NCBI GenBank assembly: GCA_037130265.1
Contig: JBAXTI010000001.1
Span: 171,086 to 235,085, forward strand
DNA from: a bacterium
Lineage (GTDB): Bacteria; Patescibacteriota; Minisyncoccia; Phycocordibacterales; JBBTRF01
Reading direction: 5' to 3'
DNA length: 64,000 nucleotides
Part shown: positions 1 through 64,000 of the stretch, piece after piece
How positions within the stretch are numbered: position 1 is the stretch's first letter
How the letters are laid out: each line of letters starts with the position of its first letter
Made by a program: the position numbers and the translations under genes
The notes under the pieces: generated by a model
Told to the model about the DNA's origin: nothing
What the model saw: the letters and a program-made list of their open reading frames with translations, nothing else
The model's database searches: none

Positions 1-401
1 AGAAGAAGAAGCTTGCGGAGGGCCATTACGGCGCCTCGATGCGTCTTGGTGCGTATCCGGCACACTTGGTGAAGGGAACGATTGCCAATGAAGCGTATGG
101 TGCGGAAGTAATCTCAGAACGACATCGACATCGATACGAGGTGAATCCAGCCTACATTGCCGATATCACTTCGAGTGCGAGCGTCGCTGTTTCTGATTCG
201 GGAGCAAAGGGTCCCGTGCCGCTTGTGTTCTCCGGCACTTCTCCCGATGGCCGGCTGATGGAGATTGCTGAACTGCCTCGTGCCGCGCACCCGTTTTTCC
301 TCGGCACACAATTCCACCCAGAATTTCTCGCCCGACCACTCGCACCGCATCCGTTGTTTAGCGAATTTTTGAAGGCTGCGGGGAAGAGGAGGGGGAAGTA
401 G
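1..401 (+). CDS. pyrG: CTP synthase, C-terminal glutamine amidotransferase part (5'-truncated by window edge)
   Basis: Translation contains HRHRYEVN and GTQFHPEF, characteristic of the CTP synthase C-terminal GATase domain. The ORF is open to the window start. Confidence 0.8.
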
Positions 402-413
402 AGGATAGGGGGA

Positions 414-497
414 GAAATGAAATTTCCTTTATCGGAAATTAGTGATTTCTTTACTGTTTCTTAGCAGTTTCTTGATCGGTGCTTTGGTATGGTTGAT
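414..497 (+). promoter_or_regulatory. Conserved upstream module, copy 1
   Basis: Palindrome AAATTTCC-6-GGAAATT. Three phased repeats TTTCTTTA, TTTCTTAG, TTTCTTGA at 446, 457 and 468 (period 11). TGgTATGGT extended -10-like at 485-493, ending 6 nt before ATG 500. Paralogous copies at 27447 and 63668. Confidence 0.5.
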
Positions 498-499
498 GT

Positions 500-1024
500 A
501 TGACCCCGTCAGATCATAGTAATCTCGATTATTCAACGATTTCGTTCGAAAAATTAACCGACTCAGAGATTAAAAGATTAGTTGTCTCTGGGGCGGTAAC
601 TCTGTTTGAAGTAGTCGGGCGCTACCTTATGGCTGAAACTGTCGAGGAGGGTGCGCGCATCGTTTCGGAGCTAGAAGGTAGGATATTCTATAGTAAATCA
701 ATTAAGAGTTATTTCGTTGTTGACGAAATAACTCTTGCCCATCTTTTCGGGAAGGTCAGGATAGATAAGGACTATCTTAGGCGCGCTCGTCTATTGGCGA
801 GTGGAATCGAAATCGCAGAAGACTCCACGAATCTTGTTGTGATAGATGCGAAAACTGATGCTGACAAGGCTATTGTGTATTACGAAATCTTGGGAAGTGA
901 CTTGGTGCGGTTTCCGGAAAAAATAATTCGAGTAAAGATTTCTGAAATGAAGCCATTTGGCAAAAAACTCTGGACAGTTGTTGATATTTCTATCTTAAAA
1001 AACAAAATCCCACCACAGGGGTGA
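500..1024 (+). CDS. hypothetical protein (174 aa), lower GC than neighbours
   Basis: Long ORF immediately downstream of the conserved regulatory module. No recognisable motifs. Confidence 0.5.
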   Translation: MTPSDHSNLDYSTISFEKLTDSEIKRLVVSGAVTLFEVVGRYLMAETVEEGARIVSELEGRIFYSKSIKSYFVVDEITLAHLFGKVRIDKDYLRRARLLASGIEIAEDSTNLVVIDAKTDADKAIVYYEILGSDLVRFPEKIIRVKISEMKPFGKKLWTVVDISILKNKIPPQG

Positions 1025-1240
1025 GATGTTGTTTAAGGTTGGAGGGGCGCCAATCCCTCATCGCTCTAAGGCAGCAGTGGGGCGTCTTTCTGACTTTCAA
1101 CCTTACATCTAAGGAGGGCGGCGGGTCCTCATCCATCACCTCGTGAGAGGGTGTGCCAGCGAGCCTTTCTGGCGTCAAAGATTACCTAAAAAGTATAGCA
1201 AAGCGTGTCACGACGGTCAACTTCATGTTAAGCTTTCTAC

Positions 1241-1849
1241 GTGTCATATGCACCGAACAAAAAGCCAGAAAACATCGAAATCGAGGCGAAGTTTTTGGAT
1301 ATTGACCCAAAGCAGATTGAGGCGAGGCTCGTGGCGGCTGGCGCCCAGAAGCTGGGCGATTTCTTGTATCGATCGAAGGCTTTTGATTTTCCTGGATTTC
1401 CGCTCGATGCCCAGGCGGCTTGGGTGCGTCTCCGCGATGAAGGCGACCAGGTGATGCTCGCGTTCAAAAAACGTCTTGGTGCCGCCACGCACGATGGCTC
1501 GACTTCCGACACTGGGATGCAGGAGATTGAGGTGAAGGTGAGCGACTACGACAAGACCGCACTCTTGCTCGAAAGTATCGGCATGGTGTTGAAATTTGCC
1601 CAGGAAAAGAAGCGTACCCGCTGGGTGCTCGGCGACATCCAATTTGACCTCGATGAGTGGCCACGCCTGAAGCCATATTTGGAGATTGAGTCGACGAGTT
1701 GGGAGAAGGTGGACGAAGGCGCTCGGCTCGTCGGGCTTGATCCTGCGAGCAAGAAGCTTTTTTCCACGACGCAGGTGTATGCCTTGAATGGTATCCGCGA
1801 CAAGGACTATGTCAGCATGACGTTTGGGGAGTGGGTGAGGCGGGATTAG
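1241..1849 (+). CDS. CYTH-domain protein (class IV adenylyl cyclase / triphosphate tunnel metalloenzyme-like)
   Basis: N-terminal IEIEAKF (ExExK CYTH signature). GTG start inferred from the ORF track. Confidence 0.65.
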   Translation: MSYAPNKKPENIEIEAKFLDIDPKQIEARLVAAGAQKLGDFLYRSKAFDFPGFPLDAQAAWVRLRDEGDQVMLAFKKRLGAATHDGSTSDTGMQEIEVKVSDYDKTALLLESIGMVLKFAQEKKRTRWVLGDIQFDLDEWPRLKPYLEIESTSWEKVDEGARLVGLDPASKKLFSTTQVYALNGIRDKDYVSMTFGEWVRRD

Positions 1850-1941
1850 GGTTATTCACGAGGGCTTGAAAAAAAGGCTGTTTTAGGGTATTTTAGGTGT
1901 TCGGCGTCTCAGAGCCTTAGGTCTTTATGTTCGCCAGATAT

Positions 1942-2015
1942 TGCCAGATCGTCTAAAGGTAGGACCGCAGCCTCTGGAGCTGTGTATCTTGGTTCGAATC
2001 CAAGTCTGGCAGCCA
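1942..2015 (+). tRNA. tRNA-Gln (anticodon CTG), CCA encoded
   Basis: Hand-folded cloverleaf: acceptor TGCCAGA/TCTGGCA 7/7, anticodon loop CTCTGGA, T-arm CTTGG-TTCGAAT-CCAAG. Confidence 0.6.
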
Positions 2016-2066
2016 GCCTGAACTCACCCCCTGAAATACTTCTCACCCTCACACGGCCTAGTAGGT

Positions 2067-2582
2067 ATGGACAAAAACACACTCATTGCGATCATTGGTA
2101 CGCTCGCTGTTGCTCTGGGCATTAGTCTGTACTTCATCTATTCCTCTCCCGACAAAACGGGGTCGGCGGTCGTCGCGCCAGACAATGCTTCAATTGTCTA
2201 CAAAAACACCGACTACGGCTTCACTTTTTCTTTGCCAGCGAATTGGGTGGGGTATTCGATTGTCGCTACGACCTGGAAAGGGTTTCCGCTGAAAGAAACA
2301 GCAGCGCCATCTGGTCCAAAACTCCTCATACGAAATCCGAAGTGGACAGCGGCTGCACCGTATGAAGATCTGCCGATACTTGTTTTCACTACTGCAGAAT
2401 GGAAGGCGTACCTAGCCGAGGATTTCTCGGTATCGGCAGCACCGATCCCTGCGAGCGAATTGGCACACAACAATACATACGTTTTTGCTCTCCCGCCGCG
2501 TTGGAATTTTGACGCGAGTATCGGGTACGAAGAGGCGGTGAATATTATTGCAAAAAATCCACTCCACGCTTTTGATTTGTAG
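2067..2582 (+). CDS. hypothetical membrane-anchored/secreted protein
   Basis: N-terminal hydrophobic helix (LIAIIGTLAVALGISLYFIY). No known motif. Confidence 0.45.
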   Translation: MDKNTLIAIIGTLAVALGISLYFIYSSPDKTGSAVVAPDNASIVYKNTDYGFTFSLPANWVGYSIVATTWKGFPLKETAAPSGPKLLIRNPKWTAAAPYEDLPILVFTTAEWKAYLAEDFSVSAAPIPASELAHNNTYVFALPPRWNFDASIGYEEAVNIIAKNPLHAFDL

Positions 2583-2655
2583 GAGCGGGGTAGGGGCACC
2601 TGCCTTGCTGAATAAAACATGGTAAAATTAATACCTACCTATATAAGTAGATATT

Positions 2656-3054
2656 ATGTTTATAAAACTATACACAATCGCGTTGCCTGTTTTCTTCGCC
2701 ATTGATTTGCTGTGGCTCGGGGTGGTCGCTAAAGGTTTTTATGCCAAGCAAATTGGCGCACTCCTCAAGCCGGATGTAAATTGGACTGCCGCCATCCTCT
2801 TCTACCTCCTCTTTATTGCGGGTTTGGTAGTGTTTGTTATTGCACCAGCAGTGGAGAAGCACTCTTGGAATCACGCACTGCTCTTTGGTGCGCTGTTTGG
2901 CTTGGTTTGCTACGCCACGTATGACCTCACCAATCTTGCCTTGGCAAAAGATTGGCCTCTGCTCGTCACTGTTGTCGATTTGATCTGGGGAATGGTGCTG
3001 GCGTCTTCGGTTTCCGTGATGACATACCTTGTTGCAAGTAAAATTGGCCTATGA
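2656..3054 (+). CDS. small polytopic membrane protein (DUF2177-like)
   Basis: 132 aa with about four hydrophobic helices. Family assignment is from memory and low certainty. Confidence 0.4.
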   Translation: MFIKLYTIALPVFFAIDLLWLGVVAKGFYAKQIGALLKPDVNWTAAILFYLLFIAGLVVFVIAPAVEKHSWNHALLFGALFGLVCYATYDLTNLALAKDWPLLVTVVDLIWGMVLASSVSVMTYLVASKIGL

Positions 3055-3839
3055 ATTACTACCTAACACTCGCTCTGCTCCTATTCGTATACATGAGCCT
3101 GTGGTTCGTGGTTTCATTGGTGAAAAAGAGAAACGACGTGGCCGATGTGGCGTGGGGTTTGGGCTTCGTACTCATGACGTGGACGTCTTTCTTCCTTGCC
3201 GGAAATAGCAGTGTGCGAGGAATGTTGGTGGGGATATTGGTGAGTATCTGGGGTGTGCGCCTGGCTTGGCATATTCACGCCAGAAACAAGGGCAAGACAG
3301 AGGACTATCGGTATCTCGCGTGGAGGAAGGAGTGGGGCAAATGGTTTTACCTCCGCTCGTATCTTCAGGTGTATCTGTTGCAGGGAGTGCTCTTGTTTCT
3401 CATTGTTTCGCCGGTATTGTTCATCAACAAGAATGTGGGCCCAGACCTCGGCTTGCTCGATGGTATTGGAGTGGCGGTGTGGCTTTTCGGATTTTATTTT
3501 GAGGCTGTTGGGGATGCGCAGCTCGCGCGATTTATCAAAGATCCTGCCAACAAAGGCAAGCTTATGCAGAGTGGTTTGTGGGCATACACTCGCCATCCAA
3601 ATTATTTTGGCGAAGTGGTGCAGTGGTGGGGGATTTGGATTGTCGCCATGTCTATTCCTGGCGGACTGATCGGTATTATTGGTCCGGTTACGATCACTAT
3701 TTTGATCTTGAAAGTTTCCGGTATCCCAATGCTTGAGAAGAGAATGGAAGAAAATCCGGATTTCGCGGAGTACAAACAGCGGGTGAGTGTGTTTTTCCCT
3801 TTGCCACCTCGGCGATCGGTGGGTCAGCTGCCGCAATAG
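3051..3839 (+). CDS. DUF1295 / steroid 5-alpha-reductase-like membrane methyltransferase-fold protein
   Basis: YTRHPNYFGE motif typical of the ICMT/DUF1295 family. Multiple TM helices. 4-nt overlap with the upstream gene. Confidence 0.55.
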   Translation: MNYYLTLALLLFVYMSLWFVVSLVKKRNDVADVAWGLGFVLMTWTSFFLAGNSSVRGMLVGILVSIWGVRLAWHIHARNKGKTEDYRYLAWRKEWGKWFYLRSYLQVYLLQGVLLFLIVSPVLFINKNVGPDLGLLDGIGVAVWLFGFYFEAVGDAQLARFIKDPANKGKLMQSGLWAYTRHPNYFGEVVQWWGIWIVAMSIPGGLIGIIGPVTITILILKVSGIPMLEKRMEENPDFAEYKQRVSVFFPLPPRRSVGQLPQ

Positions 3840-3927
3840 ACTACATTCGCCGAAGGAGGCGGAAAGATTTTTGGCTGGTCTGTGATTCTCAATAATTCTC
3901 CAAGTATCAATGTGGTAGAATGGCGAA

Positions 3928-4914
3928 ATGATTAACCCTCAGGAACAAGAGAAAGGGGCCCTGGAAGCAGCTCCGCTATCGGAACTCGAAGCGTTTCGAC
4001 GCAGTCGGCACGAACAGTGGAATACGCCCGCTGAGACTATCGAGTCTTTGGTGTTGAGGGCGACTGGCTCAGCATTGAACACGCAACGTAGGATTATTGG
4101 GGGTGAGACGAATGAGGTATATGAGGCGGTGACCGATTCTGGGCAGGAGGTTATTGTCCGTATTTCTCATGGCAAGAGAAATCGGTTTGAGAAAGAGCAG
4201 TGGGCGCTACAGCAGTGTGCGAAAGTGGGTGTGCCTGCGCCAGAAATGCTTTTGGTGGATAGTCTCAGTGTTGGTGGCAAGAATGTGTATGTTTGCGTTG
4301 AAACAAAGCTCCCTGGAGTGGGTTTGGATACAGTCCCCGTTAGTGAGAGGACTGGCATACTTCGTGAGCTCGGTGAACTGTTGGGTCGACTGCATTCGAT
4401 AAAGACTGAAGGGTTTGGTATTTTGGATAGTGAGGGACGAGGAAAATTTACGTCTGTACCGGAGTTGGTTATTGGTGACCATCAGGTTCATTTTCGAAAG
4501 ATCATCAACGCACTTGAGGGAAGAACGGAAGATATTTCGTGTCTTCAGGAAGCCTCAGCGATTTTAGAGAAAGAAGCGCAATCCCACGTGAAGGACGCGC
4601 CGTGCTTGGTGCACAATGACCTTTGTCCGCAACACGTTTTGGTCCATAATGGAAAGATTTCGGGAATCATCGACTTTGAGAGTGCACAAGGTGCCGATGC
4701 CTCAGTTGATTTTGGACGTTGGGAGATACGATATGGAAAGGACTACCCTTTGAACAGTATTGAAGAGGGATACGACCAAAGAAATGCGCACTTCTGGAAG
4801 ATGTATCGCACGTTTGGTAGTCTGCGATACTGCGTGGAACACAAAAAAGAGACAGGAATTACTGCGGCGATACAGGCAATACGAGAGTCGGCAGAGTTTT
4901 TGGCAAGGAAATAA
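3928..4914 (+). CDS. phosphotransferase (APH/choline-kinase-like) family protein
   Basis: LVHNDLCPQHVLV (HxDxxxxN catalytic loop) and IIDFESA (DFG-like DxE). Confidence 0.6.
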   Translation: MINPQEQEKGALEAAPLSELEAFRRSRHEQWNTPAETIESLVLRATGSALNTQRRIIGGETNEVYEAVTDSGQEVIVRISHGKRNRFEKEQWALQQCAKVGVPAPEMLLVDSLSVGGKNVYVCVETKLPGVGLDTVPVSERTGILRELGELLGRLHSIKTEGFGILDSEGRGKFTSVPELVIGDHQVHFRKIINALEGRTEDISCLQEASAILEKEAQSHVKDAPCLVHNDLCPQHVLVHNGKISGIIDFESAQGADASVDFGRWEIRYGKDYPLNSIEEGYDQRNAHFWKMYRTFGSLRYCVEHKKETGITAAIQAIRESAEFLARK

Positions 4915-4915
4915 C

Positions 4916-5413
4916 ATGGAACTTCGATCAACATTTGAATACGATGGTCAGACGTATCATGGTCACTATGTTGAGATCGATCCAGATGTTGATATCGGGA
5001 AGACGGTGAAGATGAGTGTTCGAGGCGTCTGTTTTTATGGAGATAAAATTGTCATCGTCTACGACTCAAAGAAAAAGAAATGGTCTCTTCCTGGTGGCGG
5101 GATGGAGTCGGGAGAAACATATCGTCAGGCGATTGTGCGGGAGATAAAGGAGGAAACGAACATGCGAGTTGTGCATGAGGAGTGGATTGGCTACCAGGAT
5201 GTCACCTGTCCAGATGGTAAAGTACTCCGTCAGCCGCGGTGTTTTTGCATCGTTGAGCCATTTGGAGATTTTGCTGCCGACCCGGACGGGGATATTACGG
5301 AAATTAAGCTTATCGAGCCCCTCGATTACAGCGCCTATTTCGATTGGGGAGAAATTGGTAATCGAACGATTCAGAAAGCGATGGAGATGAGGGCTGGCCA
5401 TACCAAAAAATAA
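4916..5413 (+). CDS. NUDIX hydrolase
   Basis: Nudix box GGGMESGETYRQAIVREIKEETN. Start chosen at the internal ATG to avoid overlap with the APH gene. Confidence 0.7.
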   Translation: MELRSTFEYDGQTYHGHYVEIDPDVDIGKTVKMSVRGVCFYGDKIVIVYDSKKKKWSLPGGGMESGETYRQAIVREIKEETNMRVVHEEWIGYQDVTCPDGKVLRQPRCFCIVEPFGDFAADPDGDITEIKLIEPLDYSAYFDWGEIGNRTIQKAMEMRAGHTKK

Positions 5414-5419
5414 CTCATC

Positions 5420-6709
5420 CTAATTTATCTGTGTAGAATTCCCCGCCACGAAACCAGTTGTCCAGCATAGCTGAAGGCTGTAGCCGCCGGAAGGGCGGTC
5501 GACGTTGAGAATGTCGCCGATGAGAAAAAGGTTGGGGAAGCGGCGGGAGCGCATGGTTTTGAAATCCACTTCGTCGAGCAAGACGCCGCCTGAGGTGACG
5601 ATGGCTTTGTCGACACCAAGCAGACCCTCTACCTCCGCCGGCAGGGCTTTGAGAAGTTGTACGAGGGCGAGGCGCTGTTCGCGCGAGACTTTGTTGCACC
5701 AAATGTCTGGATCGATGGAAGCGAGCTCTAGGACGATAGGCGAAAGAGCTGCGGGGACGAGTTCGTCGAGAGTGTTTTTCAATTTCTTTTTGCCATTCGC
5801 ATCGAGCATTTCTTGGAGCTTGGTGTTGAGTTGGCCGTAGTCGAATTGTGGGAGTGTGTCGATTGAGATAGTCACCTCACCGTACTTGAGGAGCTCGCTC
5901 ACGTCGCGACTCATGTTGAGGATAGTCGGGCCCGATAGACCAAAGTGGGTGAAAAGGAGGCGGCCGTTGTTTGTTTGCTGCTTGACGCCATTTTGAAAGA
6001 GAGAAATTTTTGCTTCTTGCAGTGTGATGCCTTGCAGGCGCTTCACCCAGGTAGACGAATTTTTGACTGCGATTGGTACGAGTGAAGCGCTGGGTTCGAT
6101 AATGGTGTGGCCGAGATCTTTGAGCCAATTGAAGCCGTCGCCGGTGGAGCCGGTCTCTGGGCGCGACTTTCCGCCGGTCGCGAGCACGAATTCTTTGGAC
6201 CGGACGATCTCTGGTCCGTTTTTACCAGCGATTTTCACGCCGGAAATCCGGCCGGCCTCGGTCTCAAAACCAAGTACAGGTGTATTCGAAAGCACGGTCA
6301 CCTTGCCTTGTTGCAAATATTCAACAAGCACGTCCCAGACCGATTGGGCGGTGTTGCTGGCAGGGAAGACGCGCTGAAGTGCCTCGATTTTTGTCGGCAT
6401 GTTGCGGCCGTGGAAGAAGTCGAGGGTTTCCTGCACGCTCCACTGTGAGAAAGCTGAGAAGAGGTATTTGTCGCTGTCTTTGAATTTGGCGAGGAGCTTG
6501 CGGGTGTCGAGCTCGGCGTTGGTGACATTACAGCGTCCGCCGCCGGTGATGAGGAGTTTTTTGCCCAAGGAGTCGTTTTTCTCGATGAGCAAGACTCGCG
6601 CGCCGCGTTCCGCGGCGCGCCCAGCTGCCATCATGCCTGCCGGCCCTCCGCCGATGACCACGAGGTCCCAGAGCGGTTTCTGGTCTTGTTTTGTTGCGTC
6701 GAGATGCAT
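5420..6709 (-). CDS. FAD-dependent oxidoreductase, HI0933/aminoacetone-oxidase-like family
   Basis: N-terminal VVIGGGPAGMMAAGRAA Rossmann dinucleotide motif. Overall HI0933-like architecture. Confidence 0.65.
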   Translation of the reverse strand: MHLDATKQDQKPLWDLVVIGGGPAGMMAAGRAAERGARVLLIEKNDSLGKKLLITGGGRCNVTNAELDTRKLLAKFKDSDKYLFSAFSQWSVQETLDFFHGRNMPTKIEALQRVFPASNTAQSVWDVLVEYLQQGKVTVLSNTPVLGFETEAGRISGVKIAGKNGPEIVRSKEFVLATGGKSRPETGSTGDGFNWLKDLGHTIIEPSASLVPIAVKNSSTWVKRLQGITLQEAKISLFQNGVKQQTNNGRLLFTHFGLSGPTILNMSRDVSELLKYGEVTISIDTLPQFDYGQLNTKLQEMLDANGKKKLKNTLDELVPAALSPIVLELASIDPDIWCNKVSREQRLALVQLLKALPAEVEGLLGVDKAIVTSGGVLLDEVDFKTMRSRRFPNLFLIGDILNVDRPSGGYSLQLCWTTGFVAGNSTQIN

Positions 6710-6784
6710 AAAAACTATCCTACCACATTGTTTCTGTTTCGAGTCAATTGTTCGCTTTTTCTGGTGGGTGGTAAAATAGAGGGC

Positions 6785-7642
6785 ATGGACTCTTCAGACA
6801 GAGAAAACAACACCCAAGAAGCTCCCAGCGTCGCGCTTTTTCGGGGTAATCGGATCCGTAGGCTACTCCATAATGGCGAGTGGTGGTTTTCTGTGGTGGA
6901 TGTGGTTGAGGCGCTTACTGGGAGCGTAAATCCTCGCGATTATTGGTTCAGGATGAAGGATCGGGTAAAAGAAGACGATGGTTTTCAACTGTCGACAATT
7001 TGTCGACAGTTGAAATTGGAGGCTCCAGACGGCAAAATGCGAGAGACGGATTGCGCTGATGTTGAAGGCATGTTTCGTGTCATTCAGTCGATTCCTTCGT
7101 CAAAGGCCGAGCCATTTAAGCGTTGGTTGGCCAGGGTGGGTTTTGAGCGACTAAAAGAGATCGAGAATCCAGAATTGGCCACAAAACGAACTCGCGTCCT
7201 ATACAAAGCAAAGGGATACAGCGAGGATTGGATCGAGAAGCGCATGAGAGGTATTGTCATTCGCGAAGAGCTCACCGAGGAATGGAAGATGCGCGGTGCA
7301 GATGGTCAGCAAGATTTTGAGATACTGACAGCTGAGATTTCCAAGGCGACTTTTGGTGTCACCCCGAGCGAATACAAGAAGCTCAAGGGGTTGGAGCGGG
7401 AAAATCTACGCGATCATATGGATGATTTTGAGCTGATTTTTAATATGCTCGGTGAACGTGCCACTACTGAGATTCACCGCAATGAGGACTCGAAGGGTGT
7501 TGAGAAACTCAAAAGTGATGCGAAAGTAGGTGGTGGTATTGCTGGCGGGGCGCGGAAGTCTCTGGAAAAACGCCTCGGCCGGCCAGTCGTATCGAGGAAG
7601 AATTTTTTGAAGGGCGGAGAGGATAGGAAAAAGTTGAAGTAA
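6785..7642 (+). CDS. Bro-N domain protein, DinD (DNA-damage-inducible protein D)-like
   Basis: FRGNRIRRLLHNGEWWFSVVDVVEALTGSVNPRDYW matches the Bro-N pattern (DGExWF..DVA..LG..NP). The C-terminal half resembles DinD. Start at ATG 6785 with an AGAGGG RBS. Confidence 0.55.
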   Translation: MDSSDRENNTQEAPSVALFRGNRIRRLLHNGEWWFSVVDVVEALTGSVNPRDYWFRMKDRVKEDDGFQLSTICRQLKLEAPDGKMRETDCADVEGMFRVIQSIPSSKAEPFKRWLARVGFERLKEIENPELATKRTRVLYKAKGYSEDWIEKRMRGIVIREELTEEWKMRGADGQQDFEILTAEISKATFGVTPSEYKKLKGLERENLRDHMDDFELIFNMLGERATTEIHRNEDSKGVEKLKSDAKVGGGIAGGARKSLEKRLGRPVVSRKNFLKGGEDRKKLK

Positions 7643-7686
7643 AAGCCCACCGTCGCTCACCATGGCCACATCGTCAAATAGATGCT

Positions 7687-9165
7687 ATGGTGAAGCCTAT
7701 GTCCCGCGAAGAGACCGTTGTCCGATTTGAGGAGGTGTCGTTTGAATACGGCCACAACAAGCCCATCCTGGATGAGGTGAGTTTTTCGCTGCGCAAGGGT
7801 ACCAAGACCACGATTATGGGCCAAAACGGGGCTGGAAAGAGCACCCTTTTTCAGCTCATCACCGGTGCGTTGCCTCCGGAAGAGGGAATCATCCACATTG
7901 GCCGGGGTACCAGCATCGCCCTCTCTCGCCAGGTGATCCCGCGCGACGAGCTCGACCTCACCGTCCGCGCATTCTTCGAGAAGCGTTTTGATACCAAAAT
8001 CTACGACATTGACCCACGCATCGACGAGGTGCTCGAAGTGGTGAACCTTAAGGGTCATGAAAAGCTCCATGACCGTATCGTGAAAAGCTTCTCCGGCGGT
8101 CAGCAAGCGCGTTTGTTGCTCGCTTCGGCATTGATTCAAAATCCCGATGTGCTTCTCCTCGATGAGCCAACCAACAATCTCGACAAAGCCGGCATTGCAC
8201 ACCTCACCGACTTTTTGAAGAAGTATGAAAAGACCTGTCTCGTGATCTCACACGACGCAGAGTTTTTGAATTCGTTCACCGATGGCGTGCTCTACCTCGA
8301 CGTGTTCACAAAAAAGATCGAGCAGTATGTCGGCAACTATCTCGACCTGCTTGAAGAAATCTCTGCGCGTATCGAAAAGGAGAATCGCAAAAATGCCCTC
8401 CTCTCGAAAGAGATCCAGGCCAACAAAGATCAGGCCAATGTGTTTGCCAACAAGGGAGGTAATATGCGCCTCGTCGCGAAGCGTATGCGCCAAAAGGCCG
8501 AAGCGCTCGAAGAAGAGAAGGTGGATGTGCGTCGTGAGGATAAGACGATTCGCAACTTTACTATTCCATCCCAGCCGGATTTGTTGGGTGAGATTATTTC
8601 GGTCACTTCTTTTTCAATCATCAATCCGAAGACCCACAAGCCAGTTTCGCGCAAAGTGAAGCTCGTGTTGAAGCGTAATCAGCATTTGTTGCTCAAGGGT
8701 CCAAACGGTATCGGCAAGAGTACCTTGCTCGAGTCTTTGGCGAGCGGCACCTCTGAAGGGGCAAAGATTCAGGATGGTGTGCGTGTCGGCTACTATCGCC
8801 AGGATTTTTCTACACTCAATTTTGAAGACACGGTGTATGACTCACTCGCGAGTGTGATGGACAAGCATATTGTGGAAACTTTGCGCGCGACCGCTGCAGG
8901 TTTTTTGATTACCGAAGAAATGATACACACCAAGATTGGTAGTCTTTCTGAGGGTCAGAAAGGGCTGGTGGCATTTGCACGACTTGTGCTTCAGCGACCG
9001 GGCTTGCTCATTCTCGACGAGCCGACCAACCACATCAACTTCCGTCATTTGCCGGTGATTGCCAAAGCCCTCCACGACTATCAGGGCGCCATGATCCTCG
9101 TGAGCCACGTGCCAGAATTTGTTGAGCAGGTGCGGATTGATGACACGTTGGATTTGGAGAAGTAG
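7687..9165 (+). CDS. ABC-F family ATPase (tandem ABC domains, no TMD)
   Basis: Two Walker A motifs (GQNGAGKST, GPNGIGKST). Two signature/Walker B sets (SGGQQARLLLA+LLLDEPTNNLD; SEGQKGLVAFA+LILDEPTNHIN). Confidence 0.8.
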   Translation: MVKPMSREETVVRFEEVSFEYGHNKPILDEVSFSLRKGTKTTIMGQNGAGKSTLFQLITGALPPEEGIIHIGRGTSIALSRQVIPRDELDLTVRAFFEKRFDTKIYDIDPRIDEVLEVVNLKGHEKLHDRIVKSFSGGQQARLLLASALIQNPDVLLLDEPTNNLDKAGIAHLTDFLKKYEKTCLVISHDAEFLNSFTDGVLYLDVFTKKIEQYVGNYLDLLEEISARIEKENRKNALLSKEIQANKDQANVFANKGGNMRLVAKRMRQKAEALEEEKVDVRREDKTIRNFTIPSQPDLLGEIISVTSFSIINPKTHKPVSRKVKLVLKRNQHLLLKGPNGIGKSTLLESLASGTSEGAKIQDGVRVGYYRQDFSTLNFEDTVYDSLASVMDKHIVETLRATAAGFLITEEMIHTKIGSLSEGQKGLVAFARLVLQRPGLLILDEPTNHINFRHLPVIAKALHDYQGAMILVSHVPEFVEQVRIDDTLDLEK

Positions 9166-9231
9166 GCGCGATTTTTTCGCGCAATCTTCTGTCTCTTCTC
9201 GAAAATCGCGGCCTAGGGCATAATAAAGGGT

Positions 9232-9786
9232 ATGTACGACTTCCTGCATTCTTTTGATCTTTCCGTGTTTGGTTTTCTGCATGGATTGGCAGGTCAGAGT
9301 GGTTGGGTCGATGGAGTGATTGTTTTTCTGGGTGAGTATTTGGCATATGTTGCGGTACTCGCCATGCTTGTGGCGGCATTTCGTGCATATAGAGCCGGAA
9401 AGCTCAGTGAAGTGCTGGTGTATGCGACGGCTGCGGTCTCCGGTTTGTTGGCACGAGTGGTGGTCGCGGGCGGGATTCGATATTTCTATCATCGCCCGCG
9501 ACCATTTGCCGCTCTCAATCTTCCACATCTTCTTACTGAGACTTCGTATGCATTTCCATCTGGTCATGCTATCTTTTTCTTTGCATTGGCGGCTGGCGTA
9601 TTTGCCACAAACAAGCGCCTCGGCACCTGGCTGTATGTTGCTGCAATACTGATTGGCATTGGCCGTATCGCCGCGGGCGTGCACTATCCTTCTGACATCT
9701 TGGGCGGTGCAGTCCTCGGCATCTTCATTGGCTATGTTGGCGTCTGGGTGTATCGAACCTATTTGTCCTCTAAATTTGTCTCGTAA
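9232..9786 (+). CDS. PAP2 family phosphatase (undecaprenyl-diphosphatase-like)
   Basis: PAP2 motifs PSGH and GVHYPSDILGG. Membrane helices. Confidence 0.7.
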   Translation: MYDFLHSFDLSVFGFLHGLAGQSGWVDGVIVFLGEYLAYVAVLAMLVAAFRAYRAGKLSEVLVYATAAVSGLLARVVVAGGIRYFYHRPRPFAALNLPHLLTETSYAFPSGHAIFFFALAAGVFATNKRLGTWLYVAAILIGIGRIAAGVHYPSDILGGAVLGIFIGYVGVWVYRTYLSSKFVS

Positions 9787-9796
9787 ATTCTAAAAC

Positions 9797-10309
9797 ATGA
9801 AACCAATCAATATCACCGTGCATGATTTGATGCAAAAGTCGTATTCATACGAGCGCGTCGTGCCGATTGGCGAGGAATTTCATCCAGAATTTAAACCTGA
9901 ATTGACTCCGAAGCAGATGCTCGAGCTCGGTGTGTTTGGTGGAAAGTACATGACTGACTGTGCGGAGGAATTTCCGGCAGATTGGTTTGCAAACGCGAAG
10001 CTCAGTCGCTACAAACACGATCCGTCTCTGAATTATTTCGGTGTGAATGCGAGCCAGCCACTTTCGGTGTGGTTGCTGAAGGGGTGGGTGGACCGAAAGC
10101 ACGATCCGAGAGGTTGGTTTCAGTGGTATTGCCGATATTATATGGGGCGGCGGCTACCTGAGGAAGATGAGCGTCAGATACGCCGTTGGAAGGCCATGAC
10201 GAGGCATTTGGCGCAAATACGGGCCCATTGTCGACCCGGAGATGCTTCTTGTCGACCACGCCAGCGTCAGGCCTTGCTCCATTGGGCGTACGACACGAGA
10301 AAGATGTAG
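9797..10309 (+). CDS. conserved hypothetical protein
   Basis: 170-aa ORF with W/Y/R-rich C-terminal region (GWFQWYCRYYMGRR). No family recognised. Confidence 0.4.
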   Translation: MKPINITVHDLMQKSYSYERVVPIGEEFHPEFKPELTPKQMLELGVFGGKYMTDCAEEFPADWFANAKLSRYKHDPSLNYFGVNASQPLSVWLLKGWVDRKHDPRGWFQWYCRYYMGRRLPEEDERQIRRWKAMTRHLAQIRAHCRPGDASCRPRQRQALLHWAYDTRKM

Positions 10310-10373
10310 TGGCGGTGGTATAATAACGCCGTTATCGGCAGGTGCGGATTTTAATCAATTTCATCAATTTTTC

Positions 10374-10811
10374 ATGGAAATCAATCACTGGATCGTGTTG
10401 GGCTGCGCGGTGTTGTCGATGGTGGTGGGAGGTCTCTGGTACGGTCCGCTTTTTGGAAAGCAGTGGATGGCGCTCATGGGTGCGACCGAAGATTGCAAGA
10501 CCGACAAAAAGGCGATGTTGAAGAAAATGGCGCCCTTGTACGCAATTCAGTTTGTCCTCGCCATCTTCCAGCTCTACGTACTTGTGTATGTGGTGACGGC
10601 CGCTGAATACACCTTTACGACTTCGAGTGTGGCAACATCGTTGTGGGTCTGGGCGGCGTTTATTATGCCAACCACGGCTGGTGCAGTGATGTGGAGCAGC
10701 AACACAAACTCTGAGAAGTGGTCGAAGTTTCTCATTCAGGCGGGGTATCAATTTGTCCTCGCGGCACTCTTTGGCGTCATCTTTGGAATGTATTATCCAG
10801 TGATTGGCTAA
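10374..10811 (+). CDS. DUF1761-like small membrane protein
   Basis: Starts MEINHWIVLGCAVLSMVVGGLWYGPLFG with hydrophobic helices. Internal ATG chosen to avoid overlap. Confidence 0.4.
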   Translation: MEINHWIVLGCAVLSMVVGGLWYGPLFGKQWMALMGATEDCKTDKKAMLKKMAPLYAIQFVLAIFQLYVLVYVVTAAEYTFTTSSVATSLWVWAAFIMPTTAGAVMWSSNTNSEKWSKFLIQAGYQFVLAALFGVIFGMYYPVIG

Positions 10812-11384
10812 TTGCGCAATCTTGTGGCAAAAAATTCAACAGTGATCTTTGGCGGGGGCTGCTTCTGGTGTACTGAGGCGGTTTTCAAGATGCTTAAAGG
10901 TGTCACTACGGTGCTTCCTGGCTACGCGGGCGGTACTGTGCAAAATCCGACATATTCGCAAATCTGCGACGGCAATACGGGCCATGCAGAGTGTGTGAAG
11001 ATCGAATATGATCCGGCGCAGGTCTCGTATCGTTCGTTGCTCACGGTCTTTTTCGGTAGTCACGATCCGACGACGCGCAATCGCCAGGGTGCCGATGTTG
11101 GAACCCAATATCGGTCGGTGATTTTCACGACGACGCCAGAACAGGCGGCTGAGGCAAAAGCATTCATTGCTGAAATCAATTCTTCGAGCAAAGAGGGGAA
11201 GGCCATTGTGACCGATGTCGAGCCACTCGCTGAGGCACCAAGCCCGTCGCAATTTTGGGTGGCGGAAAATTACCACCAGGATTACTTTGCACGCAATCCC
11301 GGCAATCCATATTGTGAACTCGTGATTAATCCAAAGCTCGAAAAAGTGACGGCACAATTCGCAGAGTTGCTGGCGGGGAAATAG
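10812..11384 (+). CDS. msrA: peptide-methionine (S)-S-oxide reductase
   Basis: GGGCFWCTEAVF MsrA active-site signature. TTG start. Confidence 0.85.
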   Translation: MRNLVAKNSTVIFGGGCFWCTEAVFKMLKGVTTVLPGYAGGTVQNPTYSQICDGNTGHAECVKIEYDPAQVSYRSLLTVFFGSHDPTTRNRQGADVGTQYRSVIFTTTPEQAAEAKAFIAEINSSSKEGKAIVTDVEPLAEAPSPSQFWVAENYHQDYFARNPGNPYCELVINPKLEKVTAQFAELLAGK

Positions 11385-11414
11385 CGGATAAAAGTTGGTA
11401 TACTTAATACATAT

Positions 11415-11831
11415 ATGAAAATAGACCCATTGAAGCCAAATATGCGAATGCCAAAAACCGAGTCTGAGTGGAAATCCAAGCTCACTCCTGAACAATACAA
11501 AGTGCTCCGCGAGAAGGGTACGGAAGCCCCCTTCAGTGGCAAGCTTTTACACGCCGACAAGGAGGGTGTGTATCGCTGCGCCGCTTGCGGCAACGCGCTG
11601 TATTCGTCGGAGGCAAAATTCGACTCTGGCACTGGCTGGCCAAGCTTCGATCAGGCGCTTCCAGGTGCGGTACGCGAAGTGTCCGACGACGCTCATGGTA
11701 TGCGTCGGGTGGAAACGGTGTGCGCCAATTGCGGTTCGCATCTCGGACATGTGTTCGATGACGGTCCGACTGCCACCGGCAAGCGCTACTGTATGAATTC
11801 GGTGTGTCTGGATTTGGAGGAGAAGAAGTAA
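11415..11831 (+). CDS. msrB: peptide-methionine (R)-S-oxide reductase
   Basis: Two CxxC pairs (CAACGNALY, CANCGSHLGHVFDDGP) typical of MsrB/SelR. Confidence 0.85.
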   Translation: MKIDPLKPNMRMPKTESEWKSKLTPEQYKVLREKGTEAPFSGKLLHADKEGVYRCAACGNALYSSEAKFDSGTGWPSFDQALPGAVREVSDDAHGMRRVETVCANCGSHLGHVFDDGPTATGKRYCMNSVCLDLEEKK

Positions 11832-11871
11832 TCGCAAACGTTTTTTATTTACATTTTTAACCCATTCAAAC

Positions 11872-12105
11872 ATGAAAAACATTATCGTATACGTAAAGAC
11901 TGGCTGTCCTTGGTGCATCGGTGTGACGAATCTGCTCAAGGAAAAAGGGGTGAAGTACGGGGAGCGAAATGTCACAGAGAACAAGGCCTTTATGGACGAA
12001 ATGGTGCAGAAGAGCGGACAGAGCAAAGCGCCAACGCTCGATATTGACGGACATATCTTAGCGGACTCGGATAAGGATCAGGTCGCTGCGTATTTGGGGT
12101 TGTAG
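11872..12105 (+). CDS. glutaredoxin-like protein (NrdH/Grx family)
   Basis: 77 aa, CPWC active site near the N-terminus. Thioredoxin-fold length. Confidence 0.6.
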   Translation: MKNIIVYVKTGCPWCIGVTNLLKEKGVKYGERNVTENKAFMDEMVQKSGQSKAPTLDIDGHILADSDKDQVAAYLGL

Positions 12106-12131
12106 TTTATTTTCTTATTAACAGTAAGGAC

Positions 12132-13007
12132 GTGTTTAGAAATGAAACTCCACAGTTAAATGATGAGGCGTCTCTCGTTGAGAGGGCTAAGGCAAGTATA
12201 CTTTCTGATGCTCAGTATTCGGAAACCGATTTCGCAAAGTCTGAAAAAGAGCGGGTCTATAAATATGAAGTAATTGGAGGAGGGAAAAGTGTGCTCTACT
12301 TTGGTACCGATCATATTAGTGATCCACAAGACCCGCTTTTCGAAGAGATAGAGAGTGAGATTCGTGATTATGCTCCTGAAATGTTGATGGTTGAGGGGAT
12401 GGGGGCAATTAATTCTCGCAAGGAATCAATCAAGCCGAGGATCGCCTCACTGTCATACGAGGAGGCGAAAAAACAAGGTGAATCCACCCTTGTTCTAAAA
12501 TTGGCCGTTGAATTGGATGTCGACTTCGAGTCGCCTGAACCGGACTTGTCTGAGGAGGTTGCGTATGTGGAAAAAAGTGGTTTTTCTCGCGCAGACATTT
12601 TTTCGTACTACATTTACCGTATTGTTGAACAGTACCAACGTGAGAATAAAGATAGAAACCTCGAAGATTTTAAGAAGTACGTGAACCCTTTTTTAAAGGA
12701 ACTGTTAAACGAAAGTGCTTGGAGTGCAGATGAGTTTGCTGGATATGAAAATGCCTTCTTCGCTGAATTACGACTAGAGGATCACGAATGGTATTTTAAT
12801 CGAGTCCATCCACTTCCAGATGAAGGGGGAGGTTGGAAGTATGGTACTAATGCGGTTTCCAGCTGTTCTGGTAATTTTCGCGACCAGTATGCTCTGGAAA
12901 GAATTGCAGAGTCATTACAAAAGTATAACAAGGTGTTTGTTGCCTTTGGCTCTGCTCACGCTGTGAGACTGGAGCCCGCGCTGCGAGTACTTCTTGAGAA
13001 TAAATAG
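12132..13007 (+). CDS. TraB/GumN family protein (putative)
   Basis: N-terminal GTDHISDP (GTxH) and C-terminal FGSAHAV (GxxH) motifs reminiscent of GumN/TraB. Confidence 0.4.
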   Translation: MFRNETPQLNDEASLVERAKASILSDAQYSETDFAKSEKERVYKYEVIGGGKSVLYFGTDHISDPQDPLFEEIESEIRDYAPEMLMVEGMGAINSRKESIKPRIASLSYEEAKKQGESTLVLKLAVELDVDFESPEPDLSEEVAYVEKSGFSRADIFSYYIYRIVEQYQRENKDRNLEDFKKYVNPFLKELLNESAWSADEFAGYENAFFAELRLEDHEWYFNRVHPLPDEGGGWKYGTNAVSSCSGNFRDQYALERIAESLQKYNKVFVAFGSAHAVRLEPALRVLLENK

Positions 13008-13009
13008 TG

Positions 13010-14215
13010 CTACTTCGTATCCTCCAGTGCCAAGCTCCATCGCAGGCCGTAGAACATGAGAATGCCGAGTACGAGGAAGATGTAGCCGAAATCGAATCCA
13101 AAATGGGTGAGTGCGGCAAGAGTTGCGGTCGCAAGTAAAGGGCCGATAACATACGACCACGGACGCATGGTGCGGTAGAGGCTCATGAAATTGACACTTG
13201 ATCCATCGATTTTTTTGAAGAAATACGTTTCGCTGCCGATCTCCACCATCGCCGCCCCGATACGAGTGACGAACAAAATGCCAGTCCAGATCCAAAACTC
13301 TTTTTTCTCGATGAACGCAATCAGGCTTGTTGAGATCGCCATGATGATGAAGCCGATGCTGATGATCTCTTTCTCGCCCCAACGGGTATCGGCGAGTTTG
13401 CCGAGCGGTTCTTCGATGAGAACAAAGGGTATGAGCATGAGACTGAACATCACGCCGATTTCGGACCACGAAAAGCCAATGTGTTGGTGTAAGTAGAGGG
13501 GGGTGTAAATGACCATCCACGAGAAGAAAAGTTGCATGATGAAATTCACCATAAAACTGCCAAAGATGTTCTCGTCCTGCCAGACCTCGCGCACGGCCTC
13601 CTTCAAAGAGATTTCTTTGTACTGTGGGTCGCGGAAATGCCTCAAGTTGGTATTCAAAATGACCATCACTGGCAGGATCAAAAATGCCGCTGCGACGAAT
13701 ATCTGCCAATACTGACTATCGCTCAAAATGAAACCAGTCACGAGTGGCGCCACGATCCAGGCCGTATTGGCACTGGTGAGAAAAATGCCGCGCACTTTGC
13801 CGATGATGTTCTCAGACGAGTAATTCTCTAGGAAAGCGTCAATGGTGAAGTTGGTGATGGCGTTGGCGGTGAAGCTGGCGACGAAGGCGAGCAGGATCAA
13901 CCAAGTCGATTGAGCGTAAGCCATAGTCAAAAAACCGCCGAGTTGCAAGGTGAGCATGATTACCGTGGTGTGATAGTTGCCGAGCTTCTCGATGACTCGC
14001 GGGATGATAGCGAATACTGCAATGGTGGCAATCGCCGCCAGTGCGTATAGGAGTCCGACTTTTTGTTCACCAACGAACTTGCTCAGGAAGGTTGAGAAAA
14101 TGTATGCTGGCAGCACCGCTTGAAAGGTGAAAAGAAAACCAAGAATATACAATACGAATCGATGATGTGATCTGTCTTTCGCCGCATTTTCCATCGACCC
14201 ATTATATAACAACAA
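13010..14215 (-). CDS. MFS transporter
   Basis: About 12 predicted TM helices with MFS-like periodicity. Confidence 0.6.
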   Translation of the reverse strand: MLLYNGSMENAAKDRSHHRFVLYILGFLFTFQAVLPAYIFSTFLSKFVGEQKVGLLYALAAIATIAVFAIIPRVIEKLGNYHTTVIMLTLQLGGFLTMAYAQSTWLILLAFVASFTANAITNFTIDAFLENYSSENIIGKVRGIFLTSANTAWIVAPLVTGFILSDSQYWQIFVAAAFLILPVMVILNTNLRHFRDPQYKEISLKEAVREVWQDENIFGSFMVNFIMQLFFSWMVIYTPLYLHQHIGFSWSEIGVMFSLMLIPFVLIEEPLGKLADTRWGEKEIISIGFIIMAISTSLIAFIEKKEFWIWTGILFVTRIGAAMVEIGSETYFFKKIDGSSVNFMSLYRTMRPWSYVIGPLLATATLAALTHFGFDFGYIFLVLGILMFYGLRWSLALEDTK

Positions 14216-14250
14216 CGGATTTCATCCTTGTTGTTTTGCTGTGCCCTTAC

Positions 14251-16263
14251 TTAAATTCCCAAAATAACAGGAATAACAATCGGCTTCTTGGCAGTCTCCT
14301 GGAACAAGTGTCGATTCACTGCATCGGTGACATTCGCCTTCACCACATCGAAGTTGATAGGGTTCTGGCCTCGGCATGAATCTTCGATGGTGTCCTTCAC
14401 GATAAATCGCGCATCGCGGAGCAGGTCTTGAGACTCACGCAAATACACGAATCCTCGAGAGATAATGTCTGGAGACTTCTTGAGCTTTCCGGTATTCGCA
14501 TCGACAATCGCGACGATCACGAACATACCGTCGTCTGCAAGCATCTGTCGATCACGAATGACTACTTCCTGCACATCACCCACAGCGAAACCATCCACCA
14601 TTACCATGCCTGAAGGCGCCTTCTCTTTGAGTCGGACAAAGGTCTGTCCCTTCTCCTGGATTTCGAGAATACTACCGTTGTCTGGAATGATGACGTGGTT
14701 TGAAGGCATTCCAAGCTGCATTGCCAATTCAGCGTGCAGTCGAAGCATGTAGTGGTGTCCGTGTTGCGGCATGAAGAAGCGAGGCTTGACCTTCTTGTGG
14801 AGCCACTCGATCTCGCCACGATTGCCGTGTCCAGTAGAGTGAATGTAAACATCTGAGGTTCGGTAGTGGATGATTTTTGCTCCCTGGCGTGCGAGATTGT
14901 CTTTCAGCTTCTGCACCGTCTTTTCGTTTCCAGGAATAATTGAAGACGAAAGTAGTACGGTGTCTCGCGGGGTGAGCTTGAGGTTCTTGTGTGCCTTGGT
15001 TGCCATTCGCATCAATGCCGCGAATTCTTCGCCCTGTGCACCGGTAGAGAGAATAATTACTCGGTCTGGTGGATATTGGTCGACATACTGAGAGTCGATG
15101 ATAGTGTCCTTCTTCACGGTCAACAAACCGGCCAGAACGGCGATCTCCACATTGGATTTCATGCTTCGTCCTTCGACGATGATCTTCTTGTTGTATTTCT
15201 CCGCGATCTGGATGATCTTAATCATGCGCTCGAGCTGAGAAGAGAAGGTGCCGATGATGAGGCGGCCGCGAATCTCCTTGATGATCTTGTCGAGGTTCTC
15301 GTGCACGACGCGCTCCGGGGTAGAAAAGCCGGGGTTTTCGATGTTTGTAGAGTCGGCCATTAGGAAGAGCGTCTTCTCTTTGTCGAACAACGCATATTCC
15401 TTCTCTTCCGCTTCGGTCGGCATGCCGTCGGTGTGGTCGAGCTTGTAGTCGCCTGGGGTGACGAGGTTGCCGTACGGTGTCTCGATGATGATACCCATCG
15501 AGTCTGGAATAGTGTGGGTCACGGCAAAGAAGCGAACCGCGAGGTCGTTGAATTTAATACGATCAGCTTTCTCGATGATCTTGATATCAAGCGGCGGCAT
15601 GTGAGGGAACTCACTGTGGCGCTTCTTGAGCATAATCGCTGTGAGGTTTCGAGTGTAGATTGGTGGGTTGCCAATTCGATCCATGATGAACGGAACACCT
15701 CCGATGTGGTCGAGGTGGCCGTGGGTGATGATGACTGCGCGGATCTTGTCTTTTCGATCCTCAAGATACTTGGTGTTCGGGAGAATATAGTCGATACCTG
15801 GAGTACTTTCTTCTTTGAATTGGAAACCGATATCAATCACGACAATGTCGCGGCCGAATTCGATCATCGTACAGTTCTTGCCAATTTCCTCCACACCACC
15901 CAATGGGATGATGCGAATGTTGTCGCCAATCGGTGGAATAATGTCATCTGGTCGCTTTGGTGCAATGCGAGGCTCGCCGCGGAACTTTCGGTCGCGGAGC
16001 GATGCCTTCGGCTTGCGCTTCACTGGTGGGTGGATGGGAAGCGGGGCACTTTGCGCGCCTGCACCACCATGTCCGCCTGATGAGCTGTGTCCACCACCTC
16101 GTGGGCCTGAAAGGCCGCCATGACCCCCCGAGCGAGGTCCGCGAGCGTGCTGGCTTCGTACGACAGGTACGTGGCTGCTGGTGTGGTATGAGCGCTTTTC
16201 GGTGGCTGCCGATGTTGGCACTGGTGCCGCGGCGTCTGCTGGTTTCGGTGTTTGGTCGTTCAT
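14251..16263 (-). CDS. rnj: ribonuclease J with long Gly/His/Ser-rich N-terminal extension
   Basis: ITHGHLDHIGG metallo-beta-lactamase motif, beta-CASP/RNase J architecture. Start placed at internal ATG (MNDQTPKP) to avoid overlap with the upstream SBP gene. Confidence 0.75.
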   Translation of the reverse strand: MNDQTPKPADAAAPVPTSAATEKRSYHTSSHVPVVRSQHARGPRSGGHGGLSGPRGGGHSSSGGHGGAGAQSAPLPIHPPVKRKPKASLRDRKFRGEPRIAPKRPDDIIPPIGDNIRIIPLGGVEEIGKNCTMIEFGRDIVVIDIGFQFKEESTPGIDYILPNTKYLEDRKDKIRAVIITHGHLDHIGGVPFIMDRIGNPPIYTRNLTAIMLKKRHSEFPHMPPLDIKIIEKADRIKFNDLAVRFFAVTHTIPDSMGIIIETPYGNLVTPGDYKLDHTDGMPTEAEEKEYALFDKEKTLFLMADSTNIENPGFSTPERVVHENLDKIIKEIRGRLIIGTFSSQLERMIKIIQIAEKYNKKIIVEGRSMKSNVEIAVLAGLLTVKKDTIIDSQYVDQYPPDRVIILSTGAQGEEFAALMRMATKAHKNLKLTPRDTVLLSSSIIPGNEKTVQKLKDNLARQGAKIIHYRTSDVYIHSTGHGNRGEIEWLHKKVKPRFFMPQHGHHYMLRLHAELAMQLGMPSNHVIIPDNGSILEIQEKGQTFVRLKEKAPSGMVMVDGFAVGDVQEVVIRDRQMLADDGMFVIVAIVDANTGKLKKSPDIISRGFVYLRESQDLLRDARFIVKDTIEDSCRGQNPINFDVVKANVTDAVNRHLFQETAKKPIVIPVILGI

Positions 16264-16315
16264 GGTGGTGTGGATTAGTTGTGGATAAGGTGGGTATTGC
16301 TTGTGGTTAAACTGT

Positions 16316-18070
16316 TCATTGCTTGTTGATAATCGAAGCTTTCTTTGTGAAAATACTGATCTTCCAGACTCGTTCGGTATTGATGAACCATCGTTCGATC
16401 TCCGAGAATCGCTCCGAAGGATCACTGGTCTTCGTGAGATTCACATTTTTCACCTTGTCGGGAAGGAGATAGAGGAACGAGGGGGAGTAGAGAAAGATGG
16501 CAGGCTGGTCTTTGGCGAGCTCCTGGGTAAATTGGACAATGAGCTTCGAACGCTTTGCAATGTCACTTTCGCTACGGGCCTGTTCGAGAAGTTTGTCGGC
16601 CTTGGTATTCGTATAAAGTGCGATGTTGACTCCTGGATCGTTGCGCTGCGATGAGTGCCAGAAGGCGTATAGGTCTAGGTTGCGTCCGACGGCTTCTCCA
16701 AACAAGACGCTTTCGTATCTGCGCGGACGGAGGACAGATTGTTTAAATTCGCCTTCCTCGATGGACTTGATCTCTACTTTTGCGCCAATCATCCCCCATT
16801 GCTTCTTGAGTAGCTGAGCGGTTTTGATAAGGTCTTCGGAGTTGGCGGTGGAAAGTGAAAAGGCGAGTGTCGATGTGGTTTTCTTCACAGTCTTCTGCAT
16901 CACGCCGTCGGAGCCCGGCTTCCAGCCGTTTTTTGCGAGGAGCTGCTTCGCTGCTTCGATGCGAGGAGAGGTCGAAGCTGTGGCTGTCGTCGAGGAGCCG
17001 ATCATGAAGTCTGAAGGGACGGGGCCGGTGAGAGAAGAGCCGTAGCCGTTGAGGACGACACGGATAATCTCATCTCGATCCACTGCCATCTCGAGAGCCG
17101 CTCGGACCTCTGTCTGGGTGAGGAGCGCGTTCTGATTTTGATTAAAAAAGACACCGAAAATGCGAGGAAGTGCGGACTGAAGGATAAAAGATCCCGTTTT
17201 TTTCACACTACCCGCTTTCTGTGGTGTGAGAGTGTTGAGTGCCTCGATCTCACCAATACCGTACCCCTCAATGGCGGCTTCTTCGGATGGATAGAATATG
17301 AAAGTAAGTTTTGAGATGAGCGGTCCGCCGAGAGCATATCCTTTGAATGGCACGAAAGAATAGCTTGTCGGCACGCCGAGATTGTTTTTGATCGCCGTGT
17401 CTATTTTGTACGGACCGGCGCCGATCGGCTGCGCATTGTACTGGCTGAAAGCAAATTGCTCAGGGTCGAGTACTTTCCAAAGATGTTTCGGTAGGACACC
17501 GAGAGTGGTGCTCTCGAGAAACGCCGCATACGGCTGCCTCAAGGTGAAGACAATCTGTTGTGGATTGAGTACGACGACGGTGACACCTTCCCAGTTTGCA
17601 CGCTTCGGACTCTTTACTGCAGGGTCAATCGCTTTTCGGATGGTGAATTCAATATCGTCAGCGGTCACTGGCTCGCCGTCGTGGAAGGTGACGTCGTCTC
17701 TCAGGGTAAAGGTATAGGTTTTTCCGTCATCAGAGACAGTGTAGCTTTTGGCCAATTCGGGAATCAGAGTACCGTCGGATTCGACTTTCATGAGGCCCGC
17801 GTAGACGAGAGAGACGATGTCTTTGTCCGCTTCTGAAATCGCAAAAAGAGGGTTGGCGAGGTGAGGAGTGCCGATCACACCCTCGGTGAGCTCGCCGCCA
17901 GCGGCCGGAACATCCACCATGAAAAGGTCGTTGGCTCTATAGAGGAGTACCAACGAGCTCACGGCAAAACATGTTGCAAACAGCCAAAACAGCACGTTCT
18001 CTAATGGAGAGAACGCCGAAACTGCCTCGTTCATTTGCTTGCTGAATGGAACCCGAAATGGTGTTTTCAA
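16316..18070 (-). CDS. ABC transporter substrate-binding protein, family 5 (oligopeptide/dipeptide type)
   Basis: N-terminal membrane anchor. Size and sequence character of SBP family 5. Exact start uncertain. Confidence 0.6.
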   Translation of the reverse strand: MKTPFRVPFSKQMNEAVSAFSPLENVLFWLFATCFAVSSLVLLYRANDLFMVDVPAAGGELTEGVIGTPHLANPLFAISEADKDIVSLVYAGLMKVESDGTLIPELAKSYTVSDDGKTYTFTLRDDVTFHDGEPVTADDIEFTIRKAIDPAVKSPKRANWEGVTVVVLNPQQIVFTLRQPYAAFLESTTLGVLPKHLWKVLDPEQFAFSQYNAQPIGAGPYKIDTAIKNNLGVPTSYSFVPFKGYALGGPLISKLTFIFYPSEEAAIEGYGIGEIEALNTLTPQKAGSVKKTGSFILQSALPRIFGVFFNQNQNALLTQTEVRAALEMAVDRDEIIRVVLNGYGSSLTGPVPSDFMIGSSTTATASTSPRIEAAKQLLAKNGWKPGSDGVMQKTVKKTTSTLAFSLSTANSEDLIKTAQLLKKQWGMIGAKVEIKSIEEGEFKQSVLRPRRYESVLFGEAVGRNLDLYAFWHSSQRNDPGVNIALYTNTKADKLLEQARSESDIAKRSKLIVQFTQELAKDQPAIFLYSPSFLYLLPDKVKNVNLTKTSDPSERFSEIERWFINTERVWKISIFTKKASIINKQ

Positions 18071-18124
18071 AAGGGTAAAGAGAAAGCTTACGCGACTCTT
18101 TGTACCGACTGCGAAGAGTGGGTA

Positions 18125-18355
18125 CTACTTGAGTGCGATAAGTGCTGATAAACCAAAGAGAATAGCTATGACAATCGTGCCATTAAACAAAAACTTCTCG
18201 AGACCACGTCGAGTGTGGAAAGAGGTGCCGAAGTTGTTGCTTTCACCGAAAGCGCCGCCAATGCCTGAACCGGTCTGCTGGAGCAGAATCGCCGCGATCA
18301 AAAGCACTGACAATACGATCTGAATGTATGGCAGGAGGGCCTTTAGCGTATCCAT
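18125..18355 (-). CDS. secG: preprotein translocase subunit SecG
   Basis: 76 aa, two TM helices, LLQQ..GSGIGGAFG motif typical of SecG. Confidence 0.7.
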   Translation of the reverse strand: MDTLKALLPYIQIVLSVLLIAAILLQQTGSGIGGAFGESNNFGTSFHTRRGLEKFLFNGTIVIAILFGLSALIALK

Positions 18356-18389
18356 TGAGGACTAGTATAGCAGATGAGTGGATTGGAGT

Positions 18390-18422
18390 CAAAAAAAGCG
18401 CCCAAACATTCGTTTGGGCGCT
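18390..18422 (-). terminator. intrinsic terminator hairpin (AGCGCCCAAAC-attc-GTTTGGGCGCT) with U-run on minus strand
   Basis: 11-bp perfect stem. A-run on plus strand gives a U-run on the minus transcript. Downstream of minus gene 18452-19021. Confidence 0.5.
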
Positions 18423-18451
18423 CACTACAAGGCTTTTCGACACCTGCTGTC

Positions 18452-19021
18452 TCAGGGCCAGTCTATCGGCAGAAGTGGTTCTTCGGGTCGAACCATGTTT
18501 CTTTTGTCGATTATCACGATCGGGTGTTTGGGGTATTGAGAAAAGACCCCAGTCAGTATTTTCCGAATCTCGTCGGTATTATCATCCCGAATTCCTTCTC
18601 CGACGGTGTAGACGAGGCTAAATGCTCCTCTGTCGATGGATGCTACCAGTAGAGGAATTCCTAAGCGTGCATCATAAATGCTTTCTTCTGAACGGTATGC
18701 ATCTTGCAAACCGATCCGTATTTGATGTCCTCGGACGCATACGATTATCCGTGGAAAGATGACGCAGTTCCAAGGATTGCGGAATCGATATCGGTGCTCC
18801 TTGGGCACCTTGCGCAGTGCACGCTCCCAAAGTTGCTCAGCTCTCCTGTCTTCTTTTCTTGCGGCTGCATCGGCAAGCTGTTGCTGTTGGCGATTTTGTG
18901 ATGCGCGGATCACAACCGACACCAAGTAGGTTGAAATGAGGATTACCGCAACTACCACCATAGGAGGGGTATCTGAGATGTTCATATTTTCAATCGGGTA
19001 ACACTGTTGCTGTGTGAGCAC
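18452..19021 (-). CDS. hypothetical membrane protein
   Basis: ORF with N-terminal TM helix and Q-rich segment. Confidence 0.35.
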   Translation of the reverse strand: MLTQQQCYPIENMNISDTPPMVVVAVILISTYLVSVVIRASQNRQQQQLADAAARKEDRRAEQLWERALRKVPKEHRYRFRNPWNCVIFPRIIVCVRGHQIRIGLQDAYRSEESIYDARLGIPLLVASIDRGAFSLVYTVGEGIRDDNTDEIRKILTGVFSQYPKHPIVIIDKRNMVRPEEPLLPIDWP

Positions 19022-19100
19022 ATACTGTATGTGCCTGCTTTTTTCACACTACCACTGACCGGATTTGATATCAAGCGTCTTTGGGGTATAATAGTCAGCT

Positions 19101-19787
19101 ATGGAAAACACACAAAGCATTTCACGACGTTCATTGGTCATTATTGGCGTATTTGTTCTGGTCATCCTCGCTCTCGGCTTTTATTACAAGAGCAACATCA
19201 TGCAGAAGTTCTCGATTGGCGAGACTGCGGTGGTGGCGGAAGTGAGTGACAATTCTCCGATCGCTTTCTACAAGAACCCAGCGTACGGCTATCAGTTTAG
19301 CTATGAGAAGGCAACCTTTGCTCTAGTTCAGGCTCAGCTAGTTCCTCCAGGTTCAAAAACAGCGGTTGCTGGAGTAAAATTGATCCCTGCTGACCGAACT
19401 TCTTCTCTTGGAAAGTCTGGTTGTACATACGGAGGATCTGGCAAGCAGACTACTTGTAATGCTGACATGGAAAACGGCCTCTTCTTCGGCATTGTAAAGG
19501 CTGATCTTGAGACTGCTCTTTCTACTGTTGATAATCCTAGCCTTTTGAGGGCGGTCGCGATCAATGATGTTGATGTGTACCAGTATTCTATCGGTGCTGA
19601 GGGTGACGGTATTGATTACTATTTCTGGCCAATAACAGACGACACGACTTTGGTTATTGGACGAAAGTACACAGGAGTTTCTGTGCCGACCAACTTTGAC
19701 ACCATGCTTCTCTTGAATGCCATGACCTTCCCTGGAATGGTGAAGAACAGTCAGGCTGACGAAAGCGCTCACGCTTCAAAGAAATAA
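19101..19787 (+). CDS. hypothetical secreted/membrane-anchored protein
   Basis: N-terminal TM (LVIIGVFVLVILALGFYY). No motif. Confidence 0.4.
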   Translation: MENTQSISRRSLVIIGVFVLVILALGFYYKSNIMQKFSIGETAVVAEVSDNSPIAFYKNPAYGYQFSYEKATFALVQAQLVPPGSKTAVAGVKLIPADRTSSLGKSGCTYGGSGKQTTCNADMENGLFFGIVKADLETALSTVDNPSLLRAVAINDVDVYQYSIGAEGDGIDYYFWPITDDTTLVIGRKYTGVSVPTNFDTMLLLNAMTFPGMVKNSQADESAHASKK

Positions 19788-19810
19788 TTCAAACATAATT
19801 TTCCAATCTT

Positions 19811-20365
19811 ATGAAAAAAATCCTCATTACCCTCGCAGTCCTTGTCGTCCTTGCGGCGCTCTATGGCGTGTCGGTGTACAACGGTGTTGTTACTCAGGGT
19901 CAGGCGGTGGACTCTCAGTTGGCAAAGGTAGAATCTTCACTTCAGCGACGCTTTGATCTTATTCCGAACCTCGTGAATTCTGTGAAGGGTACGTTGAAGC
20001 AGGAGCAGGCGATCTTTACCGCGCTCGCTGAGGCTCGCACCAAGTATGCCGGAGCGACCACCTTGGCAGACAAGGCAGCTGCTTCTGCGCAGATGGAGAG
20101 TGGACTTGGTCGGTTGATCGCTATTGTCGAAAACTACCCAGTCTTGAAGTCTTCTGAAGCAGTCCAAACCCTCATGACTCAGTTGGAGGGTACAGAAAAT
20201 CGAATCAACACTGAACGCGGCCGATACAATGAAATGGTGCAGGGATACAATGTGCTCGTGATGCGTTTCCCAGGTTCGATGTTTGCGAAGATGTACGGCT
20301 TCAGCGCGAAAGAGTATTTCCAAGCAGACAAGGCAGCCGCTGTAGTGCCGGCAGTTAATCTTTAG
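19811..20365 (+). CDS. LemA family protein
   Basis: N-terminal TM followed by the LemA pattern (QAVDSQLAKVESSLQRRFDLIPNLV ... ENYP). Confidence 0.75.
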   Translation: MKKILITLAVLVVLAALYGVSVYNGVVTQGQAVDSQLAKVESSLQRRFDLIPNLVNSVKGTLKQEQAIFTALAEARTKYAGATTLADKAAASAQMESGLGRLIAIVENYPVLKSSEAVQTLMTQLEGTENRINTERGRYNEMVQGYNVLVMRFPGSMFAKMYGFSAKEYFQADKAAAVVPAVNL

Positions 20366-20372
20366 TCAACAG

Positions 20373-21257
20373 ATGCAAAAGATGCGCGCTTTTCGAGGCG
20401 GCATTGTAGCGGCAATACTCTTCTTGCCGCTTTTTGCTTTGGCATACAAGAGCCCGGGTCAGCCGAATGGCTTTGTGAATGATTTTGCGAAGATACTCAC
20501 GGCCAATCAAGTGCTCGAATTGAACAAGGACTTGGCAGCATTTTCGTTGCAAGGTGAACAGAATGAAATCTCTGTGGTGACGGTGCCGACGCTCGGTGGC
20601 GATGATGTCGAAAGCTACTCTGCGAATCTGTTCAAAGAGTGGGGGATCGGCAAGGCTGAGAAGGATAACGGAGTTCTTCTTTTGATCGCGGTGGAGGATC
20701 GCAAGATGCGCATCGAAGTTGGATATGGTGCGGAGGCTTTACTTACCGATGCGCAAAGTGGAGCGATCGTTCGCAATATTTTGACACCCGCTTTTCGTTC
20801 TGGAGACTTCTATGGAGGTATTAACAAGGCCGTGCAGGAAATCGCCCGCGCGCTGAGTGGGGATGCGTCATCTGCTGTGCCGGAAGAGTCCCCGCGTTTT
20901 GCATTTTCACTGGAAAATATTCTTGGTTTCGGAGTATTTGTTGCTGTTTTTCTGGCAAGTATTCTCGGTGCCTCAAAATCTTGGTGGCTCGGCGGCGTGC
21001 TCGGTGCCATTGTCGGAGGAGTGATCACGTTTTTCGTCGGCTTCTTTTATTTCGGGTTGATCTCTATCGCAGTACTTGTGCCGCTCGGCCTCCTCTTTGA
21101 TTTCCTGGTTTCCCGCTCATATCAAAAGTCCATGTTGGCCACTGGCCTGCCTCCAGTGTGGCTCGGCGGTGGACGAGGTGGTTCTGGCGGGTCCGGCGGC
21201 TTCGGAGGATTTGGTGGTGGCGGATCGGGAGGTGGTGGGTCGAGTGGGAGTTGGTAG
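20373..21257 (+). CDS. TPM-domain protein (YgcG-like) with Gly-rich C-terminal tail
   Basis: GFVNDFAKILT ... LLLIAVEDRKMRIEVGYG TPM/YgcG pattern. C-terminal TM helices and GGSGG repeats. Classic partner of LemA. Confidence 0.7.
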   Translation: MQKMRAFRGGIVAAILFLPLFALAYKSPGQPNGFVNDFAKILTANQVLELNKDLAAFSLQGEQNEISVVTVPTLGGDDVESYSANLFKEWGIGKAEKDNGVLLLIAVEDRKMRIEVGYGAEALLTDAQSGAIVRNILTPAFRSGDFYGGINKAVQEIARALSGDASSAVPEESPRFAFSLENILGFGVFVAVFLASILGASKSWWLGGVLGAIVGGVITFFVGFFYFGLISIAVLVPLGLLFDFLVSRSYQKSMLATGLPPVWLGGGRGGSGGSGGFGGFGGGGSGGGGSSGSW

Positions 21258-21405
21258 CTGGGAATTCGAGGGAAAATGTTTGGATGCGGTAATTTCTCGC
21301 TAGAAATTTCCTAGTCCTCGACGACTACTCGTCTGCGGATATCCAAATATTTTTCCTCGAATTCCTTGTTCTGTGGTACTATCTTTTTGATAAGTAAATA
21401 AGATT

Positions 21406-21492
21406 GGAAAGATGCCAGAGCGGTCGAATGGGCAACCCTGGAAAGGTTGTATATCCGAAAGGGTATCGAGGGTTCGAATCCCTCTCTTTCCG
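21406..21492 (+). tRNA. tRNA-Ser (anticodon GGA), long variable arm, CCA not encoded
   Basis: Acceptor GGAAAGA/TCTTTCC, anticodon stem CAACC/GGTTG with loop CTGGAAA, variable arm ATATCC-GAAA-GGGTAT, T-arm GAGGG-TTCGAAT-CCCTC. Confidence 0.6.
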
Positions 21493-21557
21493 CAGTGAGC
21501 GGAGCGAACGTAGGAAAGAAGCAGGCATTTTAATGCCTGCGTGAGGGATTCGAAAAG
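21490..21557 (+). repeat. 68-nt direct repeat, copy 1 (starts in last 3 nt of tRNA-Ser; contains GCAGGCAT-TTTA-ATGCCTGC hairpin and tRNA-Ser 5' acceptor-like GGAAAGA)
   Basis: Matches 22665-22732 with one mismatch by direct reading. Confidence 0.7.
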
Positions 21558-21625
21558 TCTGAGCCTATCGCGCGGAGCGTAGCGAGCACGATGCGAAGAC
21601 TGTACCGAAGCTGTAAGCTTCGAAT

Positions 21626-21650
21626 CCCTCTCTTTCCGCCAGAAAACGAA
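21626..21650 (+). other. 3' fragment of tRNA-Ser (CTTCGAATCCCTCTCTTTCCGCCA, with CCA)
   Basis: 24-nt match to the T-loop/acceptor 3' end of tRNA-Ser(GGA) 135 nt downstream of the intact gene. The T-stem 5' partner is absent, so non-functional. Confidence 0.6.
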
Positions 21651-21844
21651 ATCGGATTTTTGAGCTGAAATTGGGTCGCGCCGAAGGCGCGACACTAATG
21701 CATTCCCCCCCCCGCCGAATTCAGAATCCAAAAGGGTTTTCCACGCTCCGCGTGGCTCAAAAAGTAGTGTTCGATCCAAAATTTTAAAGTTCGCGCAAAG
21801 TGTATAATTACAGCACAAGTTATATTAAATAATTAAATAAAAAT

Positions 21845-22168
21845 ATGGATCTATCAAATAAAAAATGCATACCTTGTGAAGTAGGTGGGGTTGCTTTTAA
21901 ACCAGAAGAAGTTGTAATATTTTCTCGTGATCTTTTAAATTGGGAAGTTTTAGAAAATAAGAAGCTTGTTAGAAAATTTAAATTTAAAGATTTTAAAGAG
22001 TCAATAACTTTTGTAAATAAAGTGGCAGAAATTGCGGAAAAAGAAGGACATCACCCAGATATTGGTATAAATTACAATGAAGTAAATATTGAATTAACTA
22101 CTCATGCGGTCAGAGGACTTACAGAGAATGATTTTATTTTGGCGAGTAAAATAGAAGAGATCATTTAA
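21845..22168 (+). CDS. pterin-4-alpha-carbinolamine dehydratase (PCD/DCoH)-like, AT-rich foreign gene
   Basis: EGHHPD signature ([EQ]xHHP). Coding GC visibly about 30% versus about 50% in flanks. Confidence 0.65.
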   Translation: MDLSNKKCIPCEVGGVAFKPEEVVIFSRDLLNWEVLENKKLVRKFKFKDFKESITFVNKVAEIAEKEGHHPDIGINYNEVNIELTTHAVRGLTENDFILASKIEEII

Positions 22169-22664
22169 TGTGTTTTGTCTTATTTAATAAAAACCTATAC
22201 TTTTTCTCAATTTAATCTCGCCCGAATTCCCCGCAACAAAAAGAGGAGCAAATGGAAAATTCCTCCCCCAACCCCTCCTTTTCCATTTGGGACTTCCGAA
22301 CTCAAAAACAAATGAGCCGAAGTTTTGGCGAATCCTCTTCTTACAGAAGCTGTACACCTTTCACATTTTTGAGTACAAAATGCTCAAGGTCTTGCGAAAG
22401 TGTCCCACACTTTCTCACCCCAAAAAATAGTTTTGCCAAAACTTCGTCCGCATTGTTCCGTCACTTGCCCGAATACTTGGAGGGCAGAACCCCGAAAGAA
22501 AAACACCCTTTCCTTTTTCAAAAGAAATTTCACCCCTGCCAAATCAGAAATGCAAGGAGTGTTTTTCTTTCGGGGTTGCCGAGGCTTTGCGAGGCAGTGG
22601 CGGGACGATTCATTCATCACTGTGATTTTGCTCGAAATACATTCGAACTTTGTCCAGAACACAC

Positions 22665-22732
22665 CGCAGTGAGCGGAGCGGACGTAGGAAAGAAGCAGGC
22701 ATTTTAATGCCTGCGTGAGGGATTCGAAAAGG
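22665..22732 (+). repeat. 68-nt direct repeat, copy 2
   Basis: See copy 1. Bounds a roughly 1.1-kb segment with copy 1. Confidence 0.7.
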
Positions 22733-22839
22733 TTCTCCCATATTTTCGAGAAGCGAGCTCGCGAGCTTCGAGAAAATGGGAAACCTGTACTGGTCCTGTA
22801 AGGACCGAATCTCTGTCGAAAATTTGGTACAATAACAGT

Positions 22840-23460
22840 ATGAAAATTTTCCTTATCATCGTTGCGATAATCGTGCTCTGGTCAATCTGGGGGTATTACT
22901 CCTCAAATGTTGAGCAGGCGGTGTATTCGGTGATGAAAAAAGCCGATGGATACGAAATACGTGAATACCCAGCGCATATCGCAGCGCAAACGACGGTTGA
23001 GGGTTCGTACGACGACGCTCTGAATGAGGGGTTCGGTATCATTGCGGGATACATTTTTGGTGGGAATAGTAAGAAGCAAGGTATCTCCATGACGGCACCC
23101 GTAACAGCACAAGAGTCTGTGTCTGAGAAAATCGCGATGACGGCTCCAGTGGTTGCGAGCACCGAAGGAGGCTCACGTGTCATTTCTTTTGTTATGCCAA
23201 AATCCTATACACTTGAGTCATTGCCTGTCCCGAATGATTCGAGGGTGAAGCTCGTGCAAGTGCCGGAAAAAAAGATGGCCGCGCTTCGTTTTTCTTGGAC
23301 ACGAAACAGTGGTCGAGTACAGAAGATGGAAGATCAACTACTCGCAATGCTTTCTCGCGATAAAGTCGAGGTGGTCGGTGCTCCGGCCTACGCTGGCTAC
23401 AATGCTCCCTGGACACCGCCATGGATGACTCGAAATGAGGTGTTGGTGGAAATAAAGTAA
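22840..23460 (+). CDS. SOUL heme-binding family protein
   Basis: About 200 aa with N-terminal anchor. Overall similarity to SOUL/HBP family (from memory). Confidence 0.5.
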   Translation: MKIFLIIVAIIVLWSIWGYYSSNVEQAVYSVMKKADGYEIREYPAHIAAQTTVEGSYDDALNEGFGIIAGYIFGGNSKKQGISMTAPVTAQESVSEKIAMTAPVVASTEGGSRVISFVMPKSYTLESLPVPNDSRVKLVQVPEKKMAALRFSWTRNSGRVQKMEDQLLAMLSRDKVEVVGAPAYAGYNAPWTPPWMTRNEVLVEIK

Positions 23461-23476
23461 CTGTCTATTTCTAGAC

Positions 23477-23857
23477 ATGAAACGAAACGTATTTGCAATC
23501 GTTGGCACACTCGCTTTGTTACTTTTCGGATATTACGTTATTGTGCCACGCTTCTTGCATCAAAGTACTTCCCAAACAGCGAGTTCGTCATTGGAGGAGA
23601 TTACTCTTTCTGGCACTTACACATGTTTACCACTCTTAGATAAGACCAAGGTGCGTGAAGGTGAGTGTGTCTTCGGCATGCGAACAGAGGATGGGGAGTA
23701 CTACATGGTAAATTTCGGCGCCTCCGCTTCCGCAATGGCAGAATTTCAGAATCGTGCACACATCACTGCTAAGGGCTTTGTGAATTTGAAGGAAACTCTG
23801 AATACTGATCAGTGGGCGCCCTATGATATGAAAGGGGTGTTTACGATCACGGAGTGA
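23477..23857 (+). CDS. hypothetical secreted protein
   Basis: N-terminal TM/signal. 126 aa. Confidence 0.4.
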   Translation: MKRNVFAIVGTLALLLFGYYVIVPRFLHQSTSQTASSSLEEITLSGTYTCLPLLDKTKVREGECVFGMRTEDGEYYMVNFGASASAMAEFQNRAHITAKGFVNLKETLNTDQWAPYDMKGVFTITE

Positions 23858-23926
23858 CCTGTTGTTTTGTGGGATGTGAATAGTCGTAAATTTTGATAAA
23901 ATAGATTCCCCTCCTCGAGGTATCCT

Positions 23927-25654
23927 ATGGATTCAAAAAAGCTGCAAAGCCCCACCCAACCCAGCCTCTTCGCCCTTTTGAAGCCCTACAAGCTGCTCAT
24001 TGGCTGGCTTGTGGTGCTCGCCCTCGGCAGTAACGGCCTTACGCTCTGGCTTCCGCGCCTTCTCTCGCACGGTATCGACGGCTACTTCGCCAAGGGTTCG
24101 CTCGACACTATTCTCTGGCAGTTTGGCATCGCCTCGGTAGCCATTTTCATCCTGACCTACCTCCAGAATATCGTCCAGACCTATGCCTCCGAGCGTGTTG
24201 CTCGTGATCTGCGCAATGAACTCTCCGACAAAATCTCCACCCACAGCTTTGCCGAAGTGCAGCTCGCGACCCCTGCTAAGCTCCTCACCAACCTCACTTC
24301 CGATATCGATTCCGTGAAGGGCTTTGTCGCGCAGGCCGTGTCCAACGTTATCTCCTCAGTCTTTCTCATTATTGGCGGTAGTATTTTGCTCATTTCGATC
24401 AACTGGAAGCTCGGCCTTTCGGTGCTCATCGTCCTGCCGATCATCGGGGAAACTTTTGCGGTGATCCTCGGCAAGGTGCGTAAACTATTTATTCAATCTC
24501 GCGAGGTCATCGACTGGCTCAACAAGGTCATCAACGAAAGCATCCTCGGCGCGGCACTCATTCGAGTGGTCAATTCGCAGAGTTCGGAGCACGACAAATT
24601 CGTCGAAGCCAACACCAAGGCCAAGAATGTCGGCGTCGGCATCCTCAAGCTCTTTTCGGCGATGATCCCCATCGTCACCTTCGCTTCCAATCTCGCGATC
24701 CTGATTATCCTCGTGCTCGGCGGAAAATTTATCATTGGTGGTGTCATGACCCTCGGAGAATTCGCGTCGTTCAACAGCTACCTCACTATTCTCATTTTCC
24801 CAATCTTCATTTTGGGCTTTGTGAGCAACATTATCGCTCAAGCGCAGGCTTCCTATGGCCGAATCCACACGGTACTCGCCATGCCGAAGCCGAGAGACGA
24901 CGGCACTGTGACCGCGCCGCTCAAGGGTGCGATCGAGGTCGAGAAGGTGAGCTTGTTGTTTGGCGAAAAGGCCGCTCTAAAGAATATTTCGCTGCGTATC
25001 CAGCCGGGGAGCAAGGTGGCAATCATTGGTCCGACGGCAGCGGGGAAAACGCAGCTCATGAGTCTGCTCATTGGTCTCATCCAGCCCACCTCCGGCGATA
25101 TCAAATACGACGGCATTGCTCTGCCGGCATACCGCCGTGAGCAGCTCTACAAACAGGTCGGGCTCGTCTTCCAGGACAGCATCATTTTCAATATTAGCTT
25201 GAGAGAAAACATTGCATTTAACACCGAGGTCACCAAGGAGGCGATGCAGAAGGCTATCGACACGGCGGAGCTAGCGGACTTCATTAAGACGCTGCCGAAC
25301 GGCCTCGAGCAATTGGTTTCCGAGCGCGGCACCAGCTTGTCCGGCGGACAGAAGCAACGCATCATGCTCGCTCGTGCTTTGGCGATCGATCCAAAGGTGC
25401 TCTTGCTGGATGATTTCACTGCGCGTGTCGACGCCAATACCGAGAAGAAGATCTTGGAGAATGTCTCGAAGAATTACCCAGGCCTCACTCTGGTGTCGGT
25501 GACGCAGAAAATCGCTTCGGTCGAAAGCTACGACCAGATCGTGGTGCTTATGGAAGGCGAAGTGGTCGCTTCTGGTACACATGCCGAACTCATGGCTACC
25601 TCACCTGAGTACGTGCAGATTTACCAATCACAGCAGAGCACCAACGCCCTATGA
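23927..25654 (+). CDS. ABC exporter, fused permease-ATPase (subunit 1 of heterodimer)
   Basis: Six TM helices followed by an NBD with Walker A GPTAAGKT, signature LSGGQKQR, Walker B LLLDD. Confidence 0.8.
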   Translation: MDSKKLQSPTQPSLFALLKPYKLLIGWLVVLALGSNGLTLWLPRLLSHGIDGYFAKGSLDTILWQFGIASVAIFILTYLQNIVQTYASERVARDLRNELSDKISTHSFAEVQLATPAKLLTNLTSDIDSVKGFVAQAVSNVISSVFLIIGGSILLISINWKLGLSVLIVLPIIGETFAVILGKVRKLFIQSREVIDWLNKVINESILGAALIRVVNSQSSEHDKFVEANTKAKNVGVGILKLFSAMIPIVTFASNLAILIILVLGGKFIIGGVMTLGEFASFNSYLTILIFPIFILGFVSNIIAQAQASYGRIHTVLAMPKPRDDGTVTAPLKGAIEVEKVSLLFGEKAALKNISLRIQPGSKVAIIGPTAAGKTQLMSLLIGLIQPTSGDIKYDGIALPAYRREQLYKQVGLVFQDSIIFNISLRENIAFNTEVTKEAMQKAIDTAELADFIKTLPNGLEQLVSERGTSLSGGQKQRIMLARALAIDPKVLLLDDFTARVDANTEKKILENVSKNYPGLTLVSVTQKIASVESYDQIVVLMEGEVVASGTHAELMATSPEYVQIYQSQQSTNAL

Positions 25655-27423
25655 AATACGACCTAAACAAAATCAGCGACGGCAAGAAAACATCCAATTG
25701 GCAGGCGGCCAAGAAGATGTTGCCGTTGCTTGCGGAGGAAAGGACTATCATTACTGTCGCGCTCATCGCGGTGGTCGTGAATTCTGGCCTCAGCCTCACG
25801 GCACCTCGCCTCATTGCTCATGCCGTAGACACATTCATCGTGAGCGGGGACTATCACGGCGTACTCGTGTATTCCGGCTACATTCTCATTATCTTTTTGT
25901 TCGGCCTCGTCACCAGCTATACGCAGATTCGCCTCATGGGTGGCGTGGGGCAGCGCGTGCTGTATCGTCTACGCAATCAGATCTTTGAGAAGCTCCAATC
26001 TTTGCCGATCGTCTTTTTCAATCAAAACAAAGCTGGCGACTTGATCTCCAGAATCAACAACGACACGGACAAGATTAATCAATTCTTCTCGCAATCGTTA
26101 GTACAATTTTTTGCCAACATCTTTTTGATGGCCGGTGCCGCAGTCTTTCTGGTGAGCCTCAATCTCAAGCTCGGAGCTGCAACCCTTGCACCTGCGGTCG
26201 TCTTGCTCGTGTTCACGCTCACACTGTCACCTTGGGTGAAGCGCAAGAATCTCGGCAGCGCTCAATCGCTCGGCGGCATGAGTTCGGAGATCCAGGAGAG
26301 TCTCAACAATTTCAAGGTTATTATCGCTTTCAATCGCCGCGACTATTTTAAGAAGCGTTTTCAGGAGGTGAATGACCGCAATTACGATTCGGCGGTGGGC
26401 GCCGGTGTGGCCAACAACACCTTCGTGCCTATCTACGGCCTCGCTTCCAACATTGGCCAACTTATCGTGCTCGCCTACGGTATCTCGCTCATCGCGTCGG
26501 GGCAGTTTACTGTCGGTCTACTCATCGGCTTTCTCTCATATGCCAACAACTTCTATAACCCGCTCCGCCAGCTTGCCGCTCTGTGGGCCAACTTCCAGAC
26601 CGCCATGGCCAGCTGGGATCGCGTGCATGAGATCTTGGTGATTAAGAACGATCTGCTTGTGTTGGAGGATATCGAAGCTAGCGCGAAAGGTACAAAGAAA
26701 ACAGAAACAATACTCGAATTCAAAGATGTGAGTTTTACCTATCCCGATGGCAAAGAAGTACTCCATCACATCAATCTCGATCTCAAGAAAGGGAAGACCT
26801 ACGCGCTCGTCGGCCCGACCGGCGGCGGCAAGACCACTACAGCGTCGCTGATGGCGCGATTGTATGATCCGACCACCGGCAGCGTCTTTTTGGACAGTAG
26901 AGATATTCGTGGTTACTCGGCCGAGGAGCGCGCCAAGAAGATCGGCTTCATTTTGCAGGAGCCGGTGCTGTTTACCGGCACAGTGAAGGAGAATATTTTG
27001 TACGGCAATCCCGTCTATGCTTCCCACACCAATGAACAGTTGAAGCAGGTCATCCACGAGGCCGGCCTGGAGCGATTGTTGCAGCGTTTTGATCAGGGCT
27101 TGGAAACCAAGCTCACGGCGAGCGGGGATGCTGTCAGTCTCGGCCAGAAGCAGCTTATTGCCTTTATTCGTGCGGTGCTCCGCAATCCGGAGTTGCTCAT
27201 CCTGGATGAGGCGACGGCGAACATCGACACCGTCACCGAGCAGCTGCTCGAGGATATTTTGCGTAATCTGCCGGCTCACACGACTCGAGTGATTATTGCG
27301 CATCGCCTGAATACGATCCAGAATGCAGATGAAATCTTCTTTGTAAATGCCGGCGAGGTCGTCCGAGCCGGCTCGATGGATCACGCACTGGAAATGTTGC
27401 TGCATCGCAACAGGAATAGTTAG
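25651..27423 (+). CDS. ABC exporter, fused permease-ATPase (subunit 2)
   Basis: TMD plus NBD (GPTGGGKTT, SLGQKQL, LILDEATANID). ATGA 4-nt overlap with subunit 1. Confidence 0.8.
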   Translation: MKYDLNKISDGKKTSNWQAAKKMLPLLAEERTIITVALIAVVVNSGLSLTAPRLIAHAVDTFIVSGDYHGVLVYSGYILIIFLFGLVTSYTQIRLMGGVGQRVLYRLRNQIFEKLQSLPIVFFNQNKAGDLISRINNDTDKINQFFSQSLVQFFANIFLMAGAAVFLVSLNLKLGAATLAPAVVLLVFTLTLSPWVKRKNLGSAQSLGGMSSEIQESLNNFKVIIAFNRRDYFKKRFQEVNDRNYDSAVGAGVANNTFVPIYGLASNIGQLIVLAYGISLIASGQFTVGLLIGFLSYANNFYNPLRQLAALWANFQTAMASWDRVHEILVIKNDLLVLEDIEASAKGTKKTETILEFKDVSFTYPDGKEVLHHINLDLKKGKTYALVGPTGGGKTTTASLMARLYDPTTGSVFLDSRDIRGYSAEERAKKIGFILQEPVLFTGTVKENILYGNPVYASHTNEQLKQVIHEAGLERLLQRFDQGLETKLTASGDAVSLGQKQLIAFIRAVLRNPELLILDEATANIDTVTEQLLEDILRNLPAHTTRVIIAHRLNTIQNADEIFFVNAGEVVRAGSMDHALEMLLHRNRNS

Positions 27424-27446
27424 GGTTCTTGGTGTAGCGGCGGAAA

Positions 27447-27522
27447 TAAAATTTTCTTTATCGGAAATTAGTGAAAAATTGAACCTTTCTTAGCAGTTTC
27501 TCTATCGGTGTTTTTGTATGCT
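27447..27522 (+). promoter_or_regulatory. Conserved upstream module, copy 2
   Basis: AATTTTC-6-GGAAATT palindrome. Phased TTTCTTAG (27486) and TTTCTCTA (27497). -10-like TATGCT. Confidence 0.5.
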
Positions 27523-27551
27523 GTGTGTATTACTCAATAAGTACACATTAT

Positions 27552-28766
27552 ATGAATACACACGCATCCACCACAGTATTTTTCCGCGGTTTTTCAGTCG
27601 CAGTTGTCACTCTCGGTCTCATCTTTGGTCTCGTTGGTCCGCAGACGGCGCAAACGGCCCAGGCGATGGGTGGTTTGGAGGATTTTGTCGCCAAGCCGGA
27701 TATTAAATCATACGGCTCAGTGAGCGCCGCTCCCAAGGGTCTCACTCCCGATCAGGTGAAGCGTATTTATCATCTCTTTGAACGAGTTCCGTTGGTTTCG
27801 GCCTCCAGCACGGCGGGCGCCCTCTTAGCGAATGCCGCGTCCACGACCAAAAAGACCCTCGCCATCATCACGGCATACGACAATCCCACCATTGAGCAGG
27901 ATCTCGCTGTTTTCAGTGGACAGTTCTCACTACCAGCTTGTACTACAAATAACGCATGTTTCGAGAAACATTTGATGGATCCAAAAGGAAAGCCGAATAC
28001 CTCCTGGGCTCTCGAGAGTGCACTCGATGTCGAGTGGTCTCACGCGATTGCGCCGAAAGCAAAAATCCTCCTCGTTGTTGCCAAGTCGGCGAAAGGGAAG
28101 GATTTGCTTGAGGCGGTAGACTACGCGCGCAACCGAAAAGATGTTCAGGCGGTCTCTATGAGCTGGGGTGGTAAAGAATTCCCCGATCAAATTCATTTGG
28201 AAGATCACTTCACCTCGAAGTACGGTGCAACGTTCTTTGCCTCCTCGGGCGATAGCGGTAACGGAGTGAGTTGGCCTGCTGCATCGCCGAATATTGTCTC
28301 AGTCGGCGGTACAACACTCAATCTAAAGAAGGACGGTAGCATGCTCTCAGAAAAAGCCTGGTCGGGGAGTGGGGGAGGTGTGAGCAAGTATTCCATTCAG
28401 CCGAATTTTCAAGCAGATTATGTGATCCCGAAAGCCAACGGCAAGCGTGCCGTGCCAGACGTAGCTTTCGCGGCCGATCCAAAGACGGGTTTCTCGGTAT
28501 TTTCCACTTCCGCCGGTCCGAAAAAGAGTGGTTGGCACGTGCTCGGCGGAACGAGTGCCGGTGCACCGGCTTGGGCGGCGATTAAATTGATTGGCAGCAA
28601 TGTCTCGCACGAGTTTTTCTACAAAGCAAAAGCCTCTGAAAAGAACGCGGACTACTTTAGAGACATTGTGAGTGGAAAAAATGGCGACTGTACCTTTTAT
28701 TGTTCCGCTCGCAAGCATTACGACTTTGTCACGGGGCTCGGCTCGCCGCTCGCAACGCACTTTTGA
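27552..28766 (+). CDS. S53 (sedolisin)-family serine peptidase, secreted
   Basis: SGDSG and GGTSAGAP (serine nucleophile GTSxxxP) motifs. Signal peptide ending AQA. Start at ATG 27552 (GTG 27525 also possible). Confidence 0.55.
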   Translation: MNTHASTTVFFRGFSVAVVTLGLIFGLVGPQTAQTAQAMGGLEDFVAKPDIKSYGSVSAAPKGLTPDQVKRIYHLFERVPLVSASSTAGALLANAASTTKKTLAIITAYDNPTIEQDLAVFSGQFSLPACTTNNACFEKHLMDPKGKPNTSWALESALDVEWSHAIAPKAKILLVVAKSAKGKDLLEAVDYARNRKDVQAVSMSWGGKEFPDQIHLEDHFTSKYGATFFASSGDSGNGVSWPAASPNIVSVGGTTLNLKKDGSMLSEKAWSGSGGGVSKYSIQPNFQADYVIPKANGKRAVPDVAFAADPKTGFSVFSTSAGPKKSGWHVLGGTSAGAPAWAAIKLIGSNVSHEFFYKAKASEKNADYFRDIVSGKNGDCTFYCSARKHYDFVTGLGSPLATHF

Positions 28767-29052
28767 GCGAAAGTCGCAGAACTTTTCCACAGAAGGCTCG
28801 AAAAAAGACTGAAAAAGGCAAAGGAGAAAAACACTCGGAAAAAAAACTCTGATTTCTGTCCCAAAAAAGCCCTCGTTTGCACGGCGTTTTCACTTCGCCA
28901 TTGCCACGGGAGCTTTTTTGTATTTTCTTGCGCAAACGGACTTGCAAGTGGCTATGCGGAGGGTGGGGATTGGAGTAAAATAGTCTCTACGCGATGGAGA
29001 TTTGATAAAATCTGTGTCGAGAAAAAATTAACCATAATCCCTTATCATCCAC

Positions 29053-31389
29053 ATGTCGAAAAAAGCGACTCGATCATCAGAAAAGAAAGACAAGGAAGTA
29101 AAACAAAGCTCCAAAATGGGAGGCTTGATCAAGACTGTGAAGAAGCGCAATGGTACGTTCGTGCCGTTTGACCTCTCACGAATCGCAAATGCGATTCACA
29201 AGTCGATGTTGGATGTGAGTGAGGGTTCGATGGAGGAGGCAGAACTCGTGGCGCATAAAGTGTATGCCGAGCTTGTTCGCGTCACCAAGAAGCACACTGA
29301 CTTCGTCCCTACTGTGGAAGGGATGCAGGATATGATCGAGCAGCAGCTCATGATGAGCGACTACGTGAAGGCTGCAAAGGCCTACATTCTCTATCGACAG
29401 GAGCGCACCAAGCTTCGAGAGAAGGGTGTGCAGGTGCCAGAACATGTTCGTAAGCTCGCAGCGGAGAGTAAGAGTCATTTCCGAAATGCGCTCGGTGAAT
29501 TTATCTACTACCGAACCTACTCACGATGGATTGACACCGAAGGCCGACGCGAGACTTGGGTGGAGACTGTCGACCGCTACATGTCTTTCATGCGAGAGAA
29601 TCTCGGCGGCAAACTCAAGGAGGCTGAATACAAGGAAGTTCGAGAGACTATTGCGAAGCAGGAGGCGATGCCATCGATGCGACTCCTCCAGTTTGCAGGT
29701 CCTGCTGCACGAAAGAGCAATGTCACCGCGTACAACTGTTCATTCATCGCTCCAGAGAGCTATCAGGATTTTGCTGAAATCATGGCACTCTCTATGTCTG
29801 GTGCGGGTGTGGGTTTCTCTGTAGAGACTCGAAACGTTCAGAAGCTCCCGATTATTAAAGAGCAGACAGGTGAAGTGGTGAAGTTTGTGATTCCTGACAG
29901 CCGAGAGGGTTGGGCGGATTCGTTTGCTGTCGGCATGAAGGCGTGGTTTGAGGGTAAGGACGCGCAGTTTGATTACTCAGAGCTTCGACCAGCGGGCGCA
30001 CGACTCAAGACCATGGGCGGCAAGAGCTCAGGCCCAGCGCCTTTGATGGAGATTCATCAGTTTACTCGAACAAAAATCCTCAGCCGACAAGGCCGACGTC
30101 TCAGCAACCTCGACGCGCATGACATCATTTGCAAGATTGGTGAAGGTGTAGTGTCCGGTGGTGTGCGACGAACTGCGCTCATCTCACTCTCTGACCTCGA
30201 TGATCTCGAGATTCGCGATTCAAAGAAAGGACAGTTCTATATGACCCAGCCACAGCGATCTTTGGCAAACAACTCTGCCGTATACATGCAGAAGCCTTCG
30301 AACGCTGAGTTCCTCGACGAGTGGACTGCGCTCATGAAGTCTGGGTCTGGTGAACGAGGTATCTTCAACCGAGGTGGTTTGAAGACTACTATGCCGGCTC
30401 GACGACTCGCGATTTCAAAGGGATACATCGACAGCTACGGCACCAATCCTTGCGGCGAGATCATTCTCAGATCAAAGCAGTTCTGTAACCTCACTGAAGT
30501 GGTGGCACGACATGAAGACACCCTCGAATCTTTGAAGCGAAAGATCCGCGTGGCGACCATTATCGGTACCTATCAGTCTTCGCTTACCAATTTCATGTAC
30601 CTCTCTCCGGAGTGGAAGCAGAATTGTGAAGCAGAACGACTCCTTGGTGTATCGATCACCGGTCAGTGGGATTCTCCAGTATCTCGAAAGCCAGAAGTGA
30701 TGCGCGCGTTGCGAGATGAGGCGATCAAGGTCAACAAGCTTTTTGCAAAACGCTTTGGTATCAACGCTTCCGCTTCGATCACTTGTACCAAACCATCAGG
30801 AAACCTTTCACAGACCGTGGACTGTTCATCTGGCGTGCATCCTCGATTTGCTCCATTCTATATTCGACGAGTACGAATTGCAGCTACCGATGCACTCTTC
30901 AAGATGCTCAAGGAACAGGGTGCACAGTATCATCCAGAAGTAGGACAGACCGTCGAGAATGCCACCACATATGTCGTGGACTTCCCAGTACGAGCACCAA
31001 AGGGTTCGATTTTCAAGAACGATCAGACAGCCATCGACCAGCTCGAATATTGGAAGTCGGTAAAGGTGAATTTCACCGAGCACAACCCTTCGACTACTGT
31101 ATCTGTTGGCGATGATGAGTGGCTTGAAGTAGGTAACTGGGTCTACAAGAATTGGGACATCGTCGGTGGACTTTCGTTCCTTCCTCGAAGCAACCACGTC
31201 TACCGACTCGCTCCATACGAGGAAGTCACCGAGGCACAGTACAACGAGCTCGCAAAGCGCTATGAGCACATCGACTTCTCGAAGATCGTCACCTACGAGC
31301 GCGTTGACGAGACCGAAGTGAAGAAGGAGCTCGCGTGTGCAGGTGGTGTGTGTGAGATTGAGTCAGTGCCGAGCGAGGCGAAGAAATAA
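29053..31389 (+). CDS. nrdJ: class II (adenosylcobalamin-dependent) ribonucleotide reductase with N-terminal ATP-cone
   Basis: ATP-cone VKKRNGTFVPFDLSRIANAI. NPCGEI catalytic cysteine motif. Single-chain 778 aa. Confidence 0.6.
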   Translation: MSKKATRSSEKKDKEVKQSSKMGGLIKTVKKRNGTFVPFDLSRIANAIHKSMLDVSEGSMEEAELVAHKVYAELVRVTKKHTDFVPTVEGMQDMIEQQLMMSDYVKAAKAYILYRQERTKLREKGVQVPEHVRKLAAESKSHFRNALGEFIYYRTYSRWIDTEGRRETWVETVDRYMSFMRENLGGKLKEAEYKEVRETIAKQEAMPSMRLLQFAGPAARKSNVTAYNCSFIAPESYQDFAEIMALSMSGAGVGFSVETRNVQKLPIIKEQTGEVVKFVIPDSREGWADSFAVGMKAWFEGKDAQFDYSELRPAGARLKTMGGKSSGPAPLMEIHQFTRTKILSRQGRRLSNLDAHDIICKIGEGVVSGGVRRTALISLSDLDDLEIRDSKKGQFYMTQPQRSLANNSAVYMQKPSNAEFLDEWTALMKSGSGERGIFNRGGLKTTMPARRLAISKGYIDSYGTNPCGEIILRSKQFCNLTEVVARHEDTLESLKRKIRVATIIGTYQSSLTNFMYLSPEWKQNCEAERLLGVSITGQWDSPVSRKPEVMRALRDEAIKVNKLFAKRFGINASASITCTKPSGNLSQTVDCSSGVHPRFAPFYIRRVRIAATDALFKMLKEQGAQYHPEVGQTVENATTYVVDFPVRAPKGSIFKNDQTAIDQLEYWKSVKVNFTEHNPSTTVSVGDDEWLEVGNWVYKNWDIVGGLSFLPRSNHVYRLAPYEEVTEAQYNELAKRYEHIDFSKIVTYERVDETEVKKELACAGGVCEIESVPSEAKK

Positions 31390-31443
31390 TCCTCCAGAAG
31401 TAGAAATAAAAAGACACAGAAAAAATGTTGGTACATTTTTTCC

Positions 31444-31482
31444 TCCTCTCCGCGCCGTCGCGCTCCGAGAGGTCTTTTTATT
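31444..31482 (+). terminator. intrinsic terminator after nrdJ
   Basis: CCTCTC-cgcgccgtcgcgct-CCGAGAGG hairpin followed by TCTTTTTATTT. Confidence 0.5.
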
Positions 31483-31604
31483 TCGTCTTCTTCCGGTAAC
31501 AGTCGCGCCCCGCAGTTCCTCCGAAATGCTGTTTTGTATTTCCTACATATTTCGTTTGTCGGCAACCTTCATTTTGAAGGCCACATTTATTGTGAGAAAT
31601 ATTT

Positions 31605-31719
31605 GGACCCCCATGACAAAGACTGAGAGGGGACTCTCGCAGGCCGACGGGCCGAGATCTGAGTCGAAATCCTAGCAAGGATTTACGACGTGCCCCGATC
31701 AGTCTTTTTTATGGGGGTC
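31605..31719 (+). other. candidate structured RNA/element A (21-bp closing stem + conserved 72-nt interior)
   Basis: GGACCCCCATGACAAAGACTGA pairs with TCAGTCTTTTTTATGGGGGTC. Interior shares GAGGnACT...GGCCGACGGGCCGAG...TTTACGnCGTG with element B. Confidence 0.45.
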
Positions 31720-31756
31720 TAGCATTTACTTCCCATGATAAATATGGTACTTTAAA

Positions 31757-32182
31757 CACGTCCTTGCATTGAATGACTGCGCTTTTCGCAAGAAAAGTGA
31801 GGAAAGTCCGAACACTCGCCGGCTCCGTAAGGCGCCGGCAGCAAGGTAGCAGGTAACGCCTGTCCGATCTGTCGACTTTCGCAAAGGGATTCGTTCTTTT
31901 GAGAAGGTACGACAGCGAGAGGTGCGAACAGAGACGCCGGGCTTCGAAAGGGGCTTGGGACGTGAGCCGCAAGGCTTTCGTCAGTCCTCGCTGAAAGGCG
32001 AGGGGTGCAACGGCAAAATCCTTACCCGAGTGCAAGGCCGTACCATTCGGAGGCAGCAATGTTTCCGAGTAGGGGTGCCGCTTGAGCCGGGGAGCGATCC
32101 TTGGCCTAGATAAATGGTCATTCAGTCGGCGAGGCGCAAGCCGAGCCGGCGGACAGAATTCGGCTTATAGGTGCAGGACATA
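31757..32182 (+). ncRNA. rnpB: RNase P RNA (bacterial type)
   Basis: GAGGAAAGTCCG (P4 5' strand) at about 31797 and ACAGAATTCGGCTTAT (P4 3' strand) at about 32153. P1 pairing GTCCTTGCA/TGCAGGAC. Ends are approximate. Confidence 0.7.
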
Positions 32183-32186
32183 TGGA

Positions 32187-32216
32187 AGACCGCCTGAAAT
32201 GGCGGTCTTTCTCTTT
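32187..32216 (+). terminator. intrinsic terminator after rnpB
   Basis: AGACCGCC-tgaaat-GGCGGTCT followed by a T-rich run. Confidence 0.55.
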
Positions 32217-32344
32217 GTGTTTTTTGCCATTTCTCCTCCGCCCTCTTCTCGGTCGCATTCTTCCACACCTCTCTGCCTGTTGTTTCTCTCGTATTTTGTT
32301 ATAATCTACCCATTACAATTTAGCACCATAATCGTTTTACCAAC

Positions 32345-34759
32345 ATGGATCCAGAAGTAACTGTAGAGGCGACGAGTACTGAGAGTAAGCAGGGGAAGTG
32401 GCAGGTTCGTTTTGAGAAGTGGTCATTCTTCCTTCTCCTCACTGCGACTTTTTTGTTGCCGATCTTCTTTTTCCCAAGCGTCTCCGTCGTCTTCTCGAAG
32501 ACGGTGCTTTTCTCGGCCGTGCTCGTGGTGCTAGTTGCGGTGCTAATCTTCGATGCATTGAAGCGCTCCCAGATGCGCTTGCCATACAATCTCTTCACTC
32601 TCTCCGCATTGCTAGTGCCTGTGTTGTTTGCACTCAGCGCCTTCTTTTCAGGCGATGTTGCACAGTCCTTCTTTGGTTCACGATTTGAAATTGGTACCGC
32701 GATGTCGGTCATTCTTGGTACGATTCTACTCTTCCTCACCTCACACTTCTTCCACACAAAGGATCGCGTGTTCGCCTTCTTCATTGCATTCTTTTCCTCG
32801 GCTTCGCTTATCGCTCTGCACCAGGTGATCCGTCTTGTTTTTGGTCCAGACATGCTAGCTTTCGGTATCTCAAACAGTACTGCTCTCACCCTGATCGGCA
32901 AGTGGAATGAGCTTGGCGTGTATTTTGGCCTCGTCGCAATCCTTTCGTTGATAAGCCTCGAGATCCTCACTCTCAACAAGACCTTCAAGACTATTTGGTC
33001 TGTGGTGCTTGCGATTGCATTGTTCTTCCTCGTGCTTACGAACTTCAACTACGTCTGGATCGTGGTCGGTCTTTCGTCCGCAATCGCTTTCTCGTACTTG
33101 TATGTGAGTCGAAAGAAGTCTGAGGTACCTGGACAAAAGCGGGTCTCAAAGTCGGCTATTATTGTCTTTGCACTCGCCCTCATTTTTGTATTTCCAAAGG
33201 GTCCAGTGTGGGTGATTAATCATTCGCCACAGTTTGTTCAGACAGCTGTAGGGAAGGTAGCAAACTTCTTCAATGCTGGAGATGTCGAGGTGCGTCCATC
33301 ACTCTCGTACACTATCGATATAGCCAAGGAGTCATTGAAGCACAATCCAATCTTCGGCGTCGGTCCAAACAAGTTTGTTGACCAATGGATCGCTCTCAAG
33401 CCAGCGGAGGTCAATCAGACCGTCTTCTGGGGCTCGGATTTTCTCTACGGCATTGGCCTTGTGCCGACCTATGCGGTCACGACCGGACTTATCGGAATCC
33501 TCGCAGTGCTGTTCTTCTTGGGTATGTTCGGGTACCTCGGTTTTACTCAGGTATTCAAGAGGGGGCGTGATCAATTCACTCAGTACTTGATTATTTCGTC
33601 CTATGTCGGTGCTCTCTATCTCTGGATTTTCCAAGTCGTGTATATTCCAAGTGAAGTGCTCTTCTACTCAGCATTCTTGTTCACTGGCATCTTCGTGGCT
33701 TGTTTGCATCGCGATGGTGCATTCCACTATCGAAGCTTCAATTACGGTTCGAACGCGCGACTTTCTTTTGTCGCAGTCTCTGGTTTAATCATCATATTGC
33801 TCGGCAGTGTGTCTTTCGCGTACTACATTGGCGAAAAGGCATACGCGGCATATGAATTTACCCAAGCAGCGATTGCCGTGAATGCAAAGGGTGATCTTGC
33901 GGCAGGAGAGAAGGCATTGAACAATGCAATTTCTGCTGATCCTCAAGATGTGTATTATCGCGGCTTGGTACAGCTCGGTGTTTTGAAGATCAACGCTGTG
34001 CTCAATAACCAGTCGCTCAAGCAGGAGCAGAAGACCGCGCAGATTTCTCCATTGCTCGCCACTACCTTGGATGCTGCACAAAAGGCGATCAAGCAGGATG
34101 AGACTGGATATCAGAATTGGATTACCCTCGGCCAGCTCTACGAAGGTCTCCTGCCGTTCGGTTACGAAAAGGCATATGAGAGTGCCAAGCAGGCATACGA
34201 GAAGGCGCAGACATTGAATACCAAGAACCCATCAATCATTCTTGCGCTTGCACGACTTGAAGCGGCCAACAAGAACCTGCCAAAGGCAAAGGAGATTGTC
34301 GGGCAAGCATTGGCAATGAAGCAGAATTATTCAGAGGCAATCTACCTCCTCTCCCAGATCCAGATCGCAGAAGGTAATCTGAAGGATGCGATTGAGTCTG
34401 TCTCTGCAATCGCTTTCCTCAACCAAAATGACCCAACCGTCTTCTTCCAGCTCGGCTTCCTCCAGTATTCAAACAAGCAGTATGCCGATGCGGTGAAGGC
34501 TCTTGAGCGAGCGGTGACATTGAACAATCAGTACTCAAACGCACGATACTTCCTTGGCGGTAGTTATGCAAAACTTGGTCGTCAGGCCGATGCGGCTGCA
34601 CAGTTCGAAGCAATCCAGAAGCTTAACCCGGACAATCAGGAGGTGAAAACCGCACTCGCTAATTTGAAGGCGGGGAAGGACCCATTGGCGACTACTGCAA
34701 GGGACACTTCTTCAACAAAGGAGCCTACCAAGAAGCTTCCCGTGAAGGAGGCAAACTAG
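32345..34759 (+). CDS. polytopic membrane protein with C-terminal TPR repeats (O-antigen ligase/Wzy-like candidate)
   Basis: About 12 or more TM helices in the N-terminal 450 aa. The C-terminal about 300 aa is helical repeat (TPR-like: ...AYESAKQAYEKA..., ...YFLGGSYAKLGRQADAAAQFEAIQKLNP). Confidence 0.45.
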   Translation: MDPEVTVEATSTESKQGKWQVRFEKWSFFLLLTATFLLPIFFFPSVSVVFSKTVLFSAVLVVLVAVLIFDALKRSQMRLPYNLFTLSALLVPVLFALSAFFSGDVAQSFFGSRFEIGTAMSVILGTILLFLTSHFFHTKDRVFAFFIAFFSSASLIALHQVIRLVFGPDMLAFGISNSTALTLIGKWNELGVYFGLVAILSLISLEILTLNKTFKTIWSVVLAIALFFLVLTNFNYVWIVVGLSSAIAFSYLYVSRKKSEVPGQKRVSKSAIIVFALALIFVFPKGPVWVINHSPQFVQTAVGKVANFFNAGDVEVRPSLSYTIDIAKESLKHNPIFGVGPNKFVDQWIALKPAEVNQTVFWGSDFLYGIGLVPTYAVTTGLIGILAVLFFLGMFGYLGFTQVFKRGRDQFTQYLIISSYVGALYLWIFQVVYIPSEVLFYSAFLFTGIFVACLHRDGAFHYRSFNYGSNARLSFVAVSGLIIILLGSVSFAYYIGEKAYAAYEFTQAAIAVNAKGDLAAGEKALNNAISADPQDVYYRGLVQLGVLKINAVLNNQSLKQEQKTAQISPLLATTLDAAQKAIKQDETGYQNWITLGQLYEGLLPFGYEKAYESAKQAYEKAQTLNTKNPSIILALARLEAANKNLPKAKEIVGQALAMKQNYSEAIYLLSQIQIAEGNLKDAIESVSAIAFLNQNDPTVFFQLGFLQYSNKQYADAVKALERAVTLNNQYSNARYFLGGSYAKLGRQADAAAQFEAIQKLNPDNQEVKTALANLKAGKDPLATTARDTSSTKEPTKKLPVKEAN

Positions 34760-34766
34760 TTTTGCC

Positions 34767-36446
34767 ATGGTAGAGCGCCTGATGAGTTTCTTTCATCGAG
34801 AGGTAAGCGGTCTCCACGAGGCCGCTTACCTTTTGGCATTCTTTGCCTTTTTGGCGCAGCTGCTTGCTTTGGTGCGTGACCGGCTCTTCGCATTCTACTT
34901 CGGCGCTGGTCATGTGGTGGACGTATACTATGCTGCTTTTCGCATCCCTGACTTTATCTTCGTAACAATTGCTACAACCGTCTCGATCTCCGTACTCGTG
35001 CCGTTCTTCATTGAAAAGATGGAGAAAAATAAAGAGGAAGGGAGGGCCTTTATCGATCACACTTTCTCGGTGTTCTTCTTCGCGATGATTGTAATGTCTA
35101 TCGTCGGCTTCTTTCTCATTCCGTGGCTTACGCCGATCGTGTTGCCGGGTTTTGCGAACGACCCTGCATTGCCGCAACTTATCACTCTTTCGCGCATACT
35201 GCTTTTGTCGCCGCTTCTGCTTGGTTTCTCAAACTTTCTGGCGAGTATCACGCAGATCCATAATCGGTTCTTCCTCTACGCATTGAGCCCAGTGCTATAT
35301 AACCTCGGCATCGTCTTTGGTATTATCGTGCTGTATCCAATGATGGGTATCTACGGTCTCGGCTGGGGGGTAATCGTTGGCGCCGCACTCCACCTCGGTG
35401 TCCAAGTGCCGTACATTGTGAGTCAAAAGTTGTTCCCGAAAGTACTCTTCCGCATCGACCTTAAAGCAATTCGCCAGGTCGTACTCACTTCGCTGCCGCG
35501 CACATTGACGCTGTCGTCAAATCAGATTGCCTTCTTTTTTCTCACCGCCATGGCCTCGTTGATGGCTACCGGATCGATCGCTGTGTTTAATTTTTCCAAC
35601 AACCTGCAGTCGGTGCCACTGAGTATTATTGGAGTGAGCTACGCTTCTGCGGCGTTTCCAACGTTGTCGCGCTTGTTCTCTAGCGGAGATATGAAACGTT
35701 TTGTCGAGCAGATGGTGGCGTCCACAAAGCACATCATCTTTTGGTCAATGCCAGTGATGGTGTTGTTTATTGTGCTGCGCGCGCAGATCGTACGAACCGT
35801 CCTCGGTGCAGGACATTTTGATTGGAGTGATACGCGACTTACGGCTGCGGCTCTTGCAGTGTTCACCTTGTCGATCATCCCGCAGAGCCTCATTACGCTG
35901 TTTGTACGAGCGTTCTATTCTGGCGGAAAGACATTGAAGCCTCTTTTGATCAATGTGTTTTCTTCGGTACTGATGGTGGCATTTGCGTACGGGCTTGTGT
36001 GGGCGTTCGGACATTGGTACGGGTTCCGCTCGTTTTTCGAGTCGCTCTTCAAGGTGGAGGGACTCGCGGGAACTTCTGTGCTCATGCTCGCCCTCGCGTA
36101 TTCGCTGGGTGTGTTTGTGAATACGATCGCGCATTGGCAAGCTTTTCATAAAGAATTTTCCGAGTTTTCTCGGCCGGTACTTCGGACGCTGTTCCAGACT
36201 TTCTCTGCTTCGGTGTTGATGGGATTTGTGACGTACAAATGTCTTGGTATTTTTGACAACGTATTTCATCTCGATACGGTGTTTGGCGTGTTTATGCAGG
36301 GCTTCTGTTCGGGTGTAATTGGCATTGCCTTTTGTCTGCTGGTTTTGAAGGCGCTAAAGAGTGAAGAGTTGGAACAGGTATGGAAGACTCTCCACATGAA
36401 AATCTGGAAGACGGAAGTTTTGGCGCCGGAGGTACAGCGGTTATAA
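34767..36446 (+). CDS. murJ: lipid II flippase MurJ (MviN)
   Basis: 14-TM protein. N-terminus matches the MviN pattern (LVRDRLFAFYFGAG...VDVYYAAFRIPDF). Confidence 0.75.
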   Translation: MVERLMSFFHREVSGLHEAAYLLAFFAFLAQLLALVRDRLFAFYFGAGHVVDVYYAAFRIPDFIFVTIATTVSISVLVPFFIEKMEKNKEEGRAFIDHTFSVFFFAMIVMSIVGFFLIPWLTPIVLPGFANDPALPQLITLSRILLLSPLLLGFSNFLASITQIHNRFFLYALSPVLYNLGIVFGIIVLYPMMGIYGLGWGVIVGAALHLGVQVPYIVSQKLFPKVLFRIDLKAIRQVVLTSLPRTLTLSSNQIAFFFLTAMASLMATGSIAVFNFSNNLQSVPLSIIGVSYASAAFPTLSRLFSSGDMKRFVEQMVASTKHIIFWSMPVMVLFIVLRAQIVRTVLGAGHFDWSDTRLTAAALAVFTLSIIPQSLITLFVRAFYSGGKTLKPLLINVFSSVLMVAFAYGLVWAFGHWYGFRSFFESLFKVEGLAGTSVLMLALAYSLGVFVNTIAHWQAFHKEFSEFSRPVLRTLFQTFSASVLMGFVTYKCLGIFDNVFHLDTVFGVFMQGFCSGVIGIAFCLLVLKALKSEELEQVWKTLHMKIWKTEVLAPEVQRL

Positions 36447-36453
36447 TAGAGGG

Positions 36454-37050
36454 ATGATCGTCGTCGATGTTGAGACAACTGGAGTGGACCCGAATAAGCA
36501 TTCGCTGGTGTCTATCGGTGCGGTGGATTTTTATAATCCTGCGAATCAGTTTTATGCTGAATGTCGTGCTTGGGATGGAGCGCATGTGGCCGATGAGGCG
36601 CTAGCGGTGAATGGGTATACTCGCGGGCAGGTGGCGGATCCAGAAAAGAAAAGTGAGAAGGAGATTGTGATTGAATTTTTGCAGTGGGCGATGCAGGTCC
36701 CAGAGCGGACGATTGCGGGGCAGAATCCGTCTTTTGATGAAGGGTTTTTGCGCGCCGCCGCGGCGCGCGGAGGGGTGAACTGGCCAATCGCAAAACGCAC
36801 TATCGACATGCATACGATTTGCTATTTTCACGCGTTGCGCCGCGGTATCAAACCACCTACTTTGAAGGGTCACTCCGCTTTGAATTCCGATGCGATCGCA
36901 GAATATTGTGGCATACCAGCAGAAGTGAAGCCACACGTAGCAATTGGCGGCGCTCGTATTGAGACCGAGATGTTTGCGCGATTTTTCTATGATGAGCCAA
37001 TGCTCGACGAGTGGAAGAAGTACCCCGTGCCGTGGGCGAAGAAAAGTTGA
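36454..37050 (+). CDS. DEDD-family 3'-5' exonuclease (DnaQ-like)
   Basis: Exo I motif VVDVETTG. About 200-aa RNase T/epsilon-like size. Confidence 0.6.
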   Translation: MIVVDVETTGVDPNKHSLVSIGAVDFYNPANQFYAECRAWDGAHVADEALAVNGYTRGQVADPEKKSEKEIVIEFLQWAMQVPERTIAGQNPSFDEGFLRAAAARGGVNWPIAKRTIDMHTICYFHALRRGIKPPTLKGHSALNSDAIAEYCGIPAEVKPHVAIGGARIETEMFARFFYDEPMLDEWKKYPVPWAKKS

Positions 37051-37126
37051 TTAAAAATTCATAATTATTTTATCTTTTCTTTATCTTTTTCACATTGCAA
37101 TGTCTTTTGGTGGTAGATAGAATTAT

Positions 37127-37657
37127 TTGGTGGAAAAAGCTGTCGTGCAAAATGTCGTTGAACATAAAATCTACATCATTCGTGGCCAGCGGGTGATGGT
37201 GGATTTTGATTTGGCGAAATTGTACGGCGTTGAAACGAAAGTATTGCTGCAATCGGTGAGAAGAAACCTAGGTCGCTTTCCTGAAGATTTTGCTTTCCAG
37301 CTCACGCGTGGGGAGTTCTCAAACTTGAGGTCACAAATTGTGACCTCAAAGATTGGTCGTGGAGGGAACCGCTATTTGCCTTACGTCTTCACAGAACATG
37401 GTGTGGCCATGCTCTCAGCTGTACTAAAAAGCGAACGAGCGGTGCAGATGAGTATTTTCATTGTCCGTGCCTTCATTAAAATGCGTGAGATGTTGGCGAC
37501 GCACGCGGACTTGGCTCAAAAGATCGAAGAAATTGAGAGAAAGCAGAAAGAGCATGGTGACCAGCTTTCGAGTGTGTATTCGGTCGTGAAGCAGCTTATT
37601 AATCCGCCGGAGGGGCCGAAAAAGAAGATTGGTTTTGATGGAGGTATCGAGGAATGA
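37127..37657 (+). CDS. ORF6N-domain protein (KilA-N-related, phage/ICE-associated domain)
   Basis: IRGQRVMVDFDLAKLYGVETKVLLQSVRRNLGRFPEDFAFQLT matches the ORF6N pattern. Confidence 0.5.
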   Translation: MVEKAVVQNVVEHKIYIIRGQRVMVDFDLAKLYGVETKVLLQSVRRNLGRFPEDFAFQLTRGEFSNLRSQIVTSKIGRGGNRYLPYVFTEHGVAMLSAVLKSERAVQMSIFIVRAFIKMREMLATHADLAQKIEEIERKQKEHGDQLSSVYSVVKQLINPPEGPKKKIGFDGGIEE

Positions 37658-37733
37658 AACTTGATATCGCAATTTGCGATATCAAAGATTGGATGAGGTG
37701 GTCGTCGTAAATTACCCTATGTTTTCACCGATG

Positions 37734-38258
37734 TTAAAACCAATCCTTCTTTAAAAATTTAGAAAGAGCCACAACTGTCGGCTGAAAATAGAGATCCATT
37801 TTATTGACCGCATCGTTCGTGAGCAAGCTGACGAAACCTCCGTTGTGTTTGATGTCATCTGTGGAATACGTGGTGTCCACGGCAGTGGCGAGAGGTGCCC
37901 CCTCTCTAACCTTGGCTGCGACGACTTCAGGTATCGGGAAGGTTACTCCCCAGCTCATTGATCGACGACCTCCCTTGTCCTCGATTATTACGCAGGATAT
38001 TTCCTCCATTCCATTCACAGTCTCGCGGACTCCGCCCTCCATGGCTACAAAATAATCAGCCGTCGAATCCTCGACCTTCATTTTATTTATCGAATTGATA
38101 ATTTGCTCGAGCAGCGCTTCTTCGCCGACAGGCTCAGCACCCTGATCTTCGAAATTGAAAGACTTGATTATTGGAGTAGAGCCTGGAAATAATTTTGAGA
38201 TTGAATTAACGACGACAGCCTCCTTCGTCTTGCTCTTTGACGCTAGGGCGATTTTCAT
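37734..38258 (-). CDS. inosine/xanthosine triphosphatase, YjjX family
   Basis: Alignable by eye to E. coli YjjX (FVAMEGG..., PIPEVVAAKVREG..L, ...VVALSKF). Confidence 0.6.
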   Translation of the reverse strand: MKIALASKSKTKEAVVVNSISKLFPGSTPIIKSFNFEDQGAEPVGEEALLEQIINSINKMKVEDSTADYFVAMEGGVRETVNGMEEISCVIIEDKGGRRSMSWGVTFPIPEVVAAKVREGAPLATAVDTTYSTDDIKHNGGFVSLLTNDAVNKMDLYFQPTVVALSKFLKKDWF

Positions 38259-38779
38259 TATTTTATGTGCTTATGAATAGCTGAAATAATCTCGTCGAGG
38301 ATACTGTCGACGGACTTACCCTCTGTGGTTACGATATGGTCCGCGTATCCTCGATAGAGAGGCTGTCTCTCATCCCAAATACTCTTAAGTCCGCGTTCGG
38401 ATAGGCCGAAGACCGCTTTCGGTGCGTTCTTTGATCTCGCATCGATAGTGTTGAAGGGGGTGTCCAGGAAAACGGTGAATGTCGATCGTGTTATCCACCC
38501 GATTGCGTCTTTGTGTAAGATAATGCTTCCCGCGGGAGAAATTACTGCTTTATTTGATGGAACTAGTTCTTTCAGAAAACCATATTCCATATCGCGGAAA
38601 TAATCTGGACCTTTTGAATTCATTACCTCGATAAGAGAGGCTCCTTCATGTTCTTCAACCATGAAATCAAGATCAAGGAAGTTATAGCTGAGTTTATCAG
38701 CGAGCGCTTTGCCAATAGTTGTTTTACCCGACCAAGGCATCCCAATGAGGGTGATTTTATTCAACTTAGAGTCATCCAT
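38258..38779 (-). CDS. aroK: shikimate kinase-like P-loop kinase
   Basis: P-loop GMPWSGKTT, LDLD, FRDMEYGFLKEL, VISPAGSII pattern of shikimate kinases. Confidence 0.55.
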   Translation of the reverse strand: MDDSKLNKITLIGMPWSGKTTIGKALADKLSYNFLDLDFMVEEHEGASLIEVMNSKGPDYFRDMEYGFLKELVPSNKAVISPAGSIILHKDAIGWITRSTFTVFLDTPFNTIDARSKNAPKAVFGLSERGLKSIWDERQPLYRGYADHIVTTEGKSVDSILDEIISAIHKHIK

Positions 38780-38877
38780 TCATAGAGTGTAGCTAAAGCA
38801 GGCCTAATTGACAACAAACACTGGTTTCGATTGAGTAACTAGCCTTTTCGCCTGTTTTTGCTAGTATGATTGAGCTT

Positions 38878-40797
38878 ATGGCCACCCCTCTCCAGCGGAT
38901 CCGCAATTTCAGTATTATCGCGCACATCGACCACGGTAAGTCGACGTTGGCTGATCGCATGCTCGAAATCACCCACACCATCGAGGCTCGCAAGATGCGC
39001 GACCAGGTACTCGATAGTATGGAGCTCGAAAAGGAGCGTGGCATCACGATCAAAATGCAGCCGGTCCGCATGGAGTACACCTACCAGGCACCAAAAGGAG
39101 CCGGCGGTACTCTGGATGCGCATATTATTGGGGAAGTGGAAACGCCGGCGGATACCAAGCCGGAAACCTACATTTTGAACCTTATCGATACCCCCGGCCA
39201 CGTGGACTTCTATTACGAGGTATCCCGCGCCCTAAAGGCCGTGGAAGGCTCAATTTTGCTCGTAGATGCCACTCAGGGGGTGCAGGCCCAGACATTGACC
39301 ACCCTCGGTATGGCGCGCGAATCTGGGCTCAAAATCATCCCTGTGGTGAGCAAGGTGGATTCACCATTGGCACGTGTTCCGGAGGTGAAAACTGAGCTCG
39401 CCAAGCTCCTAGGTTGCCACGAAAACGAAGTGCTCGAATGTTCCGGTCGCACTGGAGAGGGTGTCGAAAACCTGCTTCAGGAAGTGATCAGGCGCGTACC
39501 ACCACCGAAGGAAGAATTTCCAGCCGGCAAGATGGCGGATGGTAGCGGGCAGGTTGGGAAGGAGAGTTTTCGTGCGCTCATTTTTGATTTTCAATATTCA
39601 ACACACCGCGGTGTTATCGTGTACGTTCGTGTAACCGACGGTTCGATCTCGAAGAATAGCCAGCTGCTCTTCAATGCGGCCGACCAGAAATTCTTCGCGC
39701 TCGAGGTGGGCGTGTTTCAGCCGGGCGAGCTTGAGAAAGAGTCTATCGGTGCTGGAGAGATCGGCTACATCGTGACCGGCATCAAGCAGCCAGGTATCGC
39801 TTCGGTGGGAGATACAATCACACTCCAAAAGCACCCGTTGCCAGCACTCGCGGGATACATGTCGCCAAAGCCGGTGGTGTGGGCTTCGATCTATCCGGAA
39901 AGCCAGGACGAATTCGTCACTTTGCGCCAGGGCCTTGAGCGTCTCCGACTTTCCGACTCCTCATATACGTTCGAAGAAGAGGCGTCGGGCACGTTGGGGC
40001 GTGGTTTTCGTTGCGGTTTCCTTGGCATGTTGCACCTGGAGATCATCACCGAACGTCTGCGCCGAGAATTCCAGCTTCAGCTCGTGGTGACGACGCCAAG
40101 TATTACCTACGAAGTAACCGACAAGCAGGGCATGACCAAGATGTACTACTCGCCATCGCTTTTTCCCGACTACGGCTTCATCGAAAAAATCCGCGAGCCA
40201 TGGGTGACGATGAATCTCATCAGTCCGTCTGAATATGTTGGTCCAGTGATGCAGCTTTTGTATGATCATGAGGCGAATGTTTTGGCAACACACTCTTTTG
40301 GTGACAACCGAAACTCCGTGGATGTGGAAATGCCGCTGCGCGAGCTAATGCGCAACTTTTTTGATGAGGTGAAGAGTGTGTCTTCGGGCTTTGCATCGAT
40401 GTCGTACACGATTGGAGAATTGCGCGATGCTGATGTGGCACGTCTCGACCTTTTGGTGGCGGGGGAGATTGTTCCGGCGTTCACTCGCGTGGTGGCGAAG
40501 CGCCGCGTGGAGATCGAGGCGGAAAAAGCGGTGGAAAAGCTCCACGCGGCGCTTCCTCGACAGCAATTTGCGACCAAAATTCAGGGCCAGGCACTTGGCC
40601 GCATCATTTCTTCAAAAACTATCTCCGCTTTCCGAAAGGATGTGACAGGACATTTGTATGGTGGTGACGTGAGCCGAAAGAACAAGCTCCTCGACCAACA
40701 GAAAGAAGGCAAGAAACGCATGAAGGAACGTGGCGAGGGAAGCGGCGTGACTATTCCGCAGGATGTGTTTATTAAAATGATGAAGACGGGGGATTAG
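38878..40797 (+). CDS. lepA: translation elongation factor 4 (LepA)
   Basis: IRNFSIIAHIDHGKSTLADR G1 motif, DTPGHVDF. LepA length. Start at second ATG. Confidence 0.85.
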   Translation: MATPLQRIRNFSIIAHIDHGKSTLADRMLEITHTIEARKMRDQVLDSMELEKERGITIKMQPVRMEYTYQAPKGAGGTLDAHIIGEVETPADTKPETYILNLIDTPGHVDFYYEVSRALKAVEGSILLVDATQGVQAQTLTTLGMARESGLKIIPVVSKVDSPLARVPEVKTELAKLLGCHENEVLECSGRTGEGVENLLQEVIRRVPPPKEEFPAGKMADGSGQVGKESFRALIFDFQYSTHRGVIVYVRVTDGSISKNSQLLFNAADQKFFALEVGVFQPGELEKESIGAGEIGYIVTGIKQPGIASVGDTITLQKHPLPALAGYMSPKPVVWASIYPESQDEFVTLRQGLERLRLSDSSYTFEEEASGTLGRGFRCGFLGMLHLEIITERLRREFQLQLVVTTPSITYEVTDKQGMTKMYYSPSLFPDYGFIEKIREPWVTMNLISPSEYVGPVMQLLYDHEANVLATHSFGDNRNSVDVEMPLRELMRNFFDEVKSVSSGFASMSYTIGELRDADVARLDLLVAGEIVPAFTRVVAKRRVEIEAEKAVEKLHAALPRQQFATKIQGQALGRIISSKTISAFRKDVTGHLYGGDVSRKNKLLDQQKEGKKRMKERGEGSGVTIPQDVFIKMMKTGD

Positions 40798-40865
40798 TAG
40801 GAAGATGGCGCGGAATAGTGGCAAAAATTGCCGTTTTGTACTAGGATAAAGGAGTCCGCGGTTCT

Positions 40866-41057
40866 TTGTTTTCAATTCAACTCTCAACCCCCTTCTGTTA
40901 TATGCCTCGTGCCTCTGCTTCGCTCGGTGCGGTTGTCGAAAGGGAAAAGCGGGCCTCCATCTGGGCCTGGCCGATTCTCACAGTTGCCTTCATCGTCTTT
41001 GGTATCGCCAAACTGGTCATTGGTTTCATTGGCCTCTTCTACAGGACATCAAAGTGA
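40866..41057 (+). CDS. small hypothetical membrane protein (uncertain)
   Basis: Short ORF with one hydrophobic helix. No support beyond ORF. Confidence 0.2.
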   Translation: MFSIQLSTPFCYMPRASASLGAVVEREKRASIWAWPILTVAFIVFGIAKLVIGFIGLFYRTSK

Positions 41058-41298
41058 TGGTGGTATCAGGTCGTCCCTTCAATCCGTCGTCGGAAACAAA
41101 AAACAGGGACCTTCGAGGTACCTGTTTTCTTTTCCCCCGTTTTTATTTATACGAGTATTAGGCTCGGAGCGATGGGATGTACAGCAAGATCATGCTGATG
41201 ATGATGAGCGCGCAGAGCACGCCCCAGACGATTCCTACTTTTCTGCGGTGTTTTGGGTCGAATAGCATGGTATTTTTTGATATACTGCATCATATCAT

Positions 41299-41685
41299 AT
41301 GAGGGAATTTAGGCAAAAAAGACAGTTTCGAGAAATGGTGTATTCGAGGCCGGCCTTGCTCGTGTTGTTGGTGGTGCTGTTTCTCACCGCCCGCGCCGCC
41401 TACAATGTATATGGCAAAGAGACCGAGAGTCGTGATCGGGCGACGCGGGCGCGGACCGAGCTTCGCAATCTCCAGCAGCGCAAAATCGAGGTCGCTAAGG
41501 CGATTGAACAGCTCAATACAAAAGAAGGCATGGAGCGCGAGATTCGTAACAGTTTTCGAGTGGCCAAACCAGGCGAACATTTGGTAGTATTGGTGGACCC
41601 GCCAAAGAGCGAAGATGTGGTGGTACCGGATAGTCTTGTTTCTGGCTTGTGGAAGAAAGTGAAGGGTTTATTTGGGGCGGAATAG
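41299..41685 (+). CDS. septum formation initiator family protein (FtsB/DivIC-like)
   Basis: N-terminal TM followed by coiled-coil (LRNLQQRKIEVAKAIEQLNTKEGMEREIR). Size 128 aa. Confidence 0.45.
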   Translation: MREFRQKRQFREMVYSRPALLVLLVVLFLTARAAYNVYGKETESRDRATRARTELRNLQQRKIEVAKAIEQLNTKEGMEREIRNSFRVAKPGEHLVVLVDPPKSEDVVVPDSLVSGLWKKVKGLFGAE

Positions 41686-41692
41686 TGAATAT

Positions 41693-41763
41693 GCGGGTAT
41701 GGTTTAGTGGTAGAATGCGACCTTCCCAAGGTTGAGACCTGAGTTCGATTCTCAGTACCCGCA
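41693..41763 (+). tRNA. tRNA-Gly (anticodon CCC), CCA not encoded
   Basis: Acceptor GCGGGTA/TACCCGC 7/7, anticodon loop TTCCCAA, T-arm CTGAG-TTCGATT-CTCAG. Confidence 0.6.
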
Positions 41764-41771
41764 CAAACAAC

Positions 41772-41797
41772 AAACGCCCCGAAAGGGGCTTTGTTTG
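41772..41797 (+). terminator. intrinsic terminator after tRNA-Gly
   Basis: GCCCC-GAAA-GGGGC followed by TTTGTTTGT. Confidence 0.5.
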
Positions 41798-41973
41798 TGC
41801 GGGTAAGTAAGTGCCTTGAGGCACTTACGTCTGAGAATCGAAAGGCTTTTCCTTATCGAATGAGTGAAGCGAAATGAGATGGAAAAGCACCTGGCTACGT
41901 AGTAGCCGATTCTCAGTTGCCTTCACCGTTACAAAAGCGGTATACTTACCCTCACCAACTAACCACCACCAAA

Positions 41974-42207
41974 ATGAAAACCGTCACTATCTACTCAACA
42001 CCAACTTGTCACTACTGCACTCTCGCAAAAGACTTCATGAAGTCGAATGGTATCTCGTACACCGAGCACAACGTTGCTAGTGACCTCGCTAAGCGCAAGG
42101 AGATGGTAGATAAGAGTGGGCAGATGGGTGTGCCAGTGATCGATGTCGACGGCAGCATCATGGTGGGCTTCGATAAGTCAGCCCTCGCTAAGTCTCTTGG
42201 TATCTAA
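41974..42207 (+). CDS. glutaredoxin-like protein (NrdH-like)
   Basis: CHYC redox motif near the N-terminus of a roughly 78-aa thioredoxin-fold protein. ATG at 41974. Confidence 0.55.
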   Translation: MKTVTIYSTPTCHYCTLAKDFMKSNGISYTEHNVASDLAKRKEMVDKSGQMGVPVIDVDGSIMVGFDKSALAKSLGI

Positions 42208-43216
42208 ACACCGCAAACAGAATACGCAAACGTTTCGAGCTCTCTCGATCGCTACACTTTTGCTTGCCGGCACTGCTATTTTCCTTTTTGCAAGAACCTC
42301 TGTCGTGAAGGAGGTCTCTGTCGGTGTCGCCACGGGACGCTTTGTTCGTATTTCCGGAGTTGATTATGGCCAGGCTTCGGTGTTTTCTGTACCAAGCGTC
42401 GATTTGGTTGCCCTGCGGAAGCGATATCAGCTTGCCACCAGCCCTGGCGCAGAAAAGGTGAGAGTTCTGATTGTACCCGGCCACGAACCTGGTTTTGGCG
42501 GAGCAGAATACAAAGATCTCAAGGAGCGCGAGATGAATATCGAGCTTGCCAACAAACTCCAGGCACTTTTTCAAGCCGACACGCATTACGAAGTGTCCGT
42601 TGCACGCAGCGGCAGTGATTGGTTACCATCGTTGAAAGAATTTTTCGTCACCAAATGGGACGATATTGTCGTATTCCAGACGGCAAAGCGAAAGGAGATG
42701 AAGAGTCTGTTGGTGGCAGGCAGTGCGACTAAAGTGTCTAGTGCGCCACACTCAAACGCACTCGCCGCCGTGGCGACCCGACTCTATGGGATCAACAAAT
42801 GGGCCAATGACCACAAGATCGACATCGCAATCCACGTACACTTCAATGAATATCCGCGCACAAATGCCACCAAGCCAGGCATTTACAACGGCTTTGCCAT
42901 ATATGTTCCCGAAGCACAATTTTCCAACGCTCCAGCGGCCAAGGAGGTGGCGCAGCGAGTCTTCCGCAGACTATCAAGTGTGGCGCGCCAAAGCAATTAT
43001 CCTTATGAAGCTGATGGGGTAGTGGAAGATCAGGCACTGATTGCGGTCGGGGCAAATAATTCTGTCGACGCCGCCAGTATGCTTATCGAGTACGGCTATA
43101 TCTATGAGCCACAATTCGCCACGGAGGCGAAAAGGCAGCCGGTCTTCACCGACTATGCCGCTACCACCTACGCCGGCGTCAAAGATTTCTTCGAAGGGGT
43201 TTCCGTGGTACAGTGA
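42143..43216 (+). CDS. N-acetylmuramoyl-L-alanine amidase (Amidase_3 family); start uncertain
   Basis: LIVPGHEPGFGG ... EREMNIELANKL ... IHVHFN ... IEYGYI pattern of Amidase_3. No ATG near the N-terminus, so the true start is probably TTG/GTG after 42207. Confidence 0.55.
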   Translation: MSTAASWWASISQPSLSLLVSKHRKQNTQTFRALSIATLLLAGTAIFLFARTSVVKEVSVGVATGRFVRISGVDYGQASVFSVPSVDLVALRKRYQLATSPGAEKVRVLIVPGHEPGFGGAEYKDLKEREMNIELANKLQALFQADTHYEVSVARSGSDWLPSLKEFFVTKWDDIVVFQTAKRKEMKSLLVAGSATKVSSAPHSNALAAVATRLYGINKWANDHKIDIAIHVHFNEYPRTNATKPGIYNGFAIYVPEAQFSNAPAAKEVAQRVFRRLSSVARQSNYPYEADGVVEDQALIAVGANNSVDAASMLIEYGYIYEPQFATEAKRQPVFTDYAATTYAGVKDFFEGVSVVQ

Positions 43217-43260
43217 TTTTGCTCAATATCCTTGAGCTTCGCCCTGTCTCGCGCTGTATC

Positions 43261-43335
43261 GCCCCTGTAGTTCAATGGATAGAATGGCTCACTCCTAACG
43301 AGCTGATCCAGGTTCGATTCCTGGCAAGGGCACCA
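43261..43335 (+). tRNA. tRNA-Arg (anticodon CCT), CCA encoded
   Basis: Acceptor GCCCCTG/CAAGGGC (one mismatch), anticodon loop CTCCTAA, T-arm CCAGG-TTCGATT-CCTGG. Confidence 0.5.
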
Positions 43336-43414
43336 GAAACTCTTTGACTTTTCCTTTTCGTGCAGTAATACCATACTATTTGACATATATATCTAATAAA
43401 TATATGATATATAC

Positions 43415-43690
43415 ATGACTACGCAGGTAATATTCAATATTGACAAAAACCTGAAAGATCGGGCCATGAAGAAGGCCCGAAGCGAGGGTTTGCCTTTTGG
43501 AGTTGTGCTCAAGCTTGCCACCAAAGCCTTCGTTGACGGCACTCTTGGAGTTAATCTCGTTCCGAGCAAGTCTGTTAATGTTCGTGCGGAGAAATCTATC
43601 AACAAGGTGCTCAAGGATGTTAAGGAGGGTAAAAATCTTTCTCCCCGTTTCACCACGGCTAAAGAGGCTATCACCTATCTCAAAGACTAG
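43415..43690 (+). CDS. type II antitoxin, DinJ/RelB family
   Basis: 91 aa. N-terminal beta-strand/RHH-like VIFNIDKNLKDRAMKKARSEGLPFGVVLKLATKAF resembles DinJ. Confidence 0.5.
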   Translation: MTTQVIFNIDKNLKDRAMKKARSEGLPFGVVLKLATKAFVDGTLGVNLVPSKSVNVRAEKSINKVLKDVKEGKNLSPRFTTAKEAITYLKD

Positions 43691-43695
43691 ACTTC

Positions 43696-43951
43696 ATGGA
43701 GATTGTTTTTCACAGACAATTTAAGAAGAAGTTGAAGAAACTTCCATCAAAAGTGCGGCATCAGTTCTATAAACGTCTCGAGCTTTTTATAGAAGACCAG
43801 AACAACCCCGTGCTCAATAATCATTCAGTGGACAGTGTTTTTTGCTGATTGTGTAAGCATTAATGTGACAGGGGATTACCGCGCGATCTTTAAAAAGGCA
43901 GAAGGGTTTGTCACTTTCATAATGATCGGCACTCATTCCGATTTGTACTAA
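43696..43951 (+). pseudogene. RelE/YafQ-family toxin interrupted by a frameshift in a T6 run
   Basis: Frame 1 gives MEIVFHRQFKKKLKKLP ... NNHSVDSVFC* and stops. The +1 frame continues ADCVSINVTGDYRAIFKKAEGFVTFIMIGTHSDLY*, matching the RelE/YafQ C-terminus (IGTHSDLY). Confidence 0.5.
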
Positions 43952-43990
43952 GGTGACGGCCGTGTCCTCGAACGAATTTGCTCGGCCGTC

Positions 43991-44314
43991 TTGGTTTTGA
44001 CTTGGTTTTTGCCCGTTTTTCGCATTTCTGCTATACTCTTTTGCATGAGTCCGGAGGATCGAAAATTGCTTGAAAAGACGTATGATCTCGCCAAAGAGAA
44101 TCATGAAATGCTCACTTCGATGCGCCGGTCTCAGCTCATTGGCCGATTTGCCAAGATTGCATACTGGGTTCTGATCATCGCGCTCAGCTCCTTCGCTTTG
44201 CAGGCTATTCAGCCGTATTATGAGCAGCTGCAAGGCATTGCTGGTACTGCAAAAAACCTCACTGGCGGGGCAACATCGAATTACAGCTCGCTGATCAAGG
44301 ATCTCACGAATTAA
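43991..44314 (+). CDS. small hypothetical protein
   Basis: ORF only. Probable start at internal ATG (MSPEDRK). Confidence 0.3.
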   Translation: MVLTWFLPVFRISAILFCMSPEDRKLLEKTYDLAKENHEMLTSMRRSQLIGRFAKIAYWVLIIALSSFALQAIQPYYEQLQGIAGTAKNLTGGATSNYSSLIKDLTN

Positions 44315-44339
44315 CATTTCGCGCGCGGGCGCACACCAT

Positions 44340-44415
44340 GCTTGGGTAGCTCAGTTGGTAGAGCATTCCCCTGAAGAGGGAAGGGTCACCAGTTCAAATC
44401 TGGTCCCAAGCACCA
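44340..44415 (+). tRNA. tRNA-Phe (anticodon GAA), CCA encoded
   Basis: Canonical cloverleaf: GCTTGGG/CCCAAGC, D-arm GCTC-AGTTGGTA-GAGC, anticodon loop CTGAAGA, T-arm ACCAG-TTCAAAT-CTGGT. Confidence 0.75.
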
Positions 44416-44432
44416 CGAAGTGTCTAAAAAGC

Positions 44433-44464
44433 AAAAAGCGCGACCCTCAGGTCGCGCTTTTTGC
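44433..44464. terminator. bidirectional intrinsic terminator
   Basis: AAAAAGCGCGACC-ctca-GGTCGCGCTTTTT between tRNA-Phe (+) and hsp20 (-). Confidence 0.55.
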
Positions 44465-44472
44465 TTTTGTTT

Positions 44473-44961
44473 TTAATTCCCCGACTTCACCTTCAGCTTC
44501 GTCTGTCGAGACTTGTCGATCTTCGGGAGTCGGATGGTGAGTAATCCGAGCTTCTCGCCGGCTTCGGCACCCTCTACATCGATCTCCTGTGGGAGCAAAA
44601 TGGTTCGAGAGAAAGAACCCCAATATAATTCACGGAAAAAGTAGTCGTCTTCAGCAATCTCACGGCTCGCGTCGCGCTTGCCCTTGATTGTCACCATGTC
44701 GCGGGTGATAGAGATATCGAGATCGTCCACCTTGGTGCCCGGAATAAGGGTCTTGATGAAGATATCGGTAGGGGTCTGGTACACATCCACGGGAAGCTGA
44801 CCTTCAGCATTCTCTTCTGCCCATTCGTCGCTTTTGGTGGCACCTGAACGGCCCTCAGAGCCATGGGTAGTCACTTTGCGAGGGGTTGCTGGCTCGAGAT
44901 CGTCCTCAACGTGTACGGCGCCGGTGAGTTTCTCAAAAAATGATCGCTTTTCTTTTGCCAT
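44473..44961 (-). CDS. Hsp20/alpha-crystallin family small heat-shock protein
   Basis: Alpha-crystallin domain pattern (...ITRDMVTIKGKR ... GSFSRTILLPQEIDVEGAEAGEKLGLLTIRLPK). Confidence 0.75.
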   Translation of the reverse strand: MAKEKRSFFEKLTGAVHVEDDLEPATPRKVTTHGSEGRSGATKSDEWAEENAEGQLPVDVYQTPTDIFIKTLIPGTKVDDLDISITRDMVTIKGKRDASREIAEDDYFFRELYWGSFSRTILLPQEIDVEGAEAGEKLGLLTIRLPKIDKSRQTKLKVKSGN

Positions 44962-45017
44962 GGGATTAATATTTGAATTGATTATTGAAAATGTTTTTTC
45001 GATGTGTCCGGCAAGTG

Positions 45018-45707
45018 CTACTCTGTCGGCTCAACACGCTTCACTTTCTCAAAAAAGAGCGCCAAGACGATGACCGACATCCACACTCCGAAGAATACTC
45101 CGAACGCGCCCATTCCTGTAGTGTTCATTATAAGGAGATTGAAGGTTGAATGCAACGCAGTAGCGATGAGGATTCCTGCGACGAGATGAAGCATTTTGCT
45201 CGACCAACTTTTGTAGAAAGCCAAACCGAGGCTAATACCCACTGCAGACGAACAGACGAGGTGCACGAGCGTGGCACCGACGAAACGGAGGTTTGAGGTC
45301 ACGAAGCCTGTGTATAAGTCGCCGATCATGGCAGGTTTGATGATGAAAAGCACATTTTCTAGTGCAGCAAAGCCAAGAGCGGCAGTGAGCATAAACATCA
45401 CCGGGTCGATCGGTTCGTTGTTGGCCTTTTTGGTCATCGCTGTGTAGTAGCCGGCGAGGAATTTTAGCGTTTCCTCAATGAGGGCCCAGAGGATGATCAC
45501 TGTCGCGGCATCCGCCACCGTGCTTTTGACAAAACTTTGGAGGGGTATTACGAGTGGCACGGCAATCATGCCACCGATAAAGGCAGTGAGGATGAGTCGG
45601 CGAGGTTCAGGATGAGCGTCTTCTTTTAACCAAAGCTTCAGCCAAATGAGCGGGGGAAGGATGCCTGCAAGAAGGGTCAAAAAAAGATGGAGCGGCGGCA
45701 GATTCAT
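45018..45707 (-). CDS. PrsW-family intramembrane protease-like membrane protein
   Basis: Multi-TM with EETLKF, FAALENVLF, HLV ... H..FN motifs resembling PrsW. Confidence 0.5.
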   Translation of the reverse strand: MNLPPLHLFLTLLAGILPPLIWLKLWLKEDAHPEPRRLILTAFIGGMIAVPLVIPLQSFVKSTVADAATVIILWALIEETLKFLAGYYTAMTKKANNEPIDPVMFMLTAALGFAALENVLFIIKPAMIGDLYTGFVTSNLRFVGATLVHLVCSSAVGISLGLAFYKSWSSKMLHLVAGILIATALHSTFNLLIMNTTGMGAFGVFFGVWMSVIVLALFFEKVKRVEPTE

Positions 45708-45758
45708 GCCACAATTATATCACCCGTCGTCGCACTGCCTTTGTGGACGGAGCGGCAG

Positions 45759-47972
45759 CTATGCAGTCGGCCACTTTTCTACCATCAAGAGTGTTTGTTC
45801 GCCGGCAGTTTTTGGCAACAGCGACCAAATCTCTTCGGTGACAAACGGAATGAAGGGGTGCATTGCCTTTAGAATCGTGCGGTGGGTGTGAAGTAGAAAT
45901 TGCGCGCGTGAGGTTTTGTCGGCCGATGGGGCGACGGTCGGCACTGCATTGGGCGCAGCCGATCCAAGAATCGCCTTGCTGTCTTCTAGGATGATATCGG
46001 CGAAGCGATGCCAGATGTAGTGATACAGCTTTTCGGCGACGAGGTAGAACTTGTTTTCATCCATTTCCTTGGTAATCTCGGCAACAAGCGTGTCTCGTTC
46101 GGCGACCAGTGCCTTGTCGGCTTCAGACCAGGCGGTGAAAGTGGGGTCATAGGCAAAAGCCGTGGTACCACCAGCGCCAGAGGTGCTCTCGAGCACGAAT
46201 CGGCTGATATTCCAGAGCTTGTTTGCAAAGTTTTTGTACCCACGGATTTTGTCTTCGGAGAGGGCGAGATTGGTACCCGGCGTGTTGCCGACGATGAGTC
46301 CGATACGCAAAGCGTCGGTGCCGTACTTGACGATGAGGTCTGTTGGATTGACCACATTGCCCTTGCTCTTGCTCATCTTCTTGCCTTGAGCGTCGTTCAC
46401 GAGGCCGTGGAGGTATACGGTATGGAATGGAGCCTTGCCGGTGAGATAGAGGCCGAAGATCACCATGCGAGGGATCCATTTGAAGATGAGGTCGGAGCCG
46501 GTCTCCATGATGTCTGTTGGGTAGAAGGATTTACAATCGCCACGCGCGCTGCCGTCTTTAGAGCTATTGTAGCCGAGCGAAAGGAGTGGCCACTGGCCCG
46601 ATGAGAACCAGGTGTCGAAGGTGTCAGTGTCGGCGCGGAGAGCCGTTGCCGATTTGCATGTAGGGCAGGTGGTGAGTGTACCTTCGAGGTCAGGTGCAGC
46701 GAAACCGCAGGCGTCACAAATCTTGGCCGGGATTGGGATACCCCAGACGATCTGTCGGGAAATGTTCCAATCGAGCGTGTTGTTCATCCAGTAGAGGAAA
46801 ATCTTGCGGTAATTGTCGGGCTGGAAGACTACTTCTCCGGCCTCCACGGATTTGATTGCTTTCTCAGCGAGCGGCTGCATCTTCACAAACCATTGTGGAA
46901 GAATCTGCGGCTCGATCGCGGTCTCGCATTTGTAACAGACAGGGACATTGTGCACGTATTTCTCGTCGACTTTCACGAGCAGCCCCTTTGCCTTGAGTTT
47001 TTCGACAATTTTTGGACGTGCCTCAGCGATTTTCAATCCTGCAAATTCGCCAGCGATTGGGAGAAGCTTGCCGCGCATGTCGATGACTTGCTCGCGATCC
47101 AGTTTGTGACGCTCTGCAATACCAAAGTCCACCGCATCGTGCCATGGAGTGATGGTCATCACTCCAGTACCGAATTCCATGTCGATCGCTTCGTCTTTGA
47201 TGATGGTCGCAGTGATCGGACCATTGATCCATTCTGCCGTGAGCTGTTGACCATGCTTGTATTCCGCGTAACGTTTGTCGTCGGGGTGCATGACCACGTA
47301 TTTGTCGCCGAATTTTGTCTCGGGTCGAGCGGTGCTGATGGTGAAGGGGCCATATTTGAAATAGTAGAAAGGGTCAACCTTTTCCTTGCTCTCGGTCTCC
47401 ACGTCGGAAAGGGAGGTGGCATGCTTTGAACACCAATTTACAATACGTGAACCACGATATACGAGGCCATCGTCGTACATTTTTTTGAAGGTGCGATGTG
47501 TTTCTGCCACAACGTCAGGGTCGAGGGTGAACTTCTCACGAGACCAATCACATGAGGCGCCGAGCGCACGCACCTGGGCCTCCATGTTGCCTTTGTTTTC
47601 GAGGGTAAAGGCGAGGATCTCTTTGTAGAGGTCCTGAGGGTCCATTTTGAAACGGGATCGGCCTTCTTTCTCAAGCTTTTTTTCGTACACGATCTGTGTC
47701 TCAAATCCTGCGTGGTCGGCACCAGGTACCCAAAGGGTCTTGAAGCCTTGCATGCGCTTGTAGCGGATCATGATGTCCTCAAGGGCGATAGCGAGGGCGT
47801 GGCCGACGTGAAGATTGCCGTTGGCGTTTGGCGGCGGCATCACGATGGTGAAGGGCTTCTGGTGGCGGGTAGGGAGCTTGTCGGGATTAAAAAAACCGCT
47901 CTCTTGCCAGCGCGTGTAGATATTTGCCTCGGTATCCTGAGGAGAATACGGCTTCAGAAATTTGTCGTTCAT
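45759..47972 (-). CDS. valS: class I aminoacyl-tRNA synthetase, valyl-tRNA synthetase-like (short form)
   Basis: PPPNANGNLHVGHA (HIGH region, ValRS-like PPPN context) and KMSKSKGN. Confidence 0.55.
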   Translation of the reverse strand: MNDKFLKPYSPQDTEANIYTRWQESGFFNPDKLPTRHQKPFTIVMPPPNANGNLHVGHALAIALEDIMIRYKRMQGFKTLWVPGADHAGFETQIVYEKKLEKEGRSRFKMDPQDLYKEILAFTLENKGNMEAQVRALGASCDWSREKFTLDPDVVAETHRTFKKMYDDGLVYRGSRIVNWCSKHATSLSDVETESKEKVDPFYYFKYGPFTISTARPETKFGDKYVVMHPDDKRYAEYKHGQQLTAEWINGPITATIIKDEAIDMEFGTGVMTITPWHDAVDFGIAERHKLDREQVIDMRGKLLPIAGEFAGLKIAEARPKIVEKLKAKGLLVKVDEKYVHNVPVCYKCETAIEPQILPQWFVKMQPLAEKAIKSVEAGEVVFQPDNYRKIFLYWMNNTLDWNISRQIVWGIPIPAKICDACGFAAPDLEGTLTTCPTCKSATALRADTDTFDTWFSSGQWPLLSLGYNSSKDGSARGDCKSFYPTDIMETGSDLIFKWIPRMVIFGLYLTGKAPFHTVYLHGLVNDAQGKKMSKSKGNVVNPTDLIVKYGTDALRIGLIVGNTPGTNLALSEDKIRGYKNFANKLWNISRFVLESTSGAGGTTAFAYDPTFTAWSEADKALVAERDTLVAEITKEMDENKFYLVAEKLYHYIWHRFADIILEDSKAILGSAAPNAVPTVAPSADKTSRAQFLLHTHRTILKAMHPFIPFVTEEIWSLLPKTAGEQTLLMVEKWPTA

Positions 47973-48038
47973 GTTGATGTATCATAGCAAAAACGAGCGC
48001 TTTTTTCAAAAAATGGCCCGCTCACGAAGTTTTGCGAT

Positions 48039-49694
48039 TTAGAGAGACAAATTGCCCTTCACGATCGGCGCTCGCTGGCTACTCGCGCCTTTTAGTGTGG
48101 CCGCTACGGCAATCATAATGGCGTTGTCGGTTGAGAGGTCGCTGGTCGGTAGGAAAAGGGGAATGGAATACTGCTTTGTGAGGGTTTCAAAAGCACCCCG
48201 GAGCACCTTGTTGGCGATGACGCCGCCGCCGATGATGAGGGATTGAGTATTGTGTTGTTCAATGGCGAGTGTGGTCTTTTTCGTGAGCACCTCGGCGATA
48301 GCCTGCTCGGTTTCGTACGCGATTTCGGCTTTGTCGGCATCGGTGAGCGGTCGTGTCTTTTCGATCTCTTTGGTGAGATACAGCGCGGCAGTTTTGAGTC
48401 CAGAAAATGAGAAGTCGAGGTCTTTCGAATGAATCATTGGCCGAGGCAAGGTGTACTGGCTCGCGGTGACCGTCTTGGCGAGGGCACTGATCTGTGGGCC
48501 GCCAGGGTATGGCATACCTAGTATGCGCGCGACTTTATCGAAAGCTTCGCCCACCGCGTCGTCGCGCGTCTTTCCGATGATCTCGTATGAGCCAAGAGCC
48601 GATACCAAGACTAGCTCGGTGTGGCCGCCGCTGATGAGTAATGAGAGTGCTGGCAACGGCGGCTTCGCAAGCTCCGCAAGGCCACTGTGCGACTGTGTAG
48701 TGAGAAGAGAGGCGACAATGTGACCTTCCATGTGGTTGATCGGCATGATTGGAATATTCCAAAGTAATGCCAACGCTTTCGCAAAGCCAACACCGACCCA
48801 GAGTGCTGGTTCGAGGCCTGGTCCTTCGGTGACGGCGATCATGTCGACTGCGGGGCGAGTGAGTGGAGTTTTTGGGGTTGCAGACGAGCTGTGTCGCTCG
48901 ATGAATTTCTCAAAGAGGGCGAGTAGTTCGGCTTCACGGGCGAGAATGATGCGAATTTCCGCGAGTACCGCTTCACTTGCGCCGTTCCAGGCGACCGTTG
49001 GCAGTGTTGTCGCATCTTCTATCTTCGCCGCTTCGTCAAATAATATTTTCTCTAGCAATGGTACAAGGTTTCGGCCGTGCTCTCTCTTTGCCAACACAGG
49101 AAACACGCCGCCATATGGGCGATGGATGTCGATTTGCGAGATTAATTCATGTCCGAGTACCTGGACATTCCGACCTTGCGTGCGGACGAGACTGAGCGCT
49201 GTTTCGTCACAGCTGGTTTCGATGCCGAGGATGATTCGTGGTGATCTGATTGATATAAAAAAGTCGAGAATCATCTGCCTGTGCCCTTCGAGGAATTCGC
49301 CGCTGGCACGAATCTCCGATTCGGACATAAAAATACCATACTGACCTTCCCCGATCTTTACTTGCTTCTCGAAATCCGGCGTCACCAGCAGCGTATATTC
49401 GTGTGCTCGAACCTTGCCGAAAGAATCAGCGTAGTCGTAGGTGCCGAGCGTGGTCAAGGCTTCCTTGAAAGCGGGAAGCTCGAGGTCGATGTTGAGCTCC
49501 TCGAGAATTTCGCGGTGCAGGCCTTGCTCAGGCGTTTCACCCGCTTCGATGCCGCCACCAAAGAGGCCAAATACGTCGGGATTTCTTCGCGCATCTTTTG
49601 ATCGACGTTGCACGAAAGCGTAGCGCTCGTTATTTTGGTCAGACAAAAAATACGGGATCAAGCCTGCTGCATGCTTATGCATATCTACTGTCAT
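48039..49694 (-). CDS. tsaD: tRNA threonylcarbamoyladenosine synthesis protein TsaD (Kae1/Gcp) with N-terminal NUDIX domain fusion
   Basis: N-terminal Nudix box GGGIEAGETPEQGLHREILEELN. Then ILGIETSCDETALSL and HRPYGGVFPVLAKREH TsaD motifs. Confidence 0.65.
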   Translation of the reverse strand: MTVDMHKHAAGLIPYFLSDQNNERYAFVQRRSKDARRNPDVFGLFGGGIEAGETPEQGLHREILEELNIDLELPAFKEALTTLGTYDYADSFGKVRAHEYTLLVTPDFEKQVKIGEGQYGIFMSESEIRASGEFLEGHRQMILDFFISIRSPRIILGIETSCDETALSLVRTQGRNVQVLGHELISQIDIHRPYGGVFPVLAKREHGRNLVPLLEKILFDEAAKIEDATTLPTVAWNGASEAVLAEIRIILAREAELLALFEKFIERHSSSATPKTPLTRPAVDMIAVTEGPGLEPALWVGVGFAKALALLWNIPIMPINHMEGHIVASLLTTQSHSGLAELAKPPLPALSLLISGGHTELVLVSALGSYEIIGKTRDDAVGEAFDKVARILGMPYPGGPQISALAKTVTASQYTLPRPMIHSKDLDFSFSGLKTAALYLTKEIEKTRPLTDADKAEIAYETEQAIAEVLTKKTTLAIEQHNTQSLIIGGGVIANKVLRGAFETLTKQYSIPLFLPTSDLSTDNAIMIAVAATLKGASSQRAPIVKGNLSL

Positions 49695-49697
49695 GTG

Positions 49698-49770
49698 TGG
49701 GCGGTACAGGGCTCGAACCTGTTACCTCGTCGACGTCAACGACGCGCTCTACCAAGTGAGCTAACCGCCC
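49698..49770 (-). tRNA. tRNA-Val (anticodon GAC), CCA not encoded
   Basis: Reverse complement folds: GGGCGGT/ACCGCCC, GCTC-ACTTGGTA-GAGC, CGTCG-TTGACGT-CGACG, ACAGG-TTCGAGC-CCTGT. Confidence 0.7.
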
Positions 49771-49873
49771 AAAATATCAATCAAATACCAATGAATACAG
49801 CGTAGCAGATTTTCGAACATCGTGCTACTATTTTGCTATATTTAGTGTAATGCAGACTATTTAGATCACCTTT

Positions 49874-51256
49874 ATGTTGAAAAACCACTCTCCATGGATC
49901 CATCAGCTCAAACGTACCCGACCAGCGGTGCCGTTGAGTGGGGATGTCGAGACTGATGTGGTGGTCGTGGGTGGTGGAATTGCCGGAATCTCCACGGCGT
50001 ATTTTCTCCTCAAGGAAACGAACAAGCGTGTGCTCCTCCTCGAAGCCGACAAGATTGCTCATGGTGCCAGCGGTCACAATGCCGGACAAATCACTTCATA
50101 TTTCGAGCGGCCAATCCACGATATCGCAAAAGAGTTCGGCCTCTCGATGGCGATCGCGGGACAGCGGGCCGTGGAGTCGGCTTGGGCGTTGATCGACCAA
50201 ATGATGGCGGATGCGGGCCTAAAAACACCCATCTATCGCTTCACTGGCTACGCTGGCTGCACCGGCCTAGATGACCTTCTGACCGTGTTTAAGAACAACG
50301 CATGTCGGCTAAAGGGCGGTCTGCCAATTGAATCAATTATGGTGGCTCAAGAATTCGACCGACTCAAGGAGATTCCGAAGGAGTATCGAGATCTGTATAT
50401 TGTCGCGCCTCAGTCGGACATTTTGGCTCTGCTCGAGACGAACAATCCCGACTATATCGCATCTTTCTCATACCAAAAGGGCTGTACGAACAGTGCGCTC
50501 TTGTGTGAGGAGTTGCTTGCATATCTCGCCAACACGTTCAAGGATCGCTTTTCGTTTTTCGAACAGAGTCCGGTGGAAACGGTGATTTTGCGTGATGCTG
50601 GCGGCGTGGTGAAGGTGGGGGATTACACGATCTTGTGCGAGCGGATCGTGCTCTGCACTAATGGCTTCACACATTTCACCATCCAAAACTTGGCCGGTGC
50701 CGAAGTAGACACTTCTTTTCATCACTCAGTGCACGGACGCATCGGCTACATGGCCGGCTATGTCGAACCGCTCGACAGTCCGCCCACGGCGATCAGCTAT
50801 TTCATGAAGGAGAACGATATTCCCGGCGATCCGACTGGCGACGCCTATTTCTATCTCACGCGCCGGCCGCATGAACATGAAGAAAAGAAAGATGTGCCAC
50901 ACAATTTGATCTGCACCGGTGGTCCGGAGAAAGTGTTGCCGAACATGGCGATCTATTCACGCGAGGACGAGCTATCGGAGGAATATCGCGAGAAGATCGA
51001 CATGTTTTTGCGACAGAATTATCGAAAGTATCCCGGCGAACAAACCGAATACGCTTTTTCATGGCACGGCCTAATGGGGTATACGCCAAATGGTATCCGT
51101 CGCGTCGGTACTGAGCCCTGCAACCCAGTCTTGCTCTACAATCTCGGCTGCAACGGCGTCGGTATTTTACCTTCTATCTTCGGCGGCAAGCGCATCGCGC
51201 AGATTGTTCGTGGTGACAAGTTGGAACCGTCGATTTTTGATCCGGGGAGGAAGTAG
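49874..51256 (+). CDS. FAD-dependent oxidoreductase (DAO family)
   Basis: VVVVGGGIAGISTAYFL dinucleotide-binding motif. 460 aa. Confidence 0.6.
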   Translation: MLKNHSPWIHQLKRTRPAVPLSGDVETDVVVVGGGIAGISTAYFLLKETNKRVLLLEADKIAHGASGHNAGQITSYFERPIHDIAKEFGLSMAIAGQRAVESAWALIDQMMADAGLKTPIYRFTGYAGCTGLDDLLTVFKNNACRLKGGLPIESIMVAQEFDRLKEIPKEYRDLYIVAPQSDILALLETNNPDYIASFSYQKGCTNSALLCEELLAYLANTFKDRFSFFEQSPVETVILRDAGGVVKVGDYTILCERIVLCTNGFTHFTIQNLAGAEVDTSFHHSVHGRIGYMAGYVEPLDSPPTAISYFMKENDIPGDPTGDAYFYLTRRPHEHEEKKDVPHNLICTGGPEKVLPNMAIYSREDELSEEYREKIDMFLRQNYRKYPGEQTEYAFSWHGLMGYTPNGIRRVGTEPCNPVLLYNLGCNGVGILPSIFGGKRIAQIVRGDKLEPSIFDPGRK

Positions 51257-51265
51257 CTTTTTGTT

Positions 51266-51356
51266 TGGCGGAAAGGGAGGGATTCGAACCCTCGTAGAGC
51301 TTTCGCCCTCAGCCGATTTCGAGTCGGAGCCGTTGTGACCGCTTCGGTACCTTTCC
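51266..51356 (-). tRNA. tRNA-Ser (anticodon CGA), long variable arm, CCA encoded
   Basis: Reverse complement: GGAAAGG/CCTTTCC, anticodon loop CTCGAAA, variable arm AGGGC-GAAA-GCTCT, T-arm GAGGG-TTCGAAT-CCCTC. Confidence 0.6.
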
Positions 51357-52349
51357 TTTGTTCTTGTCGGCGAAAAATCGATTGTACCGCTTCGCTATTT
51401 TCTCGTTCGATGACCCAATCTCTCGGAAATACTTTTTTATATCGGGCTCTCTTCTAAGAAACACTGCATATTTAGTTGTCTGCGTTGGATGCAAACCCAA
51501 CCTCTCGAGTGTCTTTTTGAAGAAGTAAACTAGTGGTAGCGATCGGTTCGTAAAATTGAGCGCACAATAAGAATATAGAGTATTTTTGCGCAAATGTCTA
51601 TCTACGTAAAAGCAGCCATCCGTGTCTAGTAAGCCGCGGACACACGCTTTGCTAAATCCAATATTTTGTTCGATCCACTTAGGGACCGCCACCTGCTCTT
51701 TGACCTTATTTCCTGGATACAAACCCATCTTCCCAAGTAGTTTTACAAAGGCGACGCGTGAGATGCGTATCAATATTACTCGCCTGTTATTTTGAGGAGT
51801 CGCCGTCGGCCTCTCGCCGAAAATCTCTTCAAAAAGATCGCATACATATACTGAATATGCCGCATCGTCCTCTTTGTGAAGGGTGATGCTCACCTGTCTC
51901 TCTGTGATACCTCCATCTCCTAGTATGATACCAATCAATTCAGCAAGCTTTTTTGTGTGTTTTGGCTTCTTTATCTTTCTCGCGATAAACGGACCAGTGA
52001 GGACTTTTTTCATGCTCTTTATTGCACGAAGCCCTCCAAGCCTCCTTCCTTCAACTGTTCCAGGGTTTCCGTGTAAACGTATTCGCGCCTTACCTCCAAG
52101 GAGAGCCGCTTTGATCTTTTGTTCTTTTTCGTCAATTTTCTCAGCGCGCCGAGGTGCTTCAACTCCGTATTTTCCGTACACATGATCCAGAAATTTCTCA
52201 GGAATGGACACTTTTCCTCGTCTCCAGTCAAAAAGGTTCCTTCTGGTTACGCCATACTCGTTACTAATTTCTGGCCAGGCCAATCCAGATCTTTCCTGGA
52301 TGTTCCTAAAGAATTCTTCCAAATTTTCTTTGTGAAACCTGAAGCGCAT
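51309..52349 (-). CDS. LAGLIDADG-family homing endonuclease (double-motif) with N-terminal HTH region
   Basis: Two LAGLIDADG-like motifs: LIGIILGDGGIT and VRGLLDTDGCFYV. Last 16 codons overlap the 5' half of tRNA-Ser(CGA). Confidence 0.6.
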   Translation of the reverse strand: MRFRFHKENLEEFFRNIQERSGLAWPEISNEYGVTRRNLFDWRRGKVSIPEKFLDHVYGKYGVEAPRRAEKIDEKEQKIKAALLGGKARIRLHGNPGTVEGRRLGGLRAIKSMKKVLTGPFIARKIKKPKHTKKLAELIGIILGDGGITERQVSITLHKEDDAAYSVYVCDLFEEIFGERPTATPQNNRRVILIRISRVAFVKLLGKMGLYPGNKVKEQVAVPKWIEQNIGFSKACVRGLLDTDGCFYVDRHLRKNTLYSYCALNFTNRSLPLVYFFKKTLERLGLHPTQTTKYAVFLRREPDIKKYFREIGSSNEKIAKRYNRFFADKNKGKVPKRSQRLRLEIG

Positions 52350-52476
52350 CTTTCTATTTTATCAGATATATTCAGATATTTACATTACACATGTCATCCA
52401 CAACACATTTTTTGCCATTTTTTCAAAAAATGCTATGATAAATCGCGTTATCGGGAAGGCCTGGTGACAAATAGGT

Positions 52477-52548
52477 GGCCCTATCGTCTAACGGTTAGGA
52501 CACGGCCTTTTCAAGGCTGGAATCAGAGTTCGATTCTCTGTAGGGTCA
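52477..52548 (+). tRNA. tRNA-Glu (anticodon TTC), CCA not encoded
   Basis: GGCCCTA/TAGGGTC (one G-U), anticodon stem CGGCC/GGCTG, loop TTTTCAA, T-arm CAGAG-TTCGATT-CTCTG. Confidence 0.6.
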
Positions 52549-52573
52549 TGCGTTTTTCGGGTATAATACGAAC

Positions 52574-53251
52574 ATGAGAGATATCGCACAAAAACACGTC
52601 GTATTTTGGAAAGATACGACGGTGTTGCGCCGAGTCGTTTTTGGCGTGCTTTTGCTGGCGATTGGTATGTTGTCTATCTATTATTCCCGCGAGTATACGA
52701 GCGACCATCTGGGAAGCGTGGTTCCGGATATTATTTTGGACAATGTGCCAGTGATGCGTGTGGGACTTATCTTCTTTCAGGGCGCTTTCGCTTTCTTTCT
52801 CGTGCTCGTTGGTGTACTTCTTTGGGAGCCGAAGTATATACCGTTTACTCTTGAGACGAGCTCGGTCTTTTTTCTTACACGGTCAGTATTCATGATCATG
52901 ACGCATCTCTCGGCGCCGGCGGTGGAATACTACACCTATACGAGTCGTGATCATCATGTATCGACGGTCCTTTTTACTCTGAGTTCTGGCAACGACCTCT
53001 TCTTTTCTGGACATGCCGGTTTTCCGTTCCTCGTCGCCCTTATTTTCTGGAAGCAGAAGCCGCTTAGATATTTTTTCCTCGTGTGTTCACTTATCGGGTC
53101 CGTCGCGGTACTACTCGGGCATTTGCACTATTCGATCGACGTGTTTTCGGCCTTCTTCATCGCATACGGTGTTTTCGAAATCAGCAAGAGAATTTTCAAG
53201 AGAGAGCATGTATTTGAGGAGTCGTTGGAAACGCTAAAATCATTAAAATAA
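52574..53251 (+). CDS. PAP2-superfamily-like membrane protein
   Basis: FFSGHAG and LGHLHYSIDVFSAF motifs (SGH / HxxxD) in a polytopic membrane protein. Confidence 0.4.
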   Translation: MRDIAQKHVVFWKDTTVLRRVVFGVLLLAIGMLSIYYSREYTSDHLGSVVPDIILDNVPVMRVGLIFFQGAFAFFLVLVGVLLWEPKYIPFTLETSSVFFLTRSVFMIMTHLSAPAVEYYTYTSRDHHVSTVLFTLSSGNDLFFSGHAGFPFLVALIFWKQKPLRYFFLVCSLIGSVAVLLGHLHYSIDVFSAFFIAYGVFEISKRIFKREHVFEESLETLKSLK

Positions 53252-53261
53252 ACATCTCAAT

Positions 53262-53834
53262 ATGGAACACGTTGTCTCGCTCATCTCTGCATATGGTTTC
53301 TGGATCTTGTTGCCGATCATGATCGTCGAGGGACCGATTATTACGATCATTGCCTCTTTTTTGGCTTCGCTCGGTACCTTGAACATTGTTGCCGTCTACT
53401 GCTTCGCACTCTTGGGAAATGTCATTGGTGACCTGTTGTACTATGTTGCTGGTCGCTATGGCGGTCTGCCGTTTGTCGAGAAATACGGAAAGTATATCGG
53501 ACTCAAAAAAGAGGCGATTGCGTATGTTGAAAATCACTACCAGAACCATCTGTTCCGAACCTTGCTTATTGCGAAAGTGACAGAAGCTTTTGTTGTGCCA
53601 ACACTCGCAACGGCGGGAATCATGAAGGCCGACATTCGAAAATTTACCTTGCTCGTGACGGCTATTGAGATACCGAAGGTGTTCCTTATTGTGTGTGTCG
53701 GATACTTCTTCGGAAAGCATTATGTTGAGATTGGGGACTATCTTCAGAAAAGTGAGCTCGCACTCGGTGGATTGATTATTCTCCTCGTGTGCGTATTTTT
53801 TGCATACAAAAAGTGGAAACCAAAAGGTATATGA
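53262..53834 (+). CDS. DedA family (VTT domain) membrane protein
   Basis: ILLPIMIVEGPIIT ... GNVIGDLLYYVAGRYGG pattern of DedA/SNARE-associated proteins. Confidence 0.65.
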   Translation: MEHVVSLISAYGFWILLPIMIVEGPIITIIASFLASLGTLNIVAVYCFALLGNVIGDLLYYVAGRYGGLPFVEKYGKYIGLKKEAIAYVENHYQNHLFRTLLIAKVTEAFVVPTLATAGIMKADIRKFTLLVTAIEIPKVFLIVCVGYFFGKHYVEIGDYLQKSELALGGLIILLVCVFFAYKKWKPKGI

Positions 53835-55273
53835 AGACATTTTCCTGCATTATTCCGGCATACAACGAGGCGGCAGGTATCGGGAGGACACTCGAGGTCG
53901 TTTCGCCGCTTATCGGTTCCGCACTTCTCGAGGTGATCGTGGTTGACGATGGGTCAAAAGATCGGACACGCGAGATTGTGAAAGGTTTTTCTAACGTTCG
54001 CCTGATCGAGAATGAGGTCAATAAAGGGAAGAGTGCGTCTGTGGCTGCTGGGATTGCGGCTGCGGCGGGCGAATATATCTTTCTGCTCGATGCCGACCTG
54101 CGCGGGCTGAATGCACAGAATATTCACGACATCATTGCGCCGGTGAAAAACGGCTCGGCTGATTTCTCGATCAGCTACCGAAAGAATGCTTGGCCACTTT
54201 TTCCTTTCAAAAAGATAGATTACCTCTCCGGAGAGCGGGTGCTGTCGAAGGCATCGCTTCTCCCTGTGCTTTCAGAGATGACGCAGTTGCCTGGGTATGG
54301 CTTGGAAGTATTTTTGAATGGTGTCATCCTGCGTAATGTTATGCGTATTGCTGTCGTGCCATGGCCGAATGTCGAGAATACGTTTAATCAAGACGGCCAG
54401 AGCTGGGTCGCGGTGACTCGCAAAACATTGAGGATTTGGCGCAATGTCCTCTCGACGATTTCGGTTTTCGAGATGTATTCGCAGAATTTGCGCCTGAGAA
54501 AACTGCTGGTTTCTGAAGCTGCACCGCGACCCCGACTGAAATTGAGCTTCGTGATCCCTGCGCACAATGAAGAGAAAGTGATTGCTCAGTGTATTGAGTC
54601 GGTACAAAAGGAGATTGCTCGCTATGATTTCGACACGGAGATCGTGGTGGTGAATAACAACAGTAAAGACCGTACCAAGGAGATCGTCGGCCGTATGCCA
54701 GGTGTCACGCTCGTCGATGAGACGCAAAAAGGCCTCGTATTCGCGCGAAAATGCGGTCTAGAGCACTCTACGGGTGAACTCATCGCCAATATCGATGCTG
54801 ACGTCGTGGTGCCTGAAGGCTGGCTTTCTACGGTGATGATGGCTTTTGCTCGGGATCCACATCTTGTTGCCCTGAGTGGTCCGTATATCTACCACGACCT
54901 AGGCTTGGTGCGCCGGATTTTGGTTCGATTGTTCTACTATCTCGGCTATGCTGGCTATATTTTGAACAGTAAAGTGTTTCGTATCAGCGGCATGCTTCAG
55001 GGTGGTAATTTCATCGTCCGTCGTGACGCCATGGCAAAGATCGGCGGCTACGATACTCGCATCGCCTTCTATGGCGAAGATACTGATGTAGCAAAGCGTA
55101 TTTTTAAGGTGGGAAAAGTGCTGTGGACGTTCCAGTTGCCAATGTACACTTCTGGTCGTCGATTTCGAGAGGAGGGACTCGCGACCATGGGCATCAAGTA
55201 CGCCATGAACCACGTGTGGCCGATCTTTTTCTCAAAGCCATTTACGACGGTATACAAAGATATCCGTGAATAA
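53831..55273 (+). CDS. tandem family-2 glycosyltransferase (two GT2 domains)
   Basis: CIIPAYNE ... VVDDGSKDRT and again VIPAHNEE ... VVVNNNSKDRT. ATGA overlap with dedA. Confidence 0.65.
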   Translation: MKTFSCIIPAYNEAAGIGRTLEVVSPLIGSALLEVIVVDDGSKDRTREIVKGFSNVRLIENEVNKGKSASVAAGIAAAAGEYIFLLDADLRGLNAQNIHDIIAPVKNGSADFSISYRKNAWPLFPFKKIDYLSGERVLSKASLLPVLSEMTQLPGYGLEVFLNGVILRNVMRIAVVPWPNVENTFNQDGQSWVAVTRKTLRIWRNVLSTISVFEMYSQNLRLRKLLVSEAAPRPRLKLSFVIPAHNEEKVIAQCIESVQKEIARYDFDTEIVVVNNNSKDRTKEIVGRMPGVTLVDETQKGLVFARKCGLEHSTGELIANIDADVVVPEGWLSTVMMAFARDPHLVALSGPYIYHDLGLVRRILVRLFYYLGYAGYILNSKVFRISGMLQGGNFIVRRDAMAKIGGYDTRIAFYGEDTDVAKRIFKVGKVLWTFQLPMYTSGRRFREEGLATMGIKYAMNHVWPIFFSKPFTTVYKDIRE

Positions 55274-55277
55274 AAAA

Positions 55278-55616
55278 ATGACCACTCCGCTTTCTTCACA
55301 TCCTTCGCCTTCTTCACTTCCACCAAAAGGCTACTACCGGCACTACAAACACGACCCAAAAGGGCCGGAGAACAACTATACCTACGAAGTGATCGGTATT
55401 GGCCGCAACACCGAAGAGGGGACTCTCACCGTGCTCTATAGGCCGCTGTACGACAGTGCCTGGATGCCACCGGCGGATTATCAGTCGCGTCCATTGGAGA
55501 TGTTTATCGGGATGGTTGTGAAGGATGGGAAAACAATGCCGCGCTTCGAACGTGTTACCAACCCAACGTTGATTGCGAAGCTAGAGGCGGTACGCAACGA
55601 AAAGTTTGGGAAATAA
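55278..55616 (+). CDS. DUF1653-like protein
   Basis: GYYRHYKHDPKG ... YTYEVIGIGRNTEEG ... VLYRPLY pattern recalled for DUF1653. Confidence 0.45.
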   Translation: MTTPLSSHPSPSSLPPKGYYRHYKHDPKGPENNYTYEVIGIGRNTEEGTLTVLYRPLYDSAWMPPADYQSRPLEMFIGMVVKDGKTMPRFERVTNPTLIAKLEAVRNEKFGK

Positions 55617-55619
55617 AAA

Positions 55620-55646
55620 AGCTCTCACACCGGAGGTGGGAGAGCT
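55620..55646. terminator. bidirectional terminator hairpin AGCTCTCAC-accggag-GTGGGAGAGCT
   Basis: 11-bp stem. A-run on plus gives a U-run on the minus transcript. Lies between DUF1653 (+) and trxB (-). Confidence 0.45.
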
Positions 55647-55830
55647 CATGAGCTGGGGCGGAATAGGTGGGGCGTTCGTGTTTCGCTCGTTGGAGGCAGG
55701 GGATGGGGTGATCCCTCTGGATGCGAGCATTCTGCAAGGCGCCTGACCTAGTCAATCTTCCGCGTCAGCTCAAAGAATATATGGGAATAGTGTGGATGTG
55801 TCAACACCCCATGCAATGAATTGCCTCTTA

Positions 55831-56802
55831 CTATTTCGCGTGCAGATATCCGTAGATATCCTCGAGTGCTTTCACGGCGTCGCCGGCCGCGATGTTGTTT
55901 TGGTGGTAGAGACCGTCGGTGCAGTCACCAGCTGCCCAAATACCGTCGGTCGATGAACGTTGTGTCCGTGGGTCGACAATGATGTTTCCGTATTCATTGA
56001 GCTTCGCTACATCCTTCACGAAAAAGGTCGTTGGCAAAGAGCCAATTTCCACGAAAATACCTGACACCGCGAGGGAATTAAACGCACTCGCATCTCCCGC
56101 CGCACCCAATTTTGCGTCTTTGTATGTGAGTCCTGAGACAAACTTCTCGCCCGTGACTTCGGTCGGTACGGCATTGGTGAGGATCTTCATTTTTGGATTG
56201 GCGCGGAGCTTGTCGACGGTCACTGGGTCGGCGCGGAAGGTTTCGCTGCGGTTGAGGAGGGTGACGCTTTTGCAGTATGCCAAAAGCTGTGCAGCTGATT
56301 CAAATGCCGCGTTGCCACCGCCGATCACCGCCACATCCTGATCAGCAAAAAGTGGTCCGTCGCAGGTGGCGCAATAGGTGAGGCCTTTGTGCTCGAATAC
56401 ATCCGCGCCCTTCACTCCCTCGAGCTTGCGTCGGTGGCTGCCGGTGGTCACGAGTACTGTCTTGGTGAAAAACTCACCGGCATCGGTGGTCACTTTAAAT
56501 CCAGAATCCTTTCCGAAATCTCCGCCGCTCATTTTCTCGACATTCTTCACGCCAACACCTTCTTTGATATCCACGATATTTCCAGCGTACGCTCGCAAAT
56601 GCACCTCAAGGCTCTTCGACAGATCAACGCCAGAGATCTTCACCGTGCCAATCCAATTTTCAATACCGTCGGAAACGGAACTTTGTCCAAGGAAGTCTTT
56701 GGTGATAAACACCGTCTTCAGACGCTTGCGCGACGCATACACTCCCGCGGCCACTCCCGCTGGCCCACCCCCCAAGATTGCCAAGTCGTATAGTTGGTTC
56801 AT
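55831..56802 (-). CDS. trxB: thioredoxin-disulfide reductase
   Basis: LAILGGGPAGVAAGVY FAD motif. CATCDG redox-active disulfide. VAVIGGGNAAFE NADPH motif. Confidence 0.75.
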   Translation of the reverse strand: MNQLYDLAILGGGPAGVAAGVYASRKRLKTVFITKDFLGQSSVSDGIENWIGTVKISGVDLSKSLEVHLRAYAGNIVDIKEGVGVKNVEKMSGGDFGKDSGFKVTTDAGEFFTKTVLVTTGSHRRKLEGVKGADVFEHKGLTYCATCDGPLFADQDVAVIGGGNAAFESAAQLLAYCKSVTLLNRSETFRADPVTVDKLRANPKMKILTNAVPTEVTGEKFVSGLTYKDAKLGAAGDASAFNSLAVSGIFVEIGSLPTTFFVKDVAKLNEYGNIIVDPRTQRSSTDGIWAAGDCTDGLYHQNNIAAGDAVKALEDIYGYLHAK

Positions 56803-56886
56803 GGCCCATATCATAGCAAATTTTTGCTTTTTTGTGCGCGTCTGTTAGTATCTCTGTAGGTTAACAATCAAAGAGAAAGGTATCGG

Positions 56887-57519
56887 ATGAAGACGATTAC
56901 TTTCGGTGATGATCTGCTTGGTGTTGAGGATCTTGCTATGTCTCTCTACGGGCGCATTCCAAAACTGTGGAGGGAGATTTTCCCGTCCTGGTTTACCGTT
57001 GTGGTTAATCCATCGACGACATTCCGATCATTTGAGTCATTGCAGCCAACTCTCCGTGGGGTTAATTTTGACGCTCGCGAGATTTCAGAATGGGCTGAGA
57101 GAAGCGAAGACTGGCACTCTGTCCATGTCCTACTACAGCAGCCTGATGAAAAACGGGTCTGTTGGAACCTCTGGCTCAGACATTCGGATGATCGAGAGTA
57201 TCTCGCTCACGCCTTCCTTTCTACGGCCGCAGCGATCCTGTGGTGTGTGAACAGTCACTTGCGTGCCCAGTGGCGTATGGGGCTGGTCGGGAAGCGGATT
57301 CAACAGGTGGAGATCACTGACAAGAATGCCGATACCTTCTTTTGCGAGGCATTTGCGGATCGGGTGATCGAACCGAGGCGGTTTTTTTACCGCACATCAC
57401 CCGCATCTCAAGCCTTTGCTCTCATCGAGAAAAAGCTCGAGATGGGAGGTCTATTGCTCGATATTGACCCTGAATGGCTCGATGTCGATGGATTTCGAAA
57501 GGCACTTGCTACAGCTTGA
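56887..57519 (+). CDS. hypothetical protein
   Basis: 210-aa ORF. No motif. Confidence 0.4.
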   Translation: MKTITFGDDLLGVEDLAMSLYGRIPKLWREIFPSWFTVVVNPSTTFRSFESLQPTLRGVNFDAREISEWAERSEDWHSVHVLLQQPDEKRVCWNLWLRHSDDREYLAHAFLSTAAAILWCVNSHLRAQWRMGLVGKRIQQVEITDKNADTFFCEAFADRVIEPRRFFYRTSPASQAFALIEKKLEMGGLLLDIDPEWLDVDGFRKALATA

Positions 57520-57653
57520 TGTCCATGGGTATGCACGAACGGCGCGAGGCCAACAGCCTCCGCCGTTTTTAATTACACAAAATGTCTTTCTAAGTCGTTC
57601 GAAATATGTAAGAGACAGCAGAAAACACATTCAGAAGGAACTGCGGAGCGATA

Positions 57654-57759
57654 AAAAATCAAAAGACGTTTTCGAGGAACTGCGGAGGCCGACGGGCCGA
57701 GCCGGAGCAAAATTTCAGTAGAAATTTACGCGTGTCCGAGAAAACGTCTTTTGATTTTT
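57654..57759 (+). other. candidate structured RNA/element B (20-bp perfect closing stem + conserved 62-nt interior)
   Basis: AAAAATCAAAAGACGTTTTC pairs perfectly with GAAAACGTCTTTTGATTTTT. Interior homologous to element A and includes GGCCGACGGGCCGAG. Confidence 0.45.
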
Positions 57760-58975
57760 ACTTCTTCGATCGTCTCAAAAACGCCGGTACCGCACCCCAA
57801 TCATCATCCCCATCATCCGCAATGCTGGTCGCCCCTACCATTGGCTTCTTCTCCTCCGGAGCTTTGCTGTTGTTGATCGCCTCCTTCACAACACTTGCAA
57901 CATCGCGCTGTTCAACCTCCTTCTCTTTTGGCTTGCTGACAGCTGGAGTGCTGCTCATGGTGTTGAAAATCTTGCCCTTTGACTCATCGCCAAACAAGCT
58001 CTTCTTTGGAGTGCCGCCTGGCTCTGGGAAACCGGATGCGATAACAGTGATCTTAATCTCGTTCTTCTTGAGCTTCTCGTCTCGGACAGTACCGAAAATA
58101 ACCTTCGCATTTGGATCAATAGACTCGGTGATGACCTTTGCAGCATCCTGGATCTCGAACATGGTGAGATCGTCGCCGCCAGCGATAGAGAAGAGTACGC
58201 CCTTAGCGCCGTGAATAGAAATATCCAAAAGAGGGGAGTTGATCGCCATCTTTGCCGCTTCCTCTGCGCGCTTCTCGCCACTCGCTGTACCGATACCCAT
58301 GAGGGCTGAGCCGGCGTTATCGAGAATGGCTCGTACATCGGCGAAGTCGACGTTGATGATACCTGGTGTGGTGATCAAATCAGAAATACCTTCTACAGCC
58401 TGCTTGAGAATCTCATCAGACATCGCAAAAGCTTGTCGCGCGGTAGTGTCCTTGCTTGCAATGCTCAAAATACGGTCGTTTGGAATGACGATGAGTGCGT
58501 CGACAGACTTCTTGAGCTCATCGAGACCCTGCTCTGCGTGCTTCATACGCTGCTGACCTTCGAAGAAGAACGGCTTGGTGACCACGCCGATAGTGAGGAC
58601 GCCCATTTCCTTCGCGATCTTTGCTACGACAGGCGCAGCACCAGTACCGGTACCACCACCTTTACCACACGCAATGAAGACCATGTCTGAACCCTTGAGA
58701 GCTTCCTGGATTTCTTCCTTGGTTTCCTCTGCTGCACGCTTGCCGAGCTCTGGGTTCATGCCAGTGCCGAGGCCACGAGTGAGGTTTTTGCCAATGTGAA
58801 TCTTTTTCTTTGCGAGAGAGTTCTGGAGATCCTGGGCGTCAGTGTTTATCGCGATAAATTCAACCCCGCGCACCTTGGAGTTGACCATGTGGTTCACTGC
58901 GTTCTTGCCGGAACCGCCCACACCAATGACTTTGATGCGTGCGAATGCCTCTACTTCTGGGTTAATTTGGGCCAT
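57758..58975 (-). CDS. ftsZ: cell division GTPase FtsZ
   Basis: [17 protein letters not shown] and [13 protein letters not shown] tubulin/FtsZ signatures. Confidence 0.9.
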
Positions 58976-59111
58976 AAATAAGCGTTAGCTAAAGGGAATA
59001 TGCGCTTATGATAGCAGAAAGGCTTAGAAAAAGAAAAGGCTTGACGCAAAGAGGGAAACAGTCTGTGCTTTTGGCACGATTTTGCACCAATTTGGCTTTT
59101 TCGCGCCTAAA

Positions 59112-60284
59112 TTAAGGCCAAAATTGCTTGAGCCAGCTTTTGAAGAGATTTTTTGTCTGGCTATGTGGCTCGGTGATGTCTTCGCCGTTGGTGAAGCCTA
59201 AAATACAGAGGCCGTATGCGACAGCCCAAGTAGCGTCTTTGATTGGCACACGCAAATGTGAGGTGAAATTGAAAGATGCGATTTTCGAAGGGAGTCGCAG
59301 TGTGGCACGAGCAAAATCTTGCAATCGATCGAGGCCGGAACCACCGCCGCTGATAATAATGCCGGCAGGCAAGAGTCCGTTGCGGCCGATCTTTTTCAAG
59401 TGCGCCTCGATGAGCTCGAAAATGTCGGAAAGACGCGCTTCGATGATCTCGTCGAGTTTCTTTTTTGAATGCGGCAGGTTCTGTGTGTTGCCAAGCTTGA
59501 TGTCTTCGGCTTCTTCGAGTGGAATTTTCAAACCAAGCGCGATGTCGTTGGTGATGTCGGTGGAGCCGATAGGAAATACCTCGATGGAAGTTGGAATGTT
59601 GTTCTCGTAGACGATCAAGGATACGGTCTCGGCACCAATGTTGGCGAGTACGCAGCCAGCGGTCTTCTGAACGCGGTTCAGTGTCACGAGACTGGCAGCG
59701 ATTGGCGCGGCTACAATGTCTTCGATCTGGATCTCGGCTTCGTTCACTGCGGCGATGGTGTCCTGAAAATGACGCTCGAGAGCGGTCACAAACATCGTAG
59801 TCACTTCGAGACGATTGCCCTTGAAGCCGACTGGACGACCAATCACCACTTCGCCATCCACTTTGTATTCAGTCGGGATGACGTGAATGATGTGTCGGTT
59901 CACCATGAAATTCTTCGGCAACGCACTCTCGCTGGTCTGGATGACCTTCTTCACATCGAGCTCGGTGATTTCAGAATCGGCACGGGAGATAATAGTAGTA
60001 CCTTTTGCATAGGTGCTGTTGAGGCCCATGCCACCAATGCTGACATACGCCTTGCGGATCTTGAAACCACCGGCGCTTTTTTCTGCTTGCTGTACTGCAA
60101 GGCGGATACTGCGAGTGACTTCTGTGGGGTTGATGATGTGTCCATGACGCATCCCTTTGGACTCAGCGAAACCAACGCCGAGGATACGCGGAACATGCTT
60201 GTCTTTTTCAAGGACAGATTCTGAGACAGCTACTTTGACTTGGTAGGTGCCGATATCGATGCCGACTTTGATGTTGCGAGCCAT
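59112..60284 (-). CDS. ftsA: cell division protein FtsA
   Basis: Actin-like ATPase. N-terminal IKVGIDIGTYQVKVAV. Located immediately upstream of ftsZ. Confidence 0.85.
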   Translation of the reverse strand: MARNIKVGIDIGTYQVKVAVSESVLEKDKHVPRILGVGFAESKGMRHGHIINPTEVTRSIRLAVQQAEKSAGGFKIRKAYVSIGGMGLNSTYAKGTTIISRADSEITELDVKKVIQTSESALPKNFMVNRHIIHVIPTEYKVDGEVVIGRPVGFKGNRLEVTTMFVTALERHFQDTIAAVNEAEIQIEDIVAAPIAASLVTLNRVQKTAGCVLANIGAETVSLIVYENNIPTSIEVFPIGSTDITNDIALGLKIPLEEAEDIKLGNTQNLPHSKKKLDEIIEARLSDIFELIEAHLKKIGRNGLLPAGIIISGGGSGLDRLQDFARATLRLPSKIASFNFTSHLRVPIKDATWAVAYGLCILGFTNGEDITEPHSQTKNLFKSWLKQFWP

Positions 60285-60607
60285 GGGTGGGAGATGCCAA
60301 ATGCTTTGCAGTGCTTGGCTTCTTCGCTCTCCATTGTACTCCCATGATCGAATCCGTTCAAATGGAGCAAACCGTGGATAAACAGGTAGCCCACATAATT
60401 TTCGTAGGTTTGACCAAACTCACGAGCTTTCTTTTTGGTGCAATCGAGGTTGAGGTAGATCTCACCGTTTTGTTCATCGAGTGGAAAAGACAAAATATCG
60501 GTCGGGCTGTCCTTCTCGCGGTGGACGAGATTGAGCTCGTGGATTTTTTTCTCACTAACAATCGCCACACTTAATTCATACTGCTTGCCGAGCACGGCGT
60601 TCTTCAT
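60230..60607 (-). CDS. ybeY: rRNA maturation endoribonuclease YbeY
   Basis: HGLLHLNGFDH (H..H.....H zinc motif). Start set at MKNAVL to avoid overlap with rpsU. 3' end overlaps the ftsA start by 55 nt. Confidence 0.6.
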   Translation of the reverse strand: MKNAVLGKQYELSVAIVSEKKIHELNLVHREKDSPTDILSFPLDEQNGEIYLNLDCTKKKAREFGQTYENYVGYLFIHGLLHLNGFDHGSTMESEEAKHCKAFGISHPWLATSKSASISAPTKSK

Positions 60608-60710
60608 TTGCACAAAAGGCCACTCGGGAAGAGTAGCCTTTGTGGAATTGATGAGAGAAAATGTATCGCTCACGTGTGAGTGGGTCCGCCGAGAGGCGAA
60701 CGAGGGTCGA

Positions 60711-60968
60711 TTATCGAGCTGCTGGCTTTGCGCCACGTCGCTCTGGCTGCTTGAACTTTCCGAGCTTCATTGCGAGCTCAACTTCTGCGCGCTTGGTGAG
60801 CTTGTCCATTGCATGCTTCTTTACGCTCAAAGGAGATTGGTTGCGGCCAGCGTATCGGATCGATCGCACTCGGCTCAATATGCCAGAACCCTGCACACGC
60901 TTTGTGAAGCGTCGCAAAATACTAAGGCTGTTTTCGTTCGCACCTTTCTCTACTTGTACGTTTATCAT
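60711..60968 (-). CDS. rpsU: 30S ribosomal protein S21
   Basis: 85 aa, basic, SILRRFTKRVQGSGILSRVR resembles the S21 LRRFK motif. Confidence 0.65.
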   Translation of the reverse strand: MINVQVEKGANENSLSILRRFTKRVQGSGILSRVRSIRYAGRNQSPLSVKKHAMDKLTKRAEVELAMKLGKFKQPERRGAKPAAR

Positions 60969-60988
60969 AGTTTCAATATCCTAACACA

Positions 60989-62233
60989 TTACCGAATTTT
61001 CTTCAAATATTCCGGCAGTTTGGCTAGGGATATGGTCTCTTGGTGGCGTGTGCTCATTTCTCGGACAATGACAGAGTTGTCCCGCGCTTCCTTCTGTCCC
61101 ATGATGATAGTGTGAGGGATTTTGCTGTTTTCAGCGCTCTGAATCTGGCCTGAAATCTTGTCTTTTCCAATAGATTGGGCGAGTGGAATGTTGGCTTTTC
61201 GGAGCATTTCGATGACCTCGAGACTCTTGAGCTTGGCTTCAAATCCGAGCTGCACAAAGTACACTTTCGGAGCTTTTCCAGGGCGGTTGCGATTGAAAAG
61301 TGCCTCTTCTTTTGGCTTTTTGTACGAGACTGTCACACCGACAGCCCCGATCTCTTTTCGATAGCCAAGTTTTTTAGAAATGCCGTTGTAGCGCATGCCA
61401 GTGGCGAGCAGGGTGTTGGTCTCCACTTCACGGATTTCGAAAGCGGTCTGGGTCCACATGTTGCGGTCGCATATCAGGCCGTTGTGAATTTTGTACGCGA
61501 TACCAAGACTCTCCAAATACTCGAGTACTTCACGGAAGTGTTGTCGAGAAAGCTCTGAAAGAAAGTTAATCGGGTTCGGGGCACTTTCGTGGACAGGTCG
61601 ACACTTCTCGTCGTCACATTCATACACTTTGAAAATGTCCGTCTTCATCACCTGGCGACAGTGGTTTGAAAGGACGCTGATGTGCTTGCGGTAGTGGTTC
61701 GCGAGCTCACGACAGAAGCGATTCATGGAGTCTTTGTCGCCAATACTGTTCACATGCACCATGAGTTCCCCGAAGCCTTCTTCGCGCAGTGTCTCCACAA
61801 CACCTTTGATGAGTGTTGCCTCCGCGATACTCTTGGTGGTGCCGAGTACGTCGAGGTGGAAAGTCTTCACGCCAGGCCACTTCGCTTTGCGAGAACCCTC
61901 GTGCTGAACGAGTCCTTCGTAATAGAGCATCACCGGCTGACTCCAAGTGAACATTTCCTGTTCATGGTACATGCGGAGGACGGCCACCTTGTCTTCTGGG
62001 TGGATGAGAAGAGGCTTTTTGATGAGGGGTTCGTCTTTTTTTGAATAAGTAATTCCGAGAAACTTCCGAGCATTGTCCATGTCCACTTTTTCGAGACGTG
62101 GTGGGTTGATGAGCTCGAAGCCGTAGTACGAAGCAATCTCTGCCGACTTGCCAGTCGCGAGCACCTTTGCCACCATGGGCGGCTTGTTGATGACTGGCTC
62201 AACCTTGGCGAATTTGTTGGATGTGTGGGACAT
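60989..62233 (-). CDS. hisS: class II aaRS, histidyl-tRNA synthetase-like (divergent)
   Basis: 414 aa. C-terminal anticodon-binding-domain-like region (KVYFVQLG ... IIMGQKEA) typical of HisRS/HGTP ABD. Catalytic motifs are divergent. Confidence 0.45.
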   Translation of the reverse strand: MSHTSNKFAKVEPVINKPPMVAKVLATGKSAEIASYYGFELINPPRLEKVDMDNARKFLGITYSKKDEPLIKKPLLIHPEDKVAVLRMYHEQEMFTWSQPVMLYYEGLVQHEGSRKAKWPGVKTFHLDVLGTTKSIAEATLIKGVVETLREEGFGELMVHVNSIGDKDSMNRFCRELANHYRKHISVLSNHCRQVMKTDIFKVYECDDEKCRPVHESAPNPINFLSELSRQHFREVLEYLESLGIAYKIHNGLICDRNMWTQTAFEIREVETNTLLATGMRYNGISKKLGYRKEIGAVGVTVSYKKPKEEALFNRNRPGKAPKVYFVQLGFEAKLKSLEVIEMLRKANIPLAQSIGKDKISGQIQSAENSKIPHTIIMGQKEARDNSVIVREMSTRHQETISLAKLPEYLKKIR

Positions 62234-62245
62234 GGTGTTCAGAGA

Positions 62246-62839
62246 TTAGTTGGCAAAATGGGCGACTCCTGGCAGGAAATTGATTTTAGTTGGCGGCAAC
62301 AGGCGCAGTAATGGGCGGCCGACGATGTATTTTTCCTCGAGTGTGCCCCACGAGCGCGAATCCGAGCTCGCAGGGCGATTGTCGCCGAGGACGAAGTATT
62401 CGTTTGGACCGAGCGTCTTCTTCATGCTGTCGAGTGAGTGATTGGCGACGTACGGCTCTTCCAATACGATCGGTTCAGCGCTCGTGCTGTTACGAATTGA
62501 AACTTTGCCGTATTGAATTTCGACCGTTTCGCCAGGAAGGCCAATGAGGCGCTTGATATAGTAACGCTTTGCTTCGGTTGGAGCAGTGTATGGATACTGA
62601 AAGACGAGCACTTCGCCTCGCTGCGGATCGCGGAAATGATACGAGAGCTCGTCGACGATGAGATATTGTCCGGTAGCGAACGTTGGATCCATTGATGGTC
62701 CGTTCACAACGAACGGTTTGGCAACGAAGACGCGAATCGGGAGGACGATGAGGAGGGTGATGAGAACGAATCTCCACAATTCAGAAAAAGATCGTTTTAA
62801 CGATGATGGTTCTGTAACTTGTGTATCGAGATTGGTCAT
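62246..62839 (-). CDS. lepB: signal peptidase I
   Basis: VVNGPSMDPT (Ser box) and GDNRPASSDSRSWG (box E). Start at internal ATG. Confidence 0.75.
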   Translation of the reverse strand: MTNLDTQVTEPSSLKRSFSELWRFVLITLLIVLPIRVFVAKPFVVNGPSMDPTFATGQYLIVDELSYHFRDPQRGEVLVFQYPYTAPTEAKRYYIKRLIGLPGETVEIQYGKVSIRNSTSAEPIVLEEPYVANHSLDSMKKTLGPNEYFVLGDNRPASSDSRSWGTLEEKYIVGRPLLRLLPPTKINFLPGVAHFAN

Positions 62840-63014
62840 TGCAAGCAATTTTACCGCGGGCGAGTGAGTTGACGCAAGAGCAAAATGCATGTCGCATCGT
62901 TTCTTTTGCAATTTACGAGCAAGAATTTTGCGATGAATGATTTTTTGCGCGCTCGCGCCGTCGCTCGCGCGCCTTTTTGCATCGCTTCTACTCGCGTGCT
63001 ACACTTTTTCCAAC

Positions 63015-63641
63015 ATGACATACATTATTGCAGGTCTCGGCAACCCCGGAATGGAGTACAAGGAGACGCGACACAATATTGGCCGCATGGTAGCTGATGC
63101 GTTTGTGAAAAAGCACGGTTTGCCTGAGCTTGAGGCCGACAAAATGCTCAAGGCGCTTGCTTGCGAAGGGAAGATCGAGGGTGCGCACGCACTCACTGGC
63201 AAGGTGAAGAAGGAAAAGGTGGTGGTACTCGAGCCTGAGACGTTTATGAACAAGTCGGGTGAGTCGGTGGCGAAGGTGGTGAAGAGCAAGAAGGCGGCCG
63301 AGCAGCTCGTGGTCATCCACGATGACCTCGACTTACCGCTCGGCCGTCTCAAGGTATCATTCAACAAGAGCTCTGGCGGACACCGTGGCGTGGAGTCGGT
63401 GATCAAGGCAGTGAAGACTCAGGAATTCATCCGACTGCGCATCGGGATCACTCCAGCGACTGCCGGCGGCAAGCTGAAGAAGCCCGAAGGCGAGGACCTC
63501 ATCAACGATTTTATCGTCGCCGACTTTAAAAAGCCCGAAGCGGAGACGTTGAAGAAAGTTATCAAGACCGCCGTCGATGCACTCGATTGTATTATTCTGT
63601 CTGGGCGGGACGCAGCGATGGGAAGCTTTAATTCGCTGTAA
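63015..63641 (+). CDS. pth: peptidyl-tRNA hydrolase
   Basis: IIAGLGNPGMEYKETRHNIG Pth signature. Start at internal ATG. Confidence 0.8.
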   Translation: MTYIIAGLGNPGMEYKETRHNIGRMVADAFVKKHGLPELEADKMLKALACEGKIEGAHALTGKVKKEKVVVLEPETFMNKSGESVAKVVKSKKAAEQLVVIHDDLDLPLGRLKVSFNKSSGGHRGVESVIKAVKTQEFIRLRIGITPATAGGKLKKPEGEDLINDFIVADFKKPEAETLKKVIKTAVDALDCIILSGRDAAMGSFNSL

Positions 63642-63667
63642 ACTTCGATGTCGGAGCCAGCAATCTA

Positions 63668-63748
63668 AAGTTTTCCTTATTCTTTCTTAGGTAAAACTTT
63701 AGCCTTTCTTGGCAGTTTCTCTATCGATGCTTTGCTACACTTTTTCCA
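63668..63748 (+). promoter_or_regulatory. Conserved upstream module, copy 3
   Basis: AAAGTTTT...AAAACTTT inverted repeat. TTTCTTAG (63683), TTTCTTGG (63705), TTTCTCTA (63716) on an 11-bp lattice. -10-like TACACT 9 nt before ATG 63751. Confidence 0.45.
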
Positions 63749-63750
63749 CT

Positions 63751-63834
63751 ATGGAAAAAGCCAAGAAAACACGGTTTGTATCCGGAAAGATCCGAGATGT
63801 CACTCCACGAGAAGAGAGAAGTTTACGAATAGTT
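63751..63834 (+). CDS. very small ORF (27 aa) downstream of module copy 3
   Basis: ATG ... TAG read by hand (MEKAKKTRFVSGKIRDVTPREERSLRIV). No other support. Confidence 0.15.
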
Positions 63835-64000
63835 AGTTTAGTCCTATCGATAAAGATCCAGGTGGGTGTTGTTGCTGCCGTTCCCGCTTTTCTCTCACCT
63901 GATAGACGGAAAAGAGATCTTGTTTTTAGTAAAATGATTGCGGATAAGATCAGGAGAGACCACGGAGAGTTTCTCCTGGAAAATTTTGTCATAAATGCAA

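Follow-up and report, generated by a model that had tools for sequence, protein, structure and literature searches.

The window, a 64,000-nucleotide stretch of a contig from a bacterium of the Patescibacteriota (CPR), carries what appears to be an intact member of a lineage of free-standing homing endonucleases that target tRNA-Ser genes and are transcribed together with the tRNA. Going by genomic context and sequence comparison, we give this reading a probability of roughly 0.55. On the same footing, the family would be old and largely restricted to the CPR, with tRNA-Ser genes as its genomic home and probable DNA target. The protein combines a double-LAGLIDADG nuclease core with an N-terminal helix-turn-helix (HTH), and its tRNA-Ser neighbour recurs throughout the family.

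Results

The endonuclease gene overlaps an intact tRNA-Ser gene

The ORF lies between a tRNA-Ser(CGA) gene on its own strand and a divergent tRNA-Glu(UUC) gene (Table 1). An earlier note on this DNA had described the arrangement as a free-standing double-LAGLIDADG ORF with an N-terminal HTH, overlapping the tRNA-Ser by 48 nt and tied to the tRNA locus. That description of the gene type, the overlap and the tie to the locus stands: Pfam, AlphaFold and Foldseek bear out the protein, and ARAGORN and Rfam (gathering score of the tRNA model, 29 bits) bear out both tRNA calls, including the divergent tRNA-Glu upstream of the ORF. The tRNA-Ser, whose completeness the note had left to be checked, is full length. 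Both tRNA genes fit the Rfam model end to end and neither is interrupted. A tRNA-Ser(GGA) gene is also present in the window, at 21406-21493. A scan of positions 49000-54000 against Rfam returned three tRNAs and sub-threshold noise only, with no intron family at E ≤ 1. The same divergent tRNA-Glu neighbour is present at 15 endonuclease-bearing loci and at two endonuclease-less alleles (L168 and L194).

Table 1 Features of the endonuclease locus in the window
Feature	Position	Strand	Basis or remark
tRNA-Ser(CGA), full length, CCA end encoded	51266..51356	-	ARAGORN; Rfam tRNA, 48.9 bits
Endonuclease ORF, 346 aa, ATG start	51309..52349	-	Encodes HTH and double-LAGLIDADG endonuclease
ORF/tRNA overlap	51309..51356	-	ORF codons 332-346 and TGA stop are tRNA-Ser nt 1-48 (read from sequence)
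Double-LAGLIDADG nuclease core, aa 128-331	51357..51968	-	Pfam, AlphaFold, Foldseek
Candidate internal tRNA-Ser promoter, in 43-nt run identical to L081	51562..51604	-	Promoter scan, 10/12 matches
LAGLIDADG motif 2, aa 230-245	51615-51662	-	D244 codon at 51618-51620
LAGLIDADG motif 1, aa 133-146	51912-51953	-	D145 codon at 51915-51917
N-terminal accessory domain, aa 1-115	52005..52349	-	AlphaFold; Pfam of homologues
Helix-turn-helix, aa 25-44	52218-52277	-	AlphaFold helices H25-32 and H36-44
Putative -10 box TAAAAT, 6 nt before ATG	52356..52361	-	TAAAAT-N6-ATG kept in L001, L006, L081
Candidate decayed tRNA-Ser 5' fragment relic, AAATGTGTTGTGGATGAC	52393..52410	-	Comparison with sister-locus fragments; weak for the window
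Divergent promoter spacer, endonuclease-strand motif ATAGCATTTTTTGAAAAAATGGCAAAAAATG	52406..52439		Promoter scan and conservation
tRNA-Glu(UUC), divergent, left-hand neighbour	52476..52549	+	ARAGORN; Rfam tRNA, 59.1 bits

Alignment of the window tRNA-Ser(CGA) with 36 further endonuclease-linked tRNA-Ser(CGA) genes shows a non-canonical D-arm, UACCGAAGCGGUCACAACGG. In relatives the ORF stops at a TAA at tRNA nt 22-24 or at a TAG or TAA at nt 13-15; in the window nt 22-24 read CAA. Because this U-to-C change in the D-loop abolishes the usual in-frame TAA, the ORF continues as far as a TGA at tRNA nt 46-48. The tail encoded in the overlap (residues 332-346) is predicted by AlphaFold to be disordered (pLDDT <50). 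Judged from the alignment, the 48 nt of overlap are trivial and peculiar to this lineage.

The protein has a LAGLIDADG core and an accessory N-terminal domain

Motifs and predicted fold place the protein in the LAGLIDADG endonuclease superfamily, the hallmark of which is site-specific double-strand DNA cleavage with 4-nt 3' overhangs. Pfam LAGLIDADG_3 matches aa 234-311 with E = 2e-8, which passes the cut-off and confirms the motifs of the earlier note at profile level, and LAGLIDADG_2 matches aa 138-195 just under the cut-off (E = 2.7e-4); taking the window protein and its homologues together, LAGLIDADG_3, _1 and _2 are all found. Motif 1 reads FIGIILGDG (with D145) and motif 2 VRGLLDTDG (with D244), and these two aspartates, as well as further active-site positions, are invariant among 26 homologues.

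In the AlphaFold model (pLDDT 87.7) the LAGLIDADG helices, residues 133-145 and 230-244, terminate in D145 and D244, and the predicted order of secondary-structure elements fits the pseudo-symmetric alpha-beta-beta-alpha-beta-beta-alpha double-domain fold. The best Foldseek matches are the LAGLIDADG homing endonucleases I-Tsp061I, the TliVMA intein endonuclease, I-DmoI, I-AniI and I-OnuI (E-values 1e-10 to 1e-7), and the top 50 matches in the PDB are LAGLIDADG enzymes or maturases throughout. A sequence search against solved structures gave nothing at E ≤ 1, so homology to known enzymes is visible at the fold level only. These monomeric double-LAGLIDADG enzymes have the same two acid-ended helices and two half-domains of that topology. 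The window gene differs from them in being free-standing rather than intron- or intein-encoded, in the extra N-terminal HTH domain of ~115 aa in its product, and in its fixed position beside tRNA-Ser.

HTH_3 and related Pfam families match the N-terminal domain of several homologues; the domain is absent from one subclade of ~265-aa proteins. No Hint or intein Pfam domain occurs among 26 family members, and NCBIfam matches to intein-containing proteins are weak and confined to the LAGLIDADG region. WhiA Pfam models match just 1-2 of the 26 members, weakly.

The family is linked to tRNA-Ser genes

At 81 of 82 related loci, nearly all of them from CPR/Patescibacteria hosts, tRNA-Ser sequence lies within ~80 nt of the ORF; the remaining locus stops at a contig edge and is hence not assessable. 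Adjacency to tRNA-Ser is far beyond chance. A first tally of 80 loci gave same-strand isoacceptors CGA (34), GCT (19), GGA (15) and TGA (3). Protein clades match the anticodon of the adjoining tRNA-Ser, and one MAG holds two copies, L013 and L057, at Ser-CGA and Ser-GCT. The tRNA-Ser is convergent to the ORF in three loci, and an inverted fragment alone is present in two.

The family is sizeable yet sporadic: a search of 1.84 billion representatives gave 732 clusters (50% identity, E ≤ 1e-30), and one of 185,579 species genomes gave 260 matches. Searches of GenBank phages and IMG/VR returned no member. We found no published description of a tRNA-Ser-linked endonuclease family in the literature, and this one is apparently undescribed.

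Comparison with endonuclease-less alleles, which the earlier note had envisaged, is possible at this locus. A metagenome scan with a tRNA-Ser(CGA) anticodon-arm pattern recovered mostly endonuclease-less tRNA-Ser genes, largely non-CPR judging by GC and sequence, and many of its tblastn matches were translated tRNA, not endonuclease. It yielded L168 and L194, which are alleles of the same tRNA-Glu/tRNA-Ser locus type as the window, and one endonuclease-bearing locus, L123. Nucleotides 1-47 of the tRNA in L168 and L194 are identical to those of the endonuclease-bearing L001/L039, and the promoter spacer is common to the window and both empty alleles. No donor/recipient pair showing a fresh insertion was found.

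Truncated tRNA-Ser fragments precede the start codon

A truncated tRNA-Ser 5' fragment that ends in the D-loop lies just before the start codon at 20 or more loci; L025 and L045 are examples with a well-preserved one. A PWM scan for such fragments gave 42 unannotated matches compared to 12.6 in shuffles, and ~21 of the 42 share the strand of the ORF and lie ≤112 nt upstream of its start codon (~0.1 expected). Alignment adds further fragments that are decayed or embedded in the start codon; in the GCT clade, where well-preserved fragments are mostly missing, no other versions were seen. The common layout is a tRNA-Ser 5' fragment, a -10 box, 6 nt, the start codon, the ORF and a complete tRNA-Ser. 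The D-arm of the upstream fragment is always unlike that of the full downstream tRNA-Ser. A canonical tRNA-Ser gene reconstructed from the fragment would start with GGAGAAGTGTCAGAGTGGTTGA, continued by a normal D-stem and anticodon stem.

Within the candidate relic of the window, GTGGATGAC resembles GTGGTTGAC, the end of well-preserved fragments; the sister-locus fragments used for comparison are AAATGTGCTAGAGTGGATAA in L018 and L040 and GGCAGGGTGTCAGAGCTGTTGAT in L024. The weakness of this relic, like the scarcity of well-preserved fragments in the GCT clade, counts against a homing reading.

A 3' tRNA-Ser remnant downstream of the full tRNA was searched for and not found, and simple insertion of an [ORF + tRNA] unit into a resident tRNA is thus not supported. 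The missing 3' remnant of a disrupted tRNA, together with the few loci with a convergent tRNA-Ser or an inverted fragment, also speaks against homing. Comparison by hand showed that the D-stem of the fragment cannot pair with the 3' D-stem of the full tRNA, which places the junction of new and old sequence beyond the D-arm, unless the whole tRNA is new.

Non-canonical D-arms are found in ~61% of endonuclease-adjacent and ~31% of non-adjacent tRNA-Ser genes, the samples being phylogenetically dependent, and they occur also away from the endonuclease. The excess next to the endonuclease fits the idea of a "resistant allele"; it is suggestive, not decisive. The 5' half of the tRNA-Ser downstream of the ORF is often the same as in endonuclease-less tRNA-Ser(CGA) genes of many bacteria. 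This shared 5' half leaves no explanation for the immunity of the carrier allele, a further difficulty for homing, unless the enzyme targets another D-arm, the canonical one.

Promoters of the locus

A TAnnnT element stands 5-8 nt before an in-frame start codon at 51 of 71 loci (5.3 expected from shuffles). A sigma-70 promoter scan made no call at the corresponding TAAAAT of the window. With a probable -10 box only 6 nt before the ATG, a leaderless mRNA is implied. The spacer between the divergent genes holds TTGCCA-16-TATGAT (52412-52439, + strand), directed at tRNA-Glu, and the spacer motif is kept in the window, L081, L001, L006 and L052 as well as in the empty alleles. Inside the ORF, TAGACA-17-TATATT (51600..51572) falls within a run of 43 nt that is the longest identical run in the alignment with L081 (79% nucleotide identity), a length that 60 of 10000 shuffles attained. 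Family-wide, one alignment column is enriched in promoter-like sites, but conserved V-D-K/R residues encode the -35-like hexamer there, and we therefore retain a candidate internal promoter in the window and L081 only.

The gene is under purifying selection

Relative to L081, an 82%-identical relative, dN/dS is 0.10 at dS ~1.0; a housekeeping neighbour has a dN/dS of 0.043. The ORF is intact in 81 of 82 copies. The endonuclease gene is under strong purifying selection. Endonuclease identity correlates with flanking-protein identity (r = 0.56; mean 43% vs 46%), and this comparison revealed no clear recent horizontal transfer. The window copy is best read as an old, vertically inherited member whose upstream fragment has almost decayed. 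Such long vertical residence counts against homing, as a purely selfish element should not survive it intact.

Several interpretations in the earlier note are not supported by these data. The recent event that it proposed is at odds with the same arrangement in the relative at dS ~1 and family-wide, and its intron finds no support in the Rfam scan or in the uninterrupted tRNA. The GC dip that it took as a sign of foreign origin (35% GC at 52300-52499) is an AT-rich divergent promoter spacer with a core motif found also in the empty alleles, and the ORF itself is only mildly AT-shifted (~45% vs 50%).

Discussion

The constant tRNA-Ser neighbour probably reflects an enzyme that cuts and invades tRNA-Ser genes. 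In the mechanism that we infer, the endonuclease would cut a susceptible tRNA-Ser gene within the D-loop or close to it, at about nt 16-23, and repair from an endonuclease-bearing donor would copy in the ORF and the downstream tRNA-Ser. The first ~20 nt of the recipient would stay behind as the upstream fragment; depending on the lineage, this fragment may provide a -35 box (TTGAC) or the start codon. An empty allele could arise anew if the fragment recombined with the full tRNA and the ORF was lost in the process. The tRNA-Ser seems to lack space for its own promoter and would hence be transcribed either as an extension of the leaderless endonuclease mRNA or from a promoter within the ORF. 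If RNase P cuts at tRNA nt 1, the message would lose the stop codon of the ORF, which should limit the amount of endonuclease.

It is also possible, as a more tentative extension, that the locus is a natural "cleave-and-rescue" cassette, which would cut the ordinary tRNA-Ser D-arm region and travel welded to a cleavage-resistant, functional tRNA-Ser allele. Every homing event would then swap an essential host tRNA gene for the cassette's own copy, the end of the ORF would lie inside the resistant allele, and the leftover ~20 nt of the recipient would be reused as -35 box, start codon and possibly operator of the cassette.

Domestication is a real, if minority, possibility: a former homing endonuclease that now serves the host by binding or nicking DNA at the enzyme's own tRNA-Ser locus. 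It might regulate its own expression or the transcription of tRNA-Ser, or promote recombination or amplification at tRNA-Ser genes, with the HTH and the LAGLIDADG saddle bound to the tRNA-like fragment or the promoter. The vertical-looking co-divergence with flanking genes, a dN/dS comparable to that of the housekeeping neighbour, the intact copies, the phage collections devoid of the family and the presumably obligate co-transcription with an essential tRNA all agree with such a role. The promoter of the gene and the upstream fragment overlap, as would suit an operator; the homing endonuclease I-TevI reportedly represses its own promoter via an operator-like overlap. Domestication fits less well with the sporadic distribution, the endonuclease-less alleles at the same locus and the invariant catalytic Asp pair and other active-site positions. 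The truncated tRNA fragments that border the ORF speak instead for DNA breakage and insertion, and the well-preserved acceptor-stem parts of many of them have no obvious regulatory role. WhiA, a domesticated LAGLIDADG relative that has lost its catalytic residues and carries its HTH at the C-terminus, likewise joins a double-LAGLIDADG scaffold to an HTH and is a model for host co-option. The window protein differs in its N-terminal HTH and in the invariance of D145 and D244, and with WhiA Pfam matches weak and rare in the family we do not class it as a WhiA-type regulator.

LAGLIDADG genes of bacteria are usually intron- or intein-borne, which lends some appeal to the improbable reading that the ORF once sat in a group I intron of tRNA-Ser, or in an intein, and lost the self-splicing part. 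A fragment followed by the ORF superficially resembles exon 1 and an intron, in structure an intein endonuclease domain comes closest, and there are the weak NCBIfam matches to intein proteins. For the present state of the locus this origin is largely refuted. The downstream tRNA is complete from nt 1 and is no "exon 2", the arrangement is stable family-wide, and the D-loop is, to our knowledge, not a bacterial intron site. The gene does not belong with intron-encoded homing endonucleases, as the Rfam scan found no intron and the tRNAs are uninterrupted, nor with intein-encoded ones, as Hint and intein domains are absent from the 26 members and the ORF is a gene by itself, with a start codon and promoter. 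The idea that the ORF is an artefact, or lies at the tRNA by chance, has a negligible claim: tRNA genes do cluster and a mechanical ORF may run into one, but the 81 of 82 tRNA-Ser neighbours, the confident fold, the purifying selection and the ~732 family clusters refute it.

Two known systems bear on the homing endonuclease that we favour. T4 SegB is a free-standing GIY-YIG endonuclease in a phage tRNA gene cluster; its recognition site includes a conserved tRNA-gene motif, the T-psi-C arm, and it promotes its own inheritance along with that of nearby tRNA genes (PMC2330249). The functional logic of a free-standing endonuclease gene among tRNA genes is shared. The window gene is instead of the LAGLIDADG type and chromosomal in cellular organisms, the site proposed for its family is the D-loop, the tRNA partner is specifically tRNA-Ser, and ORF and tRNA share sequence. 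Its catalytic family and the lack of members in phage records or IMG/VR set it apart from SegB-like enzymes. Other CPR LAGLIDADG endonucleases lie inside insertions in 16S/23S rRNA genes, and group I introns often contain them (PMC11270868; the words tRNA, free-standing and helix-turn-helix do not appear in its main text). They share host radiation and superfamily and target a highly conserved RNA gene, as the window family probably does too, whereas the window family lies outside any intron and abuts tRNA-Ser.

If the homing reading is correct, these genes would represent a new class of home and target, namely free-standing LAGLIDADG genes of bacterial chromosomes dedicated to one tRNA identity, isoacceptor-specific sub-lineages included, and a second kind of LAGLIDADG element in CPR genomes besides the known rRNA insertions. 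They would have found a new route into an essential gene that needs neither intron nor intein, with the element at the 5' edge of the gene or replacing its 5' part and sharing its transcript. There would then be several hundred compact natural meganucleases with an accessory HTH, the target of which could be guessed from genomic context, and these would be useful for specificity studies and engineering. A cleave-and-rescue cassette, if that is what the locus is, would constitute a new mode of homing, in which an essential RNA gene is replaced without a self-splicing element and which would have persisted across the CPR radiation. The family would also offer a testable case of a selfish nuclease kept intact over deep time, by continuing homing or by host co-option.

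The window ORF ends inside a tRNA-Ser gene

The earlier note described a free-standing LAGLIDADG gene that overlaps a same-strand tRNA-Ser gene and faces a divergent tRNA-Glu gene, and this description is accurate according to the ORF call, ARAGORN and Rfam (see table). The final 15 codons of the ORF (GKVPKRSQRLRLEIG) and its TGA are nt 1–48 of a full-length tRNA-Ser, so that the stop codon is borrowed from the tRNA. Both tRNA genes are uninterrupted, and an Rfam scan of 49000–54000 (E ≤ 1) revealed no intron or other structured RNA, which gives no support to the intron event considered in the earlier note. The second tRNA-Ser of the window (GGA) has no family gene beside it. Elsewhere in the window, a 551-aa ORF appears to fuse an N-terminal Nudix hydrolase domain (GGGIEAGETPEQGLHREILEELN) to a TsaD/Kae1-type tRNA t6A synthesis protein, with a tRNA-Val gene 3 nt upstream of its start codon.

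Features of the window and of related loci (L numbers, in locus coordinates)
Feature	Sequence	Coordinates	Strand	Basis
Endonuclease ORF, 346 aa, ATG start	window	51309..52349	-	ORF call
tRNA-Ser(CGA), full length	window	51266..51356	- (ORF strand)	ARAGORN and Rfam agree
tRNA-Glu(UUC), divergent	window	52476..52549	+	ARAGORN and Rfam agree
ORF start region, TAAAAT-AGAAAG-ATG	window	52361..52347		
Candidate sigma-70-like site within ORF, TAGACA-17-TATATT	window	51600..51572		promoter scan
Weak relic of upstream tRNA-Ser fragment	window	inside 52393-52410		
tRNA-Ser(GGA)	window	21406-21493		
Nudix-TsaD/Kae1-like ORF	window	48039-49694	-	
tRNA-Val(GAC)	window	49697-49770		
Damaged endonuclease copy	L033	3977-5050		
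Inverted tRNA-Ser 5' fragment	L048	2018-2048	opposite to endonuclease	
Inverted tRNA-Ser 5' fragment	L055	5024-5052	opposite to endonuclease	
tRNA-Ser(ACT) call	L043	3820-3909	-	ARAGORN
tRNA-Ser(ACT) call	L056	3813-3900	-	ARAGORN
tRNA-Ser(ACT) call	L072	3840-3927	-	ARAGORN
tRNA-Ser(ACT) call	L080	3839-3926	-	ARAGORN
Weak match upstream of tRNA-Ser(CGA)	L147	4563-4829		tblastn
Weak match upstream of tRNA-Ser(CGA)	L191	3643-3918		tblastn

Protein domains and fold

Profile search confirms the LAGLIDADG identity (Pfam LAGLIDADG_3, E = 2e-8, residues 234–311; LAGLIDADG_2 near threshold, residues 138–195), and Pfam finds no Hint/intein domain. In an AlphaFold model with 26 homologues as input (pLDDT 87.7), an N-terminal domain (residues 1–115) containing a helix-turn-helix (HTH; helices 25–32 and 36–44) is followed by two alpha-beta-beta-alpha-beta-beta-alpha halves, and the tRNA-encoded tail (332–346) is disordered (pLDDT <50). 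The LAGLIDADG helices (133–145 and 230–244) terminate in D145 and D244, which are invariant in the aligned homologues together with Q152 and K215; the latter two may be further active-site positions. HTH_3 and other HTH Pfam families match several homologues. The top PDB matches by Foldseek are the TliVMA intein endonuclease domain, I-Tsp061I, bI3 maturase, I-AniI, the I-OnuI family and I-DmoI, and no solved structure matches the window protein at the sequence level.

Family members adjoin tRNA-Ser genes

A protein search returned 394 relatives of ~335–350 aa at 38–51% identity, nearly all from CPR/Patescibacteria MAGs, and 732 clusters passed E ≤ 1e-30 when a profile was run against 1.84 billion cluster representatives. 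Almost all C-termini in the alignment read G-x-V-P-K-(R/W)-S, GGVG or GEVA, which is the tRNA start translated in frame. Several GTDB records bear non-CPR titles (for example “Gammaproteobacteria” for L005, L012, L045 and L050, “Nanoarchaeota” for L002, “Deltaproteobacteria” for L035); these are probably mislabels, since the proteins are close to those from CPR MAGs.

Our set of 82 loci comprised 80 fetched from the 260 relatives in GTDB species genomes, the window, and L081, which carries the closest relative of the window copy. In 73 of the 82, a same-strand tRNA-Ser lies directly 3' of the ORF. The two genes overlap in 44 of these: 14 loci share 15 nt, 9 share 24 nt and 3, the window included, share 48 nt. 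In 27 they abut or are separated by ≤30 nt, and in 2 they lie >30 nt apart. One of the last two is L033, from a MAG whose label is Omnitrophota; an in-frame stop follows its codon 185, which makes it the only damaged copy among the 82 and a possible pseudogene. The tRNA-Ser is convergent beyond a terminator hairpin in 3 loci, its start is truncated by the contig end in 3, and in 1 the contig ends 14 nt past the stop codon, so that the neighbour is not assessable. In 2 loci (L048 and L055), a 5' piece of tRNA-Ser in inverted orientation (GGAGAGGTCGCATAGTGGCCTAGTGC.., at least 26 nt) lies over the ORF end and a divergent tRNA-Ser lies upstream. These inverted fragments carry their own TATAAT-like box, and the arrangement looks like a rearranged or half-inverted form of the usual layout.

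The usual in-frame stop likewise comes from the tRNA, as TAG/TAA at nt 13–15 (U13-A14-R15) or TAA at nt 22–24 in GGUCAUAACGG. In the window and L081, CAC AAC replaces this stop and the frame stays open to nt 46–48. The 48-nt overlap is therefore a minor accident of this lineage, set in a pattern that is general.

All four common isoacceptors (CGA, GCT, GGA and TGA) adjoin family genes, and in a neighbour-joining tree the proteins form clades according to the anticodon of the tRNA next to their gene. Microgenomates make up most of the GGA clade, and Parcubacteria and relatives most of the CGA and GCT clades; one MAG carries a copy at Ser-CGA and another at Ser-GCT. Tandem tRNA-Ser genes with different anticodons, for example CGA-TGA, GCT-TGA and GGA-GCT-TGA, are frequent in the genomes of L004, L014, L066, L069, L075, L076, L079, L041, L042, L046 and L051, and at several loci two such tRNA genes flank the endonuclease gene, in the order TGA - endonuclease - GCT/CGA. 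A serine tRNA with A34 would be unusual in bacteria. Divergent type-II tRNAs (long variable arm) with the anticodon loop TTACTAA, called tRNA-Ser(ACT), lie just upstream of endonuclease genes at L043, L056, L072 and L080, and these genomes also have tRNA-Ser(GCT) right 3' of the endonuclease gene.

A tRNA-Ser fragment upstream of the start codon

Scanning 1.17 Mb with a position-weight matrix of tRNA-Ser nt 1–19 gave 42 matches outside annotated tRNAs, where shuffled sequence gave 12.6. Some 21 of these matches, spread over 20 loci, are on the ORF strand and 6–112 nt upstream of the start codon, a zone that makes up <1% of the positions scanned. The fragment runs from tRNA nt 1 to about nt 16–23 and ends in the D-loop, typically after GGTTGA. 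Its D-arm is mostly of the canonical tRNA-Ser type and always unlike that of the complete tRNA-Ser after the ORF; the acceptor strands are identical in 6 of 19 pairs, two rare variants included. No matching 3' tRNA-Ser remnant was found downstream of the complete tRNA. More decayed fragments are alignable in L024, L018, L040, L054, L020, L027, L049, L035 and L004, which include sister clades of the window; the window itself is among the lineages with a decayed fragment, its relic (GTGGATGAC) being weak at best. In another large clade the fragment has become part of the gene: after a -10 box come fragment nt 1–6, then nt 7–9 serve as the start codon (GTG to ATG), and the N-termini read M-(A/P/S)-E-(L/R). 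At several loci the D-loop sequence TTGAC(A/T) of the fragment lies 17–18 nt upstream of the -10 box, and the fragment therefore supplies the -35 element there.

Promoters and expression

A TAnnnT hexamer lies 5–8 nt before an in-frame start codon in 51 of 71 loci (5.3 in shuffles), at exactly 6 nt in 41; this position implies that mRNAs across the family would be leaderless. Because the ORF reaches up to or into the tRNA, no conventional promoter of its own is possible for tRNA-Ser; its transcript has to come either by read-through of the endonuclease gene or from a start within that gene. The sigma-70-like site within the window ORF falls in a 43-nt stretch identical in L081, where overall nucleotide identity is 79%; 60 of 10000 shuffles reached a run of this length. 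In relatives, promoter-like sites are also enriched at this column of the alignment, but the -35 hexamer at that column is coding sequence for conserved V-D-K/R residues. We regard the site only as a candidate internal promoter for tRNA-Ser. RNase P is well known to cut at tRNA nt 1, and in every member whose ORF overlaps the tRNA such a cut would separate the mRNA from its stop codon.

Empty alleles and age of the window copy

Most of 120 metagenome loci collected via a tRNA-Ser(CGA) pattern lack the endonuclease, and most are probably non-CPR, judged by GC content and sequence. The comparison with endonuclease-less alleles that the earlier note proposed is provided by two alleles of the same tRNA-Glu/tRNA-Ser locus, L168 and L194 (GC 45–48%), in which divergent tRNA-Glu(UUC) and tRNA-Ser(CGA) are separated by a 130–133-nt spacer. 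Over tRNA-Ser nt 1–47 they match endonuclease-bearing L001 and L039 exactly. A spacer motif, ATAGCATTTTTTG(T/A)AAAA..GCAAAAAA, is common to L168, L194, the window, L081, L001, L006 and L052; it is followed by a -10 box and the tRNA in the empty alleles, and by ~1.05 kb (5' region and ORF) and the tRNA in the endonuclease-bearing ones. On the opposite strand the motif is the tRNA-Glu promoter (TTGCCA-16-TATGAT, promoter scan). GC is 35% at 52300–52499, ~45% in the ORF and 50% in the window. This dip had been taken as a sign of foreign origin, but since the motif also occurs in the empty alleles and is the tRNA-Glu promoter, the dip is native promoter DNA. On two 60%-GC, probably non-CPR contigs (L147 and L191), a weak match reaches ~170 nt upstream of a tRNA-Ser(CGA); it aligns at ~35% identity with the C-terminal ~100 residues of family member L007, translated tRNA read-through included. 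It may be fortuitous, or it may mark a degraded endonuclease gene outside CPR.

The window and L081 (82% identity) share the tRNA-Glu/ORF/tRNA-Ser cassette and a neighbouring FAD oxidoreductase. Their dS is ~1.0, with dN/dS of 0.10 for the endonuclease, 0.06 for its nuclease core and 0.043 for the oxidoreductase. Because the cassette is common to L081 at this divergence and constraint, the window copy is, on sequence comparison, old, functionally constrained and vertically inherited at least since the L081 split, contrary to the recent homing or intron event suggested earlier. In 145 pairs of loci whose flanking proteins are syntenic, endonuclease and flank identities correlate (r = 0.56; means 43% and 46%) and no obvious recent transfer was seen. 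No family members were found in GenBank phages or IMG/VR.

Discussion

CPR LAGLIDADG enzymes are known from rRNA-gene insertions (PMC11270868, PMC11809585, PMC7143001); the literature covered by full-text search holds none outside such insertions, and no tRNA-linked free-standing endonucleases beyond phage (SegB) or organelles. A 2026 survey of >300 LAGLIDADG enzymes treats intron-embedded ones only. Where databases name members of the present family, they use “hypothetical protein” or “LAGLIDADG family homing endonuclease”, or evidently mislabel them. Within the limits of the literature searched, the tRNA-Ser-linked HTH-LAGLIDADG family appears undescribed. It is not a new kind of system. A precedent for such an enzyme tied to tRNA genes is T4 SegB, which is likewise free-standing, recognises a motif of tRNA genes and takes adjacent tRNA genes along with it (PMC2330249).

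The evidence best supports a lineage of free-standing LAGLIDADG homing endonucleases that are specialised on tRNA-Ser genes, their predicted target. The truncation of the fragment in the D-loop, at the upstream edge of the ORF, points to a break or insertion point near tRNA nt 16–23. A 20–22-bp LAGLIDADG site with its centre at this point would extend as far as the anticodon stem, which would explain both the isoacceptor-specific clades and the sparing of other tRNA-Ser genes in a genome. Co-option for a local task, for example autoregulation or control of the locus via the fragment or promoter, stays a serious rival, since three findings count against a purely selfish element: the endonuclease diverges in a vertical-looking way, purifying selection on it is strong, and degenerate copies are absent. 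For the homing-endonuclease lineage, the direct repeats formed by the fragment and the 5' end of the complete tRNA would offer a simple route to precise loss of the ORF, and the preserved and decayed fragments, empty alleles, sporadic distribution and conserved catalytic residues fit a cycle of gain, decay and loss.

Follow-up and report, generated by a model that had tools for sequence, protein, structure and literature searches.

The RPEs of Rickettsia are palindromic sequences of about 100-150 bp that form long stem-loops, are present in many copies per reduced genome, and reside between genes as well as in frame within functional, conserved genes (PMC2229807). They have also been reported inside the RNase P RNA (PMC2229807). 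In their behaviour, the RPEs are the closest known analogue of the palindrome described here, element B, which lies at the 3' end of ftsZ in the window, the whole stretch of 64,000 nucleotides that was analysed. With 106 nt and a stem of 20-25 bp, B falls within the range of about 105-146 bp expected of such a palindromic unit. It is itself intergenic, and other copies of its family are found between genes and in frame in TsaD, UvrD, DnaE, PGM and MiaA. RPE copies, however, are homologous over their whole length and belong to one genus, whereas here only a core is conserved and the spread within the CPR (Patescibacteria) is at phylum level. Since the hosts of the family are Patescibacteria, the relation to RPEs is one of analogy and not of membership, and the likeness rests on behaviour rather than on sequence.

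The MITEs (Correia/NEMIS, ERIC, RUP) are similarly short and non-autonomous, with inverted-repeat ends, long hairpin transcripts and a mostly intergenic location, some of their open reading frames (ORFs) being fused to genes. Their terminal repeats, however, are conserved within a family and come from an insertion sequence, and their target duplications are often TA. Here, the arms of the four copies in the window (A, B, C and D) and of the copies after ftsZ in the related genomes L119 and L120 are unrelated to one another, only one subfamily having arms in common, and no target-site duplication flanks B, A, C, D or the copy of L160. In one subfamily, GCGAGC flanks the element left and right; since the copies of that subfamily have it in common, it does not represent a target duplication. 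What does recall a MITE is the dispersal of the copies (four in 64 kb) and their presence or absence between relatives (three of six after ftsZ). Because the arms differ between copies, the element stands outside the usual MITE definition, and ordinary cut-or-copy transposition provides no explanation for it.

The REP/BIME sequences are also short, multicopy extragenic palindromes, often located at gene 3' ends. A domesticated HUH enzyme (RAYT) recognises REPs in the form of folded single strands, and they have host roles in termination and mRNA stability. A REP is nevertheless a simple hairpin of 20-40 nt, with a conserved 5' tetranucleotide, and is strictly extragenic; the element described here is branched, three to five times longer and also genic. 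Another group of palindromes, the attC sites of integrons, are variable, imperfect, 57-141 bp in length and positioned directly after ORFs; they are recognised through their structure, in which the single-stranded DNA is folded and conserved bases remain unpaired. The conserved boxes of attC (RYYYAAC/GTTRRRY) occupy the stem base, with a variable apex; here the arrangement is reversed, the apex being conserved and the base variable. The arms of B are devoid of R''/R' boxes, and the copies are scattered among housekeeping genes, 26-36 kb apart, without a cassette array.

Element B at the 3' end of ftsZ

The palindrome and its immediate surroundings comprise the following features.

57654-57759, + strand (that of the purine-rich conserved core): element B, whole palindromic unit, 106 nt
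57654-57673, + strand: left arm of B, AAAAATCAAAAGACGTTTTC, forming a perfect 20-bp duplex with the right arm
57674-57675, + strand: GA opposite GA 57738-57739, a tandem G.A/A.G mismatch
57676-57737, + strand: conserved core of B, a three-way junction (P2, P3/P3a, P4a/P4b); covariance model 62.3 bits, E = 1e-16
57687-57698, + strand: hairpin P3a, GGCC-GACG-GGCC, with GGA before and GAG after
57710-57727, + strand: hairpin P4b, AAATTTC-AGTA-GAAATTT, whose stem covaries freely across the family
57740-57759, + strand: right arm of B, GAAAACGTCTTTTGATTTTT, T-rich, the last 2 nt overlapping the ftsZ stop codon
57622-57648, + strand: truncated, diverged copy of the inner left arm and core start, beside B (21/27 nt match)
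57758-58975, - strand: ftsZ, 405 aa, Tubulin and FtsZ_C domains, transcribed towards B
56887-57519, + strand: convergent ORF, 210 aa, without Pfam match

The initial annotation had described B as a perfect 20-bp stem with a core homologous to that of another element, A, and a right arm overlapping the ftsZ stop codon; all of this was borne out. Positions 57654-57673 pair with 57740-57759, and perfect 20-bp inverted repeats with a spacer of at most 100 nt are expected by chance, on an estimate made here, about 6e-6 times in 64 kb. The tandem G.A/A.G mismatch is also present in A and in many family members, and beyond it the helix of B resumes with GGA/TCC, giving arms of 25 nt that are 92% complementary. 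The 62-nt core of B has in common with A the exact stretch GGCCGACGGGCCGAG, and a covariance model of the core gives 74.3 bits for A and 62.3 bits for B. The fold energy of B is -46.2 kcal/mol (z = -6.0), none of 200 shuffles folding as well, and B is more stable than shuffled sequence whichever strand is folded. The overlap with the stop codon, a TAA at 57758-57760 on the minus strand, amounts to 2 nt.

The orientation of the locus had to be corrected. B had been placed downstream of a + strand gene, but ftsZ is encoded on the minus strand; B is therefore located between convergent genes, with its core antisense to ftsZ. As ftsZ is transcribed towards B, its transcript would carry the reverse complement of B at its extreme 3' end. 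FtsZ is complete, with the usual PAFLRR tail readable at its C-terminus, and its closest named homologues belong to Taylorbacteria, Paceibacteria and Parcubacteria, which, like the divergent RNase P RNA described below, marks the host as a bacterium of the CPR. The identical locus also occurs on a metagenome contig of 368 kb. The convergent 210-aa ORF has a terminator-like hairpin of its own at 57546-57560, followed by a T run.

An additional partial copy of the core start, reported earlier, does exist, but not some 80 nt upstream of B as had been claimed. Its 12-mer GGAACTGCGGAG is found without mismatch at 57637-57648 and again at 57676-57687. The partial copy adjoins the left arm on the upstream side, 39 nt before its counterpart in the core. 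The corresponding direct repeat extends over 27 nt (57622-57648 against 57661-57687) with 78% identity.

Other copies in the window

A and B had been regarded as a two-member pair of RNA elements on the + strand. This proposal is not tenable: BLAST, pattern and covariance model searches detected in the window a total of four copies and two truncated fragments, and the two further copies, C and D, lie in the opposite orientation. The copies other than B, and the fragment beside C, are listed below.

31606-31719, + strand: element A, core 31630-31695, 74.3 bits, between copy C and the RNase P RNA gene
31396-31491, - strand: element C, core 31412-31475, 57.5 bits, opposite in orientation to A and B
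31500-31522, - strand: truncated core fragment GGAACTGCGGGGCGCGACTG beside C, with the same motif as the fragment beside B
21261-21365, - strand: element D, core 21282-21344, 22.6 bits, E = 1.4e-4, a diverged copy

BLAST and pattern searches recovered A and C, while D was found only later, by the covariance model. In the one genome seen here, the density is thus about one copy per 16 kb. C begins 7 nt past the stop codon of a class II ribonucleotide reductase gene, to which its core is antisense, and D lies 3 nt past the stop codon of the ORF 20373-21257 (+) and has the loops GUAG and AGCG. In B, C and D alike, the core is antisense to the abutted gene. The pairing of A with B is also contradicted by the size of the family, which has well over a hundred members in Patescibacteria, placed in either orientation and for some of them in coding sequences. 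Copies in either orientation and inside coding sequences argue against a simple, orientation-specific 3'-UTR RNA.

Several minor observations were made in the same region. Truncated 5' core copies (GGAACTGCGGRGCG...) are found just outside the left arm of both B (57622-57648, +) and C (31500-31522, -); they may be remnants of older copies, or traces of the replacement of an old copy by a new one. A weak model match at 62921-62975 (-), with 12.9 bits and E = 0.12, contains GAGCGACGGCGCGAGCG and sits at the boundary of the ORFs 62246-62911 (-) and 62937-63641 (+); it may correspond to a degraded fifth copy. The four copies of the window are split 2/2 between the strands, so that no replication-strand bias is visible at this sample size; GC skew is positive over the whole window, and eight tRNA genes are scattered singly through the 64 kb. 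The RNase P RNA (bacterial class A; 31760-32183, +) begins 40 nt downstream of element A. It is divergent, scoring 86.4 bits against a Rfam gathering score of 100, and carries large insertions (49 nt where the model has 8) as well as extra sequence near its 3' end. Within this RNA, the covariance model of the element gives only insignificant matches, of 9.8 and 6.7 bits.

A family of palindromic elements in Patescibacteria

One genome per species was searched with a degenerate pattern that fits A, B and C, giving 116 matches. Most of these were discarded as chance matches in GC-rich coding DNA, scoring below 25 bits with the model, and the genome assemblies contain about 25 clear homologues. 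Where the depositor assigned the host to a lineage, it belongs to the Saccharibacteria, Microgenomates, Kaiser-, Nomura-, Vogel- or Paceibacteria, all of them Patescibacteria, with the exception of four assemblies labelled Pseudomonadales, a name that is a depositor label only. A second pattern, applied to metagenomes, returned at least 120 loci; the first 100 of them were run through the model and gave at least 115 matches, some of these copies being additional to those that the pattern required. In all, the covariance model built from the core gathers more than 140 copies.

In Rfam 15, no family matches the elements when the whole window is searched at the gathering score, and at E up to 10 the loci of B and A return only spurious microRNA and snoRNA hairpins. 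The literature searched, most subscription journals being outside its scope, describes no CPR element of this kind, and the family is apparently undescribed. Carriage by phages was also considered and rejected: 20 viral contigs match a 19-nt pattern, none of them with a full-length element, and the best scores 29 bits.

The units have a median size of about 113 nt, with about 24 outer pairs, and range from about 90 to 165 bp. The outer stem is long and near-perfect and, with the exception of the subfamily with common arms, its sequence differs from copy to copy. At the inner end of this stem there is often the tandem G.A/A.G. The core of 60-65 nt comprises the short helix P2 and a three-way junction. 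One branch of this junction is made of a 3-bp P3, an internal loop (GSA opposite GA) and a hairpin GSSC-GACG-GSSC; the other consists of a 3-bp P4a and a 7-bp hairpin, separated by a bulged A, and the loop of this hairpin is in most cases AGCA. Short, conserved strands (U, NGA and GUR) link the helices at the junction.

The pairing is strongly supported across 112 distinct sequences. Standard pairs are formed in 96.1% of cells, against 61% in shuffled sequences and 35-53% with slid partners, and in 18 of the 20 pairs both partners vary. The sequences were aligned by fitting them to the model, and the search patterns had partly constrained two loops and one stem; P2, P3, P4a and P4b, on which no such constraint acted, account for most of the covariation. 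The otherwise near-identical cores of L180 (4813-4949), L147 (8509-8624) and L160 provide an additional view, as they differ at almost every position of the P4b stem with full compensation. In these three, the core stems evolve much faster than the unpaired bases.

Copies inside genes

Seventeen copies are located well inside ORFs of at least 200 aa, and all of them are read through in frame without stops, ten with the core in sense and seven in antisense. Only ORFs of this length were scored as genic because the crude ORF caller made spurious short ORFs over the elements. The Pfam check covered 10 of the 17 genic copies, and the domains flanking the insertion on both sides are those of TsaD (two copies), phosphoglucomutase, PGM (two), UvrD (two), DnaE, MiaA and a class V aminotransferase. 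Compared with shuffles, stop-free frames are in excess both in intergenic copies (2.1 against 1.15) and in genic ones (3.6 against 1.4).

The clearest view of an insertion is offered by the TsaD of L160. Its alignment with the solved Salmonella TsaD reveals a clean insertion of 36 aa between residues 191 and 192, which corresponds to the whole 111-nt palindrome with its arms and has no flanking duplication. This copy refutes the idea that the arms are derived from the host, by insertion of the core into a pre-existing terminator hairpin. Since the entire palindrome was inserted, the arms belong to the element and were not borrowed.

No frame-breaking insertion was found among the ten co-directional ORF pairs that abut an element. 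The possibility that such pairs are genes split by the element was rejected, as in 10 of 10 cases the two genes are separate and complete, for example phosphoketolase and acetate kinase, FtsW and MurG, or S15 and a NYN-domain protein.

Spread and persistence of the copies

Some copies have the appearance of recent multiplication. One subfamily consists of near-identical copies with the same arms, three of them in one MAG and more in other assemblies. In L231, three copies follow one another in tandem at 4266-4602 (-), about every 135 nt; each copy is bounded by long arms of its own, and the intervening spacers are repeated as well.

Other copies are shared by distant relatives. The UvrD proteins of L180 and L147, which are 70% identical, carry the element at the same site with an inverted core, and recombination between inverted arms would yield exactly such a flipped core. 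Two TsaD proteins with an identity of only 48% agree in the site, the frame and the orientation of the element. Likewise, the copy after ftsZ, present in three of the six related genomes, has an unchanged orientation in L119 and L120, relatives with FtsZ identities of 81% and 79%, its arms there being unrelated in sequence to those of B. This pattern fits either ancient insertions whose arms turn over and yet stay complementary, or insertion hot spots. The conservation of the core across phylum-level lineages, together with the shared site in TsaD, reveals more persistence than would be expected of junk DNA and hints at a host function.

The surroundings of one pair of copies differ. MurG ORFs of the same length and with the same Pfam scores follow the element in L132 (1781-1905) and in L206 (1831-1961), and the gene upstream of it is FtsW in one locus but RNase HII in the other; the element may point to a rearrangement breakpoint there.

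Strand and orientation

The core contains 1997 Watson-Crick pairs, 38 G.U and 33 A.C in about 2100 cells. An RNA would accept G.U far more readily than A.C. The near-pure Watson-Crick pairing of the core is thus unlike that of a typical RNA, and is as would result from a duplex-symmetric or DNA-level constraint. Where local transcription can be deduced, the core is in sense in 30 cases and in antisense in 33, a random distribution. No sigma-70-like promoter site adjoins A, B, C or D, although CPR promoters may be of another kind. Taken together, the purity of the pairing, the random orientation and the lack of flanking promoter-like sites beside the copies of the window argue against an ordinary, strand-specific RNA.

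The arms tell a different story. On the core-sense strand they contain 61 G.U against 22 A.C, and the ratio is 20 to 3 when the core is in sense to transcription but 8 to 6 when it is in antisense. This asymmetry makes some selection at the RNA level likely. In addition, the bases that are conserved and unpaired are purines, and only one of the two strands offers a stable tandem G.A. As far as the sequences can tell, one of the strands does fold, be it as RNA, as single-stranded DNA or in both forms.

Probable termination at the ftsZ locus

B resembles a bidirectional terminator by its strong stem, its position between convergent genes and its location in the slot that is occupied by a simple terminator-like hairpin in relatives. 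An A run precedes the stem and a T run follows it on both strands (3' arm and flank, UUUUGAUUUUU), and the stem begins at the ftsZ stop codon itself. Three relatives with an FtsZ 78% identical are devoid of the element. In its place, L121 has a plain A/T-flanked hairpin after ftsZ, L122 has no intergenic spacer, and L123 has a short hairpin and a T run on the strand of the convergent gene. From this sequence context, B probably serves also as a bidirectional intrinsic terminator and as a 3'-end stabiliser of ftsZ and of the convergent ORF.

The differences concern the loop and the family as a whole. Terminator loops have 3-8 nt, whereas the 'loop' of B is a conserved three-way junction of 62 nt; a terminator scan did not call B because its loop exceeds 8 nt. 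Across the family, T-rich 3' arms outnumber A-rich ones by 68 to 34, and by 35 to 6 for runs of at least 6, but clearly T-rich ends are present in only about one third of the intergenic copies. Termination cannot be what the family is for, since many of its copies have no T-rich ends or are located within ORFs.

Nature of the element

On balance, B is best read as a copy of a palindromic repeat family of the Patescibacteria, selfish or semi-domesticated and comparable to the RPEs, which in the case of B likely acts as a terminator too; this reading is held with a confidence somewhat above even. The family behaves like selfish, non-autonomous DNA, with several copies per genome and some recently multiplied subfamilies, and its elements occupy tight intergenic gaps, face either way and are inserted in frame and without stops in conserved protein genes. 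It would be by the structure of the core that a trans-acting enzyme recognises the folded single strand, in the simplest case single-stranded DNA, at the time when the element is copied or kept. The arms would stay complementary, through arm-to-arm correction or through selection, while their sequence drifts, and recombination from arm to arm could flip the core.

A functional structured RNA is an unlikely though substantial competitor. Acting in cis or in trans, it might for example bind a protein or, in 3' UTRs and intercistronic spacers, govern RNase III processing and stability. The long stem would then serve for processing or termination, the function itself would reside in the junction, and B would be either a regulator in the ftsZ 3' UTR or a convergent small RNA gene. 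The very strong covariation combined with conserved unpaired purines (GSA, GACG, GA, AGCA and the bulged A) is the classic signature of such an RNA, and the recurrence of a strand-specific tandem G.A, the excess of G.U over A.C in the arms of the core-sense strand, the many copies that start a few nucleotides from a stop codon and fill the whole intergenic spacer, and the conservation of the element at the 3' end of ftsZ in relatives all speak for it. It is harder to reconcile with core helices that avoid G.U as much as A.C (38 against 33), with a random orientation (30 to 33) that leaves the cores of B, C and D antisense to the abutted gene, with coding-sequence copies in both orientations, and with the lack of promoter-like sites beside A, B, C and D and of any Rfam match. 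Near-pure Watson-Crick pairing on both strands and an orientation independent of transcription are easier to understand for a host-domesticated site at the DNA level, similar to the enterobacterial REP/BIME and kept at numerous points of the chromosome for the maintenance of the latter rather than for its own spread. In its folded or cruciform state, the site would be the target of a conserved housekeeping protein, for instance gyrase, a nucleoid protein, a junction-binding enzyme or a lagging-strand priming factor. The conservation of the core across CPR phyla, the same sites in diverged TsaD and UvrD and the viral contigs without full-length copies agree with this idea. Insertions in the middle of essential enzymes are nevertheless hard to picture as selected, tandem arrays and recently multiplied subfamilies resemble selfish spread, the strand-specific tandem G.A and purine-rich loops would be unneeded for binding to a duplex, and no binding protein is known; a site of this type is accordingly judged rather improbable.

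Least credible by far is an intron-like element excised from RNA, in which the stem would juxtapose the exon ends and RNase III or a ribozyme in the core would cut before ligation. The long perfect stem does bring the flanks together, the three-way junction with invariant unpaired bases resembles those of small ribozymes, some copies reside in essential genes, and CPR bacteria carry unusual rRNA insertions. Efficient splicing, however, would not need all 17 genic copies to be in frame and stop-free, with the 10 candidate pairs unsplit, and a strand-specific ribozyme could not tolerate genic copies in both orientations. There is also no match to a ribozyme or an intron in Rfam at E up to 10. 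A comparison by eye with the consensus sequences of the hammerhead, twister, pistol and hatchet ribozymes and of the K-turn likewise spoke against these motifs, as the junction strands (AC-U, NGA and GUR) are a misfit. Rather doubtful as well, but more ambitious than the preferred reading of a selfish or semi-domesticated repeat, is the idea that the element represents a CPR-wide functional folded nucleic acid with a dedicated, conserved partner, and is thus more than selfish DNA. It could possibly take the form of a structure-defined mobility or maintenance system for single-stranded DNA, or of a new small ribozyme or RNA-processing module. The perfect arms and the invariant three-way junction would in that event be actively kept, even inside essential genes, across phylum-level divergence.

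The genomes of Patescibacteria are tiny and streamlined and are thought to hold few mobile elements. Despite this streamlining, there is about one copy per 16 kb here, the family is common in metagenomes and some of its copies are located in essential enzymes. If the preferred reading of a selfish or semi-domesticated repeat is true, the family would constitute a second, independent case of selfish DNA within protein-coding genes, a situation best known so far from Rickettsia. It would also supply an annotation marker explaining odd insertions of 30-50 aa in CPR proteins and long hairpins at gene ends. The puzzle of an invariant branched core amid perfect arms that are specific to each copy would then point to an enzyme or to a correction process in the CPR.

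Gene order around ftsZ

The slot between ftsZ and a thioredoxin-reductase-like gene varies, each relative having a different small gene there, or none. In the window it is occupied by the 210-aa ORF, in L121 by a DUF6915 protein and in L123 by an ORF of 111 aa; no gene is present there in L119 and L120. This slot is a variable spot within the otherwise conserved synteny ybeY-ftsA-ftsZ-...-trxB.
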